Source: Spirochaetia bacterium (GTDB lineage Bacteria > Spirochaetota > Spirochaetia > SZUA-6 > Bin103). From it: DNA of 64,000 bases. The notes under the pieces are model-generated. The model had not been told where the DNA came from, did no database searches, and saw only the letters and a program-made list of their open reading frames with translations. Below, piece after piece: positions 1-64,000 of this stretch. Position numbers and translations under genes: made by a program. The DNA lies in assembly GCA_965203055.1 (NCBI GenBank), contig OZ241863.1:1568001-1632000 (forward strand), written 5' to 3'. Position 1 is the first letter of the stretch. Each line of letters opens with the position of its first letter.

Positions 1-1
1 G

Positions 2-220
2 TTCGCGGCTGCCATCTCGCTCGGCGAGTTTGGCGCCAGCGCGCTGATCGCGCGTCCCGAGCTGCCCACCATCACGACCGCGATCTTCCGTTCGCTGTCG
101 CGTCCGGGGGCCAGCAACTACGGCCAGGGTATGGCGCTGGCAACCATCCTGATGGTCACGACCGCGGCCAGCGTCGCAGCCATCGAACGGCTGCGCACCG
201 CCGCGGCGCGCGACTTCTGA
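2..220 (+). CDS. ABC transporter permease, Fe3+/thiamine (ThiP/FbpB-like), C-terminal fragment
   Basis: Frame 2 reads FAAAISLGEFGASALIARPELPTITTAIFRSLSRPG..., ending at TGA 218-220. SLGEFGA motif; lies just upstream of an ABC ATPase; truncated by the window edge. Confidence 0.85.
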   Translation, partial: FAAAISLGEFGASALIARPELPTITTAIFRSLSRPGASNYGQGMALATILMVTTAASVAAIERLRTAAARDF

Positions 221-225
221 CGGCG

Positions 226-1413
226 ATGACCGACGTGGACCACTCCGACGCCGACCGTAACCGGCAAGCGCCGCCGTCCAGCTCCGCGGGAGCCCCGGAG
301 CAGGCCGCGGCGCGAGCGGCCCGGCAACCGGCCGGCGCGGCGCTGGAGGTGCGGCGGGTCAGCGTCCAACTCGGCGGCGGCGCCGTGCTGGCGGACGTGT
401 CGCTGGCGGCCCGGGCCGGTGAGATCGTGGCCCTGCTCGGCCCCAGCGGGTGCGGCAAGACCACCCTGCTGCGGGTGATCGCCGGGCTGCAGCCGCATGC
501 CGGCGAGGTGCGCTGGCAGGGTCGGTCGGTGGCGGCCGTGCCCGCCCACCGGCGCGGCTTCGGACTGGTGTTTCAGGACCAAGCGTTGTTCCCGCATCTG
601 GACGTGGCGCGCAACGTCGCCTTCGGCCTGCGCATGCGGGCCTGGGGCGCCGCCGAGCGCGCGCGGCGGGTAGGGGAGCTGCTGGAACTGGTGGGGCTGA
701 GCGGCTTCAGCCGGCGGCCGGTCGACGCTCTCTCCGGCGGCGAGGCGCAACGCGTGGCGCTGGCGCGCGCGCTGGCGCCGCGCCCGCGGCTGCTGATGCT
801 GGATGAACCGCTGGCCGGTCTCGACCGGCCATTGCGGGAACAGCTTCTGGCCGACCTGCCGCGCATCCTGCGCTCGCTCCGGCAGACCGCGCTGTTCGTG
901 ACCCACGATCTGGAAGAGGCGCTCGCCGTCGCCGACCGGGTAGCGGTGATGCGCGCCGGCCGGATCGCGCAGGTGGCCGCGCCGCGCGCGCTTTACGAGC
1001 GTCCCGCCAGCGTGTTCGTCGCCCGCTTCCTCGGCCGCGCCAACATCCTGCACGGCACCGTGCGCGGCACCGTGCGCGGCGGCCCGGCCGAGCGCTCACT
1101 CGAAACCGACCTCGGCCTCCTGCCGTACGACCGTTCCACCCCGCCCGGCGCGCGCGGCGCAGTGTTGATCCGGCCCGAACAGATCAACCTGGTCGAACGC
1201 GAGCCGCCTGCCGGCGCCCCCGCCGGAGCCGTGTCCTTGCGCGGCACGCTGCAGGCCACCTCATTCCGCGGCACTGCCGCGCTCGCCACCGTACTGGTCC
1301 GCGCCACCACCCTGCAGGTCCTGGTCACCGGCCGGCGCACGCTCCCCGCCGCCGGCGCTGCCGTAACCATCAGCTTCCACCCTCACGCCGCCGTAGTCCC
1401 CCTCACCGCTTAA
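226..1413 (+). CDS. ABC transporter ATP-binding subunit (Fe3+/thiamine/polyamine class, C-terminal TOBE-like region)
   Basis: Walker A GPSGCGKT, Q-loop VFQDQALFPHL, signature LSGGE, Walker B LMLDEP, H-loop VTHD. Confidence 0.95.
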   Translation: MTDVDHSDADRNRQAPPSSSAGAPEQAAARAARQPAGAALEVRRVSVQLGGGAVLADVSLAARAGEIVALLGPSGCGKTTLLRVIAGLQPHAGEVRWQGRSVAAVPAHRRGFGLVFQDQALFPHLDVARNVAFGLRMRAWGAAERARRVGELLELVGLSGFSRRPVDALSGGEAQRVALARALAPRPRLLMLDEPLAGLDRPLREQLLADLPRILRSLRQTALFVTHDLEEALAVADRVAVMRAGRIAQVAAPRALYERPASVFVARFLGRANILHGTVRGTVRGGPAERSLETDLGLLPYDRSTPPGARGAVLIRPEQINLVEREPPAGAPAGAVSLRGTLQATSFRGTAALATVLVRATTLQVLVTGRRTLPAAGAAVTISFHPHAAVVPLTA

Positions 1414-1477
1414 CCTACAGCGGGCCGCCCGAGTCGTCCGCGGCGATCGTCGCGGTCGCCCAGTGCGGGCGTGCTCC

Positions 1478-1506
1478 TTGCTCGCCTTGCTAGAGGGCGA
1501 TATGAT
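1478..1506 (+). promoter_or_regulatory. Putative sigma70 promoter for the helicase (likely leaderless)
   Basis: TTGCTC (1478-1483), 17 nt spacer, TATGAT (1501-1506); ATG at 1515 with no SD. Confidence 0.55.
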
Positions 1507-1514
1507 GTCCTGTA

Positions 1515-4500
1515 ATGAGCGGAAATGATCTGGTCGTCGGAGCTCTGGTCCAATGGACCGAAGGACAGGGATACGGCGAGGTCACCGGTATCGACGCAAG
1601 ACGGATCAGCGTCCGTTGGGATCATGAAGGTAACCCCCCGCAATTCGCTGCCACGAATCCACCGCTATCGAGGGTCGAATTTTCAGCCGGTCACGTTGTC
1701 CAACTGAGATCGACCAACGAAACCGCCGCCGTCCTCAGTATTGTGACTACTGAGCCTCCGGTTTGGAGTTTGCTCGTTACCGGGCAGCCACCGCGGACTC
1801 TGAACGTGCCGGAAGCAGGCTTGCGCCCGCAATCGATCACAGATCCTGTCGAGCGATTCAAGAGCGGGCACATCGGTTCACTTCAAAAATACCGGCTTCA
1901 GGAAGTAACGAGATGGTATTGGGAGCGGCATCATTACGACGACCTCGTTTCGCTAGGACAGGTTGGTGTAGACCTGAAACCGCATCAGGTTTCGGTGGTT
2001 CACAAGGTAGTCTCCGAGTATCCTCACCGTTTTCTGCTGTGCGACGAAGTCGGTCTGGGAAAGACAATCGAGGCAGGGATGGCACTCAAAGAGCTCCGGT
2101 CCCGCGGAGTAGCTAGACGAGTCCTCGCCATTGTGCCACCTAACCTGATTTTTCAATGGCAATTCGAGATGAAGACCAAGTTCAACGAAATATTCGCTAT
2201 ATTGAATACCGATGTTGTTCGTTTCCTGCAAAATGATAGCGGTTTCAATGACAACCCGTTCACGTACCGAGACAGCGTTTTGTGTTCTGCGGCCTGGGTG
2301 GTTAACGAACCCTGGGCGAGCCAGTGCGCTGCCGCGGATTGGGATCTTGTCATTATCGACGAAGCGCACCATGCGCGAAGCCGCCGTAGCGGAAACAGGA
2401 TAGAGCGTACGCGTCTATACCATTTGGTAAACAAACTTGCGACGATGGAACACTTGACAAGAGGATTGTTGTTCCTCACTGCGACGCCGATGCAGCTCGA
2501 CACTCACGAACTCTACTCCCTCGTAGAACTTCTTGACCCCGCGCTGTTCCCTTCGGAACAACACTTCGACCGCCATCGTACGACAGTTCCTGGTCTCTCT
2601 TATCTCGTCGAACGCCTGTCTCGTCATGGATTTCCATTGCCCGATGAGACAAGGGAGGTAACCGCCCGACAGGTTGGCGAATGGCTTGACATCGACTGCA
2701 ATGAAGCGCATCGACGACTCAACGATTCAAAAGAGCTCAGGAAGCTGACTGAAGATCTGTCGGAACGCCACCTCCTTAGCAAGGTGTTGATTCGCAACCG
2801 AAAAGCCGTAGTGGGCGATTTCGTAACGCGTATCGCCGTGCGCTGGGAGGTCGATCTGACGCCAAAAGAACTCGCTGCACTGAGTGCCGTAAAAGAGTAT
2901 GTGCAGTATGGTTACCAGCTTGCCGAACAACGCAATAACAATGCGGTTGGATTCGCAATGGTTGTATTCCAAAAGTTGATGGCATCCAGCATCGCCGCAA
3001 TTCAGGTTGCATTGAGCAAACGTCGAGAAAAAATAGGTGCCGATTTCGCAGAAGGGCAGTCATATGTTGATCTTCAAGAAAGGCTGGAAGAAGACGACGA
3101 CGCAGCAGATGTCGTCGGAGCCTATGGCCTTGTAGATGAGCAGGCGTTGCTGGATCAGGCTCTCGCAGCACTTGGTGCGGTAGAACGTGACTCCAAGGCT
3201 TGCGTACTTGTTGAGCAAATCAATACGCTGTTCACGCGCCATGAAGCGGGGTCGCATCGGCGTGCTAGCGACCAAGACGACGGCAAGATAATTATCTTCA
3301 CGGAGTTCCGAGAGACTCAGCGCTATCTTCAGCGCCTTCTGGTTGCTCAAGGGTGGGGAGTCAACGTATTTCACGGGCAGCTTGACGCTGTTAGCAAAGA
3401 CCGCGCCGTGGCTCGATTCAGGGACAATGTCGGGCCGCAGGTTCTGATTAGCACCGAAGCGGGAGGAGAGGGGAGAAATTTTCAGTTCTGCCATATGCTT
3501 GTGAATTATGACCTGCCCTGGAACCCGATGCGAATTGAGCAGAGAATCGGACGGGTGGACCGAATTGGTCAGGAACATGTTGTTAAGATTTTCAACTTCG
3601 CGGTAAGGGATACCATCGATATTCGTATTCTCGACGTGTTGGAGCATCGCATTCATGTCTTCCAGGAAACGGTGGGAGGGCTCGATCCTATCCTTGGCGC
3701 GGCCGAGCGAGACCTCAGGAAGATCATGCGTCAGGCCGAGGCACAGAGGGACGCCGCCTTTACCGAGTTTGGTCAACGCGTAGCGGAGCGGATCAGTAGA
3801 GCCCGAGAAGCACGGGAACAACTTGGCAATTTTATCATGGACACCAAGTCATTCCGCAGAGAGATTGTTGAGCGTATTACCGGGCAGCCGTCACCGATCG
3901 ATAACGACCGTATTGAGCGGTTCATCGGAAAACTGCTTGCTAGCGTAGGGACTTACATCAAACGTATGGGCAGCGGCTACCGTCTTACCTTCCACGGCGA
4001 ATTCTATGATACCCACCGGAAGCTGATCCTGGCAGGTGGGAAAAAAATGAACGCAGTGTTTCGGCGTGACCGTCGGCCTGATGAAGAGAGTGTTGAATTC
4101 ATGGCCTTTGGGCATCCGATCGTTGATACGATTGTTCAGCGTATCCTGGAAGAAGGCTATGAGGGAGTGACCGGTACGCGTCGCATCCGTGCGAATGATG
4201 AACTTTCACCTGCCAAAGGATGGCTTTTCAGTTTCCAGTTTACTGTTCCCGGTGTGCAGTCCACTGAACACATAGTACCGGTATTCGTGAACGACGACGG
4301 CCGTGTGGACGACGATGCGGGCCAAGTCATTCTGGATCGTGCATGCGAGTTCGACGATCACGAACAGGAGATACCGTTGCCGAAAATTCCCGATAATCTC
4401 GATAGACTCGAGCCATTGGCGAAAGACGTTGTCAACACCATTCAGCAAAGACTGCAGCGGGATGCCGAGATTAAAGCGGCCGGTCGAATAGATCATGAGG

Positions 4501-4976
4501 TTGCTCGACTCAACACTTGGTTCGACTATCGGGAGCGGGTAGCCAGAGACCGCTTGACCGCTACTCGAGCTACGTTAGATCGTCTTCAGTCGAGCGACGA
4601 CGACTCAGTGCGCCGAATTATTCCTGTTTGGGAGGCAAATCTTCGGCGCGACGAGGCGCTTCCCGATAGGCTCGCGCAGGAGCGCAGGCGCCGGATCGCT
4701 GATATAGAGAGACACCGCCACCCGCAGGTTGCTTGGGCTCTGAAATCGCTAGGCCGCATCGAGATAGTTGCTCCGGCTGAAGGCGAGCGAGGACGTATCA
4801 GTGCGCGGAGGGGCGACGATGGCAGGATTGCGCGGTTGGAACGTGCAGGGACAATAGTACGCCGTTCTTCCGGGAGTCCGCTTGATGTGTTGGGGCAGCC
4901 GGTACGGACGGACGCGAATATCCTGAGCGCGCTGCTGGAGGAGCGCTCCGAAGAATACGAAGAAGGTCATCGGTGA
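1515..4976 (+). CDS. SNF2-family helicase (RapA/HepA-like) with a C-terminal antitoxin-like tail
   Basis: LKPHQ, DEVGLGKT, DEAHH, LTATP, STEAGGEGRNFQ, QRIGRVDRIGQ; Tudor/SH3-like N-terminus; lower GC than the flanks. Confidence 0.92.
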   Translation: MSGNDLVVGALVQWTEGQGYGEVTGIDARRISVRWDHEGNPPQFAATNPPLSRVEFSAGHVVQLRSTNETAAVLSIVTTEPPVWSLLVTGQPPRTLNVPEAGLRPQSITDPVERFKSGHIGSLQKYRLQEVTRWYWERHHYDDLVSLGQVGVDLKPHQVSVVHKVVSEYPHRFLLCDEVGLGKTIEAGMALKELRSRGVARRVLAIVPPNLIFQWQFEMKTKFNEIFAILNTDVVRFLQNDSGFNDNPFTYRDSVLCSAAWVVNEPWASQCAAADWDLVIIDEAHHARSRRSGNRIERTRLYHLVNKLATMEHLTRGLLFLTATPMQLDTHELYSLVELLDPALFPSEQHFDRHRTTVPGLSYLVERLSRHGFPLPDETREVTARQVGEWLDIDCNEAHRRLNDSKELRKLTEDLSERHLLSKVLIRNRKAVVGDFVTRIAVRWEVDLTPKELAALSAVKEYVQYGYQLAEQRNNNAVGFAMVVFQKLMASSIAAIQVALSKRREKIGADFAEGQSYVDLQERLEEDDDAADVVGAYGLVDEQALLDQALAALGAVERDSKACVLVEQINTLFTRHEAGSHRRASDQDDGKIIIFTEFRETQRYLQRLLVAQGWGVNVFHGQLDAVSKDRAVARFRDNVGPQVLISTEAGGEGRNFQFCHMLVNYDLPWNPMRIEQRIGRVDRIGQEHVVKIFNFAVRDTIDIRILDVLEHRIHVFQETVGGLDPILGAAERDLRKIMRQAEAQRDAAFTEFGQRVAERISRAREAREQLGNFIMDTKSFRREIVERITGQPSPIDNDRIERFIGKLLASVGTYIKRMGSGYRLTFHGEFYDTHRKLILAGGKKMNAVFRRDRRPDEESVEFMAFGHPIVDTIVQRILEEGYEGVTGTRRIRANDELSPAKGWLFSFQFTVPGVQSTEHIVPVFVNDDGRVDDDAGQVILDRACEFDDHEQEIPLPKIPDNLDRLEPLAKDVVNTIQQRLQRDAEIKAAGRIDHEVARLNTWFDYRERVARDRLTATRATLDRLQSSDDDSVRRIIPVWEANLRRDEALPDRLAQERRRRIADIERHRHPQVAWALKSLGRIEIVAPAEGERGRISARRGDDGRIARLERAGTIVRRSSGSPLDVLGQPVRTDANILSALLEERSEEYEEGHR

Positions 4977-5412
4977 ATTTCTGGACACTTCTGGGATCGT
5001 GGCGCTTGTGGTCGATGAGCCACACCAGCCGTTTGCTCGGAGCACTCTCGAAAACGATGACAGGATGGCGGTGTGGTGGGGAGCCTCTGTCGAATACGTT
5101 TCAGCGGTGTCCCGGCGGGTGCGTGAAGGCACCCTGACTGCAGACCAAATCGACCAGCTTGTTCATTACCTCGAGGAACTATCGAGAGAATGGTACGAGA
5201 TTCAGCCCGATTCGAAGATCAGAAAGACAGCTCAGACACTGGTTCGTCGTTATCCGTTGAGAGCCGCGGACGGTCTGCAATTAGCGGCGGCACTCGCCAT
5301 TGCTGAAAGCAATCCGGGGAGTATTGGATTCGTATCCTTCGATAGACGACTGAAAAATGCCGCTGTCCAAGAAGGGTTCGCCGTTCTTGACGGCGAACCG
5401 CCGTCCGAGTGA
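4973..5412 (+). pseudogene. vapC: VapC-family PIN toxin with an apparent 1-nt frameshift near codon 4-5 (pseudogene or sequencing error)
   Basis: GTG at 4973 overlaps the helicase TGA and follows AGAAGG. It reads MNFW, while the body (DTSGIVALVVDEP, VEYVSA, LRAADGLQLAAAL, SFDRRL) is in the -1 frame. The first in-frame start (4999) omits the first catalytic Asp. Confidence 0.75.
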
Positions 5413-5506
5413 CGGACCGATCAAACTCTATGGTAGTATTCTGCCTTCCGTCCGGTCAAGCAGCCAGTTCGACGAAGATGGCGCCCGTCTCGCCGCTGGA
5501 ATCTGC

Positions 5507-6286
5507 CTATTGGTTATTTCGCACGACGCCGGGCTGGTGCTGGTTGGCGCCCATCAGTTGGCGTACCAGTTCCGACGGGTTGTCCAGGTCCGCCAGTTGG
5601 GCGCGCATATCTTCCTGGGTGACGTAGATCGGTCGGGTATACATCCCCAGCAGGGCGCTGCGCGCCGCGTTCGACGTGTTGGGACGGGCGGTATGCCAAG
5701 TGGCCCCATGCATCACCATCACGCTGCCGCGAACGGCCGTCAGTATCTCTCCGTCGGGATGCCAGTCGGAGGCTATCTCCGGCGGTGGACGATGCCCCTT
5801 GCGATGGCTGCAGGGGATGATCCCGGTACCGCCGTTCTCCGCTGAAAAGTCATTCAGCAGCCACATGGTCTGCCCGCTGATGCGGTCGGTCGGCCAGGGT
5901 TGATTGAGCCGCTGATACGGCCAGTCAGGATGCCAGCCGTATCGGGAATAGCCGGGATAGGTGGTATTGGCCGTCCAGGTGGAGCAGATCATGTCTTCGT
6001 CGAGATACCGTCTCCAGATGGCCACGATCAGGGGATGGGACATCAATTCGACGAAGATCGGGTGCTTGACGGCTATCCGCGCAACCCGCTGAGTCTTCTT
6101 CTCGCGGCTGATTTCGCTCTCCTCGTCGGCCAGAAAACGCTCCAGGATGGCGCGCACCCGATCCGCTTTCTCTACCGATATCACCGACGGGATAACGCAG
6201 TAACCGCGTTCATCGAGTTCGGCAATGATTTCCGATACGTCAGACGGACGAACCGACCCCTCATCTGCGATCAAGCTCTGCTCCAT
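5507..6286 (-). CDS. Phytanoyl-CoA dioxygenase (PhyH)-family Fe(II)/2OG oxygenase
   Basis: LDERGYCVI, HxD motif WHPD, ENGGT..IPCSH, WHTARPN distal His and downstream Arg. Confidence 0.9.
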   Translation of the reverse strand: MEQSLIADEGSVRPSDVSEIIAELDERGYCVIPSVISVEKADRVRAILERFLADEESEISREKKTQRVARIAVKHPIFVELMSHPLIVAIWRRYLDEDMICSTWTANTTYPGYSRYGWHPDWPYQRLNQPWPTDRISGQTMWLLNDFSAENGGTGIIPCSHRKGHRPPPEIASDWHPDGEILTAVRGSVMVMHGATWHTARPNTSNAARSALLGMYTRPIYVTQEDMRAQLADLDNPSELVRQLMGANQHQPGVVRNNQ

Positions 6287-7407
6287 TCTCGTTCTCCGAC
6301 GCCGGTGGTATCGGCTACCGGTCTGAATTCTCCACGTTTGCCCAGCGAGCGCTGGATTTCGCGGTCGTAGAGGGACGTGAAGGCTTCGGCAATTGGGCTG
6401 TGTCGGAGCTCGAAGGGCTGTGACGCGGACTCGCAGCTCACTTCGCCGGTCGAGTCCCGGTATAGTGCGTGGAAGCGTACTTCGTCGCCCTCCTCTATGA
6501 GCAGCTCCAACTCCTTCAAGACCGCGTAGTCATGGGTAGCTATCAGGATCTGGACACCCGAGCGTTGCAACTGCAGCAGAATATCGACGACGACGGTCAG
6601 GAGGCCGGGATTGAGATTCGCCTCCGGCTCGTCCCAGAACAGGACCGAGCCGCTCGGCAGTGAGCCGTTGCGAACCAGCAGCCAAAGAAGACCGAGCTTG
6701 CGCAGACCCTCAGCGAGCAACATGAACTCAATCTTGCTGTTGCCGTTCTCGACGAATAATTCCTCTCCTTCATCCGTCACCCTGCCTCCTATCGCGGCCT
6801 CAAGACGCTTCTCGATCCGCCTGACGGCATTCGTCCTCTTACGCAACGGCGGTAGATAGGCGCGGTCTATGATGTCGGAGTAGATCTCCTCTACGTGGAT
6901 CTCATGCTGTTTGTAAAGTGAACGGAATCCTGGTGCATTAGAGAGTATTTCCTTGGCCGGAATGAACGTGCTTTTGACAACCTCTTCGGGCCAATTAAGT
7001 TTCGCAAAGGAGCCCATTCGTCTGGCCTCGTCGGATACGGGAAAACGTAATCTGAGGCTGCCGCGCCACACTTCAACGATTGCTTGACGATCTTCACTTG
7101 GATGTCTTACCAAACGTTGAATACTGTTTCGAGACGGCAAGAAAACTCGAACGAGCTTGTGATAGAAGGGTCCTTCCGGACCCATCACGTAATCGATATT
7201 GGTTGTCTTGAATTCACATGCCGCGTAGGCAACCTTGAGGAGATGCGTCTTACCGGTTCCGTTGGCGCCAATGAATACGTTTATGCCTGGGCCGAGCTTC
7301 AGATCGAGTTGCTCGAACGCCGTGAACCGTTCAAGGACGATGCGCGTCAACGGAGGAGCGTGCTTTGAGCTTGGCAAGCGAGGGGCATTCTTGACTTCAT
7401 TTTGCAT
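6271..7407 (-). CDS. AAA_21/AbiEii-like ABC-type ATPase
   Basis: GINVFIGANGTGKT, degenerate signature LAEGLRK, FWDEPEANLNP, ATHD. Confidence 0.85.
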   Translation of the reverse strand: MQNEVKNAPRLPSSKHAPPLTRIVLERFTAFEQLDLKLGPGINVFIGANGTGKTHLLKVAYAACEFKTTNIDYVMGPEGPFYHKLVRVFLPSRNSIQRLVRHPSEDRQAIVEVWRGSLRLRFPVSDEARRMGSFAKLNWPEEVVKSTFIPAKEILSNAPGFRSLYKQHEIHVEEIYSDIIDRAYLPPLRKRTNAVRRIEKRLEAAIGGRVTDEGEELFVENGNSKIEFMLLAEGLRKLGLLWLLVRNGSLPSGSVLFWDEPEANLNPGLLTVVVDILLQLQRSGVQILIATHDYAVLKELELLIEEGDEVRFHALYRDSTGEVSCESASQPFELRHSPIAEAFTSLYDREIQRSLGKRGEFRPVADTTGVGEREWSRA

Positions 7408-7561
7408 ATTTTCTCTCCGGGATCAGCGTAAGATCGGAAGCGCATCGCCTCGGCGAAGATCTCCAGGGCGGCGCCGTGATCGCCTGCTCCCAGGGCGACA
7501 ACGCCACCGCCACCCTGGGCGGAGAAGCGCATGTGGTTGGCGGTTTCACCGGGTGTGTCCG

Positions 7562-8983
7562 TCAGGCGTAGATGTCATTGCGCCACGCCGGATCGATCTC
7601 GGAGTGGGCCGCCAGCCGCGCGCGGAACAGGGATCGGATCTCGCGCAGCCGCGCTTCGGTCCCGGCTTCGAAGATGAGCACCAGCTCCGGCAGGTTGGAG
7701 GAGGCGCGCACCAAGCCCCAGCCATCCCCGAAGTCGACCCGGGCGCCGTTGATGTCGTTCACCCGAGCGCCGAACTCGCGCTTGAAGTCGGCCACCAGCG
7801 CGTCCACCACGCGGTACTTGTGGTCGTCGGCGCAGGGCGCGGCAATCTCGGGGGAGGTGAGGTAGGGCGGGGTGCCGGCCACCAGCGCCGACAGGGTCTC
7901 TCCGCTCGCCGCCAGCACCTCCAGCAGGCGCGCGCCGGCATAGAGGGCGTCGTCGAAGCCGTAGTATCCCTCCCGGTAGAAGATGTGGCCGCTGCGTTCG
8001 CCGGCCAGCGCGGCCCCGGTCTCGTGCAGCTTGGCCTTGATGTGGGAGTGGCCGGTCTTCCACATCACCGGGCGCCCGCCGCGGGCGGTGATCTCCTCCT
8101 CCAGGCCGCGCGTGCACTTGACGTCGTACACGACCGCGGCGCCCGCCCGGCGCTGCAGTACCTGCCGCGCCAGCAGGATCAGCACCCGGTCGCTCCACAC
8201 GTCCTCGCCGCGCTCATCCATCACCCCGATGCGGTCGCCGTCGCCGTCGAAGGCCAACCCCACGTCGGCGCGGATGTAGGGGTGGGTCACGATCTGCCGC
8301 AGGCGCGCGCGCGCCTTCAGGTCGGACGGGTTGGGGAAGTAGTGGGGGTAGCGGTCGTCGGGGTCGCAGTAGAGCTGAAAGGTGAGGCAGCCCAGGCGCT
8401 GCAGCGCCTCGTAGGCGAACACGCCGGCGCCGCCGTTGCCGCAGTCCACGGCCACCCGCAACGGGCGCTCCAGGCGGGTGCCCGCGGTGACCCGCTCCAG
8501 GTAGGCGTCGCGGGTGTCCGCGCGGCGGCGGCGGCCGTTGCTTCCGCCGCTCTCGCCGGCCGCCGCCAGGCGGTACAACTCGCGCATCTCGGCCGGGCCG
8601 AGCGTGCGCGAATAGCCGTGCGCCAGCTTCATGCCACACCAGTCGCTGGGGTTGTGGCTGGCGGTGATCATCAACCCGGCCGGGCTCTCCAGGTGGTACT
8701 GACTGAAGTAGAGCGCCGGGCTGATGGTCAGGCCGATGTCCACCACCTCCAGGCCCGCGGCCAGCAGGCCGCTGACGGCCGCGTCCTTGAACCCCGGCGA
8801 GGCCGGCCGGTTGTCGTAGCCGACCACGACGCGGTCGTTGCCGCGCGCCAGCAGCAGGCGTCCGAAGGCGTTGGCGATCAGCCGCACCGAGTCGTCCGTG
8901 AGCTCGCCCTCGGCGACGCGGCCGCGCAGGTCGTACTCCCGGAACATGGCCCGGAAGGCGGAATGGTGAACGTCTACCATCAT
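7562..8983 (-). CDS. Phosphomannomutase/phosphoglucomutase
   Basis: FREYDLRG, TASHNP, FPNP, DGDGDR, GERSGH, VRASSN; exact start uncertain. Confidence 0.95.
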   Translation of the reverse strand: MMVDVHHSAFRAMFREYDLRGRVAEGELTDDSVRLIANAFGRLLLARGNDRVVVGYDNRPASPGFKDAAVSGLLAAGLEVVDIGLTISPALYFSQYHLESPAGLMITASHNPSDWCGMKLAHGYSRTLGPAEMRELYRLAAAGESGGSNGRRRRADTRDAYLERVTAGTRLERPLRVAVDCGNGGAGVFAYEALQRLGCLTFQLYCDPDDRYPHYFPNPSDLKARARLRQIVTHPYIRADVGLAFDGDGDRIGVMDERGEDVWSDRVLILLARQVLQRRAGAAVVYDVKCTRGLEEEITARGGRPVMWKTGHSHIKAKLHETGAALAGERSGHIFYREGYYGFDDALYAGARLLEVLAASGETLSALVAGTPPYLTSPEIAAPCADDHKYRVVDALVADFKREFGARVNDINGARVDFGDGWGLVRASSNLPELVLIFEAGTEARLREIRSLFRARLAAHSEIDPAWRNDIYA

Positions 8984-9019
8984 TGCAGGCGGTTGGGCGC
9001 GGCGGGCCGCGCCGCGGGT

Positions 9020-9511
9020 TCAGCGGCCGGTGGCGGAGCCAAGGCCCATGGCCCGCCGCCAGGCCGCCAACTGGCCCAGATGGTTGGCCTCGTGCGAGGT
9101 CATCAACGGCACGACGTAGTCGCCGACGGTAGGGAACCGCTGCCGCGCCTTCGGGTTGGGGTGCGGCTGCGCGAGCTGCTCCTCGTCAGCCGCGGCCACC
9201 GCCGCCGCCACCCGCTCGTGCTGCGCGGTGAGCTGATCCACAAGCTGCTGCCTGGAGGGATAGTCGGCGGCGTTGCCGCTGGGGGTGCCGCCGGGCCGGC
9301 TGGCCTCGCGCCACGCCTCGGGAAAGGTGGACTCCTGACCTAGCACCTGGGCCAGGTTGTCGGCCACCGCCGCCAGATGGCCCAACGTCCAGGCCGGGTG
9401 ATTGATCACTCCGCCGGGCTGTTGAACCATCTGCTCGTCGCTGAGGTCCTGCACCTGCAGCCCCGCGACCTTGAGGTTCATCGCGTAGGTGCGCAGCACG
9501 TATTGCAACAT
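9020..9511 (-). CDS. DinB-family protein
   Basis: NHPAWTLGHL and HEANHLGQL motifs; GGAG precedes the ATG at 9511. Confidence 0.85.
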   Translation of the reverse strand: MLQYVLRTYAMNLKVAGLQVQDLSDEQMVQQPGGVINHPAWTLGHLAAVADNLAQVLGQESTFPEAWREASRPGGTPSGNAADYPSRQQLVDQLTAQHERVAAAVAAADEEQLAQPHPNPKARQRFPTVGDYVVPLMTSHEANHLGQLAAWRRAMGLGSATGR

Positions 9512-9580
9512 GAGGTCTCCTTGTATCGAGTATCGAGAGTAGAGAACGTTGCGGACAATATACCGCGATTCCGCGCGAGC

Positions 9581-9609
9581 TTGCACGGAGCGTCATGCCG
9601 GTGCATGCT
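9581..9609 (+). promoter_or_regulatory. Putative sigma70 promoter (leaderless) for the Gfo/Idh/MocA gene
   Basis: TTGCAC, 17 nt spacer, CATGCT, 7 nt, then ATG at 9617. Confidence 0.45.
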
Positions 9610-9616
9610 GCCGGCC

Positions 9617-10747
9617 ATGGCACTACTTCGGGCCGCGGTCATTGGACTGGGGCGGATCGGCAGCACCTTCGACGACGAGATCACCCGCGGCGGCACGTTC
9701 TTCCTTCCCTACTGTCACGCGCCGGCGTACGCGGAGTCGCCGCTGGTGGAACTGGTCGCGGGCGCGGATCTCAATGCGCAGCAACGCGCGTGGTTCGCGG
9801 AGCGCTGGGGACTGGGCGAGGAGCACGTCTACGCCGATTACCGGGAGATGCTGCAACGCGAGCAGCCGGACTTGGTCAGCGTGTGCACCAGCGCGCGGCC
9901 GCGCGCCGCCATCATCGAGGCGGTGGCGCGGGCCGGCGTGCGCGGCATCTGGGCGGAAAAGCCGATCGCGGTGAGCCTGGCGGAGGCGGATTCCCTGCTG
10001 CAGGTGTGCCGGGAACACGGCACCAAGGTAGCGGTCAACTGCCACCGGCGCTGGAACGCACTGTTCAGGGAGCTCAAGCGCATGCTCGACGCCGGCGAGT
10101 TCGGCCGGCTGCAACAGATCACCGTGCACGGCACCTTCGGCTTGTCCAGCAACGGCAGCCACATGCTCGACACGATGAATTTCCTGGCCGGGAGCCACGT
10201 CGAGTGGGTGTTCGGCGAAATGGAGTCGGATGCCGCCGCCGCCGGCGACGACGATCTGCAGGGCAACGGCTACCTGGCGTACGCCAACGGAGTGCGCGGG
10301 TTCGTACGCAGCATGCCCAGCGGCGCCGCGTTCACCTCATTCGACGTCATTGGCGAGCAGGCGCGCGCCTCAACCGGCGACGACGGGATGAGCTGGCGGC
10401 TGGTACGGCGCGTACCGGGCGACGTCGAGCGGCCCAGCATGCGGCCGCTCTCCAACCGCTTCAGGGGCGCGTTGCCGGTGGAGTATCCGTTTCCGCTGCC
10501 CAACCGCCTCCAGGCCAGCGGGCTGGCCATCGTCGAAGATCTGGCGGCGTGCATCGCCGGCGGCGGTACCCCGCAGTGCTCCGCCGAAGATGCCCGGGCC
10601 GCGCTGGAGATCGCGCTGGCGCTGCGCGAATCGCACCGCCGCGCCGGCCAGCGGGTGAGCCTGCCGCTCGCCGACCGCCGGTTGCGGCTGGTCTCCGGCG
10701 ACACCTTCCAGGACCACACCCCGGCCCGCCTGCGCCCCCGCAAGTAG
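9617..10747 (+). CDS. Gfo/Idh/MocA-family oxidoreductase
   Basis: AAVIGLGRIG Rossmann motif, PDLVSVCT, WAEKP, GSHMLD. Confidence 0.92.
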   Translation: MALLRAAVIGLGRIGSTFDDEITRGGTFFLPYCHAPAYAESPLVELVAGADLNAQQRAWFAERWGLGEEHVYADYREMLQREQPDLVSVCTSARPRAAIIEAVARAGVRGIWAEKPIAVSLAEADSLLQVCREHGTKVAVNCHRRWNALFRELKRMLDAGEFGRLQQITVHGTFGLSSNGSHMLDTMNFLAGSHVEWVFGEMESDAAAAGDDDLQGNGYLAYANGVRGFVRSMPSGAAFTSFDVIGEQARASTGDDGMSWRLVRRVPGDVERPSMRPLSNRFRGALPVEYPFPLPNRLQASGLAIVEDLAACIAGGGTPQCSAEDARAALEIALALRESHRRAGQRVSLPLADRRLRLVSGDTFQDHTPARLRPRK

Positions 10748-10775
10748 GCAAGCAGGCAAGCAGGCCGCGGGGGCG

Positions 10776-11777
10776 TTACGCCGGGGGTGGCAGCGATTGC
10801 AACCCGGCCGCGGCCAGGATGGTTTCCTGCACCGCCAGCTCGTGGGCAAAGCTGCGGTCCGGCGGCTGCTCGCCGCGAATCGTGGCCAGGAACGCGCGCA
10901 GGCTCTCGACGTAGCGCGGACGGTTGGTCACCGCCACCTCCTGCCAACCCGCGCCGTAGCCGTCGCGGGCGCGGTCGAGGCACAAGCGCAGCCGGGGCGG
11001 CTCCAGCGGCTCCAGAATGGCGCTGCCGCGGGTGCCGTACACCTCCAGCCGGCGCGCTGCCAGCGGGTCCACCTCGGCGGCCACCGACTCGACTACCGCC
11101 AGCGCCGCAGGATATTCCAGCACCGCCGCGGTGTTGTCGCGGTACCACCGATACTCGGCGCTGTGCTGCCGGGCAAACGGCGTCACCCGGTGCGGGCGCC
11201 CCAGCAACGCCACCACGATGTCGATCACGTGACCGGCCAGAATGAACATGATGCCGCCGGCGCGTTCGCCGCGCGAGTCCCAGCGCTGCCAGTTGTCGGG
11301 ACTCGACGGACGGGTCGAAATACGCGCCCGCACCGAAAGAATCGCGCCCAGCTTGCCGGCGGCCGCCCAATCGATGATGAACTGGAAGCCCGCGTTGTAG
11401 CGAAACATGTAGCCGAGCTGCAGGTGGAGCTTGCGCTCCGCGGCCAGATCGAGCAGCGCGGCGAACGCCTCCAGGTCGTCGCCGGCGGGCTTGTCCAGCC
11501 ACACGTGCTTGCCATGCTCCAGGCAGGCGCGGGCGAACGCCAGGTTCTCCGCCACCCGTCCCTCCACCGCAACCGCCTCGATCGTGGGGTCCTCGAGCAT
11601 CTCTTCGGGGGTGGCGTACCAGTGGGCGCCGGCGTAGGGGGGAGCCGCGCCGAGCGTGGTCCGCAACTGCTCTGACGGTTCGCATACGCCGGCCAACTCC
11701 ACCGCGTCACTCGCGCGCATCACGCGCGCCTTGCCGGCGGCATGATCGTGGCCGATGCCGTACTGTGCCATTCGCAT
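10776..11777 (-). CDS. Gfo/Idh/MocA-family oxidoreductase
   Basis: MRMAQYGIGHDHA, HVWLDKP, GYMFRY, GHVID. The longer ORF-track version runs antisense through the next gene. Confidence 0.9.
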   Translation of the reverse strand: MRMAQYGIGHDHAAGKARVMRASDAVELAGVCEPSEQLRTTLGAAPPYAGAHWYATPEEMLEDPTIEAVAVEGRVAENLAFARACLEHGKHVWLDKPAGDDLEAFAALLDLAAERKLHLQLGYMFRYNAGFQFIIDWAAAGKLGAILSVRARISTRPSSPDNWQRWDSRGERAGGIMFILAGHVIDIVVALLGRPHRVTPFARQHSAEYRWYRDNTAAVLEYPAALAVVESVAAEVDPLAARRLEVYGTRGSAILEPLEPPRLRLCLDRARDGYGAGWQEVAVTNRPRYVESLRAFLATIRGEQPPDRSFAHELAVQETILAAAGLQSLPPPA

Positions 11778-11846
11778 CTCTTGATTATAAACCATGCGCG
11801 GGTAAGATGGCGTACACCGAAACCGCTCCCAAGCGAGGAGGTCGCC

Positions 11847-12797
11847 ATGCCCAAGACCAGCGGTCAAGCTCCCTTCGCGTTCTCGCTGTGCGAGGACCTG
11901 TACACCCTGCCGGAAGCGGCCCGGGCCTGCGAGGTGAACCTCCACGGCGGCTTTGCCGTGGACCCGAACCCCGGCGGGCGCATCTACTACGGGATGCCGG
12001 GCTGCGGTCTGATGTCCATTGCGCACGACCTGCGCAGCCAGGAGATCATCGAGCTGCCCTCCGATCTGAAGCCGGTCAACTTCCACGCCACCACCATGAT
12101 GGAGTTCGACGGCAAGCGGCGGCTGGTGCTGCCGGCCAACAACGACGCCAAGGTGGTGGTGATCGGCCTGGACGGTACCGTGGATTACGTGCTCGCGCGG
12201 CCCGAGTTCGACGAATACCGGGACTCCGAGACGCCGTTCAACCCCACCGACGCCGCCTACGCCGCCGGGACCCTCTACGTAGCCGACGGTTACGGCGCCA
12301 ACTACATCTCCACCGCCGACCCGCGGCGCCGCACGTGGCAGGAGCTGTTCGGAGGCAAGACCGACGACCCCTCGGCCAAGGGATTGTTCGGCACCGCCCA
12401 CGGCTTGGCGGCCCACCCGGACGGCCATCATCTGACGATCGCCGACCGCCCGCATGCCCGCTTCCAGCACTTCAATCACGGCGGCCACTTCCATTCGGCG
12501 CATCCCATTCCGCACGGTTCCAAGCCGTGCGGCATCGACTTTCTGCGTAGCGGCGAGCGCTGGTACGCCCTGGTCGGCAGCCTCGACGATCCGCAGGAGG
12601 GGAGGGCGGCGCCGATCTACGTCCTGGACGCCATCACCTACCAGGTGGTGTCTACCGTGCGCCCCAAGGAGGAACTGGGCGTGGAGCTGGCCGATCACAT
12701 TCACAACGCGGTGTGGTACCGGAACGCCGGCCATCTCTATCTGATCTGCCAGGCGTGGAATCCCGGCCACTACTTCGTGCTGGTTCAGGAAGGGTAG
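11847..12797 (+). CDS. NHL-repeat beta-propeller protein (peptidylglycine lyase-like)
   Basis: PTDAA..LYVADGYG, TAHGL, IADR; GAGGAGG RBS before the ATG at 11847. Confidence 0.75.
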   Translation: MPKTSGQAPFAFSLCEDLYTLPEAARACEVNLHGGFAVDPNPGGRIYYGMPGCGLMSIAHDLRSQEIIELPSDLKPVNFHATTMMEFDGKRRLVLPANNDAKVVVIGLDGTVDYVLARPEFDEYRDSETPFNPTDAAYAAGTLYVADGYGANYISTADPRRRTWQELFGGKTDDPSAKGLFGTAHGLAAHPDGHHLTIADRPHARFQHFNHGGHFHSAHPIPHGSKPCGIDFLRSGERWYALVGSLDDPQEGRAAPIYVLDAITYQVVSTVRPKEELGVELADHIHNAVWYRNAGHLYLICQAWNPGHYFVLVQEG

Positions 12798-12827
12798 CGC
12801 TTGGCGGCCGGAATTGCCCTCCCGGCT

Positions 12828-13535
12828 TCACCACTCCGCGCTCAACCTGCCTCCGCCGGCCGGCGCCGCCGCGGGCGTAACGGCGTCGGCCTCGTCGTAG
12901 GCATGATGGTTGACGCGCGGCGTCACCCGATATCTGCGCAGCGGCGCCTGGCTCGGGCGCAGCAGGGCGCGCAACGCTTCCGGCGGCGTAGCCGCGTCGA
13001 GCCACGGCTCCCACTCGGCGGCGGACAGCAGGGCCGGCATCCGCTCGTGGAGCTCGGCCACCGGCGCGCGCGCCGGCACCGTAATGATGGTGCAACTCGG
13101 TATCGGAGGGTGAGCATCTCGCTGCCACCGGTCGTGCAGTCCGGCGAAGGCCATCGGGCCGTCCGCGTCGAGGGTGAAGTAACAGGGTTGGCGCAGGCTC
13201 CCCTCGCGTTGCCATTCGAAGAAGCCGCTGGCCGGTACCAGGCAGCGGCTGCGCGCAAACGGGCGCCGAAACACGGGCCGCGCCGCCACGCTCTCCGCGC
13301 GCGCGTTGATGAGCGGCGCGCGGCGTTCGTCGGGCGCGGACCACGCGGCCGGCACCAGGCCCCAACGCACCAGCCGCAGGCGCCGCGCGCCGCCTTCGGC
13401 GACGATTATCGGAACCTCCTGGGTAGGCGCGATGTTGTAGCGCGGCACCGGCGGCGGGGAGGCGGCGTCACGCTCGACGCCGTAGGCGGCGAGCAACTCG
13501 TCGGCGTCAGCAGCCAGTGCGTAGCGGCCGCACAT
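12828..13535 (-). CDS. SOS response-associated peptidase (SRAP/YedK/HMCES family)
   Basis: MCGRY N-terminus, RYNIAPTQ, WGLVP, INARAES, GFFEW, HERMP. Confidence 0.95.
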   Translation of the reverse strand: MCGRYALAADADELLAAYGVERDAASPPPVPRYNIAPTQEVPIIVAEGGARRLRLVRWGLVPAAWSAPDERRAPLINARAESVAARPVFRRPFARSRCLVPASGFFEWQREGSLRQPCYFTLDADGPMAFAGLHDRWQRDAHPPIPSCTIITVPARAPVAELHERMPALLSAAEWEPWLDAATPPEALRALLRPSQAPLRRYRVTPRVNHHAYDEADAVTPAAAPAGGGRLSAEW

Positions 13536-13664
13536 GGCGCCAGTGTGGCGCAGGCCGCGCCGGGCGGTCAAACTTCACCGCCCGGCGCCGCGGACCGATA
13601 AACAGAGGGTGAGGCCCAGCATGCGAGGTACGCCGGCGCGCGCCGCTCCCGCGGTGGTTCGCCG

Positions 13665-14645
13665 GTGAACGCCAAGCGCACCGCGGCCCAGGTACCTCAG
13701 GCCCGCCTGGTGGTGTTCCTGGTGACGATGATCGTGGTGCTCACCGGAATCCTCGTCGGTCTCCTGCTGCGGCCGCCGCAATCCGGCGCCGGCGAAGGCG
13801 CTGCGGCGGCGCGGCGGCCGGCCGCGCCGAGCCGCGCGGCCCTGCCAATGGGGCCGGAGTTCGAGCCGCCGGCGCCGCGTTCCGAACCATCCCCCGCGCC
13901 CCCGCGGTCACCTGCCAAGGGGCCGCAGTTGGCTATCGTGATCGACGACGCCGGCAACAACTTGCAGGAACTGGACCCGTTTCTGCGCTTCCCGGCGCCC
14001 CTGACCTTCGCCGTTCTCCCGCAACTCCGCCACTCCGCGGGAGCGGCCGAGCTGGTGCGTTCCCACGGTCACGAAGTGATTCTGCACCTGCCGATGGCCG
14101 CGGTCAGCGGCCTCTATCCCGGCCCCGGAACCATCTCCGCGGAACTCTCCGACGCCGAGATTCGGTACCTTCTGGAGCGCAACTTCGCCTCCATTGCCGG
14201 AGCGGAGGGCACCAACAACCACATGGGCTCGGCCGGCACTTCGGATCCGCGCGTCATGGATACGGTGATGGCGCACCTTGCGGCGCTGGACAAGTTCTTC
14301 GTCGACAGCCGGACCACGCCCACCAGCGTGGCCGCTCCCTATGCCGCCAAGTACGGCGTCCCGTTCATGCAGCGCGACGTGTTTCTGGACCATGACCGCG
14401 ACCCGCAGGCGATCCGCGCGGCGCTGCAGGACGGACTCGAGGTCGCCCGGACGCAGGGCCACGCGGTGTTGATCGGCCACGCCTCGGTGGCCGCGGTGGC
14501 CGAGGCGCTGTTCGAGGTGGTTCCCTACCTCGAACGCCACGGCTACGAGGTGGTGCCGTTGTCCGCGCTGTTCCCTCCCGGCGGCGCCGACCGGCTCGCC
14601 AACCGGGCCGGCGGCGGGCTGCGCGGCGCCGCTGCCGGCCCGTGA
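13665..14645 (+). CDS. Divergent polysaccharide deacetylase (YibQ-like), membrane anchored
   Basis: N-terminal TM helix and Pro-rich linker; IVIDD, HLPM, NNHMGS, DSRT, RDVFLD, IGH. Confidence 0.92.
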   Translation: MNAKRTAAQVPQARLVVFLVTMIVVLTGILVGLLLRPPQSGAGEGAAAARRPAAPSRAALPMGPEFEPPAPRSEPSPAPPRSPAKGPQLAIVIDDAGNNLQELDPFLRFPAPLTFAVLPQLRHSAGAAELVRSHGHEVILHLPMAAVSGLYPGPGTISAELSDAEIRYLLERNFASIAGAEGTNNHMGSAGTSDPRVMDTVMAHLAALDKFFVDSRTTPTSVAAPYAAKYGVPFMQRDVFLDHDRDPQAIRAALQDGLEVARTQGHAVLIGHASVAAVAEALFEVVPYLERHGYEVVPLSALFPPGGADRLANRAGGGLRGAAAGP

Positions 14646-15652
14646 CCGTTCTCGGCATCGAGACCTCCTGCGACGAGTGCGCCGCGGCGGTGGTGGTCGA
14701 CGGCGTCGAGCTGCGCAGCAACGTAGTCTACTCCCAGATCGAGGAACATCGCCGCTATCAGGGCGTGGTCCCCGAAATCGCCAGCCGCAAGCACGTGGAG
14801 TGGATCGATGGGGTAGTCGCGCACGCGCTGCGCGCCGCCGCCGTCGACCTGGATAAGATAGACGCGGTGGCGGTGACCACCCGTCCGGGTCTGATCGGCT
14901 CGCTGCTGGTAGGACTCTCGTATGCCAAGGGGCTGGCGTTGGCGCGCGAGCTGCCGTTGATCGCGGTGGATCACGTCCAGGCCCATCTCTACGCCCCGCA
15001 CATGGAGCGCGATCTCTCCTATCCCTATATCGGGCTGCTGTTGTCGGGCGGGCACACGCTGATCGCCGAAGTGCGCGCCTTCGACCGCATCGAGGTGCTC
15101 GGAGCTACCATCGACGACGCCTGCGGCGAGGCGTTCGACAAGGTGGCCAAGTACTTCGCCATGGGCTATCCCGGCGGCGTCGCCATCCAGCGGCTGGCCG
15201 CCGGCGGCGAGGCCGCGGCGTACCGCTTTCCCCGCCCGTCGCTGCGCAAGGGAGATCACCGCTTCGACGTCTCTTATTCGGGACTCAAGACCGCGGTGAT
15301 CCATCAGCGGGAGCAGTTTCGCGATCCCGCGTATCCGGCCACGCCGGCCAACCTGGCGGCCGCCTTTCAGCAGACCGCGGTCGACATCGTGGTGGACAAG
15401 GCGCTCCTGGCCAGCCGCGAGACCGGCATCGACTGCGTGGTCGCCGCCGGCGGGGTGGCCGCCAACACCTACCTGCGCCGGCGCCTGGACCGGGAACCGG
15501 TGCGTACCGTGTACCCCAGCCTGGCGCTGTGCACCGACAACGCGGCGATGATCGCCGGTCTCGGCTACCATCTGCTCGCCCGCGGCGAGCGCAGCACGCT
15601 TGAGGTCAGCGCCCGCGCGCGGGTAGGGGAGTTCCGCGCCCGCTACCCCTGA
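14642..15652 (+). CDS. tsaD: tRNA N6-adenosine threonylcarbamoyltransferase
   Basis: LGIETSCDE, VVPEIASRKH, HxxxH, SGGHT, GEAFDK, TDNAAMI. Confidence 0.97.
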   Translation: MTVLGIETSCDECAAAVVVDGVELRSNVVYSQIEEHRRYQGVVPEIASRKHVEWIDGVVAHALRAAAVDLDKIDAVAVTTRPGLIGSLLVGLSYAKGLALARELPLIAVDHVQAHLYAPHMERDLSYPYIGLLLSGGHTLIAEVRAFDRIEVLGATIDDACGEAFDKVAKYFAMGYPGGVAIQRLAAGGEAAAYRFPRPSLRKGDHRFDVSYSGLKTAVIHQREQFRDPAYPATPANLAAAFQQTAVDIVVDKALLASRETGIDCVVAAGGVAANTYLRRRLDREPVRTVYPSLALCTDNAAMIAGLGYHLLARGERSTLEVSARARVGEFRARYP

Positions 15653-15689
15653 CCGGTCGGCCGGCGGCGGCGCGCGCAACCGCGCCCCC

Positions 15690-16619
15690 TCAGTGCTCCC
15701 GCGCCGCCTCCCGCGCCCACGCCAGGTGCTGCACCGAGATGTCGTTGGGCACCGTGCAGCCGGCGCCGATCATGAACCCGGCGTCGCCCATCTCAGCCAG
15801 CGCAGCGCCCACCTCGGCGGCGATCGCGTCCCGCGGCCCGTCCACGATGGGGCCGCGCTCGTCGAGGCCGCCGATGATCGGCCGCTGGAACAAAGCGCGG
15901 CCCTCGCTCAGGCTCGGGTTGTCGTTCTGCGGCGCCCAGTTGACCGTGTGGCCGGGATAGTCGCGGAAGTCCTCCAGGCGCAGCCCGCGCCCGCACACGT
16001 GCAGGACGTTGCAGGTCGCGCCGGCCGCGGTCGCCGCCTCCAGCACCGTCAGGTCGTGCGGCTTGAGGTAGGCGGCGTGCTCCTCGGCGGTGAAGCGGTC
16101 GCCGTCGCCGCCTTGCGCCGAGAAGTAGATGCCGGCGGCGCCCGCTTCGATGCAGGCCGCGGCGAACCCGGCCAGGCTCGCGGCGATGGCCGCCAGCCCG
16201 GCCGACACCGCCTCCGGGTCCGCCTTGAGGTGCTCGGTGACCCTGTTGCCGCTGATCTTGTTGCCGGTGGCATAGGGGTTGAAGATGGTGCTGGCCATCA
16301 GCACCTCGCCGCCCAGCGTGTCCACCAGCTCGCGCAGGCCGCTGAGCTGCGCCTGATACGCGGCCGATGACTGCGGCGCCGGCTCCAGCCGGCGCCAATC
16401 CGCTGGCGATTCGATAGCGTCGACGCCGACCGGCTCGTAGCCGTTGTCGTTCATCACCTTCAACAGATCCGGGTCGGCGGCGCGGTAGTAGTCGAGGTGC
16501 GCCTGGGCCATCGCGTGCCCGGCGGCGTTGGCGGCAGGGAAGTGAAACCAGAATCCGGCCGGCACCCGGTCCGGGCGTTCACCTCGCAGCATCGCCTGCA
16601 TGCGTTCGATCTTGTTCAT
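15690..16619 (-). CDS. Uroporphyrinogen decarboxylase-like (UroD/MetE superfamily) protein
   Basis: PDRVPAGFWFHF, LHVCG, IIGGLD, IGAGC. Confidence 0.8.
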   Translation of the reverse strand: MNKIERMQAMLRGERPDRVPAGFWFHFPAANAAGHAMAQAHLDYYRAADPDLLKVMNDNGYEPVGVDAIESPADWRRLEPAPQSSAAYQAQLSGLRELVDTLGGEVLMASTIFNPYATGNKISGNRVTEHLKADPEAVSAGLAAIAASLAGFAAACIEAGAAGIYFSAQGGDGDRFTAEEHAAYLKPHDLTVLEAATAAGATCNVLHVCGRGLRLEDFRDYPGHTVNWAPQNDNPSLSEGRALFQRPIIGGLDERGPIVDGPRDAIAAEVGAALAEMGDAGFMIGAGCTVPNDISVQHLAWAREAAREH

Positions 16620-16676
16620 CGCCGGCCAGCATAGCACAAGCCCCGCGAGCGGCGTAACTCCGGCCGAGTACTCGCC

Positions 16677-16970
16677 ATGCCTCGGCGCCCGCAAGTAGAC
16701 AGAATATACATTATCGGAAGTCGTGTGAACGGAGAGGTCGCCTCACATCGCCAGTTCGCCGCCCGCCGCGGTCTGCCGTTTCCGCTGGTCAGCGACGCCG
16801 GAAACGCGGTGCGGCGGCGCTACGGCGCGGTCGCCGGGTTGCTGCCGACCGGACGGGTCACCTATCTGATAGATGAGGATGGCGTGGTACGCGATATCTT
16901 CTCGTCGCTGTTCCAGCCGCTGGAGCATGTCCGCCGCGCCCGCGCCTGGGCCGCCGCGGTCACTCGTTGA
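16677..16970 (+). pseudogene. Bcp/peroxiredoxin C-terminal fragment lacking the catalytic N-terminus
   Basis: SHRQFAARRGLPFPLVSD and RVTYLIDEDGVVR match the Bcp C-terminal half; the ORF has no Cys. Confidence 0.65.
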
Positions 16971-17229
16971 GACGCGCCAGGATCCAGATCAGCGCGATTG
17001 CGCAGAATCCCGCGGCAAACAGGTTGACGCTGTTGAAGCGCGCCAGCCGTTCGATCACCCCGGTGAGCAACTGATCCAGCACCCCGCCGAGCACGGCGCC
17101 GATCAGGCCGACGATGAGCGCCCCCCAGAAGTCGCCGGGCACGCGCCGCCGCAGGATGACGTGCCAGAAGACGGCTGCCGCCAGTCCGACGGTAAGGTAG
17201 GTCAGGCCAACGTCGAGGTACTGGAACAC
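16960..17229 (-). CDS. Small three-helix membrane protein (GlsB/YeaQ/YmgE-like)
   Basis: Hydrophobic; ALIVGLIGAVLGG motif; last gene of the rpsA run. Confidence 0.7.
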   Translation of the reverse strand: MFQYLDVGLTYLTVGLAAAVFWHVILRRRVPGDFWGALIVGLIGAVLGGVLDQLLTGVIERLARFNSVNLFAAGFCAIALIWILARLNE

Positions 17230-17237
17230 GCGCGCGG

Positions 17238-17894
17238 CTACGGAAACTCGACGTCGATCGAGCCCAGGTAGAGCGGCTCGCTGAACTGTTCCCGGCTGAC
17301 GTCGCGGCTGTAGGAGAGCACGTAGAGCTGCAGTTGGAACCGCCCCCCCGGGCAGCCGCCGGCAAGCGCCGGCGCCGCCGCCACGTCGGCGTGCCCCTTC
17401 TGAAACCGGTCGCAGGTGAATGGCTCATAGGTGCCGTCGCTGCCCACCACGCCGCGGCGCAGAACGATCCTGGGGCCTCCGTTCACGGCAGCATGCGGGC
17501 CGTTGACTTCGCCGATACCGGCGAAGTCAACGGTAACACGCGCCGCGCGCGTTACCTCGAGCAGCGGCCGGTCGGCCACGTCGATCGCATCCCGGTCGCC
17601 TTCCTTTGCCAGCCGCACGAACCGCCTGGCGCGTAGCTGAGCGCGGTCCCGGAGGTTGATATCGGTCTCGGGTCCTGGCGCGGAGAATCGGTAGTGGATC
17701 TCGTAGCCGAATGCCGCCGTCCCGCCCTCGGGTTTCGTACCGGAGAAGCTGAACCTGTCAGAAGCGTCGGAGGCGGAGGGGTCAGTTGGCTTCGGCGGCG
17801 GCACCGACGGGCCGTCGGGCAGGCCGCAGCCGGCGAGAGCGCCGGCCAGCAGCGCCGCGAGCAACAAGCCGGACCGCCCCCGGAAGTGCCCCAA
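17238..17894 (-). CDS. Hypothetical lipoprotein
   Basis: Signal peptide with lipobox LAGC; tightly packed between its neighbours. Confidence 0.7.
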   Translation of the reverse strand: MGHFRGRSGLLLAALLAGALAGCGLPDGPSVPPPKPTDPSASDASDRFSFSGTKPEGGTAAFGYEIHYRFSAPGPETDINLRDRAQLRARRFVRLAKEGDRDAIDVADRPLLEVTRAARVTVDFAGIGEVNGPHAAVNGGPRIVLRRGVVGSDGTYEPFTCDRFQKGHADVAAAPALAGGCPGGRFQLQLYVLSYSRDVSREQFSEPLYLGSIDVEFP

Positions 17895-17900
17895 GCTCCC

Positions 17901-18602
17901 CTACTCTGCCGCCAGTTGGCCCTGGGTCTCCAATGTAATGAGGCGGTTGCGCGCCGCCGCGGCCCAGCGGCTGCCGCCATGCTCCCCGGTCAAGCGATCG
18001 TAGGTGGCTTCCGCGGCAGCATAATCGCCGCGCTGCTCAGCCATGCGGGCGAGCGAGAACAGGGCGCGCGGGACCAGCAGGGTGCCGCCCCACTGCTCCA
18101 CCACACGTTGCAGGTGCTCCTGCGCTGCCTCCGGTTGGCCCGCCTCCTCGCGTGCCACTGCGGCGTTGAAGATGCTCAGCGGCGCCAGATAGCTGTCCGG
18201 CCAGCGCGCGGCCACTTCCTGCCAGTCGGCCACCGCGGCATCCCATTGCTGCAGCTCGAACCGGTACCGGGCGCGCACGTACAATGCTCGCTGGGCGGCA
18301 TAGCGCCGCGGGAACTGCCGCAGGATCTGTTCCACGTCGTCCAGCAGCTCCTCGGCCAGGTTGGTCTTGCGGGTCCCCTCCGCCACCCCCTGCCAGGTCT
18401 CGTACCGTTCCTGCAGGCGTTCGGCGCGCAACGCCGAGCTCTCCTCCACCCGGCGTTCCCGTTCCGCCCAGGCCAGCCAGATGATCAGCGCCGCCAGCAC
18501 CACGCCGGCGGCCACCAGCAGCGCCACCCGGTAACGTTCGACGAACGCGGAAACTACGGCCGCCGGTCCCGGCGCGCCGCCGGAGGACAGGGCGCTACTC
18601 AT
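17901..18602 (-). CDS. Membrane-anchored TPR protein (YfgM-like)
   Basis: N-terminal TM helix followed by TPR repeats (WPDSYLAPLSIFNAA, RALFSLAR). Confidence 0.8.
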   Translation of the reverse strand: MSSALSSGGAPGPAAVVSAFVERYRVALLVAAGVVLAALIIWLAWAERERRVEESSALRAERLQERYETWQGVAEGTRKTNLAEELLDDVEQILRQFPRRYAAQRALYVRARYRFELQQWDAAVADWQEVAARWPDSYLAPLSIFNAAVAREEAGQPEAAQEHLQRVVEQWGGTLLVPRALFSLARMAEQRGDYAAAEATYDRLTGEHGGSRWAAAARNRLITLETQGQLAAE

Positions 18603-18614
18603 CGGCGTTACCCA

Positions 18615-20318
18615 TCAACCGGACGATCGGTCCTTCAGAAACTCACCCAGGGACACGCGGTCCGGCTGCTCGTCGTCGTGGATGTACTTCACCAGCTCCT
18701 GGCGCTCCTCGCGCCGCTGAAGCTCACGCAGTGACAAGGACAGGCGTTGCTTTTCGGCGCTTATCTCGGTGACCACCGCCTTGAGCTGGACGCCCGGCTC
18801 CAGTTCCTCGCGCGCCTTATCGATACTGCCGCCGCCCGAATCGGCGAGCTGGTTGTTGGCGATCAGCCCTTCGATGCCGCCCTGCACCCGGACGAACACC
18901 CCGAAGTCGGTCTTGCTGGTTACCTGTCCCTCGATGACGCTGCCACGCCGGAAGGCACGGGTCAGCGCTACCCACGGGTCGTCGGAGAGCTGCTTCAGGC
19001 CGAGCCGAATGCGCCGCGCCTTCTTGTCCAGATCCACTACCGCGACCTCGAGCTCCTGCTCGGTCTGGACGACCGACGCCGGATTGCGGACCTTCTTGGT
19101 CCACGACATGTCATCGACGTGCAACAAGCCGTCGATCCCCTCCTCCAATTGGACGAAGGCGCCGTAGCTGGTGATGTTGCGCACGATGCCCTTCACCACC
19201 TTGCCCGGCGGATAGCGCTCCTCGGCGCTGTCCCACGGGTTGGGCAGCACGTGCTTGAGCCCCAACGACAGTTTGCCGCGCTCCAGGTCGTAGCCGAGGA
19301 TCTTCACCTGCACCTCGTCGCCGTTGCCGAGGATCTCGCGCGGATGGCCGATCTTCTTGACCCACGACATGTCGGAGATGTGCAACAACCCCTCGATGCC
19401 CGGTTCGATTTCGATGAAGGCCCCGAAGTCCGTGATCTTGGTGACCTTGCCGGTCACCAGATCGTCGAGACCGTACCGCTCCTCGAACGTCGTCCACGGG
19501 TCAGGCGTAAAGTGCTTGAGGCTGAGATTGACCTTCTGCGAGTCGCGGTCGATGCGAATGACCTTGACGTTGACCTCTTCGCCGATGATCACCGCGTCCT
19601 TGGGCGAGGCGACGTGACCCCAGCGCATGTCATTGACGTGCAGCAGGCCGTCGAAGCCACCGAGGTCGACGAACGCCCCGAAGGAAGTGAAGGTCTTGAC
19701 GGTGCCGCGGTACACGTCGCCGATGGCCGCAGTCTCGTAGAACTGGTCGCGCTTCTTCTTGGCCTCGCGCTCCAGCCACGCCTTGCGGTTCAGGACGATG
19801 TTCACCTTGCCGCGGTTGTAGAGCTGTTCGACGAAGAAACGGGTGTCCAGTCCGATGTAGGCGTCTTCGTCGCGGACCCGCATCACGTCTACCTTGGAAA
19901 AGGGCACGAAGGCCCGCAGCGCAGCGCCGAGGTCGACCTCGTAGCCGCCCTTGATCTTGCGCGTGATGCGGCCGGTCACCGGCTCACCGGTCTCTCCCGA
20001 CTCCTTGAGGGAGCGCCAGACCACCTGCTCGTCGGCCTTGCGCTTGGACACCACCACCTCGCCGTGGCGGCCTTCCTTGCGCAGCAGGACCACGTTCACC
20101 TCGTCGTCCACGTGCGGCGGTTCGACGAACTCGTCAATCGGAATACGGCCTTCGGACTTGAGACCTACGTCGACGAACACGGTTTCGGGGCCAACCTCTA
20201 TCACCCGGCCGGTGATCAGTTGACCCTCTTCCACCCGGTCGAGCCGGGTGATGTATTGCTCTTGAAGCTGAGATTCAAAGGACTGGGGCTGAGACACGCC
20301 CGTTTCCGAGTCGCTCAT
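18615..20318 (-). CDS. rpsA: 30S ribosomal protein S1
   Basis: Six S1 repeats (FGAFVDLGGFDGLLHV, EGLLHISDMSW); AGGA upstream of the ATG at 20318. Confidence 0.98.
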   Translation of the reverse strand: MSDSETGVSQPQSFESQLQEQYITRLDRVEEGQLITGRVIEVGPETVFVDVGLKSEGRIPIDEFVEPPHVDDEVNVVLLRKEGRHGEVVVSKRKADEQVVWRSLKESGETGEPVTGRITRKIKGGYEVDLGAALRAFVPFSKVDVMRVRDEDAYIGLDTRFFVEQLYNRGKVNIVLNRKAWLEREAKKKRDQFYETAAIGDVYRGTVKTFTSFGAFVDLGGFDGLLHVNDMRWGHVASPKDAVIIGEEVNVKVIRIDRDSQKVNLSLKHFTPDPWTTFEERYGLDDLVTGKVTKITDFGAFIEIEPGIEGLLHISDMSWVKKIGHPREILGNGDEVQVKILGYDLERGKLSLGLKHVLPNPWDSAEERYPPGKVVKGIVRNITSYGAFVQLEEGIDGLLHVDDMSWTKKVRNPASVVQTEQELEVAVVDLDKKARRIRLGLKQLSDDPWVALTRAFRRGSVIEGQVTSKTDFGVFVRVQGGIEGLIANNQLADSGGGSIDKAREELEPGVQLKAVVTEISAEKQRLSLSLRELQRREERQELVKYIHDDEQPDRVSLGEFLKDRSSG

Positions 20319-20331
20319 AGTGCGAACAGGA

Positions 20332-20982
20332 TTACTCCTGGAGGAAGTTGCTGGGGACAATGCGGCGCAGCTTGGCACAAACTTCAGCGACCGTCAAGCG
20401 CGAGGCGTCAATCCGTTGGGCGTCTCGCGCCGGGCGCAATGCCCCCACCGGTTTGCGCCGGTCGCGCCGGTCGCGTTCGGCCAGCGACGCGGCAACCTGC
20501 GCCACCGGCGGCACGCGGTCGGGGCGGCGCTGCCGGGCGCGCCGCGCCGCGCGAACCTCGGGCGCGGCATCGAGGAACACCTTCAACACGGCGTCGGGGA
20601 ACACCTCGGTGCCGATGTCGCGGCCTTCGACCACCCAGCGTTCGGTCCCTACCGTCGCCCGCAGGATCTGGTTGATCGCGTCACGCACGCCCGGAATGGC
20701 GGATACCTGCGCCACGCGGCGGTCGACCGCGGCGCTGTGCAGCGCCGCGGTGAGCTCGCGGCGGCCGGCGCGTACCGCGGCGCCGGACACCTCCCAGCGG
20801 ACCGACCGTACCATGGCGACCACCGACGCGACCGGGGCGCCCGCCCCCAGGCGGTCCAGCAGCAGGCGGGTCGCGGCGCGGTACAATGCGCCGGAACTGA
20901 GCCACCGCACGCCGAGCTGCCGCGCCAGGCAGGCCGCCACCGTGGTCTTGCCCGACCCTGACGGCCCGTCGATGGCGATCAC
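20332..20982 (-). CDS. cmk: Cytidylate kinase
   Basis: IAIDGPSGSGKTT, SGALYRA, VEGRDIGT.VFPDA, RDRRD; GTGA overlap with the upstream stop. Confidence 0.95.
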   Translation of the reverse strand: MIAIDGPSGSGKTTVAACLARQLGVRWLSSGALYRAATRLLLDRLGAGAPVASVVAMVRSVRWEVSGAAVRAGRRELTAALHSAAVDRRVAQVSAIPGVRDAINQILRATVGTERWVVEGRDIGTEVFPDAVLKVFLDAAPEVRAARRARQRRPDRVPPVAQVAASLAERDRRDRRKPVGALRPARDAQRIDASRLTVAEVCAKLRRIVPSNFLQE

Positions 20983-21788
20983 CGGCACCGGCCGGTTCCA
21001 CCCAAGTGAGCGCTCACCGGGACCGGCTGCCGGTCCAGGAACCATGCCACCTCGCGCCCCGTCAACGGCCGCCACGCGCCGGGCGCCAGCCCGCGCAAGG
21101 TCACCGGCCCTACCCGTACCCGGGTGAGGCGCCGCACCTCCAGGCCGGCGTTGCCCAGTACGCGGCGGATCTCGCGATTGCGGCCCTCGGCCAGGATCAG
21201 CGCCACCCGCGTAGCGGGACACCGCCGGTAGCCGGCCAGCCGATAGGTGACGCCGGCGATGCGGCACCCCGCGCGATACTCCTCCAGCACCGAGAGCGGC
21301 ACGCGGCGGTCGGTGACCACGTCGTACTCCTTTTCCACTCCGAAGCGCGGGTGAGCGGCGCGCACCGCGAGTTGGCCGTCGTTGGTAAACAGGATCAGTC
21401 CCGCGGACGCCAGATCCAGCCGGCCGACGTGGAACAGGCGCCCCGCGGCCGGCGGCAGCAGGGCGCGCGCCAGCGGCCGCCGGCCCGGATCGTGGTTGGA
21501 GCACAGGTAGCCTGACGGCTTGTGCAATGCGAGATAGCGCGGCGTAACGGCAGCGGCGACCTCCCGGCCATCGACCATGACCCGATCGGCAGGCCCCACC
21601 CTGCTTCCCGGCGCGACCACCGGCTTGCCGTTCACCGTCACGCGGCCGGCGCCGATCAGGCGCTCGCCGGCGCGCCGCGAGGCCACTCCGGCGCGCGCCA
21701 GGAACACCTGCAGGCGCTCGCGCCGGCGGCTGCCGGCTGCCGCTGCGTCAGGAGTCATCGGCGGCCCTGAACCTGGCCTGGTCGGCAT
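20979..21788 (-). CDS. rluB: rRNA pseudouridine synthase (RluB/RsuA family)
   Basis: S4 domain ERLQVFLARAGVASRR, HKP, VGRLD, EGRNREIRR; start may be the ATG at 21758. Confidence 0.9.
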   Translation of the reverse strand: MPTRPGSGPPMTPDAAAAGSRRRERLQVFLARAGVASRRAGERLIGAGRVTVNGKPVVAPGSRVGPADRVMVDGREVAAAVTPRYLALHKPSGYLCSNHDPGRRPLARALLPPAAGRLFHVGRLDLASAGLILFTNDGQLAVRAAHPRFGVEKEYDVVTDRRVPLSVLEEYRAGCRIAGVTYRLAGYRRCPATRVALILAEGRNREIRRVLGNAGLEVRRLTRVRVGPVTLRGLAPGAWRPLTGREVAWFLDRQPVPVSAHLGGTGRCR

Positions 21789-22341
21789 CGGTCAGCTTGG
21801 GCAGGTCGGCGATGGACGTCAGGCCGAAGACCCGCAGAAACTCCGCCGAGGTACCATATTGTATCGGCCGCCCCGGCACCGCCTTGCGCCCCACTTCACG
21901 TATCAGGTCCCGCTCGCCCAGGATGCGGATCATGGCATCCGGCGACACCCCGCGGATACTCTCGATTTCGCTGCGGGTCACCGGCTGCGAATAGGCGATG
22001 ATGGCCAGCGTCTCGAGCGCGGCGCGCGACATCCGGTCCTGTGACAGGCGCCCATAGTGAGGCTGCAGCGAGCGCCACAGATCAGGTTTCGGGACCAACG
22101 TATAGCCGCCGGCGACCTCCAGCACCTGTACGCCGTGATCGGCGCCGGCAAAGCGGCGCCGCACCTCGCCGACCGCGGCCCGCACCGCGGCCGCCGCCAG
22201 TCCCGTGAGCCGCGCCAACCGCGCTACGCTCTGCGGCTCCGGTTCCAGGAACAGAATCGCTTCCACGAGCCGGCTCTGCTGCGCTGCCGGGCCGGACGCG
22301 GCCCCTGCTCCGTCAGGGCCGGCGCTCCCCTCGTTGGTCAC
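21748..22341 (-). CDS. scpB: SMC-Scp complex subunit ScpB
   Basis: VEAILF, AALETLAIIAYSQPVTRSEIESIRGV, PGRP..YGT, LPKL. Confidence 0.96.
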   Translation of the reverse strand: MTNEGSAGPDGAGAASGPAAQQSRLVEAILFLEPEPQSVARLARLTGLAAAAVRAAVGEVRRRFAGADHGVQVLEVAGGYTLVPKPDLWRSLQPHYGRLSQDRMSRAALETLAIIAYSQPVTRSEIESIRGVSPDAMIRILGERDLIREVGRKAVPGRPIQYGTSAEFLRVFGLTSIADLPKLTDADQARFRAADDS

Positions 22342-23207
22342 CCGCCCCCGCCCGCAGCCCCCGGCGGGCCGGAGGCATGACGCCCGCGGCGTACGGTGAT
22401 GGCCGCGAACGGACGGCGCTGAATCACGGCGACAGCCTGGGTCTTGGCCAGTTCGAGGATTGCCCAGAATGCGCAGATGAGCTCGCCGGCGGTACCTCCG
22501 CGTACCAGGTCCAGGAAGGAAAACGCCGCGCTCAGAGCCAGCCGCTCGTGCACCAGGGCGATCTTTTCCTTGACGGTAAACTCCTCGTACAGGCTGGTGA
22601 GGCGCTCCCCGCCGAGCGCCGCCGCGATCTCCTTGAACGCCGCCAGCAAGTCGTCCGGCGAGAGCCGCGCCTCGTCAGGCTCCCGGTTCACCATCGAATC
22701 CGGCAGCAGCCGCGCCTCGGAGCGGGTGATGATCCAGTGCGCCTGCCGTTGCCGCTCGGCCAGCGCCTCGCTCAGGCGCTTGAAGCGCTGATACTCGAGC
22801 AGTCGCTCTACCAGCTCGCGGCGCGGGTCTTCATACGGTTCCTCGGAGGCGTACGGCAGCGGCAGCAGCATACGCGACTTGACGTGCAGCAGGGTGGCGG
22901 CCATCACCTGGAAGCGGGTCAGCTCTTCGAGCCGGCGCGGCGCCGATTCGCCGCCATCCGCCGCGGCGGCTGCCAGGTAGTGCAGGTACTGGTCGGTGAT
23001 GGCGGCAATAGGAATGTCGTAGATGTTGACTTCGGCGCGCTGGATCAGTTGCAGCAGCAGGTCGAGCGGGCCTTCGAAGTCGTCCAGCCGGAAGCTGACC
23101 CGCGCGCCGGGCGGCGCCGCCGGCGCCGCGCCGCCCGGCGCCGGCGGGGCGGCGCCGCCGTTGACCTCGGCAGGCGGAGCTGCCGGTTCGGCTCCCTGGT
23201 CGGTCAT
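22338..23207 (-). CDS. scpA: Segregation/condensation protein ScpA
   Basis: FEGPLDLLLQLI, MAATLL.VKSRMLLP, DPRRELVERLLEY, FWAILEL. Confidence 0.95.
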   Translation of the reverse strand: MTDQGAEPAAPPAEVNGGAAPPAPGGAAPAAPPGARVSFRLDDFEGPLDLLLQLIQRAEVNIYDIPIAAITDQYLHYLAAAAADGGESAPRRLEELTRFQVMAATLLHVKSRMLLPLPYASEEPYEDPRRELVERLLEYQRFKRLSEALAERQRQAHWIITRSEARLLPDSMVNREPDEARLSPDDLLAAFKEIAAALGGERLTSLYEEFTVKEKIALVHERLALSAAFSFLDLVRGGTAGELICAFWAILELAKTQAVAVIQRRPFAAITVRRGRHASGPPGAAGGGG

Positions 23208-23241
23208 CCGGGCGTCAACCACTGCACGGCCGCCCGGGTTC

Positions 23242-24327
<1,086 letters not shown>

Positions 24328-24505
24328 TCATTACTCCCCCTGGGCTGTCACCGAGCCACTCATGCTGGTTGCGCGCGGTGGCAGCCGGACTGTGATGGTA
24401 TTGATAACGGTGCGTGGTGGCTGGCGCTTCAAAGCAGTGTCGGCTGCGGCGGGCCGCGACCGTCGAACTGCATGGTAAGCCAGCCTCGCTCCCGCGGTCA
24501 ATTGC

Positions 24506-24958
24506 TTAGAACGTGCGCGCGGAGTCGAGCAGAATCGTAACCGGACCGTCGTTGACCGCCGCCACCAGCATGTGAGCCTGAAATCTGCCGCCGCTCACGC
24601 GCAGCCCGCACCCCCGCAAGCGCACGATGAACTCCTCATAGAGGGCCTTGGCCAGGTCCGGCGCGGCGGCGCGGCTGAACGACGGCCGCCGTCCGCGCCG
24701 CGCATCGCCGTAGAGCGTGAACTGCGGCACCACCAGCACCTCACCGCCACACTCCAGTACCGAGCGGTTCATCCGCCCGGCGCTGTCGGGGAAGAGCCGC
24801 AGGCCGCTTACCTTGTCCACCAAGTAGCCCAGGCCCCCCTCGTCATCGCCGGCAGCCACGCCCAGGTATACCAGCAGCCCCGCGCCAATGCTGCGGCGAA
24901 ACTCCGCGGCCGCGACGCTCACCTCAGCGCGGCTGACGCGCTGCACCACGGCGCGCAT
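24506..24958 (-). CDS. dtd: D-aminoacyl-tRNA deacylase
   Basis: [24 protein letters not shown]. Confidence 0.96.
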
Positions 24959-25671
24959 CAGCCGCCCTCGGCGGCGGCGAGAGACCGCAGCGCGGCCGCC
25001 GGGTCCGCGGCTCCGTAGAAGGCCGTCCCGACCACCATCACGTCGGCGCCGGCGCGCCGCGCCCGCGCCGCGGTCGCAGCGTTGATGCCGCCATCCACCT
25101 GAATCAGGAACGAGGCCGCGGCCGCCTGCCGCAAGGCCGCCACCTCACCGGCCTTGTCCAGACAGCGGGGAATGAGACCCTGGCCGCCGTACCCGGGATT
25201 CACCGTCATGACGAGCACCAGATCCAGGAGCTCGAGCACCTCGCCGATCATCGCCGCCGGCGTCGAGGGTACCAGCGCCAACCCGGCGCCGACTCCCGCC
25301 GCGCGGATCGCCTGCAAGGCGCGGTGAACGTGGACGCCGGCCTCCAGGTGGAACGTGATGAGGTCGGCGCCGGCGTCCGCAAACGCCGCCACGTGGCGCT
25401 CCGGGTGGCTCGTCATCAGGTGGACGTCGAGCAGCAACTCGGTGCGCCGGCGGAGGGCCGCCACCGTCTGCGCGCCGAAGGTGATGGGCGGGACGAACAC
25501 ACCATCCATCACGTCGAGGTGCAGCCACCGGGCCCCGGCCCGCGCCGCCAGAGCGGCGGCTCCGGCCAGATCGGCGCTGTCCGCCGCCAGAATCGAGGGC
25601 GCCACGACCGGGCGGCGCGGCAGGCGGGCCGGCGGCAGGAAGGGGCGCAGGCGCTGGGCGCGGCTCATCAC
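24958..25671 (-). CDS. rpe: Ribulose-phosphate 3-epimerase
   Basis: [37 protein letters not shown]. Confidence 0.97.
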
Positions 25672-25817
25672 TTGAGGCCATCGTAGGAGGTCGCCGCCGC
25701 ATTGGACAACCGGCCCGGACCGGACCCGCGCGGCCGCCGCCTCATTTGATTGACCAGGCTCATTTGACCATCGCCGCCGGCACGGTGTAGGCTGCGGTCA
25801 TAAGCATACAACCCCAC

Positions 25818-26840
25818 ATGACCGATCGGCAGCTCACGTTCGACGAGAATGACATTGCGCACATGGTCAATGGCGCGTACGACAAGTTGCGGTCCGGGGA
25901 ATTTGGGGACGCCGCCAAGCTGTTGGAGCGCACCCTCGAACTCGACGTAGAGTATGAGGGCGTGGGCGCGGCGCTCAAGTGCGTGCGCTTCTGGGATGAA
26001 CGCCAACAGCGGCTGGATGAGATCGAAACGAGCGCCGACCGAGCCGGTTTTCTGCTGGACCAGTGGACTTCGTTCCGCGGCTTTGCGGCGCGCATTGAGG
26101 AGCTGCCGGAGCGATGCTACCAGGACATCAAGTACCACGTGCACGCCACTGCCGTCGCCTGCCTGCTGCAAACCTCAGCCCCGGATATTGCGCCGTCAGC
26201 CGCTGCGCAATACCTGCGACCGAGCGCTCAGACGCGCCGGCTGTTGCTCATCGGCCATTCCTTCAAGGCAATGGGCGACTTCGCCAACGCCATCCGCTGC
26301 CTGGAGCGCGCGCGGCGCCTGGAACGCGATTGGGCGCCGCTGTTGGCGGAGCTCGCCGACTGCTACTCATTGATCGACGAGACCCGCGCCGCCAAGATAT
26401 TCTTTCGCGAAGCCTTCTTTCTCGGCGCCGCGGACATACCGGTCGAGGATCTCGAGTCGCCGCTGATTCAAGATCTCTTGAATGCCGTGGAACGCGCCGG
26501 ATTGACCCGCGACGTACGCGACTGGGTGCCGGTTTACGGCACCCTCTTGGGAGTGTTCGGGGTAACGCGCGAGCTGACTGCGCTGGAGTACGGGAAGTTG
26601 CGGCAGTCGATCTTCGAACTGGAGCAGAGACTCGGTGTGAAGACCACGCCGGACCGGCTCGCGGCGGTGGCCGCCGCCCGGGACGACGCCGGTACCGCGC
26701 TGGTACCGCGGCTGCTCAACCGCTACTTCTGGTTGATCCAACACTATCTGGCGAACGATGAGGACAACGCCAAGGTGGAAGATATATTACGCCGTATCAA
26801 GGCACTCGACATGGACGTGTATCAACGCTACACTGGATGA
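25818..26840 (+). CDS. TPR-containing protein upstream of greA
   Basis: Helical TPR-like segments (LAELADCYSL, FFREAFF); same strand and adjacent to greA. Confidence 0.75.
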   Translation: MTDRQLTFDENDIAHMVNGAYDKLRSGEFGDAAKLLERTLELDVEYEGVGAALKCVRFWDERQQRLDEIETSADRAGFLLDQWTSFRGFAARIEELPERCYQDIKYHVHATAVACLLQTSAPDIAPSAAAQYLRPSAQTRRLLLIGHSFKAMGDFANAIRCLERARRLERDWAPLLAELADCYSLIDETRAAKIFFREAFFLGAADIPVEDLESPLIQDLLNAVERAGLTRDVRDWVPVYGTLLGVFGVTRELTALEYGKLRQSIFELEQRLGVKTTPDRLAAVAAARDDAGTALVPRLLNRYFWLIQHYLANDEDNAKVEDILRRIKALDMDVYQRYTG

Positions 26841-26876
26841 CGAACGGGTTCCAATACTAGAGAATCGGAGCAACAG

Positions 26877-29702
26877 ATGACAGAGATACTTTCCGGTAGG
26901 ATCAGTGAGCTGATAAATGAAGAGAAATGGACCAGGGCGGATCTTTCCGGGTATTCGATCTCGAGTTTCCATACGTTCGACGAGCTGTTGAGAGAGACCC
27001 TCGCGGATGAAACTCAGGATGAGGTTCAGGAGCTCTGCGAGGAACACCTGCAGAGTTCCCGAGACAGTGTGATCGGTCTGTACCTGTCCGGTATCATTGC
27101 TCTCAAGAAGCGAATCGTTGACGACTCCAATCTGGTGGTACTGACCAACATGTTCGTCGACAGCGAAAAATGGAATATCGTAGAGTATCTTTGTGAACGG
27201 ATTCTGGAATATGGCGAGAACAAGTTTGCATTGCGCACGTTGGCCGATACGTACGCCAAGAAGAATGATAACGAGCGCCAATATGAAATCCTGGAACGGC
27301 TCATCAAAGTGGACTATGAGGAAGCTGATACGGTGCGCCATCTGGCCGACAAGAGGGAACAGGAAGGAGACCTCGATGGCGCCCTTACCTACTACAAGAA
27401 GGCGCTCCATCGTTACATCAACCGCCGGCAGTTCTCCCAGATCAAGCAAACGTGGGAGAAGATCATCGAATTCCAATCCGAAGACCTGGAAGGCTTATTG
27501 CAGATCGAGAGCAAGGTGGTGAGGAATCTGGGCGGTGACCGCGCCATCACCCTGCTGGAGATGCTCTATCCCTATTACCGGGAGAAGGAAGATTGGGATG
27601 CGTCAGTTGACATATTGAAGCGCATCCTCAATCACGATCCGAAGAAGAGCGGCACGCGCTCCGAACTGGTGTCGGTATATGCCAGTCGTTACGCCGGACA
27701 CAGTCATCTTCAGGAATATATCAAGGTTTCCAACCTGAACCAGGCGTGGCGCAACGTACATGAAGCAATCACCGATTTCGAAAAGCACATCAGCTTCGAT
27801 GAAGGCAACTACGTGTACCACAGAACGTGGGGATTGGGGCGTATCAAGGAAATCAGGGACGATCGCTTCACCATCGATTTTCTGAAGAAGCGCGGACACC
27901 GGATGTCGTTGAAGATGGCGGTAAGCGCGCTCAATATACTTTCCAGTGAACATATCTGGGTGCTGCGCGCGACGGTGCCGCGGGAGCGCCTCAAGGTGCG
28001 CGTCAAGGACGATCCGAGGTGGGCGCTGCGGGCCGTCATCAAGAGCTTTGGCAACGCCGCGGACATGAAGCGGGTCAAGACGGAGCTGGTGCCGCGGATC
28101 CTGAGTCCCGCCGAATGGACCAAATGGAGTACCGAGGCCCGCAACATACTGAAGACCGATTCCTCATTCGACGCGGTCGCCGGCAAGCTCAATCACTACT
28201 CGGTGCGGGAGCGGCCGCTGCCCTTCGACGAGAAGATCTACAATAAGTTCCGTACTGACAAGAACTTCTTCAGCCGGGTCAAGACCCTGCACGAGTTTCT
28301 CAACCACACCGAAGGCGAAGCGGCCAAAGCCAGGGCCAAGCTGCAGCAGGACGTGGAGCAAGGCAAGATCGATGATGAACGCGCCGCGGAAGAGCGCAAG
28401 ACCATCGACGAGGAACTGGAGCGGACTCTCAGGTCCGAGTACTTCGGCGAGATGTTCGAATACTTCGCCGGGTTCCTGAAGGCGCCCTCGGGGCAGCTCG
28501 ATAACAACATCGCCAGTTTCTTGATCGTCGACAAGCTGATCGCCGAGCACCCCCATCTCAATCCTGACATCCGCGTTCACTTTCGCGATTTGTTCATGGA
28601 GATCAATGATCTCGAAGAGGTGTTCAAGGCGCTCGACGACGGCGGTGTCGCCAAGGAGTTTCTCGCTCACGTCCGAAGTGACGTCGAGATCTGGCCGCAC
28701 GTCTATGCGAGCATCTTCCTGTTCTACCCCACCCGCCAGATCATCGACGATATCAAGAAAGCCGGCCACCTCGAAGTCGTAGCCGGCCTTGTCACCGACA
28801 TCGTCGACGACTATCGCGAACACCGTCTTCCGTTCGTCTGGCTGGTGCGCAACGAAGGCGATTCGGACTGGTTTCAGAAGCAGGGCATCAAGCGCGAGAA
28901 GGTAATGATCGGCATGATCCATCTCCTGGATCTGACCTATCGCGATATCGGCAATCGTCGGGAGGTTCCTGCGAACCGCAGGTTGAACCGCCAAATTTCC
29001 GATTACCTCTTCAAGGAAGGTAAGCTCAGCGACTACATTGGTTCGGCAGGTGAGGAATCGATCACCCGCATCTACACTCTGGTGGAGGACGTCAAGGAGC
29101 TCGATCCGTCAGTCAAGATACGGGTTCGCCAGCGTATCAAGGACACGGTCCCGGAATACAAGTTCGACGACGAAGCGGCAAAAGATACCGTGCGGATGGG
29201 TCTTCTGGTCACCCGCTTTGGTTACGAAGGCAGGCAGCGTGAGTTACGCCAGATTCTGGAGGTTGAAATACCGGAAAACTCGAAGGAGATAGGAGTTGCT
29301 CTGCAGAAGGGAGACCTGCGCGAGAATGCCGAATACAAGGCCGCACTGGAGAAGCAGGAACACCTCAAGAACGCCGTGTCCCGGCTGCAGGAGGATCTGC
29401 AGAACGCGCAAATCTTCGACCTCGCTGAAATTGACGATTCAGTGATCTCGTTCGGCACCGAGGTGCAGCTTACCAATCTCGACAGCCACGCTACCGAGCG
29501 TTACGTCATCCTCGGCCCGTGGGAGTCTGACCCGGACCACAACATAATCTCATATCTGTCTCCTCTCGGCGCCGCACTGTGGCAGCATCGCGCCGCCGAG
29601 GAGCTGCAGTTCACCATCAATGAGAAAGATTTTCATTATCGTATCGAGCGTATCGACCGGGTGAGCGGCAACAGCTTGCGGCGGCGCGGGGATAGCGGCT
29701 AG
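26877..29702 (+). CDS. greA: Transcription elongation factor GreA with a long N-terminal extension
   Basis: C-terminal GDLRENAEY, FGT, ILGPWESDP, ISYLSPLG; about 780 extra N-terminal residues. Confidence 0.95.
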   Translation: MTEILSGRISELINEEKWTRADLSGYSISSFHTFDELLRETLADETQDEVQELCEEHLQSSRDSVIGLYLSGIIALKKRIVDDSNLVVLTNMFVDSEKWNIVEYLCERILEYGENKFALRTLADTYAKKNDNERQYEILERLIKVDYEEADTVRHLADKREQEGDLDGALTYYKKALHRYINRRQFSQIKQTWEKIIEFQSEDLEGLLQIESKVVRNLGGDRAITLLEMLYPYYREKEDWDASVDILKRILNHDPKKSGTRSELVSVYASRYAGHSHLQEYIKVSNLNQAWRNVHEAITDFEKHISFDEGNYVYHRTWGLGRIKEIRDDRFTIDFLKKRGHRMSLKMAVSALNILSSEHIWVLRATVPRERLKVRVKDDPRWALRAVIKSFGNAADMKRVKTELVPRILSPAEWTKWSTEARNILKTDSSFDAVAGKLNHYSVRERPLPFDEKIYNKFRTDKNFFSRVKTLHEFLNHTEGEAAKARAKLQQDVEQGKIDDERAAEERKTIDEELERTLRSEYFGEMFEYFAGFLKAPSGQLDNNIASFLIVDKLIAEHPHLNPDIRVHFRDLFMEINDLEEVFKALDDGGVAKEFLAHVRSDVEIWPHVYASIFLFYPTRQIIDDIKKAGHLEVVAGLVTDIVDDYREHRLPFVWLVRNEGDSDWFQKQGIKREKVMIGMIHLLDLTYRDIGNRREVPANRRLNRQISDYLFKEGKLSDYIGSAGEESITRIYTLVEDVKELDPSVKIRVRQRIKDTVPEYKFDDEAAKDTVRMGLLVTRFGYEGRQRELRQILEVEIPENSKEIGVALQKGDLRENAEYKAALEKQEHLKNAVSRLQEDLQNAQIFDLAEIDDSVISFGTEVQLTNLDSHATERYVILGPWESDPDHNIISYLSPLGAALWQHRAAEELQFTINEKDFHYRIERIDRVSGNSLRRRGDSG

Positions 29703-31246
29703 CGCTGCCACCAGGCCAGTTTCAGCAGCCGATAGAGAATCAACGTAACGCCGACCGCGCCGCCGCCCACGATGCTCAGCAATAACGCGTTGCGCCAGGT
29801 GCTTCCGGGCTGCCACCACTGGCGGGTGAAGTCCGCGGCAGCCCACAACAGCGCCGCCAACAGCGCGTTCGCCGCCAGCGCGCGCGTGGTGTGAGACAGC
29901 AGGCGGGCACTCTTCAGGGCCGGCATCCGGCGCAGTGCCATGACCAGCAGGGTCGCCGCGCCGGCGGAGAAGGCGATGGAATTGGCGACCGCCAGACCCG
30001 CCACCCGCAGCGAGGTCTCCTTCAACCACAACGCCAGCGGAATGTCTATCGCGGCGACCAGCAAGGCGGCCAGCAGCGGGCTGCGATAGTCGCGCGCAGC
30101 GAAGAAATAGCGCTGGGCGAAGTTGAACACGCCGACGCTGACCAGTCCGACGGCGTAGCCGGCCAGGACGCGCGCCGCCAGCGCCGTACCGGCCGGCGTG
30201 AAGGTCATGCGTTCGAGGGCGGCACGAATGACCGCTTCGCCGAAGAACAGGTAGAACAGGGCGGGCGGCAGCAACAGGTCGACGATCATCGTCAAGCCGC
30301 CGGCAAAGGTACGCGCCAGCGCCGCGCGGTCACCCGCGGCGGCGTAGCGGCTCATGCGCGGGAAGTGGGCGGTAACGACTGACACCGAGAAGATGCCGAA
30401 GGGAAGTTGCCAGAACACCACCGCGTTCGCCAGGGCCGAGGTGCTGCCATCCTCCAGGCCGGAGGCGAATACGATCGCTACCTGCTGGGCGATTACGAAC
30501 ACCGAGGCGGACGCCACTACGGGAACCCACTGCCGCGCGATGCGCCGCACCCGCGCGTCGCGCCATTGGAAGTCGGGCCGCAGGTCGTAACCGCGCCGCA
30601 GGAATGCCGGGAGCTGCCCCACTACCCCGCCGATCCCCCCGGCCAGGATTCCAACCCCCGCGGCCATCAGCCCCCACTGGCGGTGGAACAGCAAGATGGC
30701 GCCGATGACGTTGACCGAGAACAGCAACGGCGCCAGCGCCGGCACCACGAACACCTCGTGGCAGTTGAGGGCAGCCATCAATACCGCGCTGATGCTCACC
30801 AGCAGGAGATAGGGAAACACCAGCCGGAAGAATTTCACTGCCAGCTCCATCTTCCACGGCTCCGGGAACTCCAACCCCAGGCGTACCACCGGCTGCGCCA
30901 GCGCCACCGCGGCGACTACCAGGATCGTCACCGCCGCGACCAGCAAGGTCAGCAGGCGGCGTACGAGGGAGCGCGGGTCGGCCGGCCTGCCCGCCTCCTG
31001 CCGCGCCACCGCCTGCGCCAGTTCCGGAATCAGCGCCGATGACAGCGCGCCTTCAGCCAACAACTTGCGCAGGTTGTTGGGGATCATGAAGACCGCGTTG
31101 AGAACGTCCGCCACGCCGGTGGCGCCAAACACCGCGCCGATCACGGCCACGCGGACGAAGCCCAGCACGCGGGACAGGCCGGTGCAGATCACCAGCGCGA
31201 GGACTGCCCGGCGCGGACCGGCGCGGTTATCGCTTTGGGACGGCAT
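29699..31246 (-). CDS. murJ: Lipid II flippase MurJ (MviN)
   Basis: SRVLGFVR, IPNNLRKLLAEGALS, QLPFGIF; many TM helices. Confidence 0.95.
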   Translation of the reverse strand: MPSQSDNRAGPRRAVLALVICTGLSRVLGFVRVAVIGAVFGATGVADVLNAVFMIPNNLRKLLAEGALSSALIPELAQAVARQEAGRPADPRSLVRRLLTLLVAAVTILVVAAVALAQPVVRLGLEFPEPWKMELAVKFFRLVFPYLLLVSISAVLMAALNCHEVFVVPALAPLLFSVNVIGAILLFHRQWGLMAAGVGILAGGIGGVVGQLPAFLRRGYDLRPDFQWRDARVRRIARQWVPVVASASVFVIAQQVAIVFASGLEDGSTSALANAVVFWQLPFGIFSVSVVTAHFPRMSRYAAAGDRAALARTFAGGLTMIVDLLLPPALFYLFFGEAVIRAALERMTFTPAGTALAARVLAGYAVGLVSVGVFNFAQRYFFAARDYRSPLLAALLVAAIDIPLALWLKETSLRVAGLAVANSIAFSAGAATLLVMALRRMPALKSARLLSHTTRALAANALLAALLWAAADFTRQWWQPGSTWRNALLLSIVGGGAVGVTLILYRLLKLAWWQR

Positions 31247-32369
31247 CGAGATAGTCGCTCAGGAAGCGGCGGCGAAAGGCGGCGAACGTGCCGTTGCGGA
31301 TGGCGCCGCGGGCCTCTTCCAGCAGCCGCGCCATGAAGGCGAGGTTGTGAAAGGTGGTGAGTACCGGGGCCATGATCTCCCGCTGGTTGAACAGATGGCG
31401 CAGGTAGCCGCGGCTGAAGCGAGTACACACTTGGCAGGCGCAGGTGGGATCCACCGGGTCATCGCTGGCGGCGGCTTCCGCGCCGCGCAGCGACAACGGC
31501 CCGTATCGGGTAAGGGCCCGGGCATTGCGCGCCACCCGGGTCGGATACACGCAGTCGAACATGTCCGCGCCGGCCGCGACCGCCTCCACCGCGTAATCGG
31601 GGCTCCCCACTCCCATCACGTAGCGCGGGCGGTCCGCGGGCAGCAGTTCCAGCGAGAGGGCGAGGAACTCCAGAAAGCGGCTGCGGCTTTCGCCTACCGA
31701 CAGTCCGCCCACCGCATAGCCGGGCAGCTCCAGGCTGCGCAGTTGATCGGCGGAACGGACGCGCAGGTCGCGGTGGAAGTGGCCTTGGACGATGCCGAAC
31801 AACGCCCCTGCCCGAGCGCCGCCGGCAGCTCGTCGAGCGGCAACCCAGGCGCGCTTGCTCGCGGCCGCCCAACGGTAGGTCAACTCCGCGGCGCGCAGCG
31901 CCTCGCCGCGTTCGGCCGCGGCCGCGGTGCACACGTCCAGCGGCATCAGGACGTCGCTGCCCAGCGCCACCTGGCTGGCGACGACGCCCGTCGGGGTGAA
32001 GGACATCGCGCTGCCGTCCAGGTGCGATTGGAACTGCACGCCGTGCTCGTGCAGGCGGCGCAGCGTGGCAAGCGAAAACACCTGGAAGCCGCCGGAGTCG
32101 GTGAGCACACCGCCATCCCAGCCCATGAACCGGTGCAGCCCGCCGGCTTGGCGAATGCGCGCAATGCCGGGCCGCACCGTCAAGTGATAGGTGTTGCTCA
32201 GCAGCACGCGGAAACCGAGGGCGGCCAGGTCGTGCGGCCACATCGCCTTGACCGAGGCGCTGGTGGCTACCGGCATGAACAACGGGGTCTGCGCCGGCCC
32301 GCGGTTGGTGACCAGGCGCGCGCTGCGCGCGGCGCTGAGCCGGTCCTGCCGTTCGATGACGAACTCCAC
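31227..32369 (-). CDS. tgt: Queuine tRNA-ribosyltransferase
   Basis: TPLFMPV, NTYHL, DSGGFQVFSL, GGLSVGE, DMFDCV.PTR, CxCxxC...HN. Confidence 0.97.
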   Translation of the reverse strand: MEFVIERQDRLSAARSARLVTNRGPAQTPLFMPVATSASVKAMWPHDLAALGFRVLLSNTYHLTVRPGIARIRQAGGLHRFMGWDGGVLTDSGGFQVFSLATLRRLHEHGVQFQSHLDGSAMSFTPTGVVASQVALGSDVLMPLDVCTAAAAERGEALRAAELTYRWAAASKRAWVAARRAAGGARAGALFGIVQGHFHRDLRVRSADQLRSLELPGYAVGGLSVGESRSRFLEFLALSLELLPADRPRYVMGVGSPDYAVEAVAAGADMFDCVYPTRVARNARALTRYGPLSLRGAEAAASDDPVDPTCACQVCTRFSRGYLRHLFNQREIMAPVLTTFHNLAFMARLLEEARGAIRNGTFAAFRRRFLSDYLDAVPKR

Positions 32370-32382
32370 GGCCTGGGCCGCT

Positions 32383-33465
32383 TCAGGTCCGCGCCAGCCG
32401 AAGCAGCGTCACGCCCGCCAGCAGGAACAGCAGGACCGCGCCGAACGCTCCTGCTTCCGGCGAGAGCACGCCGTTCTGCGCCAGAATGCCGCCCACCATG
32501 CGCAGCACGTAGAACACCACCGCAATGCCCAACGCCAGCAGCATGCTCATGAGCACGATGTTCCTGCGCATCAGACCACCCACCGCGGCCGCGATCAGCG
32601 TCACGGCAAGGGGCGTCGCGGCAAAGCTGATCTTGCCGTAGGACTCGGTAAGCGCGGCCCGGTAGTCGCGGCCGGCGCGGCGCAACGTATCCACCCACGC
32701 CAGCGCATCGAGGTAGCGCATCTCGTTCACCTCACGGTTGCCGCGGCGAAACGCGGCCGGCCCCTCGGCAAACTGGGGCGCGGCGTAGCGTTCCCGGTGC
32801 TCTTCCACCATCGTCCGCGGGCCGCTGCCGCCGCGCCAGGAAAACCGCCGCACGTTCTCGAACTGCCAGCGATCGTCCTCCCAGCGCGCCCGTTCGGCGT
32901 CCAACCGCATCGCCACCCCGCCGTCAGGGGCGCGTTGGATCACCACCACTTGAGTCAGTTCGGCGCGTTCATCGTCGTAACTGCCGGCATGGTACACCAT
33001 CCCGCGGTCGGCGCTCGTTATCGTCACGTCGAAGTTGTCCAGCGGCAGCCGAATATCCAACGCGGTGCGGTGCAGCCGGTTCTTCATGCGCAGCGTGTCG
33101 ATGGCCACCCGGTCCTCGAACAGAAACAGGGCGCCGCTCAGCAGTACGCCGAACATCGCCAGCGGGGCCACCAGGCGCCGCAGGCTGACGCCGGAGCCGA
33201 AGATGGCGATCAACTCGTTGCGCGCGTAGCAGGAACCCATGGTGTGGGCGACCGCGAACAACAGCGCGATCGGAACCGCGTAGATGATGCAGGTAGGCAG
33301 GTAGAGCAGGGCGATACGCGCTATTACCGCGGGCGCCACGCCGGCGGACAGGTAGCGGTACAAGTTGGGCGAAATGTCGGCCAGCTCGAGGATCAGGACG
33401 AAGAGCAACACGGCGATCGCCAATACCGGCAACAGCGAACTCAGAATCATGCGCTCGAGCCGCAT
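32383..33465 (-). CDS. LptF/LptG-family permease (LptG position)
   Basis: PIALLFA, RNELIAIFGSGVSLRRL; 3 TM helices, jellyroll region, 3 TM helices. Confidence 0.88.
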   Translation of the reverse strand: MRLERMILSSLLPVLAIAVLLFVLILELADISPNLYRYLSAGVAPAVIARIALLYLPTCIIYAVPIALLFAVAHTMGSCYARNELIAIFGSGVSLRRLVAPLAMFGVLLSGALFLFEDRVAIDTLRMKNRLHRTALDIRLPLDNFDVTITSADRGMVYHAGSYDDERAELTQVVVIQRAPDGGVAMRLDAERARWEDDRWQFENVRRFSWRGGSGPRTMVEEHRERYAAPQFAEGPAAFRRGNREVNEMRYLDALAWVDTLRRAGRDYRAALTESYGKISFAATPLAVTLIAAAVGGLMRRNIVLMSMLLALGIAVVFYVLRMVGGILAQNGVLSPEAGAFGAVLLFLLAGVTLLRLART

Positions 33466-34745
33466 CGCCACCGCCACAGGAGGTAGAGCAAGCCGGCCAG
33501 CGCGAGCACCACCAGATTCGGGGACCAGATAGCCAGTACCGGAGCGAACTGATGGCGCAGGCCGCCGCCATGAGCCGACACCAGCAGCGCCCAGTACCCC
33601 GCCGCCGCGATCATTCCCACCAACAGACCGTAGGCGCGGCCGCTGCGCGGCGCCAGAAACCCGACGGGTATGGCGAACAGGGAAAAGATGAGACACGCCG
33701 CGGGCATCGCCAGCTTCTTGTGGAACTCGAACAGATAATTGCGCAGCTCCAGGTCGAACTCCGGTTCGGCCGGCGCGGCCATGGTGCGGTGCTCGGCGGC
33801 GAGCCGCTGCCGCTCCCGCTGCAGCAGCGCGGCGCGTTCGTCCGGCGGCGCCGCGGCCGCCCGTTCGGCCACCGCCCCGATGTCGAGCAGCAGGGCGTGG
33901 GACGACACCGCGGCATGCTGCCGTCGTCGTTGCCGCTGCTGCTCGCGTTGCACGGTGATTGCGCGCCACACGTCCGCCGAGCTCTGCTCGGCCGGTCCGA
34001 TCTCGACCAGGGCCTCGACGATCTCCGGGAGCACGATGTGGTACTGCATACCGGCGGCGCGGACATATTCGAAATTGCCGCGCTCGGCGCCGACGAGATG
34101 GGTAAAGACGCCGCTGAGTTGGAGCGAGATCACCCCGGCCTGCCGCCCGCTCTCCCGCAAGCCAACGGTATCCGCGGTAATCACCCGCTGCCGGCCGGAG
34201 TCGTCGCGATCGATGATCGTCACGCCGCGCAGCACGCCGCCGTGCAGGTCGCCGGTAACGATGGCGCTGTCCTCGAAGTGGGTAACGGTATTCGGTTCCA
34301 GCTCCAGCCCGGGGTTGCGATTGAGGATGCGGCGATAGACCCGGTTGAACTCGATGGTGCCGGCCGGCAGCAACACATCGTTGGTCGCGAACGACAGCGC
34401 CGAAAACAGCGCCCCCAGGAGCATCAGCGGCGCCATGCCGCGCAGCAGGCGGATGCCGGCAGCCTGCAGCGCGATCAGTTCCCGGTCGGCGCGCAGGCGG
34501 CCGAGGGCCATGAGCGCGCCCAGCAGGGTGGCGAAGGGAAGCGACAGGTGGATGATCTGCGGCAACGAGTACAGCACCAGCAGGACGACGTCCCCGACCG
34601 GCACCTGGCGGGCCATGATGTCGGTGGCGGTAACCAGCAGCACGTTGATGAAGAAGATGGAAAAGAAGAACAGAAACGAGACCAGAACCGAAACCAGGAA
34701 CTCGCGCGCCACGTAGCGCGTCAGCAGGCCGCTTCCGTACCTCAT
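33447..34745 (-). CDS. LptF/LptG-family permease (LptF position)
   Basis: RYVAREF, GRLRADRELIALQAAGI, EFHKKLAMP, WSPN. Confidence 0.9.
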   Translation of the reverse strand: MRYGSGLLTRYVAREFLVSVLVSFLFFFSIFFINVLLVTATDIMARQVPVGDVVLLVLYSLPQIIHLSLPFATLLGALMALGRLRADRELIALQAAGIRLLRGMAPLMLLGALFSALSFATNDVLLPAGTIEFNRVYRRILNRNPGLELEPNTVTHFEDSAIVTGDLHGGVLRGVTIIDRDDSGRQRVITADTVGLRESGRQAGVISLQLSGVFTHLVGAERGNFEYVRAAGMQYHIVLPEIVEALVEIGPAEQSSADVWRAITVQREQQRQRRRQHAAVSSHALLLDIGAVAERAAAAPPDERAALLQRERQRLAAEHRTMAAPAEPEFDLELRNYLFEFHKKLAMPAACLIFSLFAIPVGFLAPRSGRAYGLLVGMIAAAGYWALLVSAHGGGLRHQFAPVLAIWSPNLVVLALAGLLYLLWRWRCGSSA

Positions 34746-36331
34746 GGGAGACCGTGTACGCTGCGCGCTTCCGACAGAATCGCCACCCCGGCCCCCAGAG
34801 TACCGAAGTAGACGTGGCCGCGCGCGGCCGCCACTACCGCCACGTTCAGCGAGGGAAGGCCCTGCGCCAGGCTGATGGTGGTCCACGCGCCGCGGCGCGG
34901 GTCGTAGCGCACGCCGCCGCCGCCGAAGGTACCGAAGTAGATTCCGGTATCGCCTACCGCGGCGGCCAGTATCCAGTCGTCGGGAAGCTGGCCGGTGGCT
35001 GCGCTGAAGTGGGTGACGCGGTTCGGTCCCGCCTCCCAGCGATACAATCCGGCGCCGAACGTTCCGATCCACAGCGTGGCCTCGTTCTGCGCCGCCAGTG
35101 CGGTGACGTTCTGCGGGCCGAGCGCCTCGTTGATTTCGTCGAAGCCGCGCAGGGCGCCGCTTCGCAGGTCGAGGCTCACCAGTCCGAGATCGATGGTTCC
35201 GATCCACAGGGTGTCGCCGACCACCAGCAGGGCGTTGATGAACTGGCCCGGCAGTGAGCCGCGGCCGACGGCTCTCCAACCGGAGGCGTCGCGGCGCCAC
35301 AATCCCTGTCCCAGGGTGCCGGCATACACTACCCCGCCCACCTCGACGAGCGCCGCCACCGGGCTCGGCGCGCCGCCGTCCAGAACCTCGTGGCGCCAGC
35401 GGCTGCTGGAGCGCGCGTACACCGACAGCCCCCGGTCGGTGCCCACCCAGACGTAACCCTCGACTGGCTGTATGGCGCGTACCCGCCGCGAAAGCAGGGC
35501 GTCAGGTTCCTCCCGGAACACTTGGCGCCGGCCCGTGGAGCGAGTATGGCGGGTCAGTCCGCCGGTCCAGCTTCCTACCCACACGTCGTCGCCGTCAGTG
35601 GCAATCGCGGAGACGTTGGCGTCGCCCATGCCGAGCTGGCCGGGGGTCAAGTGACGCCACATCAGACCGCGCGCCAATTCCCGGTAGGCCGGCAGCGCCG
35701 CGGCGGTAAGCTCACCCACCGCTATCTGATCGAAGTGGCGCTCGGCATCGCCGGCGATCCCCGCCCCGTGATGGTACGCCAACTCCGCCGCCGCCAGGCG
35801 CAACGCCGCCAGCCGTTGCGCCTGGCTCCGCGCGCCGGCCGCTTCCGGCGCCGGTTGCCGGCCGGCCGGCAACCGCGCCGCCAGCAAGCCGATCGCTTCC
35901 TCGTAGTGACGCAGCGCGCCGGCGTAGTCACGGTCGGCGGCCAGCAGTTGCGCCAGGCGGGACGCCGCCTGCAGATGATAGTCGTTGGCGGCCGCGGCGG
36001 CCAGCACGCCGCCGGCCGCCAGACCGCGTACCGCGCGGCGCGCCTCCCGCAGGAAGAAACGCTCCTGATAGGGATCGTCCCGGGCCGCGGCGGCCGCCGC
36101 CGACAACAACAGCGCGTCAGCCACCAGGGGGGACTCCGGGTAGCGCACGCGCAGCCGCCGCAAGGCGGCGGCTGCGCTCTGCCCGGCCCCGGCCGCCAGG
36201 GACGCGCGCGCCGCCTCGAGCAGTTCCGCAGCGCCGGGAGCCGCCGGCTCGGCGCCGGCCGCGGCAACGCCGAAACCGGCGGCCCACGCCGCAATCACGA
36301 GCGCCAGTATTCCGCCCATCGAACGGCGCAA
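34742..36331 (-). CDS. Secreted TPR plus beta-propeller (two-component regulator propeller-like) protein
   Basis: Signal peptide, YPESP TPR motif, repeated W[VI]GT..GL blades. Confidence 0.8.
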   Translation of the reverse strand: MRRSMGGILALVIAAWAAGFGVAAAGAEPAAPGAAELLEAARASLAAGAGQSAAAALRRLRVRYPESPLVADALLLSAAAAAARDDPYQERFFLREARRAVRGLAAGGVLAAAAANDYHLQAASRLAQLLAADRDYAGALRHYEEAIGLLAARLPAGRQPAPEAAGARSQAQRLAALRLAAAELAYHHGAGIAGDAERHFDQIAVGELTAAALPAYRELARGLMWRHLTPGQLGMGDANVSAIATDGDDVWVGSWTGGLTRHTRSTGRRQVFREEPDALLSRRVRAIQPVEGYVWVGTDRGLSVYARSSSRWRHEVLDGGAPSPVAALVEVGGVVYAGTLGQGLWRRDASGWRAVGRGSLPGQFINALLVVGDTLWIGTIDLGLVSLDLRSGALRGFDEINEALGPQNVTALAAQNEATLWIGTFGAGLYRWEAGPNRVTHFSAATGQLPDDWILAAAVGDTGIYFGTFGGGGVRYDPRRGAWTTISLAQGLPSLNVAVVAAARGHVYFGTLGAGVAILSEARSVHGLP

Positions 36332-36360
36332 GAGCCGGCCGCGGCGGCCGGCCTTACCCG

Positions 36361-37638
36361 CTACCAGTCGAACGGCACGCGGCGCATGTCGTCCATGTTC
36401 CTGGTACCGTAGGCGAGCAGATTGAAGCGGCCGGGCTGCAGCAGGCGGCAGCTCAGCCCGGCCACCTCCCGGGCGGTGACCGCGCGCAGGAGCAATGCCG
36501 ACTGATCCATCTCGATGACCCGGCCGAACATCTGATACTGCCCTGCCAAACGCTTCATGCGGGCTTCCATGTCCTCTTTGGCGAACACCATACTGCCGGT
36601 GACGTGGCTGACGGCGGCGTCCACCTCCGGCGCGGAGAGCGGCTCATCGGCGAGACGGTGCAACTCCTGATTCACCGCCTCCAGCAGCCGCGGGGCCAGC
36701 TCCGGCATCGCATTGGCATAGATGCCCCAGCTCCAGATATCCGAGAAGTGACTGCGAAACGACTCGACCGCGTAGCACAGTCCCTGATCCTCGCGCAGAT
36801 GCTGGAACAGCCGCGAGCTCATCGACTCGCCGAACGCGGTGGACAACACCACCAGGGCGAGATAGGTCTCGATATCGGCGGCCGGATCGAACGTGGTACC
36901 GAGGTACACCTGGACCTGTTGATAGTGACCGCTGGTGTACTCCCGCGCCGCGTAGCGCTGCGGCCGCTCGCGCGGCGGCGCCGCGTGAGCTGACGGCGCC
37001 GCCCCTGCGGCGCCGTCAGCCGCCAGCCGCTCGCTCAGCGCGCGCGCCAGCCGGTCGTAGTCCAGCGCCCCGGCGGCGGCTACCAGCAGGTGCCGGGGAT
37101 GGTAGCGGCTGCGGTAGAAGGCAGCGAGCGCCCGCGCTTCGATACGTTCCACCTCTTCCACCACTCCGGCGACCCGCGCCGCCAGCGGATGGGAGCGCCA
37201 CAAGCCCTCCAGGAAGAGCTGGTAGCCGTGCTCGTCCGGAGCGTCCTCGGCGGCCCGGATCTCATTGCTCACCACCACCTTCTCCTTGGCGATCTCCTCC
37301 TCCGCCAAGGCCGCGGCGCTGACCATGTCGCACAGAATGTCCAGCGCCAGCTCACCGTGGTCAGCCGGCAAGGTGCAGTAGAAGCAGGTGGTCTCCTTGT
37401 CGGTAAAGGCGTTGATGGAGCCACCGACTCGATCCACCTGCAAGGCGATGTCCAACGCTGACCGCTGCGCCGTGCCCTTGAACAGCATGTGTTCCAGGAA
37501 GTGGGCGTAGCCGCGCTGGTGGGAACGCTCATCGCGCGAGCCGCTCGGGTACCAGAAGCCGATCGAGCACGTGGCGGTGGTAGTGACCGGCTCGCACAGC
37601 AGGGTGACGCCGTTGGCGAGCGTCCCCTGCTCGATCAA
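36361..37638 (-). CDS. M16 (pitrilysin-family) zinc peptidase
   Basis: GSRDE, AHFLEHMLFKGT (HxxEH), NAFT, SSRLFQ.LRE. Confidence 0.95.
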   Translation of the reverse strand: MIEQGTLANGVTLLCEPVTTTATCSIGFWYPSGSRDERSHQRGYAHFLEHMLFKGTAQRSALDIALQVDRVGGSINAFTDKETTCFYCTLPADHGELALDILCDMVSAAALAEEEIAKEKVVVSNEIRAAEDAPDEHGYQLFLEGLWRSHPLAARVAGVVEEVERIEARALAAFYRSRYHPRHLLVAAAGALDYDRLARALSERLAADGAAGAAPSAHAAPPRERPQRYAAREYTSGHYQQVQVYLGTTFDPAADIETYLALVVLSTAFGESMSSRLFQHLREDQGLCYAVESFRSHFSDIWSWGIYANAMPELAPRLLEAVNQELHRLADEPLSAPEVDAAVSHVTGSMVFAKEDMEARMKRLAGQYQMFGRVIEMDQSALLLRAVTAREVAGLSCRLLQPGRFNLLAYGTRNMDDMRRVPFDW

Positions 37639-39953
37639 CCCCCGCTCCGATAGTTGGAATCGGAGCGCCCGCGGTCGCGGTCGCGGCCGCGGCGGGGCGG
37701 GCGCCCGCGGTCGGGACGCCGCTCCCGGTCCCAGCCGCCATCCCGGCGGCCGCCGTCCCGGCGGCCCCCGTCGCGCCGCCCGCCGTCACGGGAGCGGCCG
37801 CCATCGCCGCGGCGGCTGGCCAGCGCCGGCCGCGAGTCGGCAAAGCGCCCTACCGGCAGCTCGTCGCTGTCGAACGCCTCGGCGTTGGCCAGGTTGGCGC
37901 GCCCGAGACGGTCGATCTCGATCAGACGAACCCGCACTTGCTGGCCGATTTCGAGCACGTCGGAGACGGAGTCCACGTGCTCCCGGGAAATTTTCGAGAT
38001 ATGCAGCAGACCCTCCTTGCCGGGCAGGAACTCGACGAACGCGCCAAAGTCCATGATGCGCTTCACCACCCCGTCGTAATCCTTGCCCACTTCAGGTTCC
38101 TCGACGGAGGCTGCAATGAGCTCCAACGCCTTGTCGGCGCCCTGCTTGCGGCGCGCGTAGATCATTACCGTGCCGTCGTCGTGGATATTCACGTCCGCCC
38201 CGCTCTGCTCCGTAATCGAGCGGATGTTGGCTCCGCCGGTTCCGATCAACGCGCCGATCTTGTCCTCGGGAATGGAGGTGGACATGATCTTGGGGGCATG
38301 ATCCGAAACTTCCCGCCGCGGGGCGTCGATGGTGGCGGCCATGATTTCCAGGATCTTGAGGCGTCCGGCCCTGGCTTTCTGCAACGCCTGCTGCAGCACG
38401 GCGCGGTCCACCCCGGCCACCTTGATGTCCATCTGAAACGCGGTAATGCCATCGGCCGTGCCGGCGACCTTGAAGTCCATGTCGCCGAGGTGGTCCTCTT
38501 CGCCGAGGATGTCGCTCAGCACGACGTGGCGGTCACCGTCGGTGACCAACCCCATGGCAATGCCGGCCACCGACTTCTTGATCGGCACTCCGGCATTCAG
38601 CAGGCTCAAGGTGCCGCCGCATACCGACGCCATGGAGGAGGAGCCGTTGGATTCCAGTATCTCCGAGACCAGGCGTATGGTATAGGGAAACTTCTCCTTG
38701 GGAGGAATCACTCCCTCCAGCGCCCGTTCGGCCAAGTGACCGTGGCCGACTTCCCGCCGGCCGGTGCCGAGGCGACCGGTCTCGCCGACCGAGAACGGCG
38801 GGAAGTTGTAGTGCAGCATGAAGCCCTTGCGCGTGTCGTGATCGGTCTCCAGAGCATCCAGGACGCGCAGCTCGTCACTCTCGCTGCCCAAGGTGGTGAG
38901 CGCCAGCGACTGGGTTTCGCCGCGCGTGAACAGCGCCGCCCCATGAGCGCGCGGCAGCACGTCGACCTCACAGGTGATCGGGCGAATGTCGTCCGGTCCG
39001 CGGCCGTCGGTACGCACCTGCCGTGACAGGATCGATTCCCGCACCACGTGGGTCTCCAGCTCCTCCAGCAGGTCGCGCGCACGGCCCTGCTCATCGTCCG
39101 CGATGCGCTCCGTGAACTGCTCGAGGGCGGCGGCGGCGGCCTCCTTTATGGCATTGGAACGCTCGAACTTGCCCTTGACGAAGCACGCCTCCCGCATCTT
39201 CGGCAACGCCCACTGCCACAGCTCGTCACGTATCGCGAGCGGCGCCGGCGCCGGCGGCAGCGGCAGCTTGGCGCCGCGCCCGGCCGCGGCGACCAGCTGC
39301 TGCTGCACCGCGCACAGTTCCTTGATCCGTTCGTGCGCCAGGGTCACCGCCTCCACCATGCGCTCCTCGGCCGCCTCGTCGCCGCCGCCTTCGACCATGG
39401 TGATTCCGGTAGCGGTGCCCGCCACCACGATCTCCAGACTGGCCTTGGCGCGTTGTTCGTAGGTTGGATTGACCACCAGCTCGCCGGCCACTTCGGCGAT
39501 GCGCACCGCGCCTACCGGCCCGTCGAACGGTATGTCGGAGACCGCCACGGCGGCTGACGCCGCGACCATCGCAACCACGTCCGGCGGGTTCTCCTGATCG
39601 GCGGAAATGACCGTAGGCACCAGCTGGATGTCGCGCTTGAACGCCTTGCTGAACAGTGGCCGCAACGGCCGGTCGATGAGCCGCGACACCAGTATCTCGC
39701 GATCCTTGGGGCGTCCCTCCCGTTTGAAGATCGATCCCGGTATCTTGCCGGCGGCGTACGCCTTCTCGTTGTACTCCACCTGCAGCGGCACGTAGTCGAG
39801 CCCTTCGATGGTGCCTTCCGAACAGCACACCGTGGCAAGCACGGCCGATCCGCCGTACTCCGCGTACACCGCGCCATTGGCCTGACGCGCCAGGCGTCCG
39901 GTCTCGAGAATCAGTTCCTCGCTGCCCAGGCGGCAGCTTACTCGTTGTAGCAT
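37635..39953 (-). CDS. pnp: Polyribonucleotide nucleotidyltransferase
   Basis: [36 protein letters not shown] and S1 domains. Confidence 0.99.
37655..37815 (-). repeat. 15-nt coding tandem repeat (RRDGG)n in the PNPase tail
   Basis: [27 protein letters not shown] followed by an R/D-rich tail. Confidence 0.8.
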
Positions 39954-39999
39954 GTAGTAGTTCCTTGTTTTGCTTCTTCGGGTCGCCGCCCGAAGGTCG

Positions 40000-40278
40000 C
40001 TAGCGGCGGAGGCCGAGTGCGGCCAGAGTCGCGCGGTAGCGCTCCAGGTTGCTGTTGCGCAAGTAGCGCAGGAGCCGGCGGCGTTTGCCGACCATCTTCA
40101 ACAGGCCGCGGCGGGACGCATGGTCCTTGCGGTGATCGCGAAAATGTCCAGTCAACTGTTGAATGCGCCGGGTAAGCAGCGCAATCTGTACTTCGGTGCG
40201 TCCGGTGTCGCGTCCGCCGGCATCGCCGGCGCCAAAATCATTGATGATCGCGGTAACTTCCTTGGGATCGAGAGCCAA
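40000..40278 (-). CDS. rpsO: 30S ribosomal protein S15
   Basis: [37 protein letters not shown]. Confidence 0.98.
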
Positions 40279-40284
40279 TGTTCC

Positions 40285-41193
40285 TTACTTCTCCTGTATT
40301 CGTGATGCGATTGTCACATCGCCTGCCGGATCGACTCGCCGGTGAAATCGCAGGGCCAGAGGAACGCATCGCCTGGCGGCCGGCCAAGCCCAGCGCAACC
40401 CGTCCGGCGCTGCCTCGACCACGACGGCAACCTGGTCCCCGCCGGCTACCGCCAATGACGCGGCATAGGTTCCCGGCTGCGGGAGAATCTGCTCCAACTG
40501 CTGCGCGGCGACGTACCAACGATCTGCAACGGCGCCGCGAGCGGACCAATCGGGCACGGTGTCATGGCCGACGGCCCCGCGAAGATCGATCTCGAACGGC
40601 GAGCCCATCATCTCTTGGGCCATTGCGAAGTCCCCCGCTCGCACCGCAGCCCGAATTCCGGTGCTGCTGACGACGTGGTCTCCTGCCATTACCGGGGGGA
40701 CGGCCACGACAGGAACTCCGGCCGGAGCCAGCAGCCGCCGTAACTCAACGACGTCGGTGCCGCGTTCGCGGCCACAGCGAAAATCCACACCGACCACCAA
40801 CTTGCGGAACGACATCGCGCGCCGGAGCGCGCTGATGAACTCCCCGCCCGACAGTCTACTGAACGGTACGGAAAAGTCAATCAGTACCAGATGGGTCACT
40901 CCCAGGGCGGCGAACCGCTCGCGCCGCTGCCGCAACGTGGTCAGCGGCCCCGGCGGCCGGCGCGTCAGCACCGCGCGCGGGTGCTGGCGGAAGGTCAGCA
41001 CCGCGCGGTGCGGCGCCCGGGCGCCGGGCGCGGCCGGCTCGCCGCGGCCCGTTCCCGCGGTACACTCGGTCAGCCGGCGCACGATCTCGCGGTGGCCTCG
41101 ATGTACCCCGTCGAAGGTACCGATGGTCAGCGCCACCGGGCCGCGGATCACCTCGCGTCCGCCCATCAGGTCGCGCCAGGTGGTGACGACCAC
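40285..41193 (-). CDS. ribF: FAD synthetase (RibF-like, degenerate kinase domain)
   Basis: GTFDGVHRGH, VGVDFRCG, VSSTGIR; no PTAN motif. Confidence 0.88.
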   Translation of the reverse strand: MVVTTWRDLMGGREVIRGPVALTIGTFDGVHRGHREIVRRLTECTAGTGRGEPAAPGARAPHRAVLTFRQHPRAVLTRRPPGPLTTLRQRRERFAALGVTHLVLIDFSVPFSRLSGGEFISALRRAMSFRKLVVGVDFRCGRERGTDVVELRRLLAPAGVPVVAVPPVMAGDHVVSSTGIRAAVRAGDFAMAQEMMGSPFEIDLRGAVGHDTVPDWSARGAVADRWYVAAQQLEQILPQPGTYAASLAVAGGDQVAVVVEAAPDGLRWAWPAARRCVPLALRFHRRVDPAGDVTIASRIQEK

Positions 41194-41246
41194 CTTATGC
41201 CGCCGGCCTCACGCGGCCGGGCCGGTTGCGCCGCACTCCGGCGCGG

Positions 41247-42119
41247 TCAGGCGTCGGCGAATACGCCGGCATAGCTCCACTCCTCCCCATTCCAACGCAG
41301 CACCGCCAGCAGGCGCTCAGCCGCGTCGAACGCCGCGTAGTAGTCGGCGCCCGGCTCCGGCGCGGCGGTGAACATGGCCGCGCAGAGCGGCTGCCCGCGC
41401 ACCAAGCCCTGCCGGAACCGCTCCCTCACCTGCAGCTTCCGCACGCCGGGAAGACGAGTCAGGAACGCTGCCGGCGGCAACACCCGGTCGCCGCGGAATT
41501 GTTCGGCAGTCGTCGCCTCGCGGTGGCCGAACGGCCCGATTGCCGTGCGCCGCAGCCGCGCTACGCAGGCGCAGGAGCCGGCCGCCTCGCCCAGGTCGCG
41601 CGCCCAGGAACGAACGTACGTGCCGGCGCTGCCGGTCAACCCCAGCGTCAGTTCGGGGGGCCGCCACCGGCGCAGGTCCAGCGCGGTCACCGACACCTCA
41701 CGCACCGGCAGGTCCGGCTGCGCGCCGCGGCGCGCCAGGGCGTAGGCCCGCTCACCGCCCACCCGCACGGCCGAGAACCGGGGAGGGCGCTGTCGGATTC
41801 GCCCCGACAGGGCGGGTAACGCGCGCCGGATGCGCTCCAGGTCGGGCAGCGGCGCGGTTCGCACCACGCTCCCCTCCGGGTCCAGCGTGTCGGTTTCGAT
41901 GCCAAACCGAATGGTGACCAGATAGCGCTTTTCCAGCCCGCTCAACAGCGGGGCAAGCCGGGTGGCGCGTTGCGTAAGGACGCCGAGCAGGCCGCTGGCG
42001 AAGGGGTCCAGGGTGCCGACGTGCCCTACCCGCCGCGAACCGAGCGCCCGCTTTATCGGTCCGAGACATTGGAAGCTGGAGATCCCCGCCGGCTTGTCCA
42101 GCAGTACCAGGCCGCCCAT
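41247..42119 (-). CDS. truB: tRNA pseudouridine(55) synthase
   Basis: DKP.GISS, GHVGTLDPFASG, PPRFSA, GTYVRS. Confidence 0.97.
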   Translation of the reverse strand: MGGLVLLDKPAGISSFQCLGPIKRALGSRRVGHVGTLDPFASGLLGVLTQRATRLAPLLSGLEKRYLVTIRFGIETDTLDPEGSVVRTAPLPDLERIRRALPALSGRIRQRPPRFSAVRVGGERAYALARRGAQPDLPVREVSVTALDLRRWRPPELTLGLTGSAGTYVRSWARDLGEAAGSCACVARLRRTAIGPFGHREATTAEQFRGDRVLPPAAFLTRLPGVRKLQVRERFRQGLVRGQPLCAAMFTAAPEPGADYYAAFDAAERLLAVLRWNGEEWSYAGVFADA

Positions 42120-42145
42120 GGCCGGCCTCGCCGCCGTGTCGCTGC

Positions 42146-42493
42146 TCAGCGCTTGACGTCCTTGAGCTGCTGAGTAACGCGGAATCCATCCAGGATCGAG
42201 GTGTCGGCGATGAAGCGCAGCCGCGGCGTATGGCGCATCCGCAGTTGGCGCCCGATTCGGGCCTGCAGGAAGCCGGCGGCATGGTTGAGAGCATCCACGG
42301 TGGCGGCCAGTACCTGTTCGTTACCGTAGTACGAGACGTAGACCCGGGCCGAAGTCAGGTCCTTGGCCACGCGCACCCCGGCGATGGTCACCAGCGAATC
42401 GACCCTGGGATCCTTCAGGGTCTTGCTGCTGATCAGACGGCCCAGCTCGGCGCCGAGATAGCTCTCAACCCTTCTGAGCCGCAGCTCCGACAT
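42146..42493 (-). CDS. rbfA: Ribosome-binding factor A
   Basis: KDPRV, DLTSARVYVS, AAGFLQ, RHTPRLRF..D. Confidence 0.96.
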   Translation of the reverse strand: MSELRLRRVESYLGAELGRLISSKTLKDPRVDSLVTIAGVRVAKDLTSARVYVSYYGNEQVLAATVDALNHAAGFLQARIGRQLRMRHTPRLRFIADTSILDGFRVTQQLKDVKR

Positions 42494-45434
42494 GTTGTGG
42501 ACGCCGTTCACGCGCCGGCTGACCGGTGCCGTTGGCAACCGGCTCGCCCAGCTTCTTGGCCACCGTGCGCTGCTCGATGACATCGACGGAGTCGCCAACC
42601 TTGATGTCGTTGAAGCCTTCGATGCGAATGCCGCACTCGAAGCCCGACTCCACTTCGCGCACGTCGTCCTTGAAGCGCCGCAGGGCGACTATTCTGCCGC
42701 GGTACACCGGGCGGCCGTCGCGAATGACCTGCGCCAGCGCTCCGCGCCGGACCGTACCCGATACCACGTAGCTCCCGGCAATGGTGCCAACCCGAGAGAT
42801 GCGGAACAGTTCGCGCACCTCGACGCTGCCTACCGTGTCCTCGACCACGTCGGGGGTCAGCAGCCCCTCCATGGCAGCGCGAACGTCATCGATCACCTCG
42901 TAGATGATGTCGTACTTTCGTATTTCTACCTTTTCCTGGTCGGCCAGCGCCTGCGCGTTGGGCGTCGGACGGATGTGAAAGCCGACGATGATCGCGTTCG
43001 ACGCGGAAGCGAGGGCAACGTCGTCCTTGTTCACGGCGCCGGCTGCGGAGTGGATCACGCTCAGCTTGATTTCGGAGGTGCTGAGCCGTTCCAGAGCGCT
43101 CCGCAGCGCTTCCACCGAGCCGTAGACGTCGCCCTTGATGATCAGCTTCAGTTCCTTGGTCTCACCTTCGCTGATCTGCTGGTAGAGGTTGTCCAGGGTA
43201 ACCTTGGTAACGTTCTGCGCCTCTTCCACCTTCTTCAGTTCCTGGCGCTTGGCCCCTACCTGGCGGGCGGTCTTCTCGTTCTCGGTGGCTTGAAACGGAT
43301 CACCGGCCTCAGGCAACCCGGCGAGGCCCACGATCTGGATCGGCTGCGCCGGGGTCGCTTCGGTTACCCGCACGCCGCGGTCGGTGAACATGGCCCGCAC
43401 CTTGCCGGAGAACACGCCTCCAACGAACGAGTCGCCGGTACGCAGGGTGCCCTTCTGAATCATCACCGTCGCCACGATGCCGCGCCCGAGGTCGACCGCG
43501 GATTCCACCACCCGGCCCACCGCGCGCGCCTGGAAGTTCGCTTTGAGCTCCAGCAATTCAGCTTGCAGCAAGATGTTGTCCAGGAGGCCGTCGATCCCGG
43601 AGCCGGTCAGTGCGGAGAGCTCGTTGAACAACGTGGACCCGCCCCACTCTTCCGAGATCAGGTCATGGGCCGACAGTTGCCGCCGGACGCGTTCGGGATT
43701 GGCCTCAGGCAGGTCGATCTTGTTTATCGCCACGATGATCGGGACGTCGGCCGCCTTCGCGTGGTTGATCGCTTCGACGGTCTGCGGCATCAGGCCGTCG
43801 TCCGCGGCCACCACCAACACCACGATGTCGGTGAGCTGCGCCCCGCGGGCGCGCATTTCGGTAAACGCCGCGTGGCCGGGAGTGTCGAGAAAGGCGATGC
43901 GGCCGCGCGGGGTATCGACCGAATAGGCGCCGATGTGCTGGGTGATTCCCCCCGCTTCCCCGTCCGCCACGTTGGCCTCGCGAATCGCATCGAGCAGCTT
44001 GGTCTTCCCGTGGTCGACGTGGCCCATGATGGTGACGATCGGGGGCCGCGGCTGCATCTTGTCGAGGGTATCCTCGTCCTCTTCGATCACCGTCTCATCG
44101 AACAGCGAGACTACGTTGACCTTGGAGCCATACTCATCGGCGAGCAGGGTCGCGGTATCGGCGTCGATCTGTTGATTTATGGTCACCATGGTGCCCATCG
44201 ACATCAGCTTGGCGATCAGGTCGGAGGCCTTGAGGTTCAGCTTGCGGGCGAGTTCCGAAACCGTGATCACCTCCAGGATGTCGATCTCCTTCGGCACCGG
44301 ATTGGCGACCGGGACCGGCTTCTTCCGGGCGAGGGAGAGCTTCTCCTCGTGTTCCTCAGGTCCGACGTGGTAGCCGACTCCGGGACGGCGTTTGCGGATG
44401 AATCTCTTGCCGCCGGTCCTGCCGTCGGTAACGGGCGGCGCCGGCGCCCCGCCGCCGCGCGGCAGGCCAATCCTGGAGCCGCCGCGGCCGGCGGGAGGAC
44501 GACTGCGCGGCGGCGCGCCGCGCCCGCCGCCCGCCAGCGGGCGGCCGCCCGGGCTGCGGTCGGCCGGTCCCCGGATACCGCCGCCGCGTCCCGGCGGCAT
44601 CCGCCCGCGCACGGCAGTGGTGCGCGCCGGCGGCCGGCGCCGGGCATTGCGGTCGCTACGGTCGCGAATCTCGAGCGGCGGCTGATCGCTGTCCCGGGCA
44701 CGGGAAATCGGGCGCAGCGGCGCTTCCGCCGCCCGAATACGATCGGCGGACGAGGTAAGTCGACGACCGGCGCCAAACTTCGCTGCACCGGCCTCGCGCG
44801 CGGGTCCGGCGGCGGTTGGCCGCCCCCCGGCTCGACCCGGCGGCGGCCCGGGGACCCCGCGCGCCGCCGGCGCTCGTCGGGGCGGGCGGTCAGGACGGCG
44901 CGGCGGCTCCGGGGCGGCGCCGTCCGGTCTCCGGCGCGGCGGCGGACCGGCGCCGCGCCTGCCGCCGGAGGGACGCTGTTGCGGCGCAGCGTTTGCCGGC
45001 GCGGTGTTGGCTGCCGGGCGTGCGGGTCGCGGCGGCGCGGCGGTTTCCTGATGAGGAGCGCCACTCGCCGGGCGCGGCTGCCGGGCGGCCGCCGGAGCAG
45101 GCCCGGGCGCCGACTGCGGCTCACGCGCGGTGCGGGCGGCAGCCGCCGCCTCGGGTGAGGACTCGCGCTGCGGCGCCGGCGGCGCCGCAGCGCCGGCGTC
45201 CTGCTTGGGAGCCGCCGGTGGTTTGCGCTTTACCACCACCCGGCGCGGCTTCTTGACGACCACGATGCGGCGGCGTTCGCTGTCGGCCCGCCCGCCGTCG
45301 GCGCCGGCAGGTTCCGGCGGCGGCGCGGCCGCCTTGGGCGGCTCGGGCTTGCGCTTTATGAGAGTGGCCTTGGGCCGTTGTCGTTCTTCGGAGTCCTGCC
45401 GCTCGGAGGTGGCCGTGGGCTTGTCGTCGCTCAT
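42465..45434 (-). CDS. infB: Translation initiation factor IF-2
   Basis: [35 protein letters not shown]; long P/R/G-rich N-terminus. Confidence 0.99.
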
Positions 45435-45505
45435 TCTTCAGTCTTGCAAGTTACCGTGCCGGCGGGCTGCCGTATAGAGCGCACCGCGGACACACAACCA
45501 GGGCG

Positions 45506-45535
45506 AAGTATCCGGGAGACGCAAGGGCCTTGTCA
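45506..45535 (-). promoter_or_regulatory. Putative internal sigma70 promoter upstream of infB
   Basis: TTGACA (45535-45530), 18 nt spacer, GATACT, within the nusA-infB gap. Confidence 0.45.
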
Positions 45536-45568
45536 ATCGGCCCGGTGCGTGCGTGCGCGAACATCGGC

Positions 45569-47266
45569 CTACTGTCCCGCCTCCTGCGGAGTATCCGGGT
45601 CATCTTCGTCTTCCTCCACCACCTCGACGTTCTCCTCGATGACCCGCAACAGGGTCGTTACGTCGCCGGCGGAAAGCCCCTCCACCGCGCCGAGCTGCTC
45701 TTCGCTCATCGACACCAGTTCGACCACGTCGTCCAGCCCGGCGGCCGTCAGCGCGGCCGCTATCCCTTCCGGCAGCCCCGGCAGCTCGCTCGCGCGCACC
45801 ACCGCTTCCGGCTCCTCGGCCGCTTCCTCCTGAGGGGCGTCTCCCTCCTGAGGAGCCTCCTCGGCGGCGGCGTGCGCCGCCGTCTCCTCGACCGCGGGCG
45901 CCGCCTCCGGCGCCGGTTCGGCGGCCGCCGGTTCGGCGTCGGCGGCCGGCGGTTCCTCCTCGACGATCTCCACGTTCTCTTCGATCAGCTTGCGCAGTTC
46001 GCCGATGTCCTTCTCCGACAGCTCGGGCACGGCCCGGAGCTGCGCCTCATCCATCGCTACCAGGGTCTCCAGCAGCTCCACGCCGGAGGCCTTGAGCGCC
46101 GCCGCCACGCGCGGCACGATGCCCGGCAGCTCCGCAACGTCGGTTATCTCCTCCTGCACGTCGCCAAACAACGCGGCCGCGGCGCGCTGCGGATCGGCCC
46201 CGATGTTCATCTCGTTCACCTGGGCGCGGGTACGCACGTCGATGCTCCAGTCGGTGAGGCGGTTGGCCAGCCTCACGTTCAGCCCCTGCTTGCCGATCGC
46301 CAGCGAAAACTGACTCTCCGGCACCACCGCCAGGGCCTGGCGCTTGGCTTCGTCCAGCACGATGACCTGTTCCACCTCGGCCGGCTTCAAGGCTTCGGTA
46401 ATGAACGACCGCACGTCCGGGTCATAGCGCAGTACGTCGATCTTCTCCCCTTCCAGCTCACGCACCACCGTCTGAATGCGCACCCCGCGCATGCCGACGC
46501 ACGCGCCCACCGGATCCACGTCGTCGCGCGTCGAGTAGACCGACATCTTGGTGCGGTAGCCGGGTTCCCGTACCATCTTGTGGATCTCGATGGTGCGGTC
46601 ATAGATCTCCGGCACCTCGAGCTCGAATATCTTCTTGACGAATTCGGTGTGGGTCCGGGTAAGGACGATCTGCAGCCCGAGCGCCGCCTTCTCCACTTCG
46701 TAGATCATGGCGCGCACCCGGTCGTTGGGACGGTAGATCTCGCGCGGCGACTGGTAGCGGCGCGGCAGGATGCCCTCGGTGCGCCCGACGTCGACGAAGA
46801 TCGTGCCGTTCCGCTCCCGCTGGTAGTAGCCGACGATCAGCTCGCCCTCGCGGTCCTTGAACTCGGAGTAGAGCGTGTCCTTCTGAATCTCGCGCAGCGA
46901 CTGGCGCGTCTTCTGCTTGGCGCTCTGGATCGACACCCGGTCGAAGTCGCGCGGGTTGATCCGGATCAGCAACTCATCGCCGACTTCCGCCTCGTCGTCG
47001 GTGTCCGTGCTGTACGCCTGCGCGTCGCTGAGGGAAATCTCCAGCGCCGGGTCTTCGATCTCCCGGTCCGGCACGATCTTCTTCTGGGCGAAGATCGACA
47101 CCGAAGTGGCATCTTCGGCGAAGCGCACGACGGCATTGTCGATGGTTCCGTATTTCCGCTTGTAGGCGGCGAGCAGCGCATCCTCGATCGTGTGCATCAC
47201 CAACTCTTCCGAGATGCCGCGTTCCTGGATTATCTGGCGGATTGCAAGCGCCATTTCGCTCGACAT
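45569..47266 (-). CDS. nusA: Transcription termination factor NusA
   Basis: S1 and KH domains (REPGYRTK, DPVGACVG, LAIGKQG.NVRLA); duplicated acidic C-terminal domain. Confidence 0.98.
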   Translation of the reverse strand: MSSEMALAIRQIIQERGISEELVMHTIEDALLAAYKRKYGTIDNAVVRFAEDATSVSIFAQKKIVPDREIEDPALEISLSDAQAYSTDTDDEAEVGDELLIRINPRDFDRVSIQSAKQKTRQSLREIQKDTLYSEFKDREGELIVGYYQRERNGTIFVDVGRTEGILPRRYQSPREIYRPNDRVRAMIYEVEKAALGLQIVLTRTHTEFVKKIFELEVPEIYDRTIEIHKMVREPGYRTKMSVYSTRDDVDPVGACVGMRGVRIQTVVRELEGEKIDVLRYDPDVRSFITEALKPAEVEQVIVLDEAKRQALAVVPESQFSLAIGKQGLNVRLANRLTDWSIDVRTRAQVNEMNIGADPQRAAAALFGDVQEEITDVAELPGIVPRVAAALKASGVELLETLVAMDEAQLRAVPELSEKDIGELRKLIEENVEIVEEEPPAADAEPAAAEPAPEAAPAVEETAAHAAAEEAPQEGDAPQEEAAEEPEAVVRASELPGLPEGIAAALTAAGLDDVVELVSMSEEQLGAVEGLSAGDVTTLLRVIEENVEVVEEDEDDPDTPQEAGQ

Positions 47267-47269
47267 GTA

Positions 47270-47752
47270 CTACGCTCCCTCTCTCTCGGCGCCGGTGAGC
47301 TGCGCGCGCCGTAGTTCCGCAATGGGCATGGTCGTGGTGTTGCCGGCGATGCGCAGCGTGACGCTGTCGCCGGCCGCGCGTTCAATGACGGCGTGCTCCC
47401 AGTCGGTCGCGGCGCCGCGCAGCACGCGCACCGCCTTGCCGGCAAAGATGGCATACTCGTGGGGCCGGCGCAAAACGCGTCGAATCCCGGGCGAACTTAC
47501 CTCCAGCGAGAGATCGCTCAGCGCGCTGCCGCCGGGGTCCGCGAGGAACGGCAGATGGAATTGTATCGCGCGCGTGAGCCGTTCCAGGGCGGAGGCGTCC
47601 ATTCCAGACTCGCGGTACACGATTACCCGCAGGAGCCGGGCTCGCCGGCTGCGTTGGAGCTGCAGCTCGACGCACTGAAACCCCTCGGCCTGAATGACCG
47701 GTTCCAGCGCCGTTCCAAGATACCGCTCAGTAGTGTCCCGCGCTGTCTGCAT
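47270..47752 (-). CDS. rimP: Ribosome maturation factor RimP
   Basis: LEVSSPGI.R motif; directly upstream of nusA. Confidence 0.92.
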   Translation of the reverse strand: MQTARDTTERYLGTALEPVIQAEGFQCVELQLQRSRRARLLRVIVYRESGMDASALERLTRAIQFHLPFLADPGGSALSDLSLEVSSPGIRRVLRRPHEYAIFAGKAVRVLRGAATDWEHAVIERAAGDSVTLRIAGNTTTMPIAELRRAQLTGAEREGA

Positions 47753-47798
47753 AGGAGAGTGCCAACCGTTGGCTAAGAACGACCGCTAGCTGAGAACC

Positions 47799-47827
47799 AA
47801 AAAAAGAGCCGGCGAAGCGACTCTTTT
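47799..47827 (-). terminator. Intrinsic terminator/attenuator in the rimP leader
   Basis: Minus strand AAAAGAGTCG-CTTCGC-CGGCTCTTTTTTT: stem-loop plus U tract. Confidence 0.75.
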
Positions 47828-47865
47828 CCACCTGCGTTCAACTTGCCGCACCAAAGTTCGCCACT

Positions 47866-47895
47866 AACGTAGCCACGGGGCGCCCCCCTTGTCAA
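47866..47895 (-). promoter_or_regulatory. Putative sigma70 promoter of the rimP-nusA-infB operon
   Basis: TTGACA (47895-47890), 18 nt spacer, TACGTT (47871-47866). Confidence 0.6.
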
Positions 47896-47920
47896 CCGGG
47901 CGCCGGGCGGGCGGAGCCTT

Positions 47921-48637
47921 TCAGTTCCGCACCAGCGTCAACACTCGCACGTTCGGCGTTCCGGCCGCGGTCAGCAGAGCGGCGCATTCGTTGGCGGTGG
48001 CGCCGGTGGTATAGACGTCATCGATCAGCACTACCGGCTGCGGCGAGGGCCGCAGCAGCCGGATGCGGCCCCGCAGGTTGCCGGACCGGGAAGCGAAGTC
48101 CAGTCCCTTCTGCTGGCGCCCGCGGCGGCGGCGCAGGAGCCGTCGAACCGGCAGCCGATGAGCGCGCTGCAGGCGGCGGGCGAGCAGGTCCGCGGTGTCG
48201 TACCCGTAGCGGAGAACACGCTGCCGGCGCGCGGGCACCGGCACGACGACGGCGGTGCCGTATCGCGCGGCGATGCGCCGCGCCAGCAGCGCCGCGAACA
48301 GCGCCGCCAATCCGGTGCAGCCTGAGAACTTGAACTCCTGCAGGAGCTCCTGCGGCAGCCCGCGGTAGTCGAACAGCGCCTCATGCGAGAGGAACGCCAA
48401 GTCCCGGTCGCGGCACCGCAGGCAGGGGGTCTCCTGCTCCGGCAGCACGGCCGCTCCGCAGCGGCCGCAATAGCCGGTCTCCTGCCGCCGCGCCGCGTAC
48501 ACGGCGCGGCGGCAGACGCGGCACAACGGGAGGTGCCCGCGGCCCGGCGCCAGCTCGCCGCCGCAGCCGGCGCAGGGCTGCGGGAACAGGAGGTCGAGCG
48601 CCGCCGCGGCTGCCCGGCGCGGCAGGCTGACGCTCAC
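47921..48637 (-). CDS. comF: ComF-family protein (double zinc ribbon plus PRTase)
   Basis: Four CxxC motifs, VVVPVP, LIDDVYTTGAT; GTGA overlap with the mutS stop. Confidence 0.9.
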   Translation of the reverse strand: MSVSLPRRAAAAALDLLFPQPCAGCGGELAPGRGHLPLCRVCRRAVYAARRQETGYCGRCGAAVLPEQETPCLRCRDRDLAFLSHEALFDYRGLPQELLQEFKFSGCTGLAALFAALLARRIAARYGTAVVVPVPARRQRVLRYGYDTADLLARRLQRAHRLPVRRLLRRRRGRQQKGLDFASRSGNLRGRIRLLRPSPQPVVLIDDVYTTGATANECAALLTAAGTPNVRVLTLVRN

Positions 48638-51351
48638 GGCTCGCTCCCGCGCAGGTCGCCCTGCCAGCGGGCCACCAGCTCCAGCGCCTGCAGCGGCGTG
48701 GTGGCCTCCACGTCCACCGCGGCCACCGCCCGGCCCACCATCTCGTAGGCGGAAAACAGATCTCGCTGGCGATAGCGCTCCTCCGGGGCCGCGGCCGCGG
48801 CCCCCGGATGGCCGGCGCCCGGTGCGGGGGCGGCCGCGCCCGGCGGCGCGGGGCTCGGGCGCGCGTGCGCGTGCGGCTCCCACTGCCGCAGCAGTTCCCG
48901 CGCGCGCCCTACCACCGCCTGCGGCACCCCGGCAAGGGCAGCCACGTGGACGCCGTACGAGCGGTCCGCCGCGCCCGCGGCCACGCGCTTCAGAAACACC
49001 ACCTCCTGGTCTTCTTCGACTACCTGCATGGCGAAGTTGGCGGCGCGCGGATGGCTGAGTTGAGCCAGTTCCCGCAGGTGGGTGGCGAACAGGGTCTGCG
49101 CGCGTACCGCCTGCAGCAGGTATTCGCACACTGCCCAGGCGATGGCCCGCCCGTCTTCGGTACTGGTACCGCGGCCAATCTCGTCGAGAATCACCAGACT
49201 ATGCGCGGTGGCGGCGCGCAGAATGCGCGCCGTTTCGTTCATCTCCACCAGGAAGGTCGACTCGCCGCGCGCCAGGTTGTCGCTGGCGCCGACGCGGCAG
49301 AAGATTCCGTCCACTACCCCGACGCGGGCGGCCGCGGCCGGCACGAACGACCCGAGCTGCGCCATCAGCACGATCAGCGCAGTCTGCCGCAGATAGGTGG
49401 ACTTACCGGCCATGTTGGGACCGGTAAGCACCACGAAGCGGGTGCCGTCCGGCTCCAGCGACAGATCATTGGGGACGAATTCACCGGCCGGCAGCATCGC
49501 CTCCACCACCGGGTGGCGTCCTTCGCGAATCACGATGCCGGTGCCCGGCGCTCCCAGTTCCGGCCGGGTATAGCCGCCAACGGTAGCCGCCAGCGCCAGG
49601 CTCTGCGCCAGATCGACGCCGGCCAACACTCGGCCGAGGGCCAGGACCTCCGCGACCTGGCCGGACACCTGCTTGCGCACCATCAGAAACGCCTCCCGTT
49701 CCAGCTCGCGCAGCCGCTCGCCGGCAACCGCGATCTCATGGTCAAGCTGGCGCAGCCGCTCGGTGGTGAAGCGCTCGCCGCCGACCAGCGACTGGCGGCG
49801 CACGAAGTGATCCGGCACCCGCGCCGCCTGCGCGGGCCGGACCTCCAGGTACCACCCCAGCACGCGGTTGCTGCGCAGCTTGAGGCTCGGAATACCCGAG
49901 GCCGCCCGTTCTTCTTCCAGGTAGGAATGCAGCAGCGTCTCCGCGTTCTCCGCCGCGGCGCGCAGTCGATCCAGTTCCGCGTCATAACCGGGGCGCATGA
50001 TGCCGCCCTCGGCAATGGATAACGGCGGCTGATCCACCAGCGCTTCTTCGATGAGCGCCGCCGCCGGCTCGGCCGCCGCGGCGGCGCAGCCCAGCGGGCC
50101 GGCGAGTCCGCCGTCCGCCTCGGGTGAGTGAGCGCTCGCCCCGTGCAGTACGCCGGCGACCCGCTGCGCCGCCCGCACGCCGGCGGCGATGGCGCGCAGA
50201 TCACGCGGATGGGCGCGGGCCAGCGCGACCCGGCCGGCCAGCCGTTCGAGATCGGAGACTCGACGCAACTCCTCGCGCACCTCCGCAAGGGTGTGCTGCC
50301 GGCGAAACAGCGCCTCCACGGCGTTCAATCGGGCGGTGATGGCGGTTCCGTCGCGCAACGGCTCCAGTACGGTACGGCGCAGCAGGCGGGCGCCCATCGC
50401 GGTGCGGGTGTGGTCCAGCACCGCCAGCAGGGTGCGCTGGCGGGAACCATCCTCCAGGTTGCGCACCAACTCCAGACTGCGCTGAGCGGTCTCATCCAGC
50501 GCCACGCGCGAGTCGCGGCCGGAGACGGCGATGCCGTCCAGGTGGCGGAGCGCCTGCCGCGCCGTCTGCTGCGCGTAGTTCACCAGCAAGCCGGCGGCGC
50601 CCAGTTCGGCGGCGCCGCGGGTCAGACCGAAGGCCTTGAGATTCGCCACCCGGAACAGGCCGCACAGGGTCTCGTAGCCGGCCGCGGCGTCGAACTGCCA
50701 ATCGGGGTAGCGCTGGATTACGGTGGTCTGCGGCAGATGTTGACGGACCGCGCGGGCGACCTCCGGCTGCTCCTCGAGCAGCGACTCCTGGGCCAGCAAC
50801 TCGCGCGGAGCGAGGCGCGCCAACTCGTCGGCCAGGTGCGCCGGCGCGTCCGCCAGCGGGAACGCCGCAGCGCGGAAGTCGCCGGTGGACAGGTCGAGGG
50901 CGGCCACCGCCACCCGCGCGGACCGGTCGCCGGAGTCGGGCGGCCCGCCGGGAGCCGCGGCCGGACACCCGAGCGCCGCCAGGAAGTTGTTGCTCGCGCC
51001 ATCGAGCAACTCCTCGTCGATCACCGTGCCGGGCGTCACCACCTCCACCACATCGCGCTGCGCCAGGCCGCGCCCGTCCGGAGGCAAGGCGGTCTGCTCG
51101 CACACCGCTACCCGGCGGCCCGCCTTGAGCAGCCGCGCGATGTAGGAACGGGCGGCGTGATGGGGCACGCCGCACATGGGAACGCCGTTGCGCTGGGTCA
51201 GAGCGATCTCGAGAAGCTCGGCCGCATCCTTGGCGTCGGCGTCGAACATCTCATAGAAGTCGCCGAGACGGAAGAACAGAATCGCCTCCTGATGCTGGCG
51301 CTTCAATTCCCGGTACTGGGCCATCATGGGAGTATTCGACAGCGCGGCCAC
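48634..51351 (-). CDS. mutS: DNA mismatch repair protein MutS
   Basis: TPMMAQY, FFRLGDFYEMF, GPNMAGKSTY, STFLVEM, DEIGRGTS, SYGVHVA. Confidence 0.99.
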   Translation of the reverse strand: MAALSNTPMMAQYRELKRQHQEAILFFRLGDFYEMFDADAKDAAELLEIALTQRNGVPMCGVPHHAARSYIARLLKAGRRVAVCEQTALPPDGRGLAQRDVVEVVTPGTVIDEELLDGASNNFLAALGCPAAAPGGPPDSGDRSARVAVAALDLSTGDFRAAAFPLADAPAHLADELARLAPRELLAQESLLEEQPEVARAVRQHLPQTTVIQRYPDWQFDAAAGYETLCGLFRVANLKAFGLTRGAAELGAAGLLVNYAQQTARQALRHLDGIAVSGRDSRVALDETAQRSLELVRNLEDGSRQRTLLAVLDHTRTAMGARLLRRTVLEPLRDGTAITARLNAVEALFRRQHTLAEVREELRRVSDLERLAGRVALARAHPRDLRAIAAGVRAAQRVAGVLHGASAHSPEADGGLAGPLGCAAAAAEPAAALIEEALVDQPPLSIAEGGIMRPGYDAELDRLRAAAENAETLLHSYLEEERAASGIPSLKLRSNRVLGWYLEVRPAQAARVPDHFVRRQSLVGGERFTTERLRQLDHEIAVAGERLRELEREAFLMVRKQVSGQVAEVLALGRVLAGVDLAQSLALAATVGGYTRPELGAPGTGIVIREGRHPVVEAMLPAGEFVPNDLSLEPDGTRFVVLTGPNMAGKSTYLRQTALIVLMAQLGSFVPAAAARVGVVDGIFCRVGASDNLARGESTFLVEMNETARILRAATAHSLVILDEIGRGTSTEDGRAIAWAVCEYLLQAVRAQTLFATHLRELAQLSHPRAANFAMQVVEEDQEVVFLKRVAAGAADRSYGVHVAALAGVPQAVVGRARELLRQWEPHAHARPSPAPPGAAAPAPGAGHPGAAAAAPEERYRQRDLFSAYEMVGRAVAAVDVEATTPLQALELVARWQGDLRGSEP

Positions 51352-51363
51352 GGCGTGCTCCGG

Positions 51364-51825
51364 TCAGGCGAACGGCGGATGCGCGGCGCGTGCTTCCGGC
51401 GGGCTGCTGCGCGCCGCGACCGCTTCGAGGTAGGAGCGCAGGATCAGCGCCGCGGCCACGCGGTCCACCATCCCCGCACGGCGGGCGCGCGCCCGGGGAA
51501 CGCTGCCGGCGAGCACGCCGCGCGCCGCGCGGCTGGTGAGGCTCTCGTCCCACAGTTCGACCGCCAGCCCGGCGGCCCGCAGCTCGGCCGCCATCCGGCG
51601 CGGCAACCGCGCCGCGGCGCCGGGCGCGCCGTCCGCCTGCAGCGGCAGGCCAACGACCACCAGCGCGACCCGCTGCGCGCGGCACAGGGCGGCGATCCGG
51701 CCTGCCAGCCGGCGCAGCCCGCGGTTCGCCAGCGTGGCGTGGGGCGCGGCGATTCGTCCGCCGGCGTCGCTGAGCGCCACCCCTACCCTGCGCTCCCCAA
51801 CGTCGAGAGCCATAACGCGCGCCAT
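51364..51825 (-). CDS. ruvX: YqgF/RuvX pre-16S rRNA nuclease
   Basis: ALDVGERRVGVA, VVGLP, WDESLTS, VDRVAAALIL. Confidence 0.93.
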   Translation of the reverse strand: MARVMALDVGERRVGVALSDAGGRIAAPHATLANRGLRRLAGRIAALCRAQRVALVVVGLPLQADGAPGAAARLPRRMAAELRAAGLAVELWDESLTSRAARGVLAGSVPRARARRAGMVDRVAAALILRSYLEAVAARSSPPEARAAHPPFA

Positions 51826-51837
51826 GGCAGTCCCTAG

Positions 51838-52380
51838 CTAGCGGCCACTTGCCCGCCGGCCGAGCTCGGCGATCACCAAGTCGGTTACGTCGATCTCCAG
51901 GGCGAAGAACAGCAACGACGGGTTGTTCTTGTTCAACACCAGCGACAGGCCCTCGCTCTCGGCGACGAATTCGATGGCCGCGGCCAGCTCCCCCAGGAAT
52001 GCATCCGACTCGGCCAGGCGGGCTTCCTGTTGCGCAAGCTGGCGGTTCTTGACGGCTACGAAGTCGCGCAGATGCTGTTTGCGCCGGTACAGCTCCTGCT
52101 CCAACTGCAGCGCGCGCTGCATCCGGCCATCCCGCTCGGCCTGCACCTTGCTCGCTTCGAGCTCGAAGATCTGCGCTTCCAGCCGCGCCCGCTCGGCGTC
52201 CATGCGATCGCGCTCGGCCTGCAACTCGCGCACCGCGGCCGACTCGCGGAAGTAGGCGGTGGTCACGGCGCGCAGATCCACCAGTCCGACGTTGGTGATC
52301 CGTTCCGCGGTCACCACGCCGCCGCCAAGGATCAGGAACAGACACCACAGTACCAGCGTCCGCTTCGACGCGCTTCTCAT
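51838..52380 (-). CDS. OmpH/Skp periplasmic chaperone
   Basis: Signal peptide, VGLVD, coiled coil, VAESEGLSLVL, DVTDLVI; follows bamA. Confidence 0.9.
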   Translation of the reverse strand: MRSASKRTLVLWCLFLILGGGVVTAERITNVGLVDLRAVTTAYFRESAAVRELQAERDRMDAERARLEAQIFELEASKVQAERDGRMQRALQLEQELYRRKQHLRDFVAVKNRQLAQQEARLAESDAFLGELAAAIEFVAESEGLSLVLNKNNPSLLFFALEIDVTDLVIAELGRRASGR

Positions 52381-52392
52381 TCCGTTGCCAGA

Positions 52393-54981
52393 CTAGAAGA
52401 CGTCCCCTCCCAGGGAGATGACGAACTTCCACTCCTCGAGCCGGAAGATCTCCAGCGTGTCGTCCGGGGCTTCCGGCTGGTCCGCGAAGCGGAACGTGTT
52501 GGCAAAGTACAGGCGCACGGGAAACTGCGGGATGGCGAAGCGGAAGCCCGCTCCCAGGCTGAAGCGGAACTGCGCCAGTGTGGTCCTGCCGATATCTTCC
52601 AACCGGGGCCACAGCACCGCGCCGTCGAGGAAGGTAACCGCCCACAGCACGCGCGGATCGATCGGTACCCGCACCTCAAGTGAGTTTTCCCACCGGGCGC
52701 GGCCGCCGCGAACCGGCTCCCAGCCGCGCGCCACGCGAATCCCGTCCAGCAGCAACAGGTCGGTCGCGGAATCGATGACCAGGCCGCCCTGATTCTGATA
52801 TTCCGCCGGCAACCAGAACTGAGGCAGGATCACCGCGAACCCGGAGTGGAGGGCAATGACCACCTGCAGGTCCCAGTTGGTGAACACCGGCTCCTTGAGC
52901 AGCGTCAGAAATCCATCCGCGCGGCTGTTGAGGCGTATGAAGTGACGCGCGCCGTGGAGCAGGCCGCCGGTGAGGGAAGCTCCCTGCGACAGCAGGAAGC
53001 CCTCGGACGGGTTGAGGTAGAAGTCGCGCGCGTCCCACGCCACGCCGGCGTCGAGCCGGTTGATGACCACCCAGTTTTCGCGCTCGTCGCGAATGGTCTT
53101 GTCGAACGGCCGATAGATGGCGGTGTCGTAGGTGAGGAACCTGAGCGTGGAGGAGAGGCCGCCGCTGAAGCGCACGAACCCCACCACCGTTGGAATGCTG
53201 TAGCTCGAGTTGAGCCCGAGGCTGACGTCCCATTCCGAATACTCCATGGTGTAGCGGTCGGAATCGGGCCCGGCGGCGTCCCATTCCTCCTTGCTCCGGT
53301 AGGGATCGGGCGCGGCGTTCTCCGGGTCGCTGAAGATCGGCGGCAGGATGTCCTGCAAGACGTTGCGCACCACCGAGCGCTGCACTCCCAGGTTCACGCC
53401 GCCTGACCAGCGGGCGCCCAGCAGCCACGGTTCGACGAACTCCACCGAGAGCGACTGCCTGATGGGGGACAGCTCCAGCGACGCGCCCACCGTCTGTCCG
53501 AGCCCGGCCAGATTGCGCTCGTTCCAGCGCACCGAGGCGGCCAGCGGAAAGTCGGAGCCGCCGATCGTGAGGCCGAAGTTGATGGCGGCGGTATTCTGTT
53601 CCTCGACGGTCACCACCACGTCCATCAAGCCCTCCGCGCTGCCGGCCGGCGTGTCCGGGGTGACTGCGGAGAAGTACTGGGTGTTGTAGAGGTTGCGCAG
53701 CCCTTGCAGGATCTGCGTCTTGTTGAACACGTCGCCGACCTCGAACGGCAACTCGCGCAGCAGCACGTGGTCCCTGGTCTTCTCGTTGCCGCTGAGGATG
53801 ATGTTCTCGATGTGCGCGCGGTCGGCCTCCCGAATGAGCACGCGGAAGGTAATGCTGCGCGCCTGCTCGTCGCGCTCTTCGACCAACTCGATCAGGTTGA
53901 AGATGTAACCGTTCTCGAAGTAGTGGTCCTGCACGCGGGCGAAGTCCGCGGCCACGACGTCGCGGTTGACCGGCTGGTCCGCGCGGTGGCGCAGCAGCCG
54001 CGCGAGCTCCTCGGTCGAGAACACCTCATTGCCTTCGAAGACCATGCCCCCGTAGGTGTACTGCACGCCCTCGACCACGTGCACGGTCAGCACCAGGGAG
54101 CGCCGTCGCTCATCCTCGTCCAGCCGCAGGTCGCGCTCGACCCGCTCCACCCGGGCATCCACGTACCCGTTCGAGGCGTAGTAGGACGCGATGATCTGCC
54201 GGTCCTCCTGCAGCGCAACTTCGCGAAACGCCCCGCTCTCGAACAGGGAGCGCTCCTTGGTGAGCATGCGGCCGCGGAGCGTGCTGTCGGAGGCGAACTC
54301 GTTGCCGACGAATTGGATCCGCTCCACGGACACGACGTATCCTTCGGTGATTTCCACCGTCACGTCGACCTGCGCCGCCTCCTCGTCAGCCGCGGTCACG
54401 AGGTTGACGGCCGCGTCCGGATAGCCCTTGCCGGCGTACAGCGCCAGTACCGCCGCCCGGTCGGCGTCGAGGGTCACCGGATCGAACCGGTCGCCGCGCG
54501 CCAGCGTCATCACCTCGAGGATCTCGGTGCTGCGCAGGCGGTCGTTGCCGGTTACCGTGATCGCTCCGACCACCGGACGCTCCTGCACGGTGAATTCGAT
54601 GAGCACCGTGGAGCGGTCGCCGCCGGGGGCAACGGCGTTGGACTCGAGACTGGCGAACAGATCGGTGGCGTACAGCTTTCCCTGCAGCTCCCAGAACAGG
54701 TCCAGCGTGAAGGGGCGTTCGAGATAGGGCTCGACGATCGGCCGCAGGTCGTCCGCGGCCACGTGGCGCAGGCCCAGGAACCGGATGTCGGCAATCGGCT
54801 TGGCGAGGTACCAGTCGTCGGTCTGGTCCTGGGCGCACAGCGGCGCCGCGCCGAGCAGCCCCACGAGCGCGAGCAGAACCGCGGCCGGCAGGCGGCGCGC
54901 CAGCCGGTGATCGAGGGCATGGCTCGGCCGTGCCGCCGGGCCGCGGCCGGAAGGGCTGGAGCGAGCCGTCAGTAGCTCCAC
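52393..54981 (-). CDS. bamA: Outer membrane protein assembly factor BamA
   Basis: POTRA repeats (GNEKTRDHVLLRE, Y...GY), ERNLAGLGQ, C-terminal barrel ending in F. Confidence 0.96.
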   Translation of the reverse strand: MELLTARSSPSGRGPAARPSHALDHRLARRLPAAVLLALVGLLGAAPLCAQDQTDDWYLAKPIADIRFLGLRHVAADDLRPIVEPYLERPFTLDLFWELQGKLYATDLFASLESNAVAPGGDRSTVLIEFTVQERPVVGAITVTGNDRLRSTEILEVMTLARGDRFDPVTLDADRAAVLALYAGKGYPDAAVNLVTAADEEAAQVDVTVEITEGYVVSVERIQFVGNEFASDSTLRGRMLTKERSLFESGAFREVALQEDRQIIASYYASNGYVDARVERVERDLRLDEDERRRSLVLTVHVVEGVQYTYGGMVFEGNEVFSTEELARLLRHRADQPVNRDVVAADFARVQDHYFENGYIFNLIELVEERDEQARSITFRVLIREADRAHIENIILSGNEKTRDHVLLRELPFEVGDVFNKTQILQGLRNLYNTQYFSAVTPDTPAGSAEGLMDVVVTVEEQNTAAINFGLTIGGSDFPLAASVRWNERNLAGLGQTVGASLELSPIRQSLSVEFVEPWLLGARWSGGVNLGVQRSVVRNVLQDILPPIFSDPENAAPDPYRSKEEWDAAGPDSDRYTMEYSEWDVSLGLNSSYSIPTVVGFVRFSGGLSSTLRFLTYDTAIYRPFDKTIRDERENWVVINRLDAGVAWDARDFYLNPSEGFLLSQGASLTGGLLHGARHFIRLNSRADGFLTLLKEPVFTNWDLQVVIALHSGFAVILPQFWLPAEYQNQGGLVIDSATDLLLLDGIRVARGWEPVRGGRARWENSLEVRVPIDPRVLWAVTFLDGAVLWPRLEDIGRTTLAQFRFSLGAGFRFAIPQFPVRLYFANTFRFADQPEAPDDTLEIFRLEEWKFVISLGGDVF

Positions 54982-57900
54982 CTCCAGCGCAGGGAGATCG
55001 TGTTATCGGTGACAAACAAGGTGTTCAGATTACGCGGCAGAAACGACCACTCAAGCATAAAGAAAGGGGTGGCCCACTCCAAGCCCAGCTCGACGTCCGA
55101 GAGCAGCGGCAGATCATCGCCGGGCTGGCCGTCCGGAGCGTCGAGTCGGAGCAGCATGGTAAGGAACAGGTCACTGCCCAGATACTTTCCGAAAGAGAGG
55201 GAGGTGTTGTCAAGCGGATTGCCGGTGCCGGGCACGACTCCGCCGGAGACCGAGGCGCCGAACACGTCCTGCACCAGGGTCTGCACGAATTGCGAGCGGA
55301 TGCTGACCATGTCGACTCCCAGCGCCTCCCGCAACGCCCGTTCCACCGGGCGCAACAATGCCATCTGGGTCATCAGCTCGCCGGAGAACGCCGCGGCCGA
55401 CAGGCCCGCCGCCCCGCCGTCGTTCGGCCGGTCGCCCTGCGCCAGCGGGCCGCGCACCAGCGTATCCAGGACCAGCGCGCTCTGGGGAGGATCGGATGAC
55501 AGCCGCACCGTGTCCGGGCCGAACCGACTGAGGGTGGTGTCGGCCTGCAGGATGATGCGTACCGGGTCGCCCTGGGCATCGCGCTCCCGCGTCTCGGCTC
55601 GAACCACCAGGCGCGGGTCGAGCGGGCCCTCCTCCCCGGCGAAGCGGATCTGCCCTTCGCGCAGCAGGAACTGGCGGTCGAAGTAGAACAGGTCGCCGCC
55701 GCGCGCCGTCAGTTCCCCCTGCACGGAAACGCTGCGGGACTGTCCGTCATAGCCGATGCGCACCGACTCGGACGGCGCCAATTGCAGCCGCAGCACCGGG
55801 AACTGGGGAACGGGCCAGGTGAATTCCACGCCGCGGCCGGTGACCACGTCAAGATCCACGAGCAACTGCTCCTGGCGGGAGGCCGGTTCGGTCTCGACCA
55901 GCGAGAGCTCCGCGTTGCCCGCCTGCAGCTCGCCGTCGACCATTACCGTGCCCGAGTCACCCGTGACCGACAGGGTGCCGGACGCGGTACCGTTGAACAG
56001 CAGCGGCCCGAACTGGTAGTTGATCGGCACCCCGCCGGCGCTGGTCAGCTCCAACGCGAAGACCGCCGGCACCCAGCGCTCCACGCTGGCCGTGCCGCGC
56101 ACCGCGACGGGCAGCGCAGCCGGCCCCTCCGCAGCGAATCCGGCGAGCGCCACGCGCTTCTCGTCGAGGGTGATCGCAGCCCTGAACGGGCCTACCGGGC
56201 GCGGTGAGAACGGCGACGCCACCACGCCGCCGGCAAGCCGGAACTCGCCCCAGAAGTCGGGGTCATTGATCGGCCCCGCCACGCGCGCGCGGCCCGAGGC
56301 GGTGCCGGCCTGGAAGGAGACCGGAAGCTGGCCCAGGAGCTCGTTGATGGTCCGCGCGTCGGCGTCTTCGATCTCCAGCGCAGCGCTGACGTGGCCGCCG
56401 CTCACGGTGCCGCTGGCGCTGCCGTGCACCGGATAGCGCCCCCGCTGCACCTGCAGCGAGAAGCTGCCGCCGGTCGACACGGAGCCGGCAAACGCGTCGC
56501 GCGGCCCTCCTTCGAAGCGGATCAGCAGGTCCTCGCCGGCCGCGGCCGCGCTGTCGGCCGCGGGGTCGGCGGCGCCGGCCGGCTCCCCGGTGACGCGCTG
56601 CGCGGCCAGCCGCAGTTGCCACGGATCGAGGGGCTCGCCGGCGACGCGGACGCGCTCGACGCTCAGTTGCCCGGTAACGCCGGCGGCGAGGGCGGCGCGC
56701 AGGCCGCCGCCGGCGCCCGCCTGCAGATCGCGGGAGTCGAGCTGCAGCCGCGCCGTTACCGGATCACCGAAGTACTCGGCGGAGTAGTCGGCGGCGAACT
56801 CCAGGAGCCCGCTCTCCGGCCGGTACGCCGCGCTGCCGTTGCGCAGCCGGTGGCTGAGGAGATCGAACGTCAGGCCGCGCACCGCCAAGCCGTCGGCGGA
56901 GCGCTCGACCGCGCCCGTCAGGGAAACGCGCTCGTCGTTGAGGCGGCCATCGCGCAGTTCCACCGCCGCCTGCCACGCAACCTCCTGCCATGGACCGGAG
57001 GCCCGCACGTCGGCATGCACGTTGCCGCTGAACGGGAATTGGCCCAGCCGCGGCAACGGCATGCCGCGCAGCTCCGCGGCCGCGTCCACCCTGCCCCCGG
57101 CCAGCTCCAGGGTCGCCGCGTAGCTTTCGCCGTTGTCGGCATCGGCCACCGCAAGCTGCGCCTCGACCGCGTCGGAGCCGGCGGTGAACACGATGCTGCC
57201 GCGCCCGCGCAGCTCCGAGAATCGATCGCGCACCAGCACCGGCTCCAGTTCGACGACGCCCGATTCCGCCTGCACTCCGGCCTCGAGCTGCAGGTCGGGC
57301 CGGTCCGGCAGCGGCAGCCGGTGCAACGTGACCGCGTCGCTGCGCAGCGACCAGTCGTCCGGCCCGGCGAACCTTCCCCGGAAGGCAAAGGTCGCTTCTA
57401 GCGGAGCCGCGGCAAACGGCAGTGGTACCGGCAGCCGGACCGCGGAACCGCGCACGGTGAGCGCGCGAGCGTCGTATTCGGCGGCGAGCTCCAGTTCATG
57501 GCTGCCGGCGGCGGTGAGTCCGCGTCCCGGCGTATGGGTCAGCCGCACCTCGTAGGGAACGTCGTCGATCGATAACTCGGCGGCCAGGTCGACCGCTTCG
57601 TCGCCGCGGGTCACCAGCGCTTGGCCGCGCACCTCCAGCCCCAGCCACTCGGCGGCCGCCGCCTCCAGCCGCAGGCCGCGTTCATTGGCGGTCAGGCTGA
57701 ACTGGAGCCGGTTGCCGGGGTCCGCGGCGTCGCGCATCCGCACCACCGGAGCGCGGACCGCGGCGGTCTCGAAGTCGGTGACGGAATCCATGGAGCCGCT
57801 CATGAGCAGCGGCTCGAGCGCATCGGCAATCCACGGCCGGCGCGTGGCGGGCGGCGTAACGAGTCGATACAGCAGGCCGGCGTTGATGGATTCGAAGCTG

Positions 57901-59399
57901 GCCGCCAGTTCCAGCCGCCGGGGGCCGCCGAGCGCCACCGAACCGTCGCCGTCGATGAAGTTGGCGGCCTCCTGCTGCAGCTCGGCGCGAACCTCATAGC
58001 GGTAGGTCAGCGGCGCGGCGGTGGTGGGGCGCAGGTCGACGTCGAAGCGCCGGAACACCGTGTCTTCCAGCGCCAGCCGTTCGCTGCGCAGCGCCATGGC
58101 GCCATCCGCGCCGCGGGTGAGCGACGCCTGGGCGTGCAACTTCTCGCCGGGCCGCACCTGCAGCGAGCGGATGACCAGTTCCCCCTGCGGAACCAGGGTG
58201 TCCAGCACCACGTCGCCGGCAAACTCCAGACCGCCCTCGGCGGTTTCGAGCGTCAACCGCGACACCTCCACGCGGGCGCCGTCGCCGCGCGCCGTCAAGG
58301 CCGCCGCGGCGGGCGGAGTATCGGCCCCGGCGGCGACGTGGCCGCTGAGCTTGGCCTCGTACCGCATCCCGGCGGCCGGGTCGTGAGACCAGCGGGCGGT
58401 ACCGCTGACCGTGGTTCCCGGCAGCAGCCGCACCAGCGGGTGCCGTTCCGCGAACTCCGCGACGTCAGCCAGGTTCAGCCCCGTAGCAGCCACCGCAAGC
58501 TCGCTGCGGCCGCTGCCCGGGCGGTGCGAAAACGAGAGCTCGAGCGGGAGCCGATCCTCGAGCCTGACTACCTGCCACTCATCCTCGAGCAGGGACACCT
58601 GCAGCTCCTGGGGCGCAACCCGGACCTGGGCCGAGGCCAGCTCGTTCAGGCGAACCGTCAGCGCGGCGCGGCTCAGGTCGTCGTCGGCGCTGCCGCTGAT
58701 GCGAAAGTCGGCCGCCAGATACTGGCCGGCGCCGAGCGCGCCGAGCGCCGCGGCGGGGGGCGCCGCGCGGGCGCGGCCGCGCGCGGTGAGCTGCAGCTCG
58801 GCGCCCGCCTGCACGCGGAAGAACAGATCTTCCACCTCCAGGCGAAACCCCAAGCCGCGCAGCGTCACGCCCAGGTTGGCGCCGGCGAGGGTCACCGGCG
58901 GCACCACCACACCGCCGGCGGCGGCGGGACCGCGCGTGCCGCCCACTACCAGACCGAGCTCCCGCAACACCTGGACCAGCTCCTGGTCGCGGGTGAGGTC
59001 CACCACGACGTGCGAGTTCGCAAGTTGCACCTCGCGCAGCGAGGCGATCGGGTCGCGACTGGCGATGAGGCGCGCCAGGCTGTAGCGCAGGCGCAGCCGG
59101 CGGATCGAGACCACCGGCTGGTCCGGCGCTTCGCCGCTGTAGATGGTGAGATCGCGGATCTCCAGGGCGCGCAGCAGCGACGGCGCTATGGCCCCATAGC
59201 TGAAGTTGCGGTTCAACAGCTTGAACAGCGCGCCGATCGCTTCCTCCCGCCGGGCGATGACGTGGCGCTCCATCATCTCGCCGAGGGACCGCAGCCCCCA
59301 TACCGCGGCGCCGATGATGAGGACCAGCAGCGCCAGCTCCAGAATCGACGGCCTCCAGCGGGCGCGGGAACGGCGCGCTGTCAGCCTGGGGCCAATCAA
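54969..59399 (-). CDS. tamB: Translocation/assembly module TamB (AsmA-like)
   Basis: N-terminal TM helix, long beta-rich body, DP.L..RAE and GKYLGSDLF near the C-terminus; precedes bamA. Confidence 0.88.
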   Translation of the reverse strand: MIGPRLTARRSRARWRPSILELALLVLIIGAAVWGLRSLGEMMERHVIARREEAIGALFKLLNRNFSYGAIAPSLLRALEIRDLTIYSGEAPDQPVVSIRRLRLRYSLARLIASRDPIASLREVQLANSHVVVDLTRDQELVQVLRELGLVVGGTRGPAAAGGVVVPPVTLAGANLGVTLRGLGFRLEVEDLFFRVQAGAELQLTARGRARAAPPAAALGALGAGQYLAADFRISGSADDDLSRAALTVRLNELASAQVRVAPQELQVSLLEDEWQVVRLEDRLPLELSFSHRPGSGRSELAVAATGLNLADVAEFAERHPLVRLLPGTTVSGTARWSHDPAAGMRYEAKLSGHVAAGADTPPAAAALTARGDGARVEVSRLTLETAEGGLEFAGDVVLDTLVPQGELVIRSLQVRPGEKLHAQASLTRGADGAMALRSERLALEDTVFRRFDVDLRPTTAAPLTYRYEVRAELQQEAANFIDGDGSVALGGPRRLELAASFESINAGLLYRLVTPPATRRPWIADALEPLLMSGSMDSVTDFETAAVRAPVVRMRDAADPGNRLQFSLTANERGLRLEAAAAEWLGLEVRGQALVTRGDEAVDLAAELSIDDVPYEVRLTHTPGRGLTAAGSHELELAAEYDARALTVRGSAVRLPVPLPFAAAPLEATFAFRGRFAGPDDWSLRSDAVTLHRLPLPDRPDLQLEAGVQAESGVVELEPVLVRDRFSELRGRGSIVFTAGSDAVEAQLAVADADNGESYAATLELAGGRVDAAAELRGMPLPRLGQFPFSGNVHADVRASGPWQEVAWQAAVELRDGRLNDERVSLTGAVERSADGLAVRGLTFDLLSHRLRNGSAAYRPESGLLEFAADYSAEYFGDPVTARLQLDSRDLQAGAGGGLRAALAAGVTGQLSVERVRVAGEPLDPWQLRLAAQRVTGEPAGAADPAADSAAAAGEDLLIRFEGGPRDAFAGSVSTGGSFSLQVQRGRYPVHGSASGTVSGGHVSAALEIEDADARTINELLGQLPVSFQAGTASGRARVAGPINDPDFWGEFRLAGGVVASPFSPRPVGPFRAAITLDEKRVALAGFAAEGPAALPVAVRGTASVERWVPAVFALELTSAGGVPINYQFGPLLFNGTASGTLSVTGDSGTVMVDGELQAGNAELSLVETEPASRQEQLLVDLDVVTGRGVEFTWPVPQFPVLRLQLAPSESVRIGYDGQSRSVSVQGELTARGGDLFYFDRQFLLREGQIRFAGEEGPLDPRLVVRAETRERDAQGDPVRIILQADTTLSRFGPDTVRLSSDPPQSALVLDTLVRGPLAQGDRPNDGGAAGLSAAAFSGELMTQMALLRPVERALREALGVDMVSIRSQFVQTLVQDVFGASVSGGVVPGTGNPLDNTSLSFGKYLGSDLFLTMLLRLDAPDGQPGDDLPLLSDVELGLEWATPFFMLEWSFLPRNLNTLFVTDNTISLRWRWSY

Positions 59400-60109
59400 A
59401 AACCGCGCTCCAGACGGTAGCTGATGCGAATCGTGCCGGTTACCGTACGCTCGGCGGCGAACAGAATCCGGCGCAGCGCCTGCTGCGCCTCGGCGTCGAC
59501 CGTCGAGAAGCCGGAACTGCGCAGCACCTCCGCGCCGATCACCCGGCCGTCGTCCGCCACCGTCAAGCGCACTTCGACTTCCGCCTCCACGCCGCGGGTG
59601 ATCAACTCCGCGGGGTAGGGCAAGTCGATCTCGTGCCGGGGCTCCGGGAGTCCGGCGGATGACACGCGCGGCTGCGGCGGCCGCGGCGCGGAGACGCGGT
59701 CCGGTACCGGGGTGGGCGGTGCGCCGGCCGGCTGCGCGATCACTGCCAACGCCGCGGCCAGCGCTGCGGCGGGCCGCGGCGGGCTGCCGCGGTGCGCTGC
59801 CGCGCGGCCCGCCTCCGGGCGGCTCGCCACCGGCGTCTGAGCCGGCCGCGCACGGGGAGCGGCCGCGCCCGCGACCGGGTTCGGCCGCGCCGCGCCGGCC
59901 GCACTGGTTGCCGCAACCGCTGCCGGAACGGCCGGTTGCGCCGCGGCGGTGTTCGCCGCCGGCCCGCGGTCCGGCTGCGCCAGGGTCAGCCGCAACGCGG
60001 CGGCGCGCGGCTCCGCGGCGGGCTGCCGTACCAGCAGGAGCACCGCCAGCAGCAGCAGATGAAACCCCAGGCTGACTGCCAGGGCCTGGGACTCGCGGGC
60101 CGCGGTCAT
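59396..60109 (-). CDS. tonB: Energy transducer TonB
   Basis: TM helix with SxxxH (SLGFH), Pro/Ala linker, YP...RGVE..V, SSGF..VD C-terminal domain. Confidence 0.88.
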   Translation of the reverse strand: MTAARESQALAVSLGFHLLLLAVLLLVRQPAAEPRAAALRLTLAQPDRGPAANTAAAQPAVPAAVAATSAAGAARPNPVAGAAAPRARPAQTPVASRPEAGRAAAHRGSPPRPAAALAAALAVIAQPAGAPPTPVPDRVSAPRPPQPRVSSAGLPEPRHEIDLPYPAELITRGVEAEVEVRLTVADDGRVIGAEVLRSSGFSTVDAEAQQALRRILFAAERTVTGTIRISYRLERGF

Positions 60110-60531
60110 GGCGGCGCCGGGGAGCTTGCCGTGACGAGGTGGAGATCGGTGATCCCGGCGCCGCGGAGTACGTCCATTACCGCTACCAGGCGGCCGTACT
60201 GCGCGCCGGCGGCGCCGCGCAGCACGACGCGGGAGGCTGCGGCCGCCGCCGGCGCGGCCAGCGCGCGGCGGAACTGGTCGAGCGTCAGCGCCGCCGCGGC
60301 CTCCCCTTCGAGATAGATGTTGCCGGCGGCATCGACGGTGATGACCAGCGCCGCGCCGGCGGCCGGGTCCGCGGCCGCCGCGCGCGGGAGCTGCACCGGA
60401 ATGGTCGAGTGCGCGGCGAACGCGGCGTTCACCATGAAGAAGACGACGATGAGGAACACCATGTCGATGAGCGGGGTAAGGGGGAGCGCCGCCCCGGTGC
60501 TCAACGAGCTGCGGTAGTACTGCCGGTCCAC
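60106..60531 (-). CDS. exbD: ExbD/TolR protein
   Basis: LTPLIDMVFLIVVFFMV with the conserved Asp, V.LP.A, VMD.LR.AG. Confidence 0.92.
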   Translation of the reverse strand: MDRQYYRSSLSTGAALPLTPLIDMVFLIVVFFMVNAAFAAHSTIPVQLPRAAAADPAAGAALVITVDAAGNIYLEGEAAAALTLDQFRRALAAPAAAAASRVVLRGAAGAQYGRLVAVMDVLRGAGITDLHLVTASSPAPP

Positions 60532-60614
60532 CGATCATTCCCCGCCGTGCGCGGCGCGGCTAGCGTCATGATACTCGTAGATGATACCCTGTTTCGGGCG
60601 CCCGAACGGAGTGG

Positions 60615-61223
60615 TCAGTCGCGCGCGGCAAAGTATGCGGTCAACTCGCTTACGGCGATGTTGAGACGGGCGACGGTACGCTGCACGTGGGTGACGAACA
60701 GGTGATGGAACAGCGCGCTCGGTATCGCCACGGCAAGGCCGGCCGCGGTGGTGATCAACGCCTGGGCGATGCCGCCGGACAGGATGGTCAGGTCGGCGCT
60801 GCCGGCGTTGCGCATGTTGACGAACGCCGCGATCATGCCGACTACGGTGCCCAGCAGCCCCAGGAGCGTGGCGATGTTGGCGATTCCCTGCAGGTAGGAC
60901 ACGTGACGTTCCAGCGCCGCGATCTCCCGCAACACCACGTAGTCGAGGCGGTGCCGGTGGTCCGGGCGGGTGAGGCGGGGGCCGCTGCCGAGGGCGGCGG
61001 CGATCACGCGCGCTTCGGGGGAACGGGCGCCGGCCAACTCCGCGGCAAGTTCGCGCGCCGGGGTGCGCGGGAGCCGCGCTACCACCGCCGCGGCGAGTTC
61101 CGGTTCCCGGCTGCGCTGCTGCCAGTAGTACAGCGCGCGCTCCACGATCACGAACACCGCGGCCACTGACAGCAGCGCGATGGGCGCCAGCAGGAACCCG
61201 CCCTGGAGCAGCAGCGCCATCAT
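60615..61223 (-). CDS. exbB: MotA/TolQ/ExbB proton channel
   Basis: ATLLGLLGTVVGMI.AF, GIAQALITTAAGL.VAIP. Confidence 0.93.
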   Translation of the reverse strand: MMALLLQGGFLLAPIALLSVAAVFVIVERALYYWQQRSREPELAAAVVARLPRTPARELAAELAGARSPEARVIAAALGSGPRLTRPDHRHRLDYVVLREIAALERHVSYLQGIANIATLLGLLGTVVGMIAAFVNMRNAGSADLTILSGGIAQALITTAAGLAVAIPSALFHHLFVTHVQRTVARLNIAVSELTAYFAARD

Positions 61224-62643
61224 CGGGGCGCCGCCAGACGCACCACGCGGTGGGCGTACTCGACTCCCGCGAACAGCGAGAAATAGTCCTCGCGGGCGGC
61301 CTCCCGTATTCCGCCAAGGAGCTGCACCTGATGTCCGTGGACCGGCGCCCAGCGCACCCCTGCGGCGGCCGCCAGCCCGAGACTTGCGGACTCGCCGGCG
61401 AGCCAATCCTCCACGCCGTAGAGCGGCGCCTGCAGGAACTCCGCCTGCAGCAGCAGGGCAACGGACGGTTCCGCCAGGACAGGCCACACCGCATCGAGCA
61501 GCAGCCGCACGGCCGGCGCCGGCCACGTCCCCGCCCCTCCGGCGGCGACGCGCAGCGTCAAGTCGCCGGCCCGACTGCGGAGCAGCGCCGCCTCCCACTC
61601 CAGGGCCAGCAGGAGCAGCACTACGTCGTCGGGCAGCCGGTCCACGGCGCGGCGGTGAAACCGGTGGATCAGGCCGTGCGCCACCCCGAAGCGCAGCTCC
61701 AGGCTGCGGTAGTTGCCGCCCAACCACGCCAGCCAGGCGCGCTCCGGAGCCAGATCCAGGTAATCGTCCTCCCTGAACACCACGTTCGCTGCCCAGCGCG
61801 GCACCTGCAGGTAGGGGCGCAGCCCGGCTTCGAACCGCCACTCCGGCGCCGGGGTCAACGTGATCCGCCCGGCGGGCAACGGATACGCCGCGCCGGCCTG
61901 CAGCGTCACCGCCCCGCCGACGGCCAGGTCCAGGCCGGCAAGCAGTTGCCCCACGTCGAACTGCGCCGCCAGGGAAGCGCTGGAGCCGCGGCGCCAGCGG
62001 GCGTAGGTGAGCGCCGCATCGCCGGCGCCTTGCGCCGTCAGCGCGGCGTGCGCGGCCTGCGTCTGGTCGAGGAATTCGGCGAACGTCAGGTCCAGTCCGA
62101 GCTGATACCCGGGCGTCCGCAACCGGCCCCGGGCGGAGATCCGCTCCGGCCGTTCTCTGCTGAACCGTTCTCTTCTGATCGGTACGGTGGCGGCCACCTC
62201 CAGCGCCGCCTCCCGTCCCGGAGAGCCGGTTGCCAACCGCAGGGCGGCGCCCACCGCGTGCGTGTGAACCACCGGGTCCAGCGCCGCGCTCACCGCCAGG
62301 TCGCTGGTGCGCTCCACGGCGCGCGGCGCGCGCGCGCGCTGCAGGACCACCGCCGGAGGGGGCGCCGCGGCGAACCCGGACGCGGGCGTGAGCGGGGTCT
62401 GCCGCGCCGCGGCGCGGGCGCCGGCCGGCGGCGGCAGCGGAACTGCGGAGTCCGCGGGCGCCGGCCCCAGCGGCGGCAGCAGAATCAGGGGGTCCTCGGC
62501 CGTGACGGTGATCTCGGGGACCACCATCTCCGCAGCCGGGCCGGAATCCTGGGCCGGCGCCGGCCCCGCCGGCAGCGCGGCAACGACCGCGCCCAGCAGC
62601 GCGAGGCGGACCCCGGGCCGCCGGCCAGGGGCCGCGGCAACAT
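61220..62643 (-). CDS. Hypothetical outer-membrane beta-barrel-like protein with a TonB-box-like motif (start uncertain)
   Basis: Signal-peptide-like RLALLGAVVAAL..PAQ, EITVTA motif, amphipathic strands, FAGVEY near the C-terminus; stop overlaps the exbB ATG. The ATG at 62643 is one base out of frame. Confidence 0.6.
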
Positions 62644-62676
62644 GGTCAACGTGGTATACACTGGGCCGGCGCAGAG

Positions 62677-63303
62677 ATGGCGGACGCCGCGTGGGCAGGT
62701 GAGATTCTGGACCGATTCGTGGTGCTCGAAGGTCTTGACGGGGCCGGTACCACCACCCAGGTGCGGCGGCTGCGAGCCGCCCTGGAGCGGCGCGGCGAGC
62801 GCTGCCGCGCCACCGCGGAACCCACCGCCGGACCGATCGGAAAGCTGATCCGCAGCGTACTGGCGGGGCAGGCGGCGATGACCCCCTGCTCGCTGGCGCT
62901 GCTGTTCGCCGCCGACCGCAGCGAACACCTGAACGCGCCCGACGGCATCGTGGCGGCGCTGCAGGGAGGCGGCTACGTGGCCAGCGACCGCTATCTGTTC
63001 TCCAGTCTGGTATACCAGTCACTGGGGTGCCCCGCTGACTATGTTGCCGCGCTGAATGCACGCTTTCCCCTGCCCCGCCGCCTGATCTTCATCGACACGC
63101 CTCCGCAGCAATGCCAGCGGCGGATCGCCGGTCGAAGACGGCGCGAGTTGTTCGAAGATCTGTCTCTGCAGCAGCGGCTCCGCCGGCGTTACCTTGCCGT
63201 GCTCCGGCAGTTCGCCGGCTACGGGGTAACGGTGCGCCGCGTCGACGGCAACGGCTCCCGGGAAGCGGTGTTCGCCCGCATTTGGCGGCAGTTCCGGGAC
63301 TAG
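62677..63303 (+). CDS. tmk: Thymidylate kinase
   Basis: FVVLEGLDGAGTTTQ, EPT, LFAADR, DRYLFSSLVYQ. Confidence 0.95.
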   Translation: MADAAWAGEILDRFVVLEGLDGAGTTTQVRRLRAALERRGERCRATAEPTAGPIGKLIRSVLAGQAAMTPCSLALLFAADRSEHLNAPDGIVAALQGGGYVASDRYLFSSLVYQSLGCPADYVAALNARFPLPRRLIFIDTPPQQCQRRIAGRRRRELFEDLSLQQRLRRRYLAVLRQFAGYGVTVRRVDGNGSREAVFARIWRQFRD

Positions 63304-63347
63304 AGCGCGGCCAGAGCCGAGCGAGCGCTCGCATTGCACCGGCGCCG

Positions 63348-64000
63348 TCAGCGAATCAGCATGGCGTCGCCGTACGAGAAGAAGCGGTAGCGGCGCGCGA
63401 TGGCTGCGGCGTAGGCGGCGCGGATGCGATCTTCGCCGGCCAGGGCGGAAACCAGGGCCAACAGCGAGGAGCCGGGCGTGTGGAAGTTGGTCAGGAGCTG
63501 ATCCACCACCCGGAAGCGGTAGCCGGGATAGATGAACAGATCGCTGCAGCCGGCGCCCGCGCGCAGAGTGGCGCCGTCCCAGGCCGACTCCAGCGCGCGC
63601 ACCACGGTGGTGCCCACCGCCACCACCGGGCGGCGGTCGCGGCGCGCCGCCGCCACCGCCCGGGCGGTGGGTTCCGGTACTGTGAACCGTTCCCGATGCA
63701 TGGTGTGATCCTCCACCCGGGCGGTGCGGATCGGCGTAAAGGTGCCGGCGCCGACGTGCAGCGTCACCGCGGCCACGATCACCCCGCCCTGCTCCAGGCG
63801 GCGCAGCAGCGGCGGCGTGAAGTGGAGCCCCGCGGTAGGCGCGGCGGCCGAGCCGGGGTGGGCGGCGTATACGGTCTGATAGCGTTCGGCGTCGCAGCCG
63901 TCCGGGTCACGCCGGATATAGGGAGGCAGCGGCACGGCGCCGTGGCGCTCCAGGTAGCCGGCGTCGATCGGTTCGCTGAAGGTCAGGCGCACCGCGCCGC
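63348..64000 (-). CDS. queA: S-adenosylmethionine:tRNA ribosyltransferase-isomerase, 5'-truncated by the window edge
   Basis: [44 protein letters not shown]. Confidence 0.97.

Follow-up and report, generated by a model that had tools for sequence, protein, structure and literature searches.

An antitoxin-derived tail on a SNF2 helicase, coupled to a vapC toxin gene, in a low-GC island of a spirochaete

A large SNF2 helicase encoded in the genome of a Spirochaetia bacterium ends in the C-terminal half of a Phd/YefM-type VapB antitoxin, and its gene overlaps a vapC toxin gene that is intact in sister strains and frameshifted in the strain analysed. The locus lies in a window of 64,000 nucleotides (contig OZ241863.1, assembly GCA_965203055.1), by which the whole stretch under analysis is meant, and its features are collected in Table 1. 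The reading that we favour, and regard as fairly probable, is that of a type II toxin-antitoxin module whose antitoxin has been cut down to its toxin-binding tail and is made only as the C-terminus of the helicase.

Table 1. Positions in the window of the helicase-vapC locus and of the surrounding island.
Feature	Position	Strand	Basis
Low-GC island, 52-60% vs about 73% in the flanks	1420..7450	.	Composition profile
SNF2 helicase body, residues 1-1087	1515..4775	+	Pfam, PADLOC, C-termini of relatives
Linker, residues 1088-1099, AEGERGRISARR, Gly/Arg/Glu-rich	4776..4811	+	Loose alignment with the Phd variable linker
Antitoxin-derived tail, residues 1100-1153, GDDGRIARLERAG...ALLEERSEEYEEGHR	4812..4973	+	Corresponds to the C-terminal half of Phd/YefM-type VapB
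GTGA overlap, helicase stop TGA 4974-4976 and vapC start GTG 4973-4975	4973..4976	+	Sequence
vapC (PIN-domain toxin), pseudogene in the window strain	4973..5412	+	Frame open 4927-5412
1-nt deletion site, GG in the window, GGG in sister strains	4983..4984	+	Contig comparison
PhyH-like dioxygenase	5507-6286	-	Pfam
AAA_21/HEC-02A-like ATPase	6271-7407	-	Pfam; PADLOC HEC-02A 1.9e-111

The open reading frame at 1515..4976 of the forward strand encodes a RapA/BrxHII-like SNF2 helicase of 1153 aa, whose body is made up, in this order, of an N-terminal Tudor-like region, the SNF2 ATPase core, Helicase_C and a RapA_C-like C-terminal region. Pfam recognises SNF2-rel_dom (1.7e-17) and Helicase_C (1.5e-20), with weak matches to RapA_C and Tudor_1_RapA, and the best PADLOC profile is BrxHI|BrxHII (2.7e-107 for PDLC02500; 4.1e-70 for PDLC02504), other defence-helicase profiles matched being DrmD (2.3e-73) and HmaA (4.7e-73). 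The scores against the NCBIfam equivalog of RapA (NF003426, 369.8 bits) and the model of DISARM DrmD (NF038317, 324.4 bits) are below the respective cut-offs of 576 and 610 bits. The body terminates in ...WALKSLGRIEIVAP at residue 1087 (base 4775); ...LKSLGRIEIVAP at this point is the normal C-terminus of the helicase family, and 19 of the 29 other members with a readable C-terminus end 0-7 aa past GRIEVV. As described in the original prediction, the window's frame runs on from here for 66 residues, including DDGRIARLERAG...ALLEERSEE, up to a stop codon that overlaps the GTG of the PIN gene, with no separate antitoxin ORF between the two genes. In the whole genome, the only match to the tail is the helicase tail itself. 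The GTGA overlap suggests that the adjacent helicase and vapC genes are co-transcribed.

The last ~54 residues of the extension match Phd/YefM antitoxins of 108 aa over the C-terminal half of the latter, with identities of 62-85%. When the tail alone was searched against small proteins (38-123 aa), 17 of 20 candidates matched at E <= 0.01 with a best value of 8e-19, far above chance, and precomputed Pfam assignments place PF02604 (Phd/YefM) in six of these 17. The earlier proposal, that the tail has the C-terminal pattern of the Phd/YefM-type VapB proteins preceding VapC toxins of the FWD[ST]S type, is borne out by these matches. The alignment contains 12 invariant columns, including R..SPL..L..P....A....A.LEER, and only the C-terminal ~54 columns of the 108-aa proteins have a counterpart in the helicase tail. 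The N-terminal Phd fold, which serves DNA binding and dimerisation, is absent from the fusion: residues 1063-1153 have no match in Pfam, NCBIfam or PADLOC, and neither Pfam nor NCBIfam gives a Phd, RHH, HTH or AbrB domain in the antitoxin element. The linker that precedes the tail may come from the variable linker of Phd, since RIEIV and RIARLERAG are spaced in the fusion (23 aa) almost as RIVPV and KLARLERAG are in Phd (22 aa).

Canonical operons of this type consist of a phd gene of 108 aa and a vapC gene of 141 aa (MNFWDTS) with a 4-base overlap like that of the fusion, as in the loci L039 (phd 5690-6016, vapC from 6013) and L040 (phd 5789-6115, vapC from 6112). The window shares with them a MNFWDTS-type PIN toxin (57-61% identity), a homologous toxin-facing antitoxin C-terminus and the equal stop/start overlap, whereas the DNA-binding/dimerisation domain of Phd/YefM (about 45-55 aa) is swapped for a 1087-aa SNF2 helicase, so that an operator-binding domain is lacking and the antitoxin no longer exists as a small protein of its own. 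A co-fold of VapC (from the alignment of the intact homologue P0024) with helicase residues 1088-1153, a check proposed at the outset, gave 0.79 against 0.00 for the best of three controls, a pass that may reflect likeness to known complexes because VapBC complexes have already been solved; the mark used is reached by 116 of 157 solved complexes and by 2 of 215 mismatched pairs. At least 93% of the contacts agree between runs, with a partner pLDDT of at least 73. The interface comprises residues 1101-1145 on the helicase side and, on the side of VapC, contacts at 6-7, 41-42, 97, 99-100 and 123-124, which flank the acidic D5, E41, D100 and D124, and the tail is thereby predicted to sit over the active site of VapC.

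These four acidic residues (P0024 numbering) are invariant in 32 VapC sequences, and the columns D20, E42, D115 and D139 (numbering of the window's PIN frame) are invariant in a 12-row alignment that includes the window, where all conserved acidic residues are still encoded in the PIN frame. This frame (4927-5409) matches the Pfam family PIN (PF01850) with an E-value of 6.6e-7 and 30.4 bits against a cut-off of 23.6. Translation from the GTG gives MNFW and then departs from the PIN frame, and all of 11 aligned VapC homologues begin with [MV][NT]FWD[TA]S. One G is missing from the TGG-GAC run, and the window's vapC is therefore frameshifted at codon 5. The extra G is found behind position 4982 in contigs of three other studies (X1, with a depth of 23, X2 and X9); it is lacking in a contig with a depth of 52.9 (X7) that does not differ from the window and is perhaps its source. 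The intact VapC (P0024, 153 aa) is 97% identical to that of the window, whose vapC appears to have been disabled recently by the 1-nt deletion. With the toxin dead, this module does not function as a toxin-antitoxin pair in the window strain.

The frameshift, together with the broken helicase ORFs in several related long-read assemblies, could be taken as signs of a dead relic or an artefact, the fusion being either a private scar without meaning or a chimera created in assembly. We consider this highly improbable: the junction recurs in independent assemblies of the three other studies, in a sister-strain cluster of five helicase-tail proteins (P0019) and in P0023, available as a protein alone (1060 aa), whose helicase is 62% identical over 1078 aligned residues and whose tail starts at the window's junction, stays in frame and is conserved across this divergence, with 17 of the final 18 residues identical. 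For the fusion itself the private scar or chimera is contradicted by these three lines, and it holds only for the inactive toxin of the window strain. The sister-strain contig X1 (9498 nt) spans the helicase end, the tail and vapC, which is intact there on account of the extra G, and the clusters of the helicase (P0019) and of VapC (P0024) are both present on contigs of 9498 and 22965 nt (matched by size). A quick maximum-likelihood search on 31 helicase bodies, trimmed of their tails, groups the window, P0019 and P0023 in one clade (SH-aLRT 100). A scar confined to one genome thus fails as an explanation, because the fusion is also found in P0019, in P0023 and as a relic in G315, of the same genus. 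As regards the accidental deletion envisaged in the original prediction, an origin in which the end of the helicase gene was joined to the inside of phd is plausible, but the product has been inherited and selected and is no private scar.

A different tail of 41-49 aa is borne by six of 29 relatives (L003, L005, L007, L010, L016 and L029). It corresponds to the C-terminal two-thirds of a 74-aa antitoxin and abuts or overlaps a ParE gene in its six loci; Pfam ParE_toxin matched the three downstream genes tested, and among 37 loci the six that bear the tail, and no others, contain a ParE homologue. A profile of this tail matched 138 proteins, mostly of about 74 aa, at their C-termini, and ParE lies directly downstream in 10 of 12 stand-alone loci of the 74-aa family. 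No Pfam model matched the members scanned, and from its gene neighbourhood this unnamed family can be recognised as a ParE-linked antitoxin. In the five genomes whose gene for the helicase with the ParE-type tail is intact, the tail profile has no other strong match, the sole extra one being weak and in G001 (E 0.0084). In the quick tree the clade with the ParE-type tail is separate from that with the Phd tail, and L009, nested within the former, has neither tail nor ParE. Fusion to an antitoxin tail has evidently arisen at least twice, independently, with the unrelated toxins VapC and ParE. In the ParE-tail clade synonymous sites are saturated (pS 0.65-0.75), and dN/dS, where it can be estimated, is 0.07-0.11 in the helicase body and 0.11-0.42 in the tail. 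Mean pN rises from 0.169 in the body through 0.226 in ParE to 0.283 in the tail, and these values point to purifying selection on all three.

In the type II module that we favour, the tail would be produced solely as the final ~54 residues of the helicase, and the helicase polypeptide itself would therefore be the antitoxin. With the DNA-binding domain of Phd, the usual autoregulation would be gone too. Translation of vapC would be coupled to the helicase ORF through the GTGA overlap, so that VapC is made alongside the helicase, and the tail is predicted to hold the toxin across its PIN active site. Control of the toxin would then depend on the ongoing synthesis and the integrity of the full-length helicase, and the RNase would be freed whenever the helicase gene is lost, truncated or shut off, or the protein destroyed. 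Such a passive dead-man switch could stabilise the helicase gene and the island, and might serve as a back-up if an invader shuts down host expression. The fusion probably originated when a deletion that ran from the end of the helicase gene into phd joined the two, and it was then inherited and kept; in the window strain the switch would have been disarmed recently by the deletion at codon 5 of vapC.

The helicase could also gate the toxin actively, in line with one of the two readings of the original prediction. On sensing a trigger (foreign DNA, a phage protein or a stalled RNA polymerase), an ATP-driven change would dislodge the tail from VapC and release the RNase as an abortive-infection effector. 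The top helicase profiles are defensive (those of BrxHI/BrxHII, DrmD and HmaA), the gene lies in a low-GC island beside a HEC-02A-like ATPase, and the same helicase C-terminus has recruited two different toxin families. The ParE-type tail is likewise found at the end of P0163, a type III Mod methylase, and of a 190-aa protein whose gene follows an ApeA_NTD1 gene, and in the tail-bearing clade the helicase body is under strong purifying selection. However, most members of the family have neither a tail nor defence neighbours, and no relative was found on viral contigs. The neighbours of the relatives' helicases are mostly metabolic and show no conserved partner, so that a defence role of the helicase family is suggested by profile likeness only. 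Moreover, P0117 (159 aa) keeps the ParE-type tail joined in frame to only ~105 N-terminal helicase residues, in a conserved cluster of nine members on about 26 contigs, which suggests that the motor may be unneeded for tail function, although no ParE gene was seen next to P0117. On this balance active gating seems improbable to us. As to the island, it holds the helicase, vapC, the PhyH-like and the AAA_21 ATPase genes, the latter two being context and not established parts of the module, and it contains none of the BREX genes for a PglX-type methylase, PglZ or BrxC. It is flanked by an ABC-transporter ATPase gene and a gene that, by a motif, we take to encode a phosphomutase-like protein.

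The usual picture of a type II antitoxin is that of a small and labile protein that binds DNA; in the fusion only the neutralising segment would persist, as the C-terminal appendage of a 1100-aa motor enzyme. The anticodon nuclease PrrC is kept latent by the restriction enzyme EcoprrI, and in PARIS (AriA-AriB) a toxic nuclease is silenced by association with a large defence ATPase. By analogy, the module described here may likewise silence a toxic nuclease through physical association with a large enzyme, but PrrC/EcoprrI and PARIS rely on non-covalent, dedicated partners, whereas in the window a segment of a type II antitoxin is grafted onto the enzyme. CapRel is a fused toxin-antitoxin module encoded by a single gene. 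According to one article, single-gene fused modules join the antitoxin to its own toxin, and some act in phage defence (PMC11980606); the window shares with them the covalent attachment of an antitoxin element to another functional protein, which is here an unrelated large ATPase, with the toxin encoded by a gene of its own that is translationally coupled. The main text of that article does not contain the word helicase. The Hma/Snf2 defence helicases, as far as the available text describes them, also combine a Snf2 helicase with toxic nuclease activity in defence, but the nuclease domain is inside the helicase polypeptide (PMC11232893), whereas in the window a separate toxin would be held via the antitoxin tail. 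BrxHII, the helicase of type 3 BREX, and RapA share a Tudor-Snf2-RapA_C architecture, and no antitoxin-like tail is mentioned for either in the available portion of the source (PMC12839542); the window helicase resembles them in overall domain order and in its best PADLOC profile, and differs in its sub-threshold RapA and DrmD scores and in the absence of BREX genes from its island. No published description of a helicase-fused antitoxin module was found in the literature.

The occurrence of the ParE-type tail on further proteins raises a broader, tentative idea, which we hold to be possible though doubtful, namely that the grafting of antitoxin tails onto large nucleic-acid enzymes is a general wiring of bacterial immunity, in which a coupled RNase or ParE fires when the enzyme is inhibited, degraded or no longer synthesised. 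A SNF2 helicase, a type III Mod methylase or the partner of an ApeA-type gene would become the antitoxin, with the toxin guarding the defence enzyme, or with the helicase releasing the toxin actively. If the tail neutralises the toxin, the module offers a natural and testable example of toxin control hard-wired to how a helicase is synthesised or to its state, which bears on the triggering of toxin-antitoxin systems during infection and on the stabilisation of costly accessory genes. Further couplings may be sought with profiles of antitoxin C-termini at the ends of large proteins.

A last explanation, which we judge unlikely, is that the pair is a selfish hitch-hiker: a phd-vapC operon directly downstream (and separately an antitoxin-parE) lost its promoter and the N-terminal domain of the antitoxin by deletion and has since relied on the helicase ORF to express its antitoxin. 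Addiction alone would preserve the open frame with its tail, at no gain to helicase or host. The junctions lie exactly at GRIEVV, near similar motifs of the antitoxins (ARIVPV in Phd, IREVV in the 74-aa family), as would fit a microhomology-mediated deletion. Against this, two independent in-frame events are seen in a single helicase family with about 30 members sampled, and no unfused pair lies downstream of the others: PIN or Phd-tail matches occur at 0 of 37 loci of relatives, ParE only at the tail loci, and a toxin-antitoxin Pfam family in 0 of 11 further downstream ORFs. The helicase body is, in addition, under strong purifying selection and not merely kept open. Losses and remnants, on the other hand, agree with selfishness: the tail and toxin were lost together in L009, P0117 and P0147 are in-frame survivors reduced to the N-terminus and the tail, and relics are frequent.

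These relics indicate that the module decays often. At the same chromosomal site, G315 retains no more than the final ~25 codons of the helicase, with a stop, a tail ORF that is intact at 69 aa, and 19 vapC codons; the contigs X2 and X9 contain a tail-only ORF (P0002 type) in which vapC is skipped, and in L029 ParE has a nonsense codon and the helicase is broken.

The helicase of the window is a RapA/BrxHII-like SNF2 protein for which the top PADLOC profile is BrxHI/BrxHII (2.7e-107), followed by DrmD and HmaA, and it scores under the NCBIfam cut-offs of both RapA (369.8 vs 576) and DrmD (324.4 vs 610). In PMC12839542, BrxHII is described as a Tudor and a Snf2 domain with two alpha/beta domains, parallel to RapA. 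Beyond the end of the helicase body (...LKSLGRIEIVAP) the frame continues for 66 further residues. A search with the last 70 residues against proteins of 38-123 aa gave 20 candidates, of which 17 matched at E <= 0.01 with 61-85% identity; these are mostly 108-aa proteins, and PF02604 (Phd/YefM) was found on 6 of the 17. The alignment gives the window counterpart for the C-terminal half only of these proteins, and their N-terminal MIRxTxSEVK...ARIVPVG domain has no counterpart in the helicase; the original prediction, which had pointed to a C-terminal pattern of Phd/YefM-type VapB antitoxins in this tail, was therefore right. The tail is the toxin-facing half of a Phd-type VapB and lacks the domain on which the Pfam family is based. 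Scans of the tail by itself for known families returned no Pfam family, no PADLOC match and one chance-level NCBIfam match, and a second copy of the tail is absent from the window's genome.

The stop codon of the helicase-tail ORF overlaps the GTG start of vapC, the gene of the PIN toxin. A start of the form [MV][NT]FWD[TA]S... is common to all 11 aligned VapC homologues, and the window gene reads GTG AAT TTC TGG before the frame slips: a GGG run is short by one G, and the other 145 residues, every conserved acidic residue included, lie in a second open frame. Public contigs aligned to 4300-5600 carry the extra G behind 4982 in the sequencing runs X1, X2 and X9, from three other studies, and in X1 a 9498-nt contig runs from the end of the helicase through the tail into a vapC that is intact; the extra G is missing from X7, a run whose sequence equals that of the window and which may be the source of the window (depth 52.9). 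This makes the lesion real and specific to the strain. Inactivation of the toxin in the window is recent, and the strain thus has a disarmed copy. The strains differ in one more small point, at the toxin C-terminus, where the 97%-identical homologue P0024 has 8 more residues (RRTDQTL...). Canonical operons recovered from metagenomes (L039 and L040) consist of a 108-aa phd and a vapC with the same 4-base overlap; vapC encodes 141 aa in L040 and is frameshifted in L039, an otherwise canonical operon in which a GC-rich stretch interrupts vapC after ~25 codons and shifts its frame. No plus-strand promoter-like site was found in 1300-5700, in a scan that is uninformative for this organism, its promoter and terminator counts being about those of shuffled sequences.

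Coordinates of the features in the window and in the other loci discussed
Sequence	Feature	Position	Strand	Length, matches and remarks
Window	Low-GC island	~1420-7450		52-60% GC vs ~73% in flanks
Window	Helicase-tail ORF	1515-4976	+	1153 aa
Window	SNF2 helicase body	residues 1-1087		Pfam SNF2-rel_dom 1.7e-17, Helicase_C 1.5e-20; RapA_C and Tudor_1_RapA weak
Window	Helicase stop TGA	4974-4976		
Window	vapC start GTG	4973		
Window	vapC, frame after the slip	4927-5412		stop TGA 5410-5412
Window	PhyH-like 2OG-Fe(II) dioxygenase	5507-6286	-	Pfam PhyH 1.2e-21; within the low-GC island
Window	AAA_21 ATPase	6271-7407	-	PADLOC HEC-02A 1.9e-111; within the low-GC island
L062 (genome G315)	Helicase-tail-vapC relic	1392-1900		
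L039	vapC, frameshifted	6013-6558		
L067	ApeA_NTD1 gene, tail protein, ParE	2-2120		426, 190 and 90 aa
L012	Pentapeptide-TIR protein	4442-5848		
L014	Helicase extension, then transposase gene	9229-9516, 9890-10905		extension 95 aa
L018	NERD-UvrD protein	3546-5240		
L022	DNA methylase gene	4243-5946		ends 4 nt ahead of helicase start
L028	DUF4158 protein and SF1 helicase	8868-13658		SF1 helicase 1262 aa

A deletion scar private to this genome, one of the two readings originally offered, does not hold. When helicase homologues were checked for the tail by searching it against proteins of 124-2000 aa, two helicases matched: P0019 (1153 aa; identity 99% over the tail and 97% over the whole protein), which represents a cluster of five members, and P0023 (1060 aa), which is 62% identical to the window helicase over 1078 aligned residues and has the tail joined at the same point, 17 of the 18 final residues being identical. 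As for the neighbour of P0023, the VapC homologue P0025 was considered and rejected by hand, since its N-terminal extension and the overlapping frame of the P0023 tail are incompatible at one codon; the same comparison places P0025 behind some ...EERREGHR-type tail. Of 40 relatives of the window's genome, G308 alone gave a match to the helicase C-terminus, and there the tail is absent; the helicase gene is therefore accessory. The same-genus genome G315 has a relic at the site of the window island, immediately behind the orthologue of the ABC-transporter gene (80% identity). This relic comprises ~25 codons from the helicase end, with a stop, a 69-aa tail ORF that is intact and 74% identical to the P0023 end, and the first 19 vapC codons, and it resembles the P0023 type rather than the window type. 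A metagenome scan with the junction alignment, which took in at least 596 candidate stretches, gave at least two confirmed loci, both canonical phd-vapC, and no further fusion among the matches listed, and in viral contigs scanned with the helicase alignment 44 pattern matches yielded no confirmed locus.

The binding of the tail to VapC, which the original prediction proposed to co-fold, is supported by the resulting model. VapC (P0024 alignment, 32 rows) and helicase residues 1088-1153 (18-row alignment) reached a score of 0.79, vs 0.00 for the best of three controls; the mark is reached by 116 of 157 solved complexes and by 2 of 215 mismatched pairs. The runs share at least 93% of contacts, with a partner pLDDT of at least 73. 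In the predicted complex the contacts on the VapC side (6-7, 41-42, 97, 99-100 and 123-124) flank the invariant D5, E41, D100 and D124, and those on the tail side cover helicase residues 1101-1145. Since VapBC complexes have been structurally solved, the pass may partly reflect likeness to known complexes; the co-fold supports tail-VapC binding and does not demonstrate it.

A second and independent fusion is present in the same helicase family. A scan of one genome per species, a collection from which P0023 is absent, gave 37 helicase loci, 31 of them bacterial relatives at 42-66% identity, mostly from Dehalococcoidia and other Chloroflexota, Latescibacterota and some Pseudomonadota; a window-type tail or PIN match was seen in none of the 37. 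Among the 29 loci with a readable C-terminus, the helicase ends 0-7 aa past GRIEVV in 19, has 14-16 extra residues in three and 95 in one, and carries a different tail of 41-49 aa in six (L003, L005, L007, L010, L016 and L029), with the pattern ...DPDxGLELR..F..EL.ASLEA....G......EEVA.RLGLSW. In all six an ORF of 86-90 aa abuts or overlaps the helicase stop, identified as Pfam ParE_toxin in the three tested, and ParE homologues occur in exactly these six of the 37 loci. In L029 the helicase is broken and a TAG stands at ParE codon 7. None of five ParE-type tails gave a Pfam family at useful E-values. Broken helicase ORFs were counted in 0 of 5 loci with tail and intact toxin and in 6 of 25 tail-less ones, small numbers that are confounded by long-read errors. 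The helicase is split over frames in 7 of the 31 bacterial loci (L002, L004, L019, L021, L027, L028 and L029; longest ORF 334-954 aa), many of them long-read assemblies in which assembly indels and true pseudogenes are indistinguishable.

The profile of this second tail matched 138 proteins at E <= 1e-3 among 1.84 billion representatives, mostly of ~74 aa and with the matched region at the C-terminus. No Pfam antitoxin family was found on any scanned small protein among them, and the NCBIfam RelB-like models reach the 74-aa family at E 0.04-0.06 only, too weak to use. In 301 sampled genomes of one phylum the family occurs at 12 stand-alone loci, 10 of which have a ParE homologue directly downstream; this makes the 74-aa protein the cognate antitoxin, with the helicase tail corresponding to its C-terminal two-thirds. 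This family, A6 (P0123, P0126, P0135, P0142 and others; loci L047-L059), with the pattern M..K.V.DLT..E...LIR..V.Q.....DPD.GLELR......L..S......G......EVA..LGL.W, has no Pfam model in its scanned members and appears to be an unnamed ParE antitoxin family. Where the helicase-tail gene is intact, which is the case in five genomes, the tail profile has no other strong match in the genome, and the sole additional one is weak (G001, E 0.0084).

A quick ML tree was built from 31 helicase bodies after removal of the tails. In it the Phd-tail helicases form one clade (SH-aLRT 100) and the ParE-tail helicases another (SH-aLRT 99), in which L009, without tail and without ParE, is nested; the pattern suggests that tail and toxin were acquired on two occasions and lost together on one. 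The junctions fall at the natural helicase end and at short similar antitoxin motifs (RIEIV vs RIVPV; RIEVV vs IREVV), which suggests that the fusions may have originated by deletion through microhomology. Pure selfish hitch-hiking of the toxin-antitoxin pairs explains much of the data. What it accounts for less readily is that two in-frame events occurred within a single helicase family while no unfused toxin-antitoxin pair was seen downstream of the other members. Synonymous sites have reached saturation across the five intact ParE-tail loci (pS 0.65-0.75); mean pN is 0.283 for the tail, 0.226 for ParE and 0.169 for the helicase body, and dN/dS, where estimable, ranges from 0.11 to 0.42 in the tail and from 0.07 to 0.11 in the body. 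Tail, toxin and motor are thus all under purifying selection.

The facts fit a toxin-antitoxin module in which the antitoxin exists only as the helicase tail and the toxin is translationally coupled to the helicase. The helicase polypeptide is probably the antitoxin, and control of the toxin would therefore depend on its continued production and integrity; the coupling would stabilise the helicase gene, and a shut-off of synthesis could fire the toxin. That the motor actively gates toxin release is a further candidate, although derivatives of the P0117 type suggest that the motor may not be required. P0117 and P0147 consist of ~105 N-terminal (Tudor-like) helicase residues that run straight into the ParE-type tail in the same frame. 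The P0117 cluster counts nine members, all of 159 aa, on ~26 contigs of up to 3.3 Mb; these proteins seem to be what in-frame deletions left, retained on account of the tail. The 159-aa protein was not found in 401 sampled genomes of a class-level search, in which L067 was found: here the stops and starts of an ApeA_NTD1 gene, a ParE-type-tail protein and ParE overlap, and it may be another defence gene coupled to a ParE-type toxin-antitoxin pair. The same tail ends the type III Mod methylase P0163 (458 aa; PF12564 and PF01555), as in Dehalococcoidia helicases, and three proteins of 150-200 aa (P0120, P0124 and P0150) with unassigned N-termini. Decayed versions are common, such as the tail-only ORFs P0002 and P0003, the relics in G315 and G317, and an X2/X9 contig in which vapC is skipped and the loose end reads as the P0002 N-terminus.

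Full-text literature searches and passages of PMC11980606 and PMC12839542 yielded no account of an SNF2 helicase that ends in an antitoxin tail; the supplementary tables of these two papers could list such architectures.

The helicase gene lies within a low-GC island bounded by an ABC-transporter ATPase gene and a phosphomutase-like gene. In the same island the AAA_21 ATPase and PhyH-like dioxygenase genes overlap by 16 nt; the dioxygenase has no PADLOC match, and an ATPase-dioxygenase pair is thus not the arrangement covered by the HEC-02 models. Some relatives have neighbours of mobile or defence-like kind: a pentapeptide-TIR protein (L012), a NERD-UvrD protein (L018) and a DNA methylase gene (L022). 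The helicase extension in L014, which is unassigned, is followed by a transposase gene, presumably IS630-like, and L028 holds a DUF4158 protein, probably transposase-associated, and an SF1 helicase.
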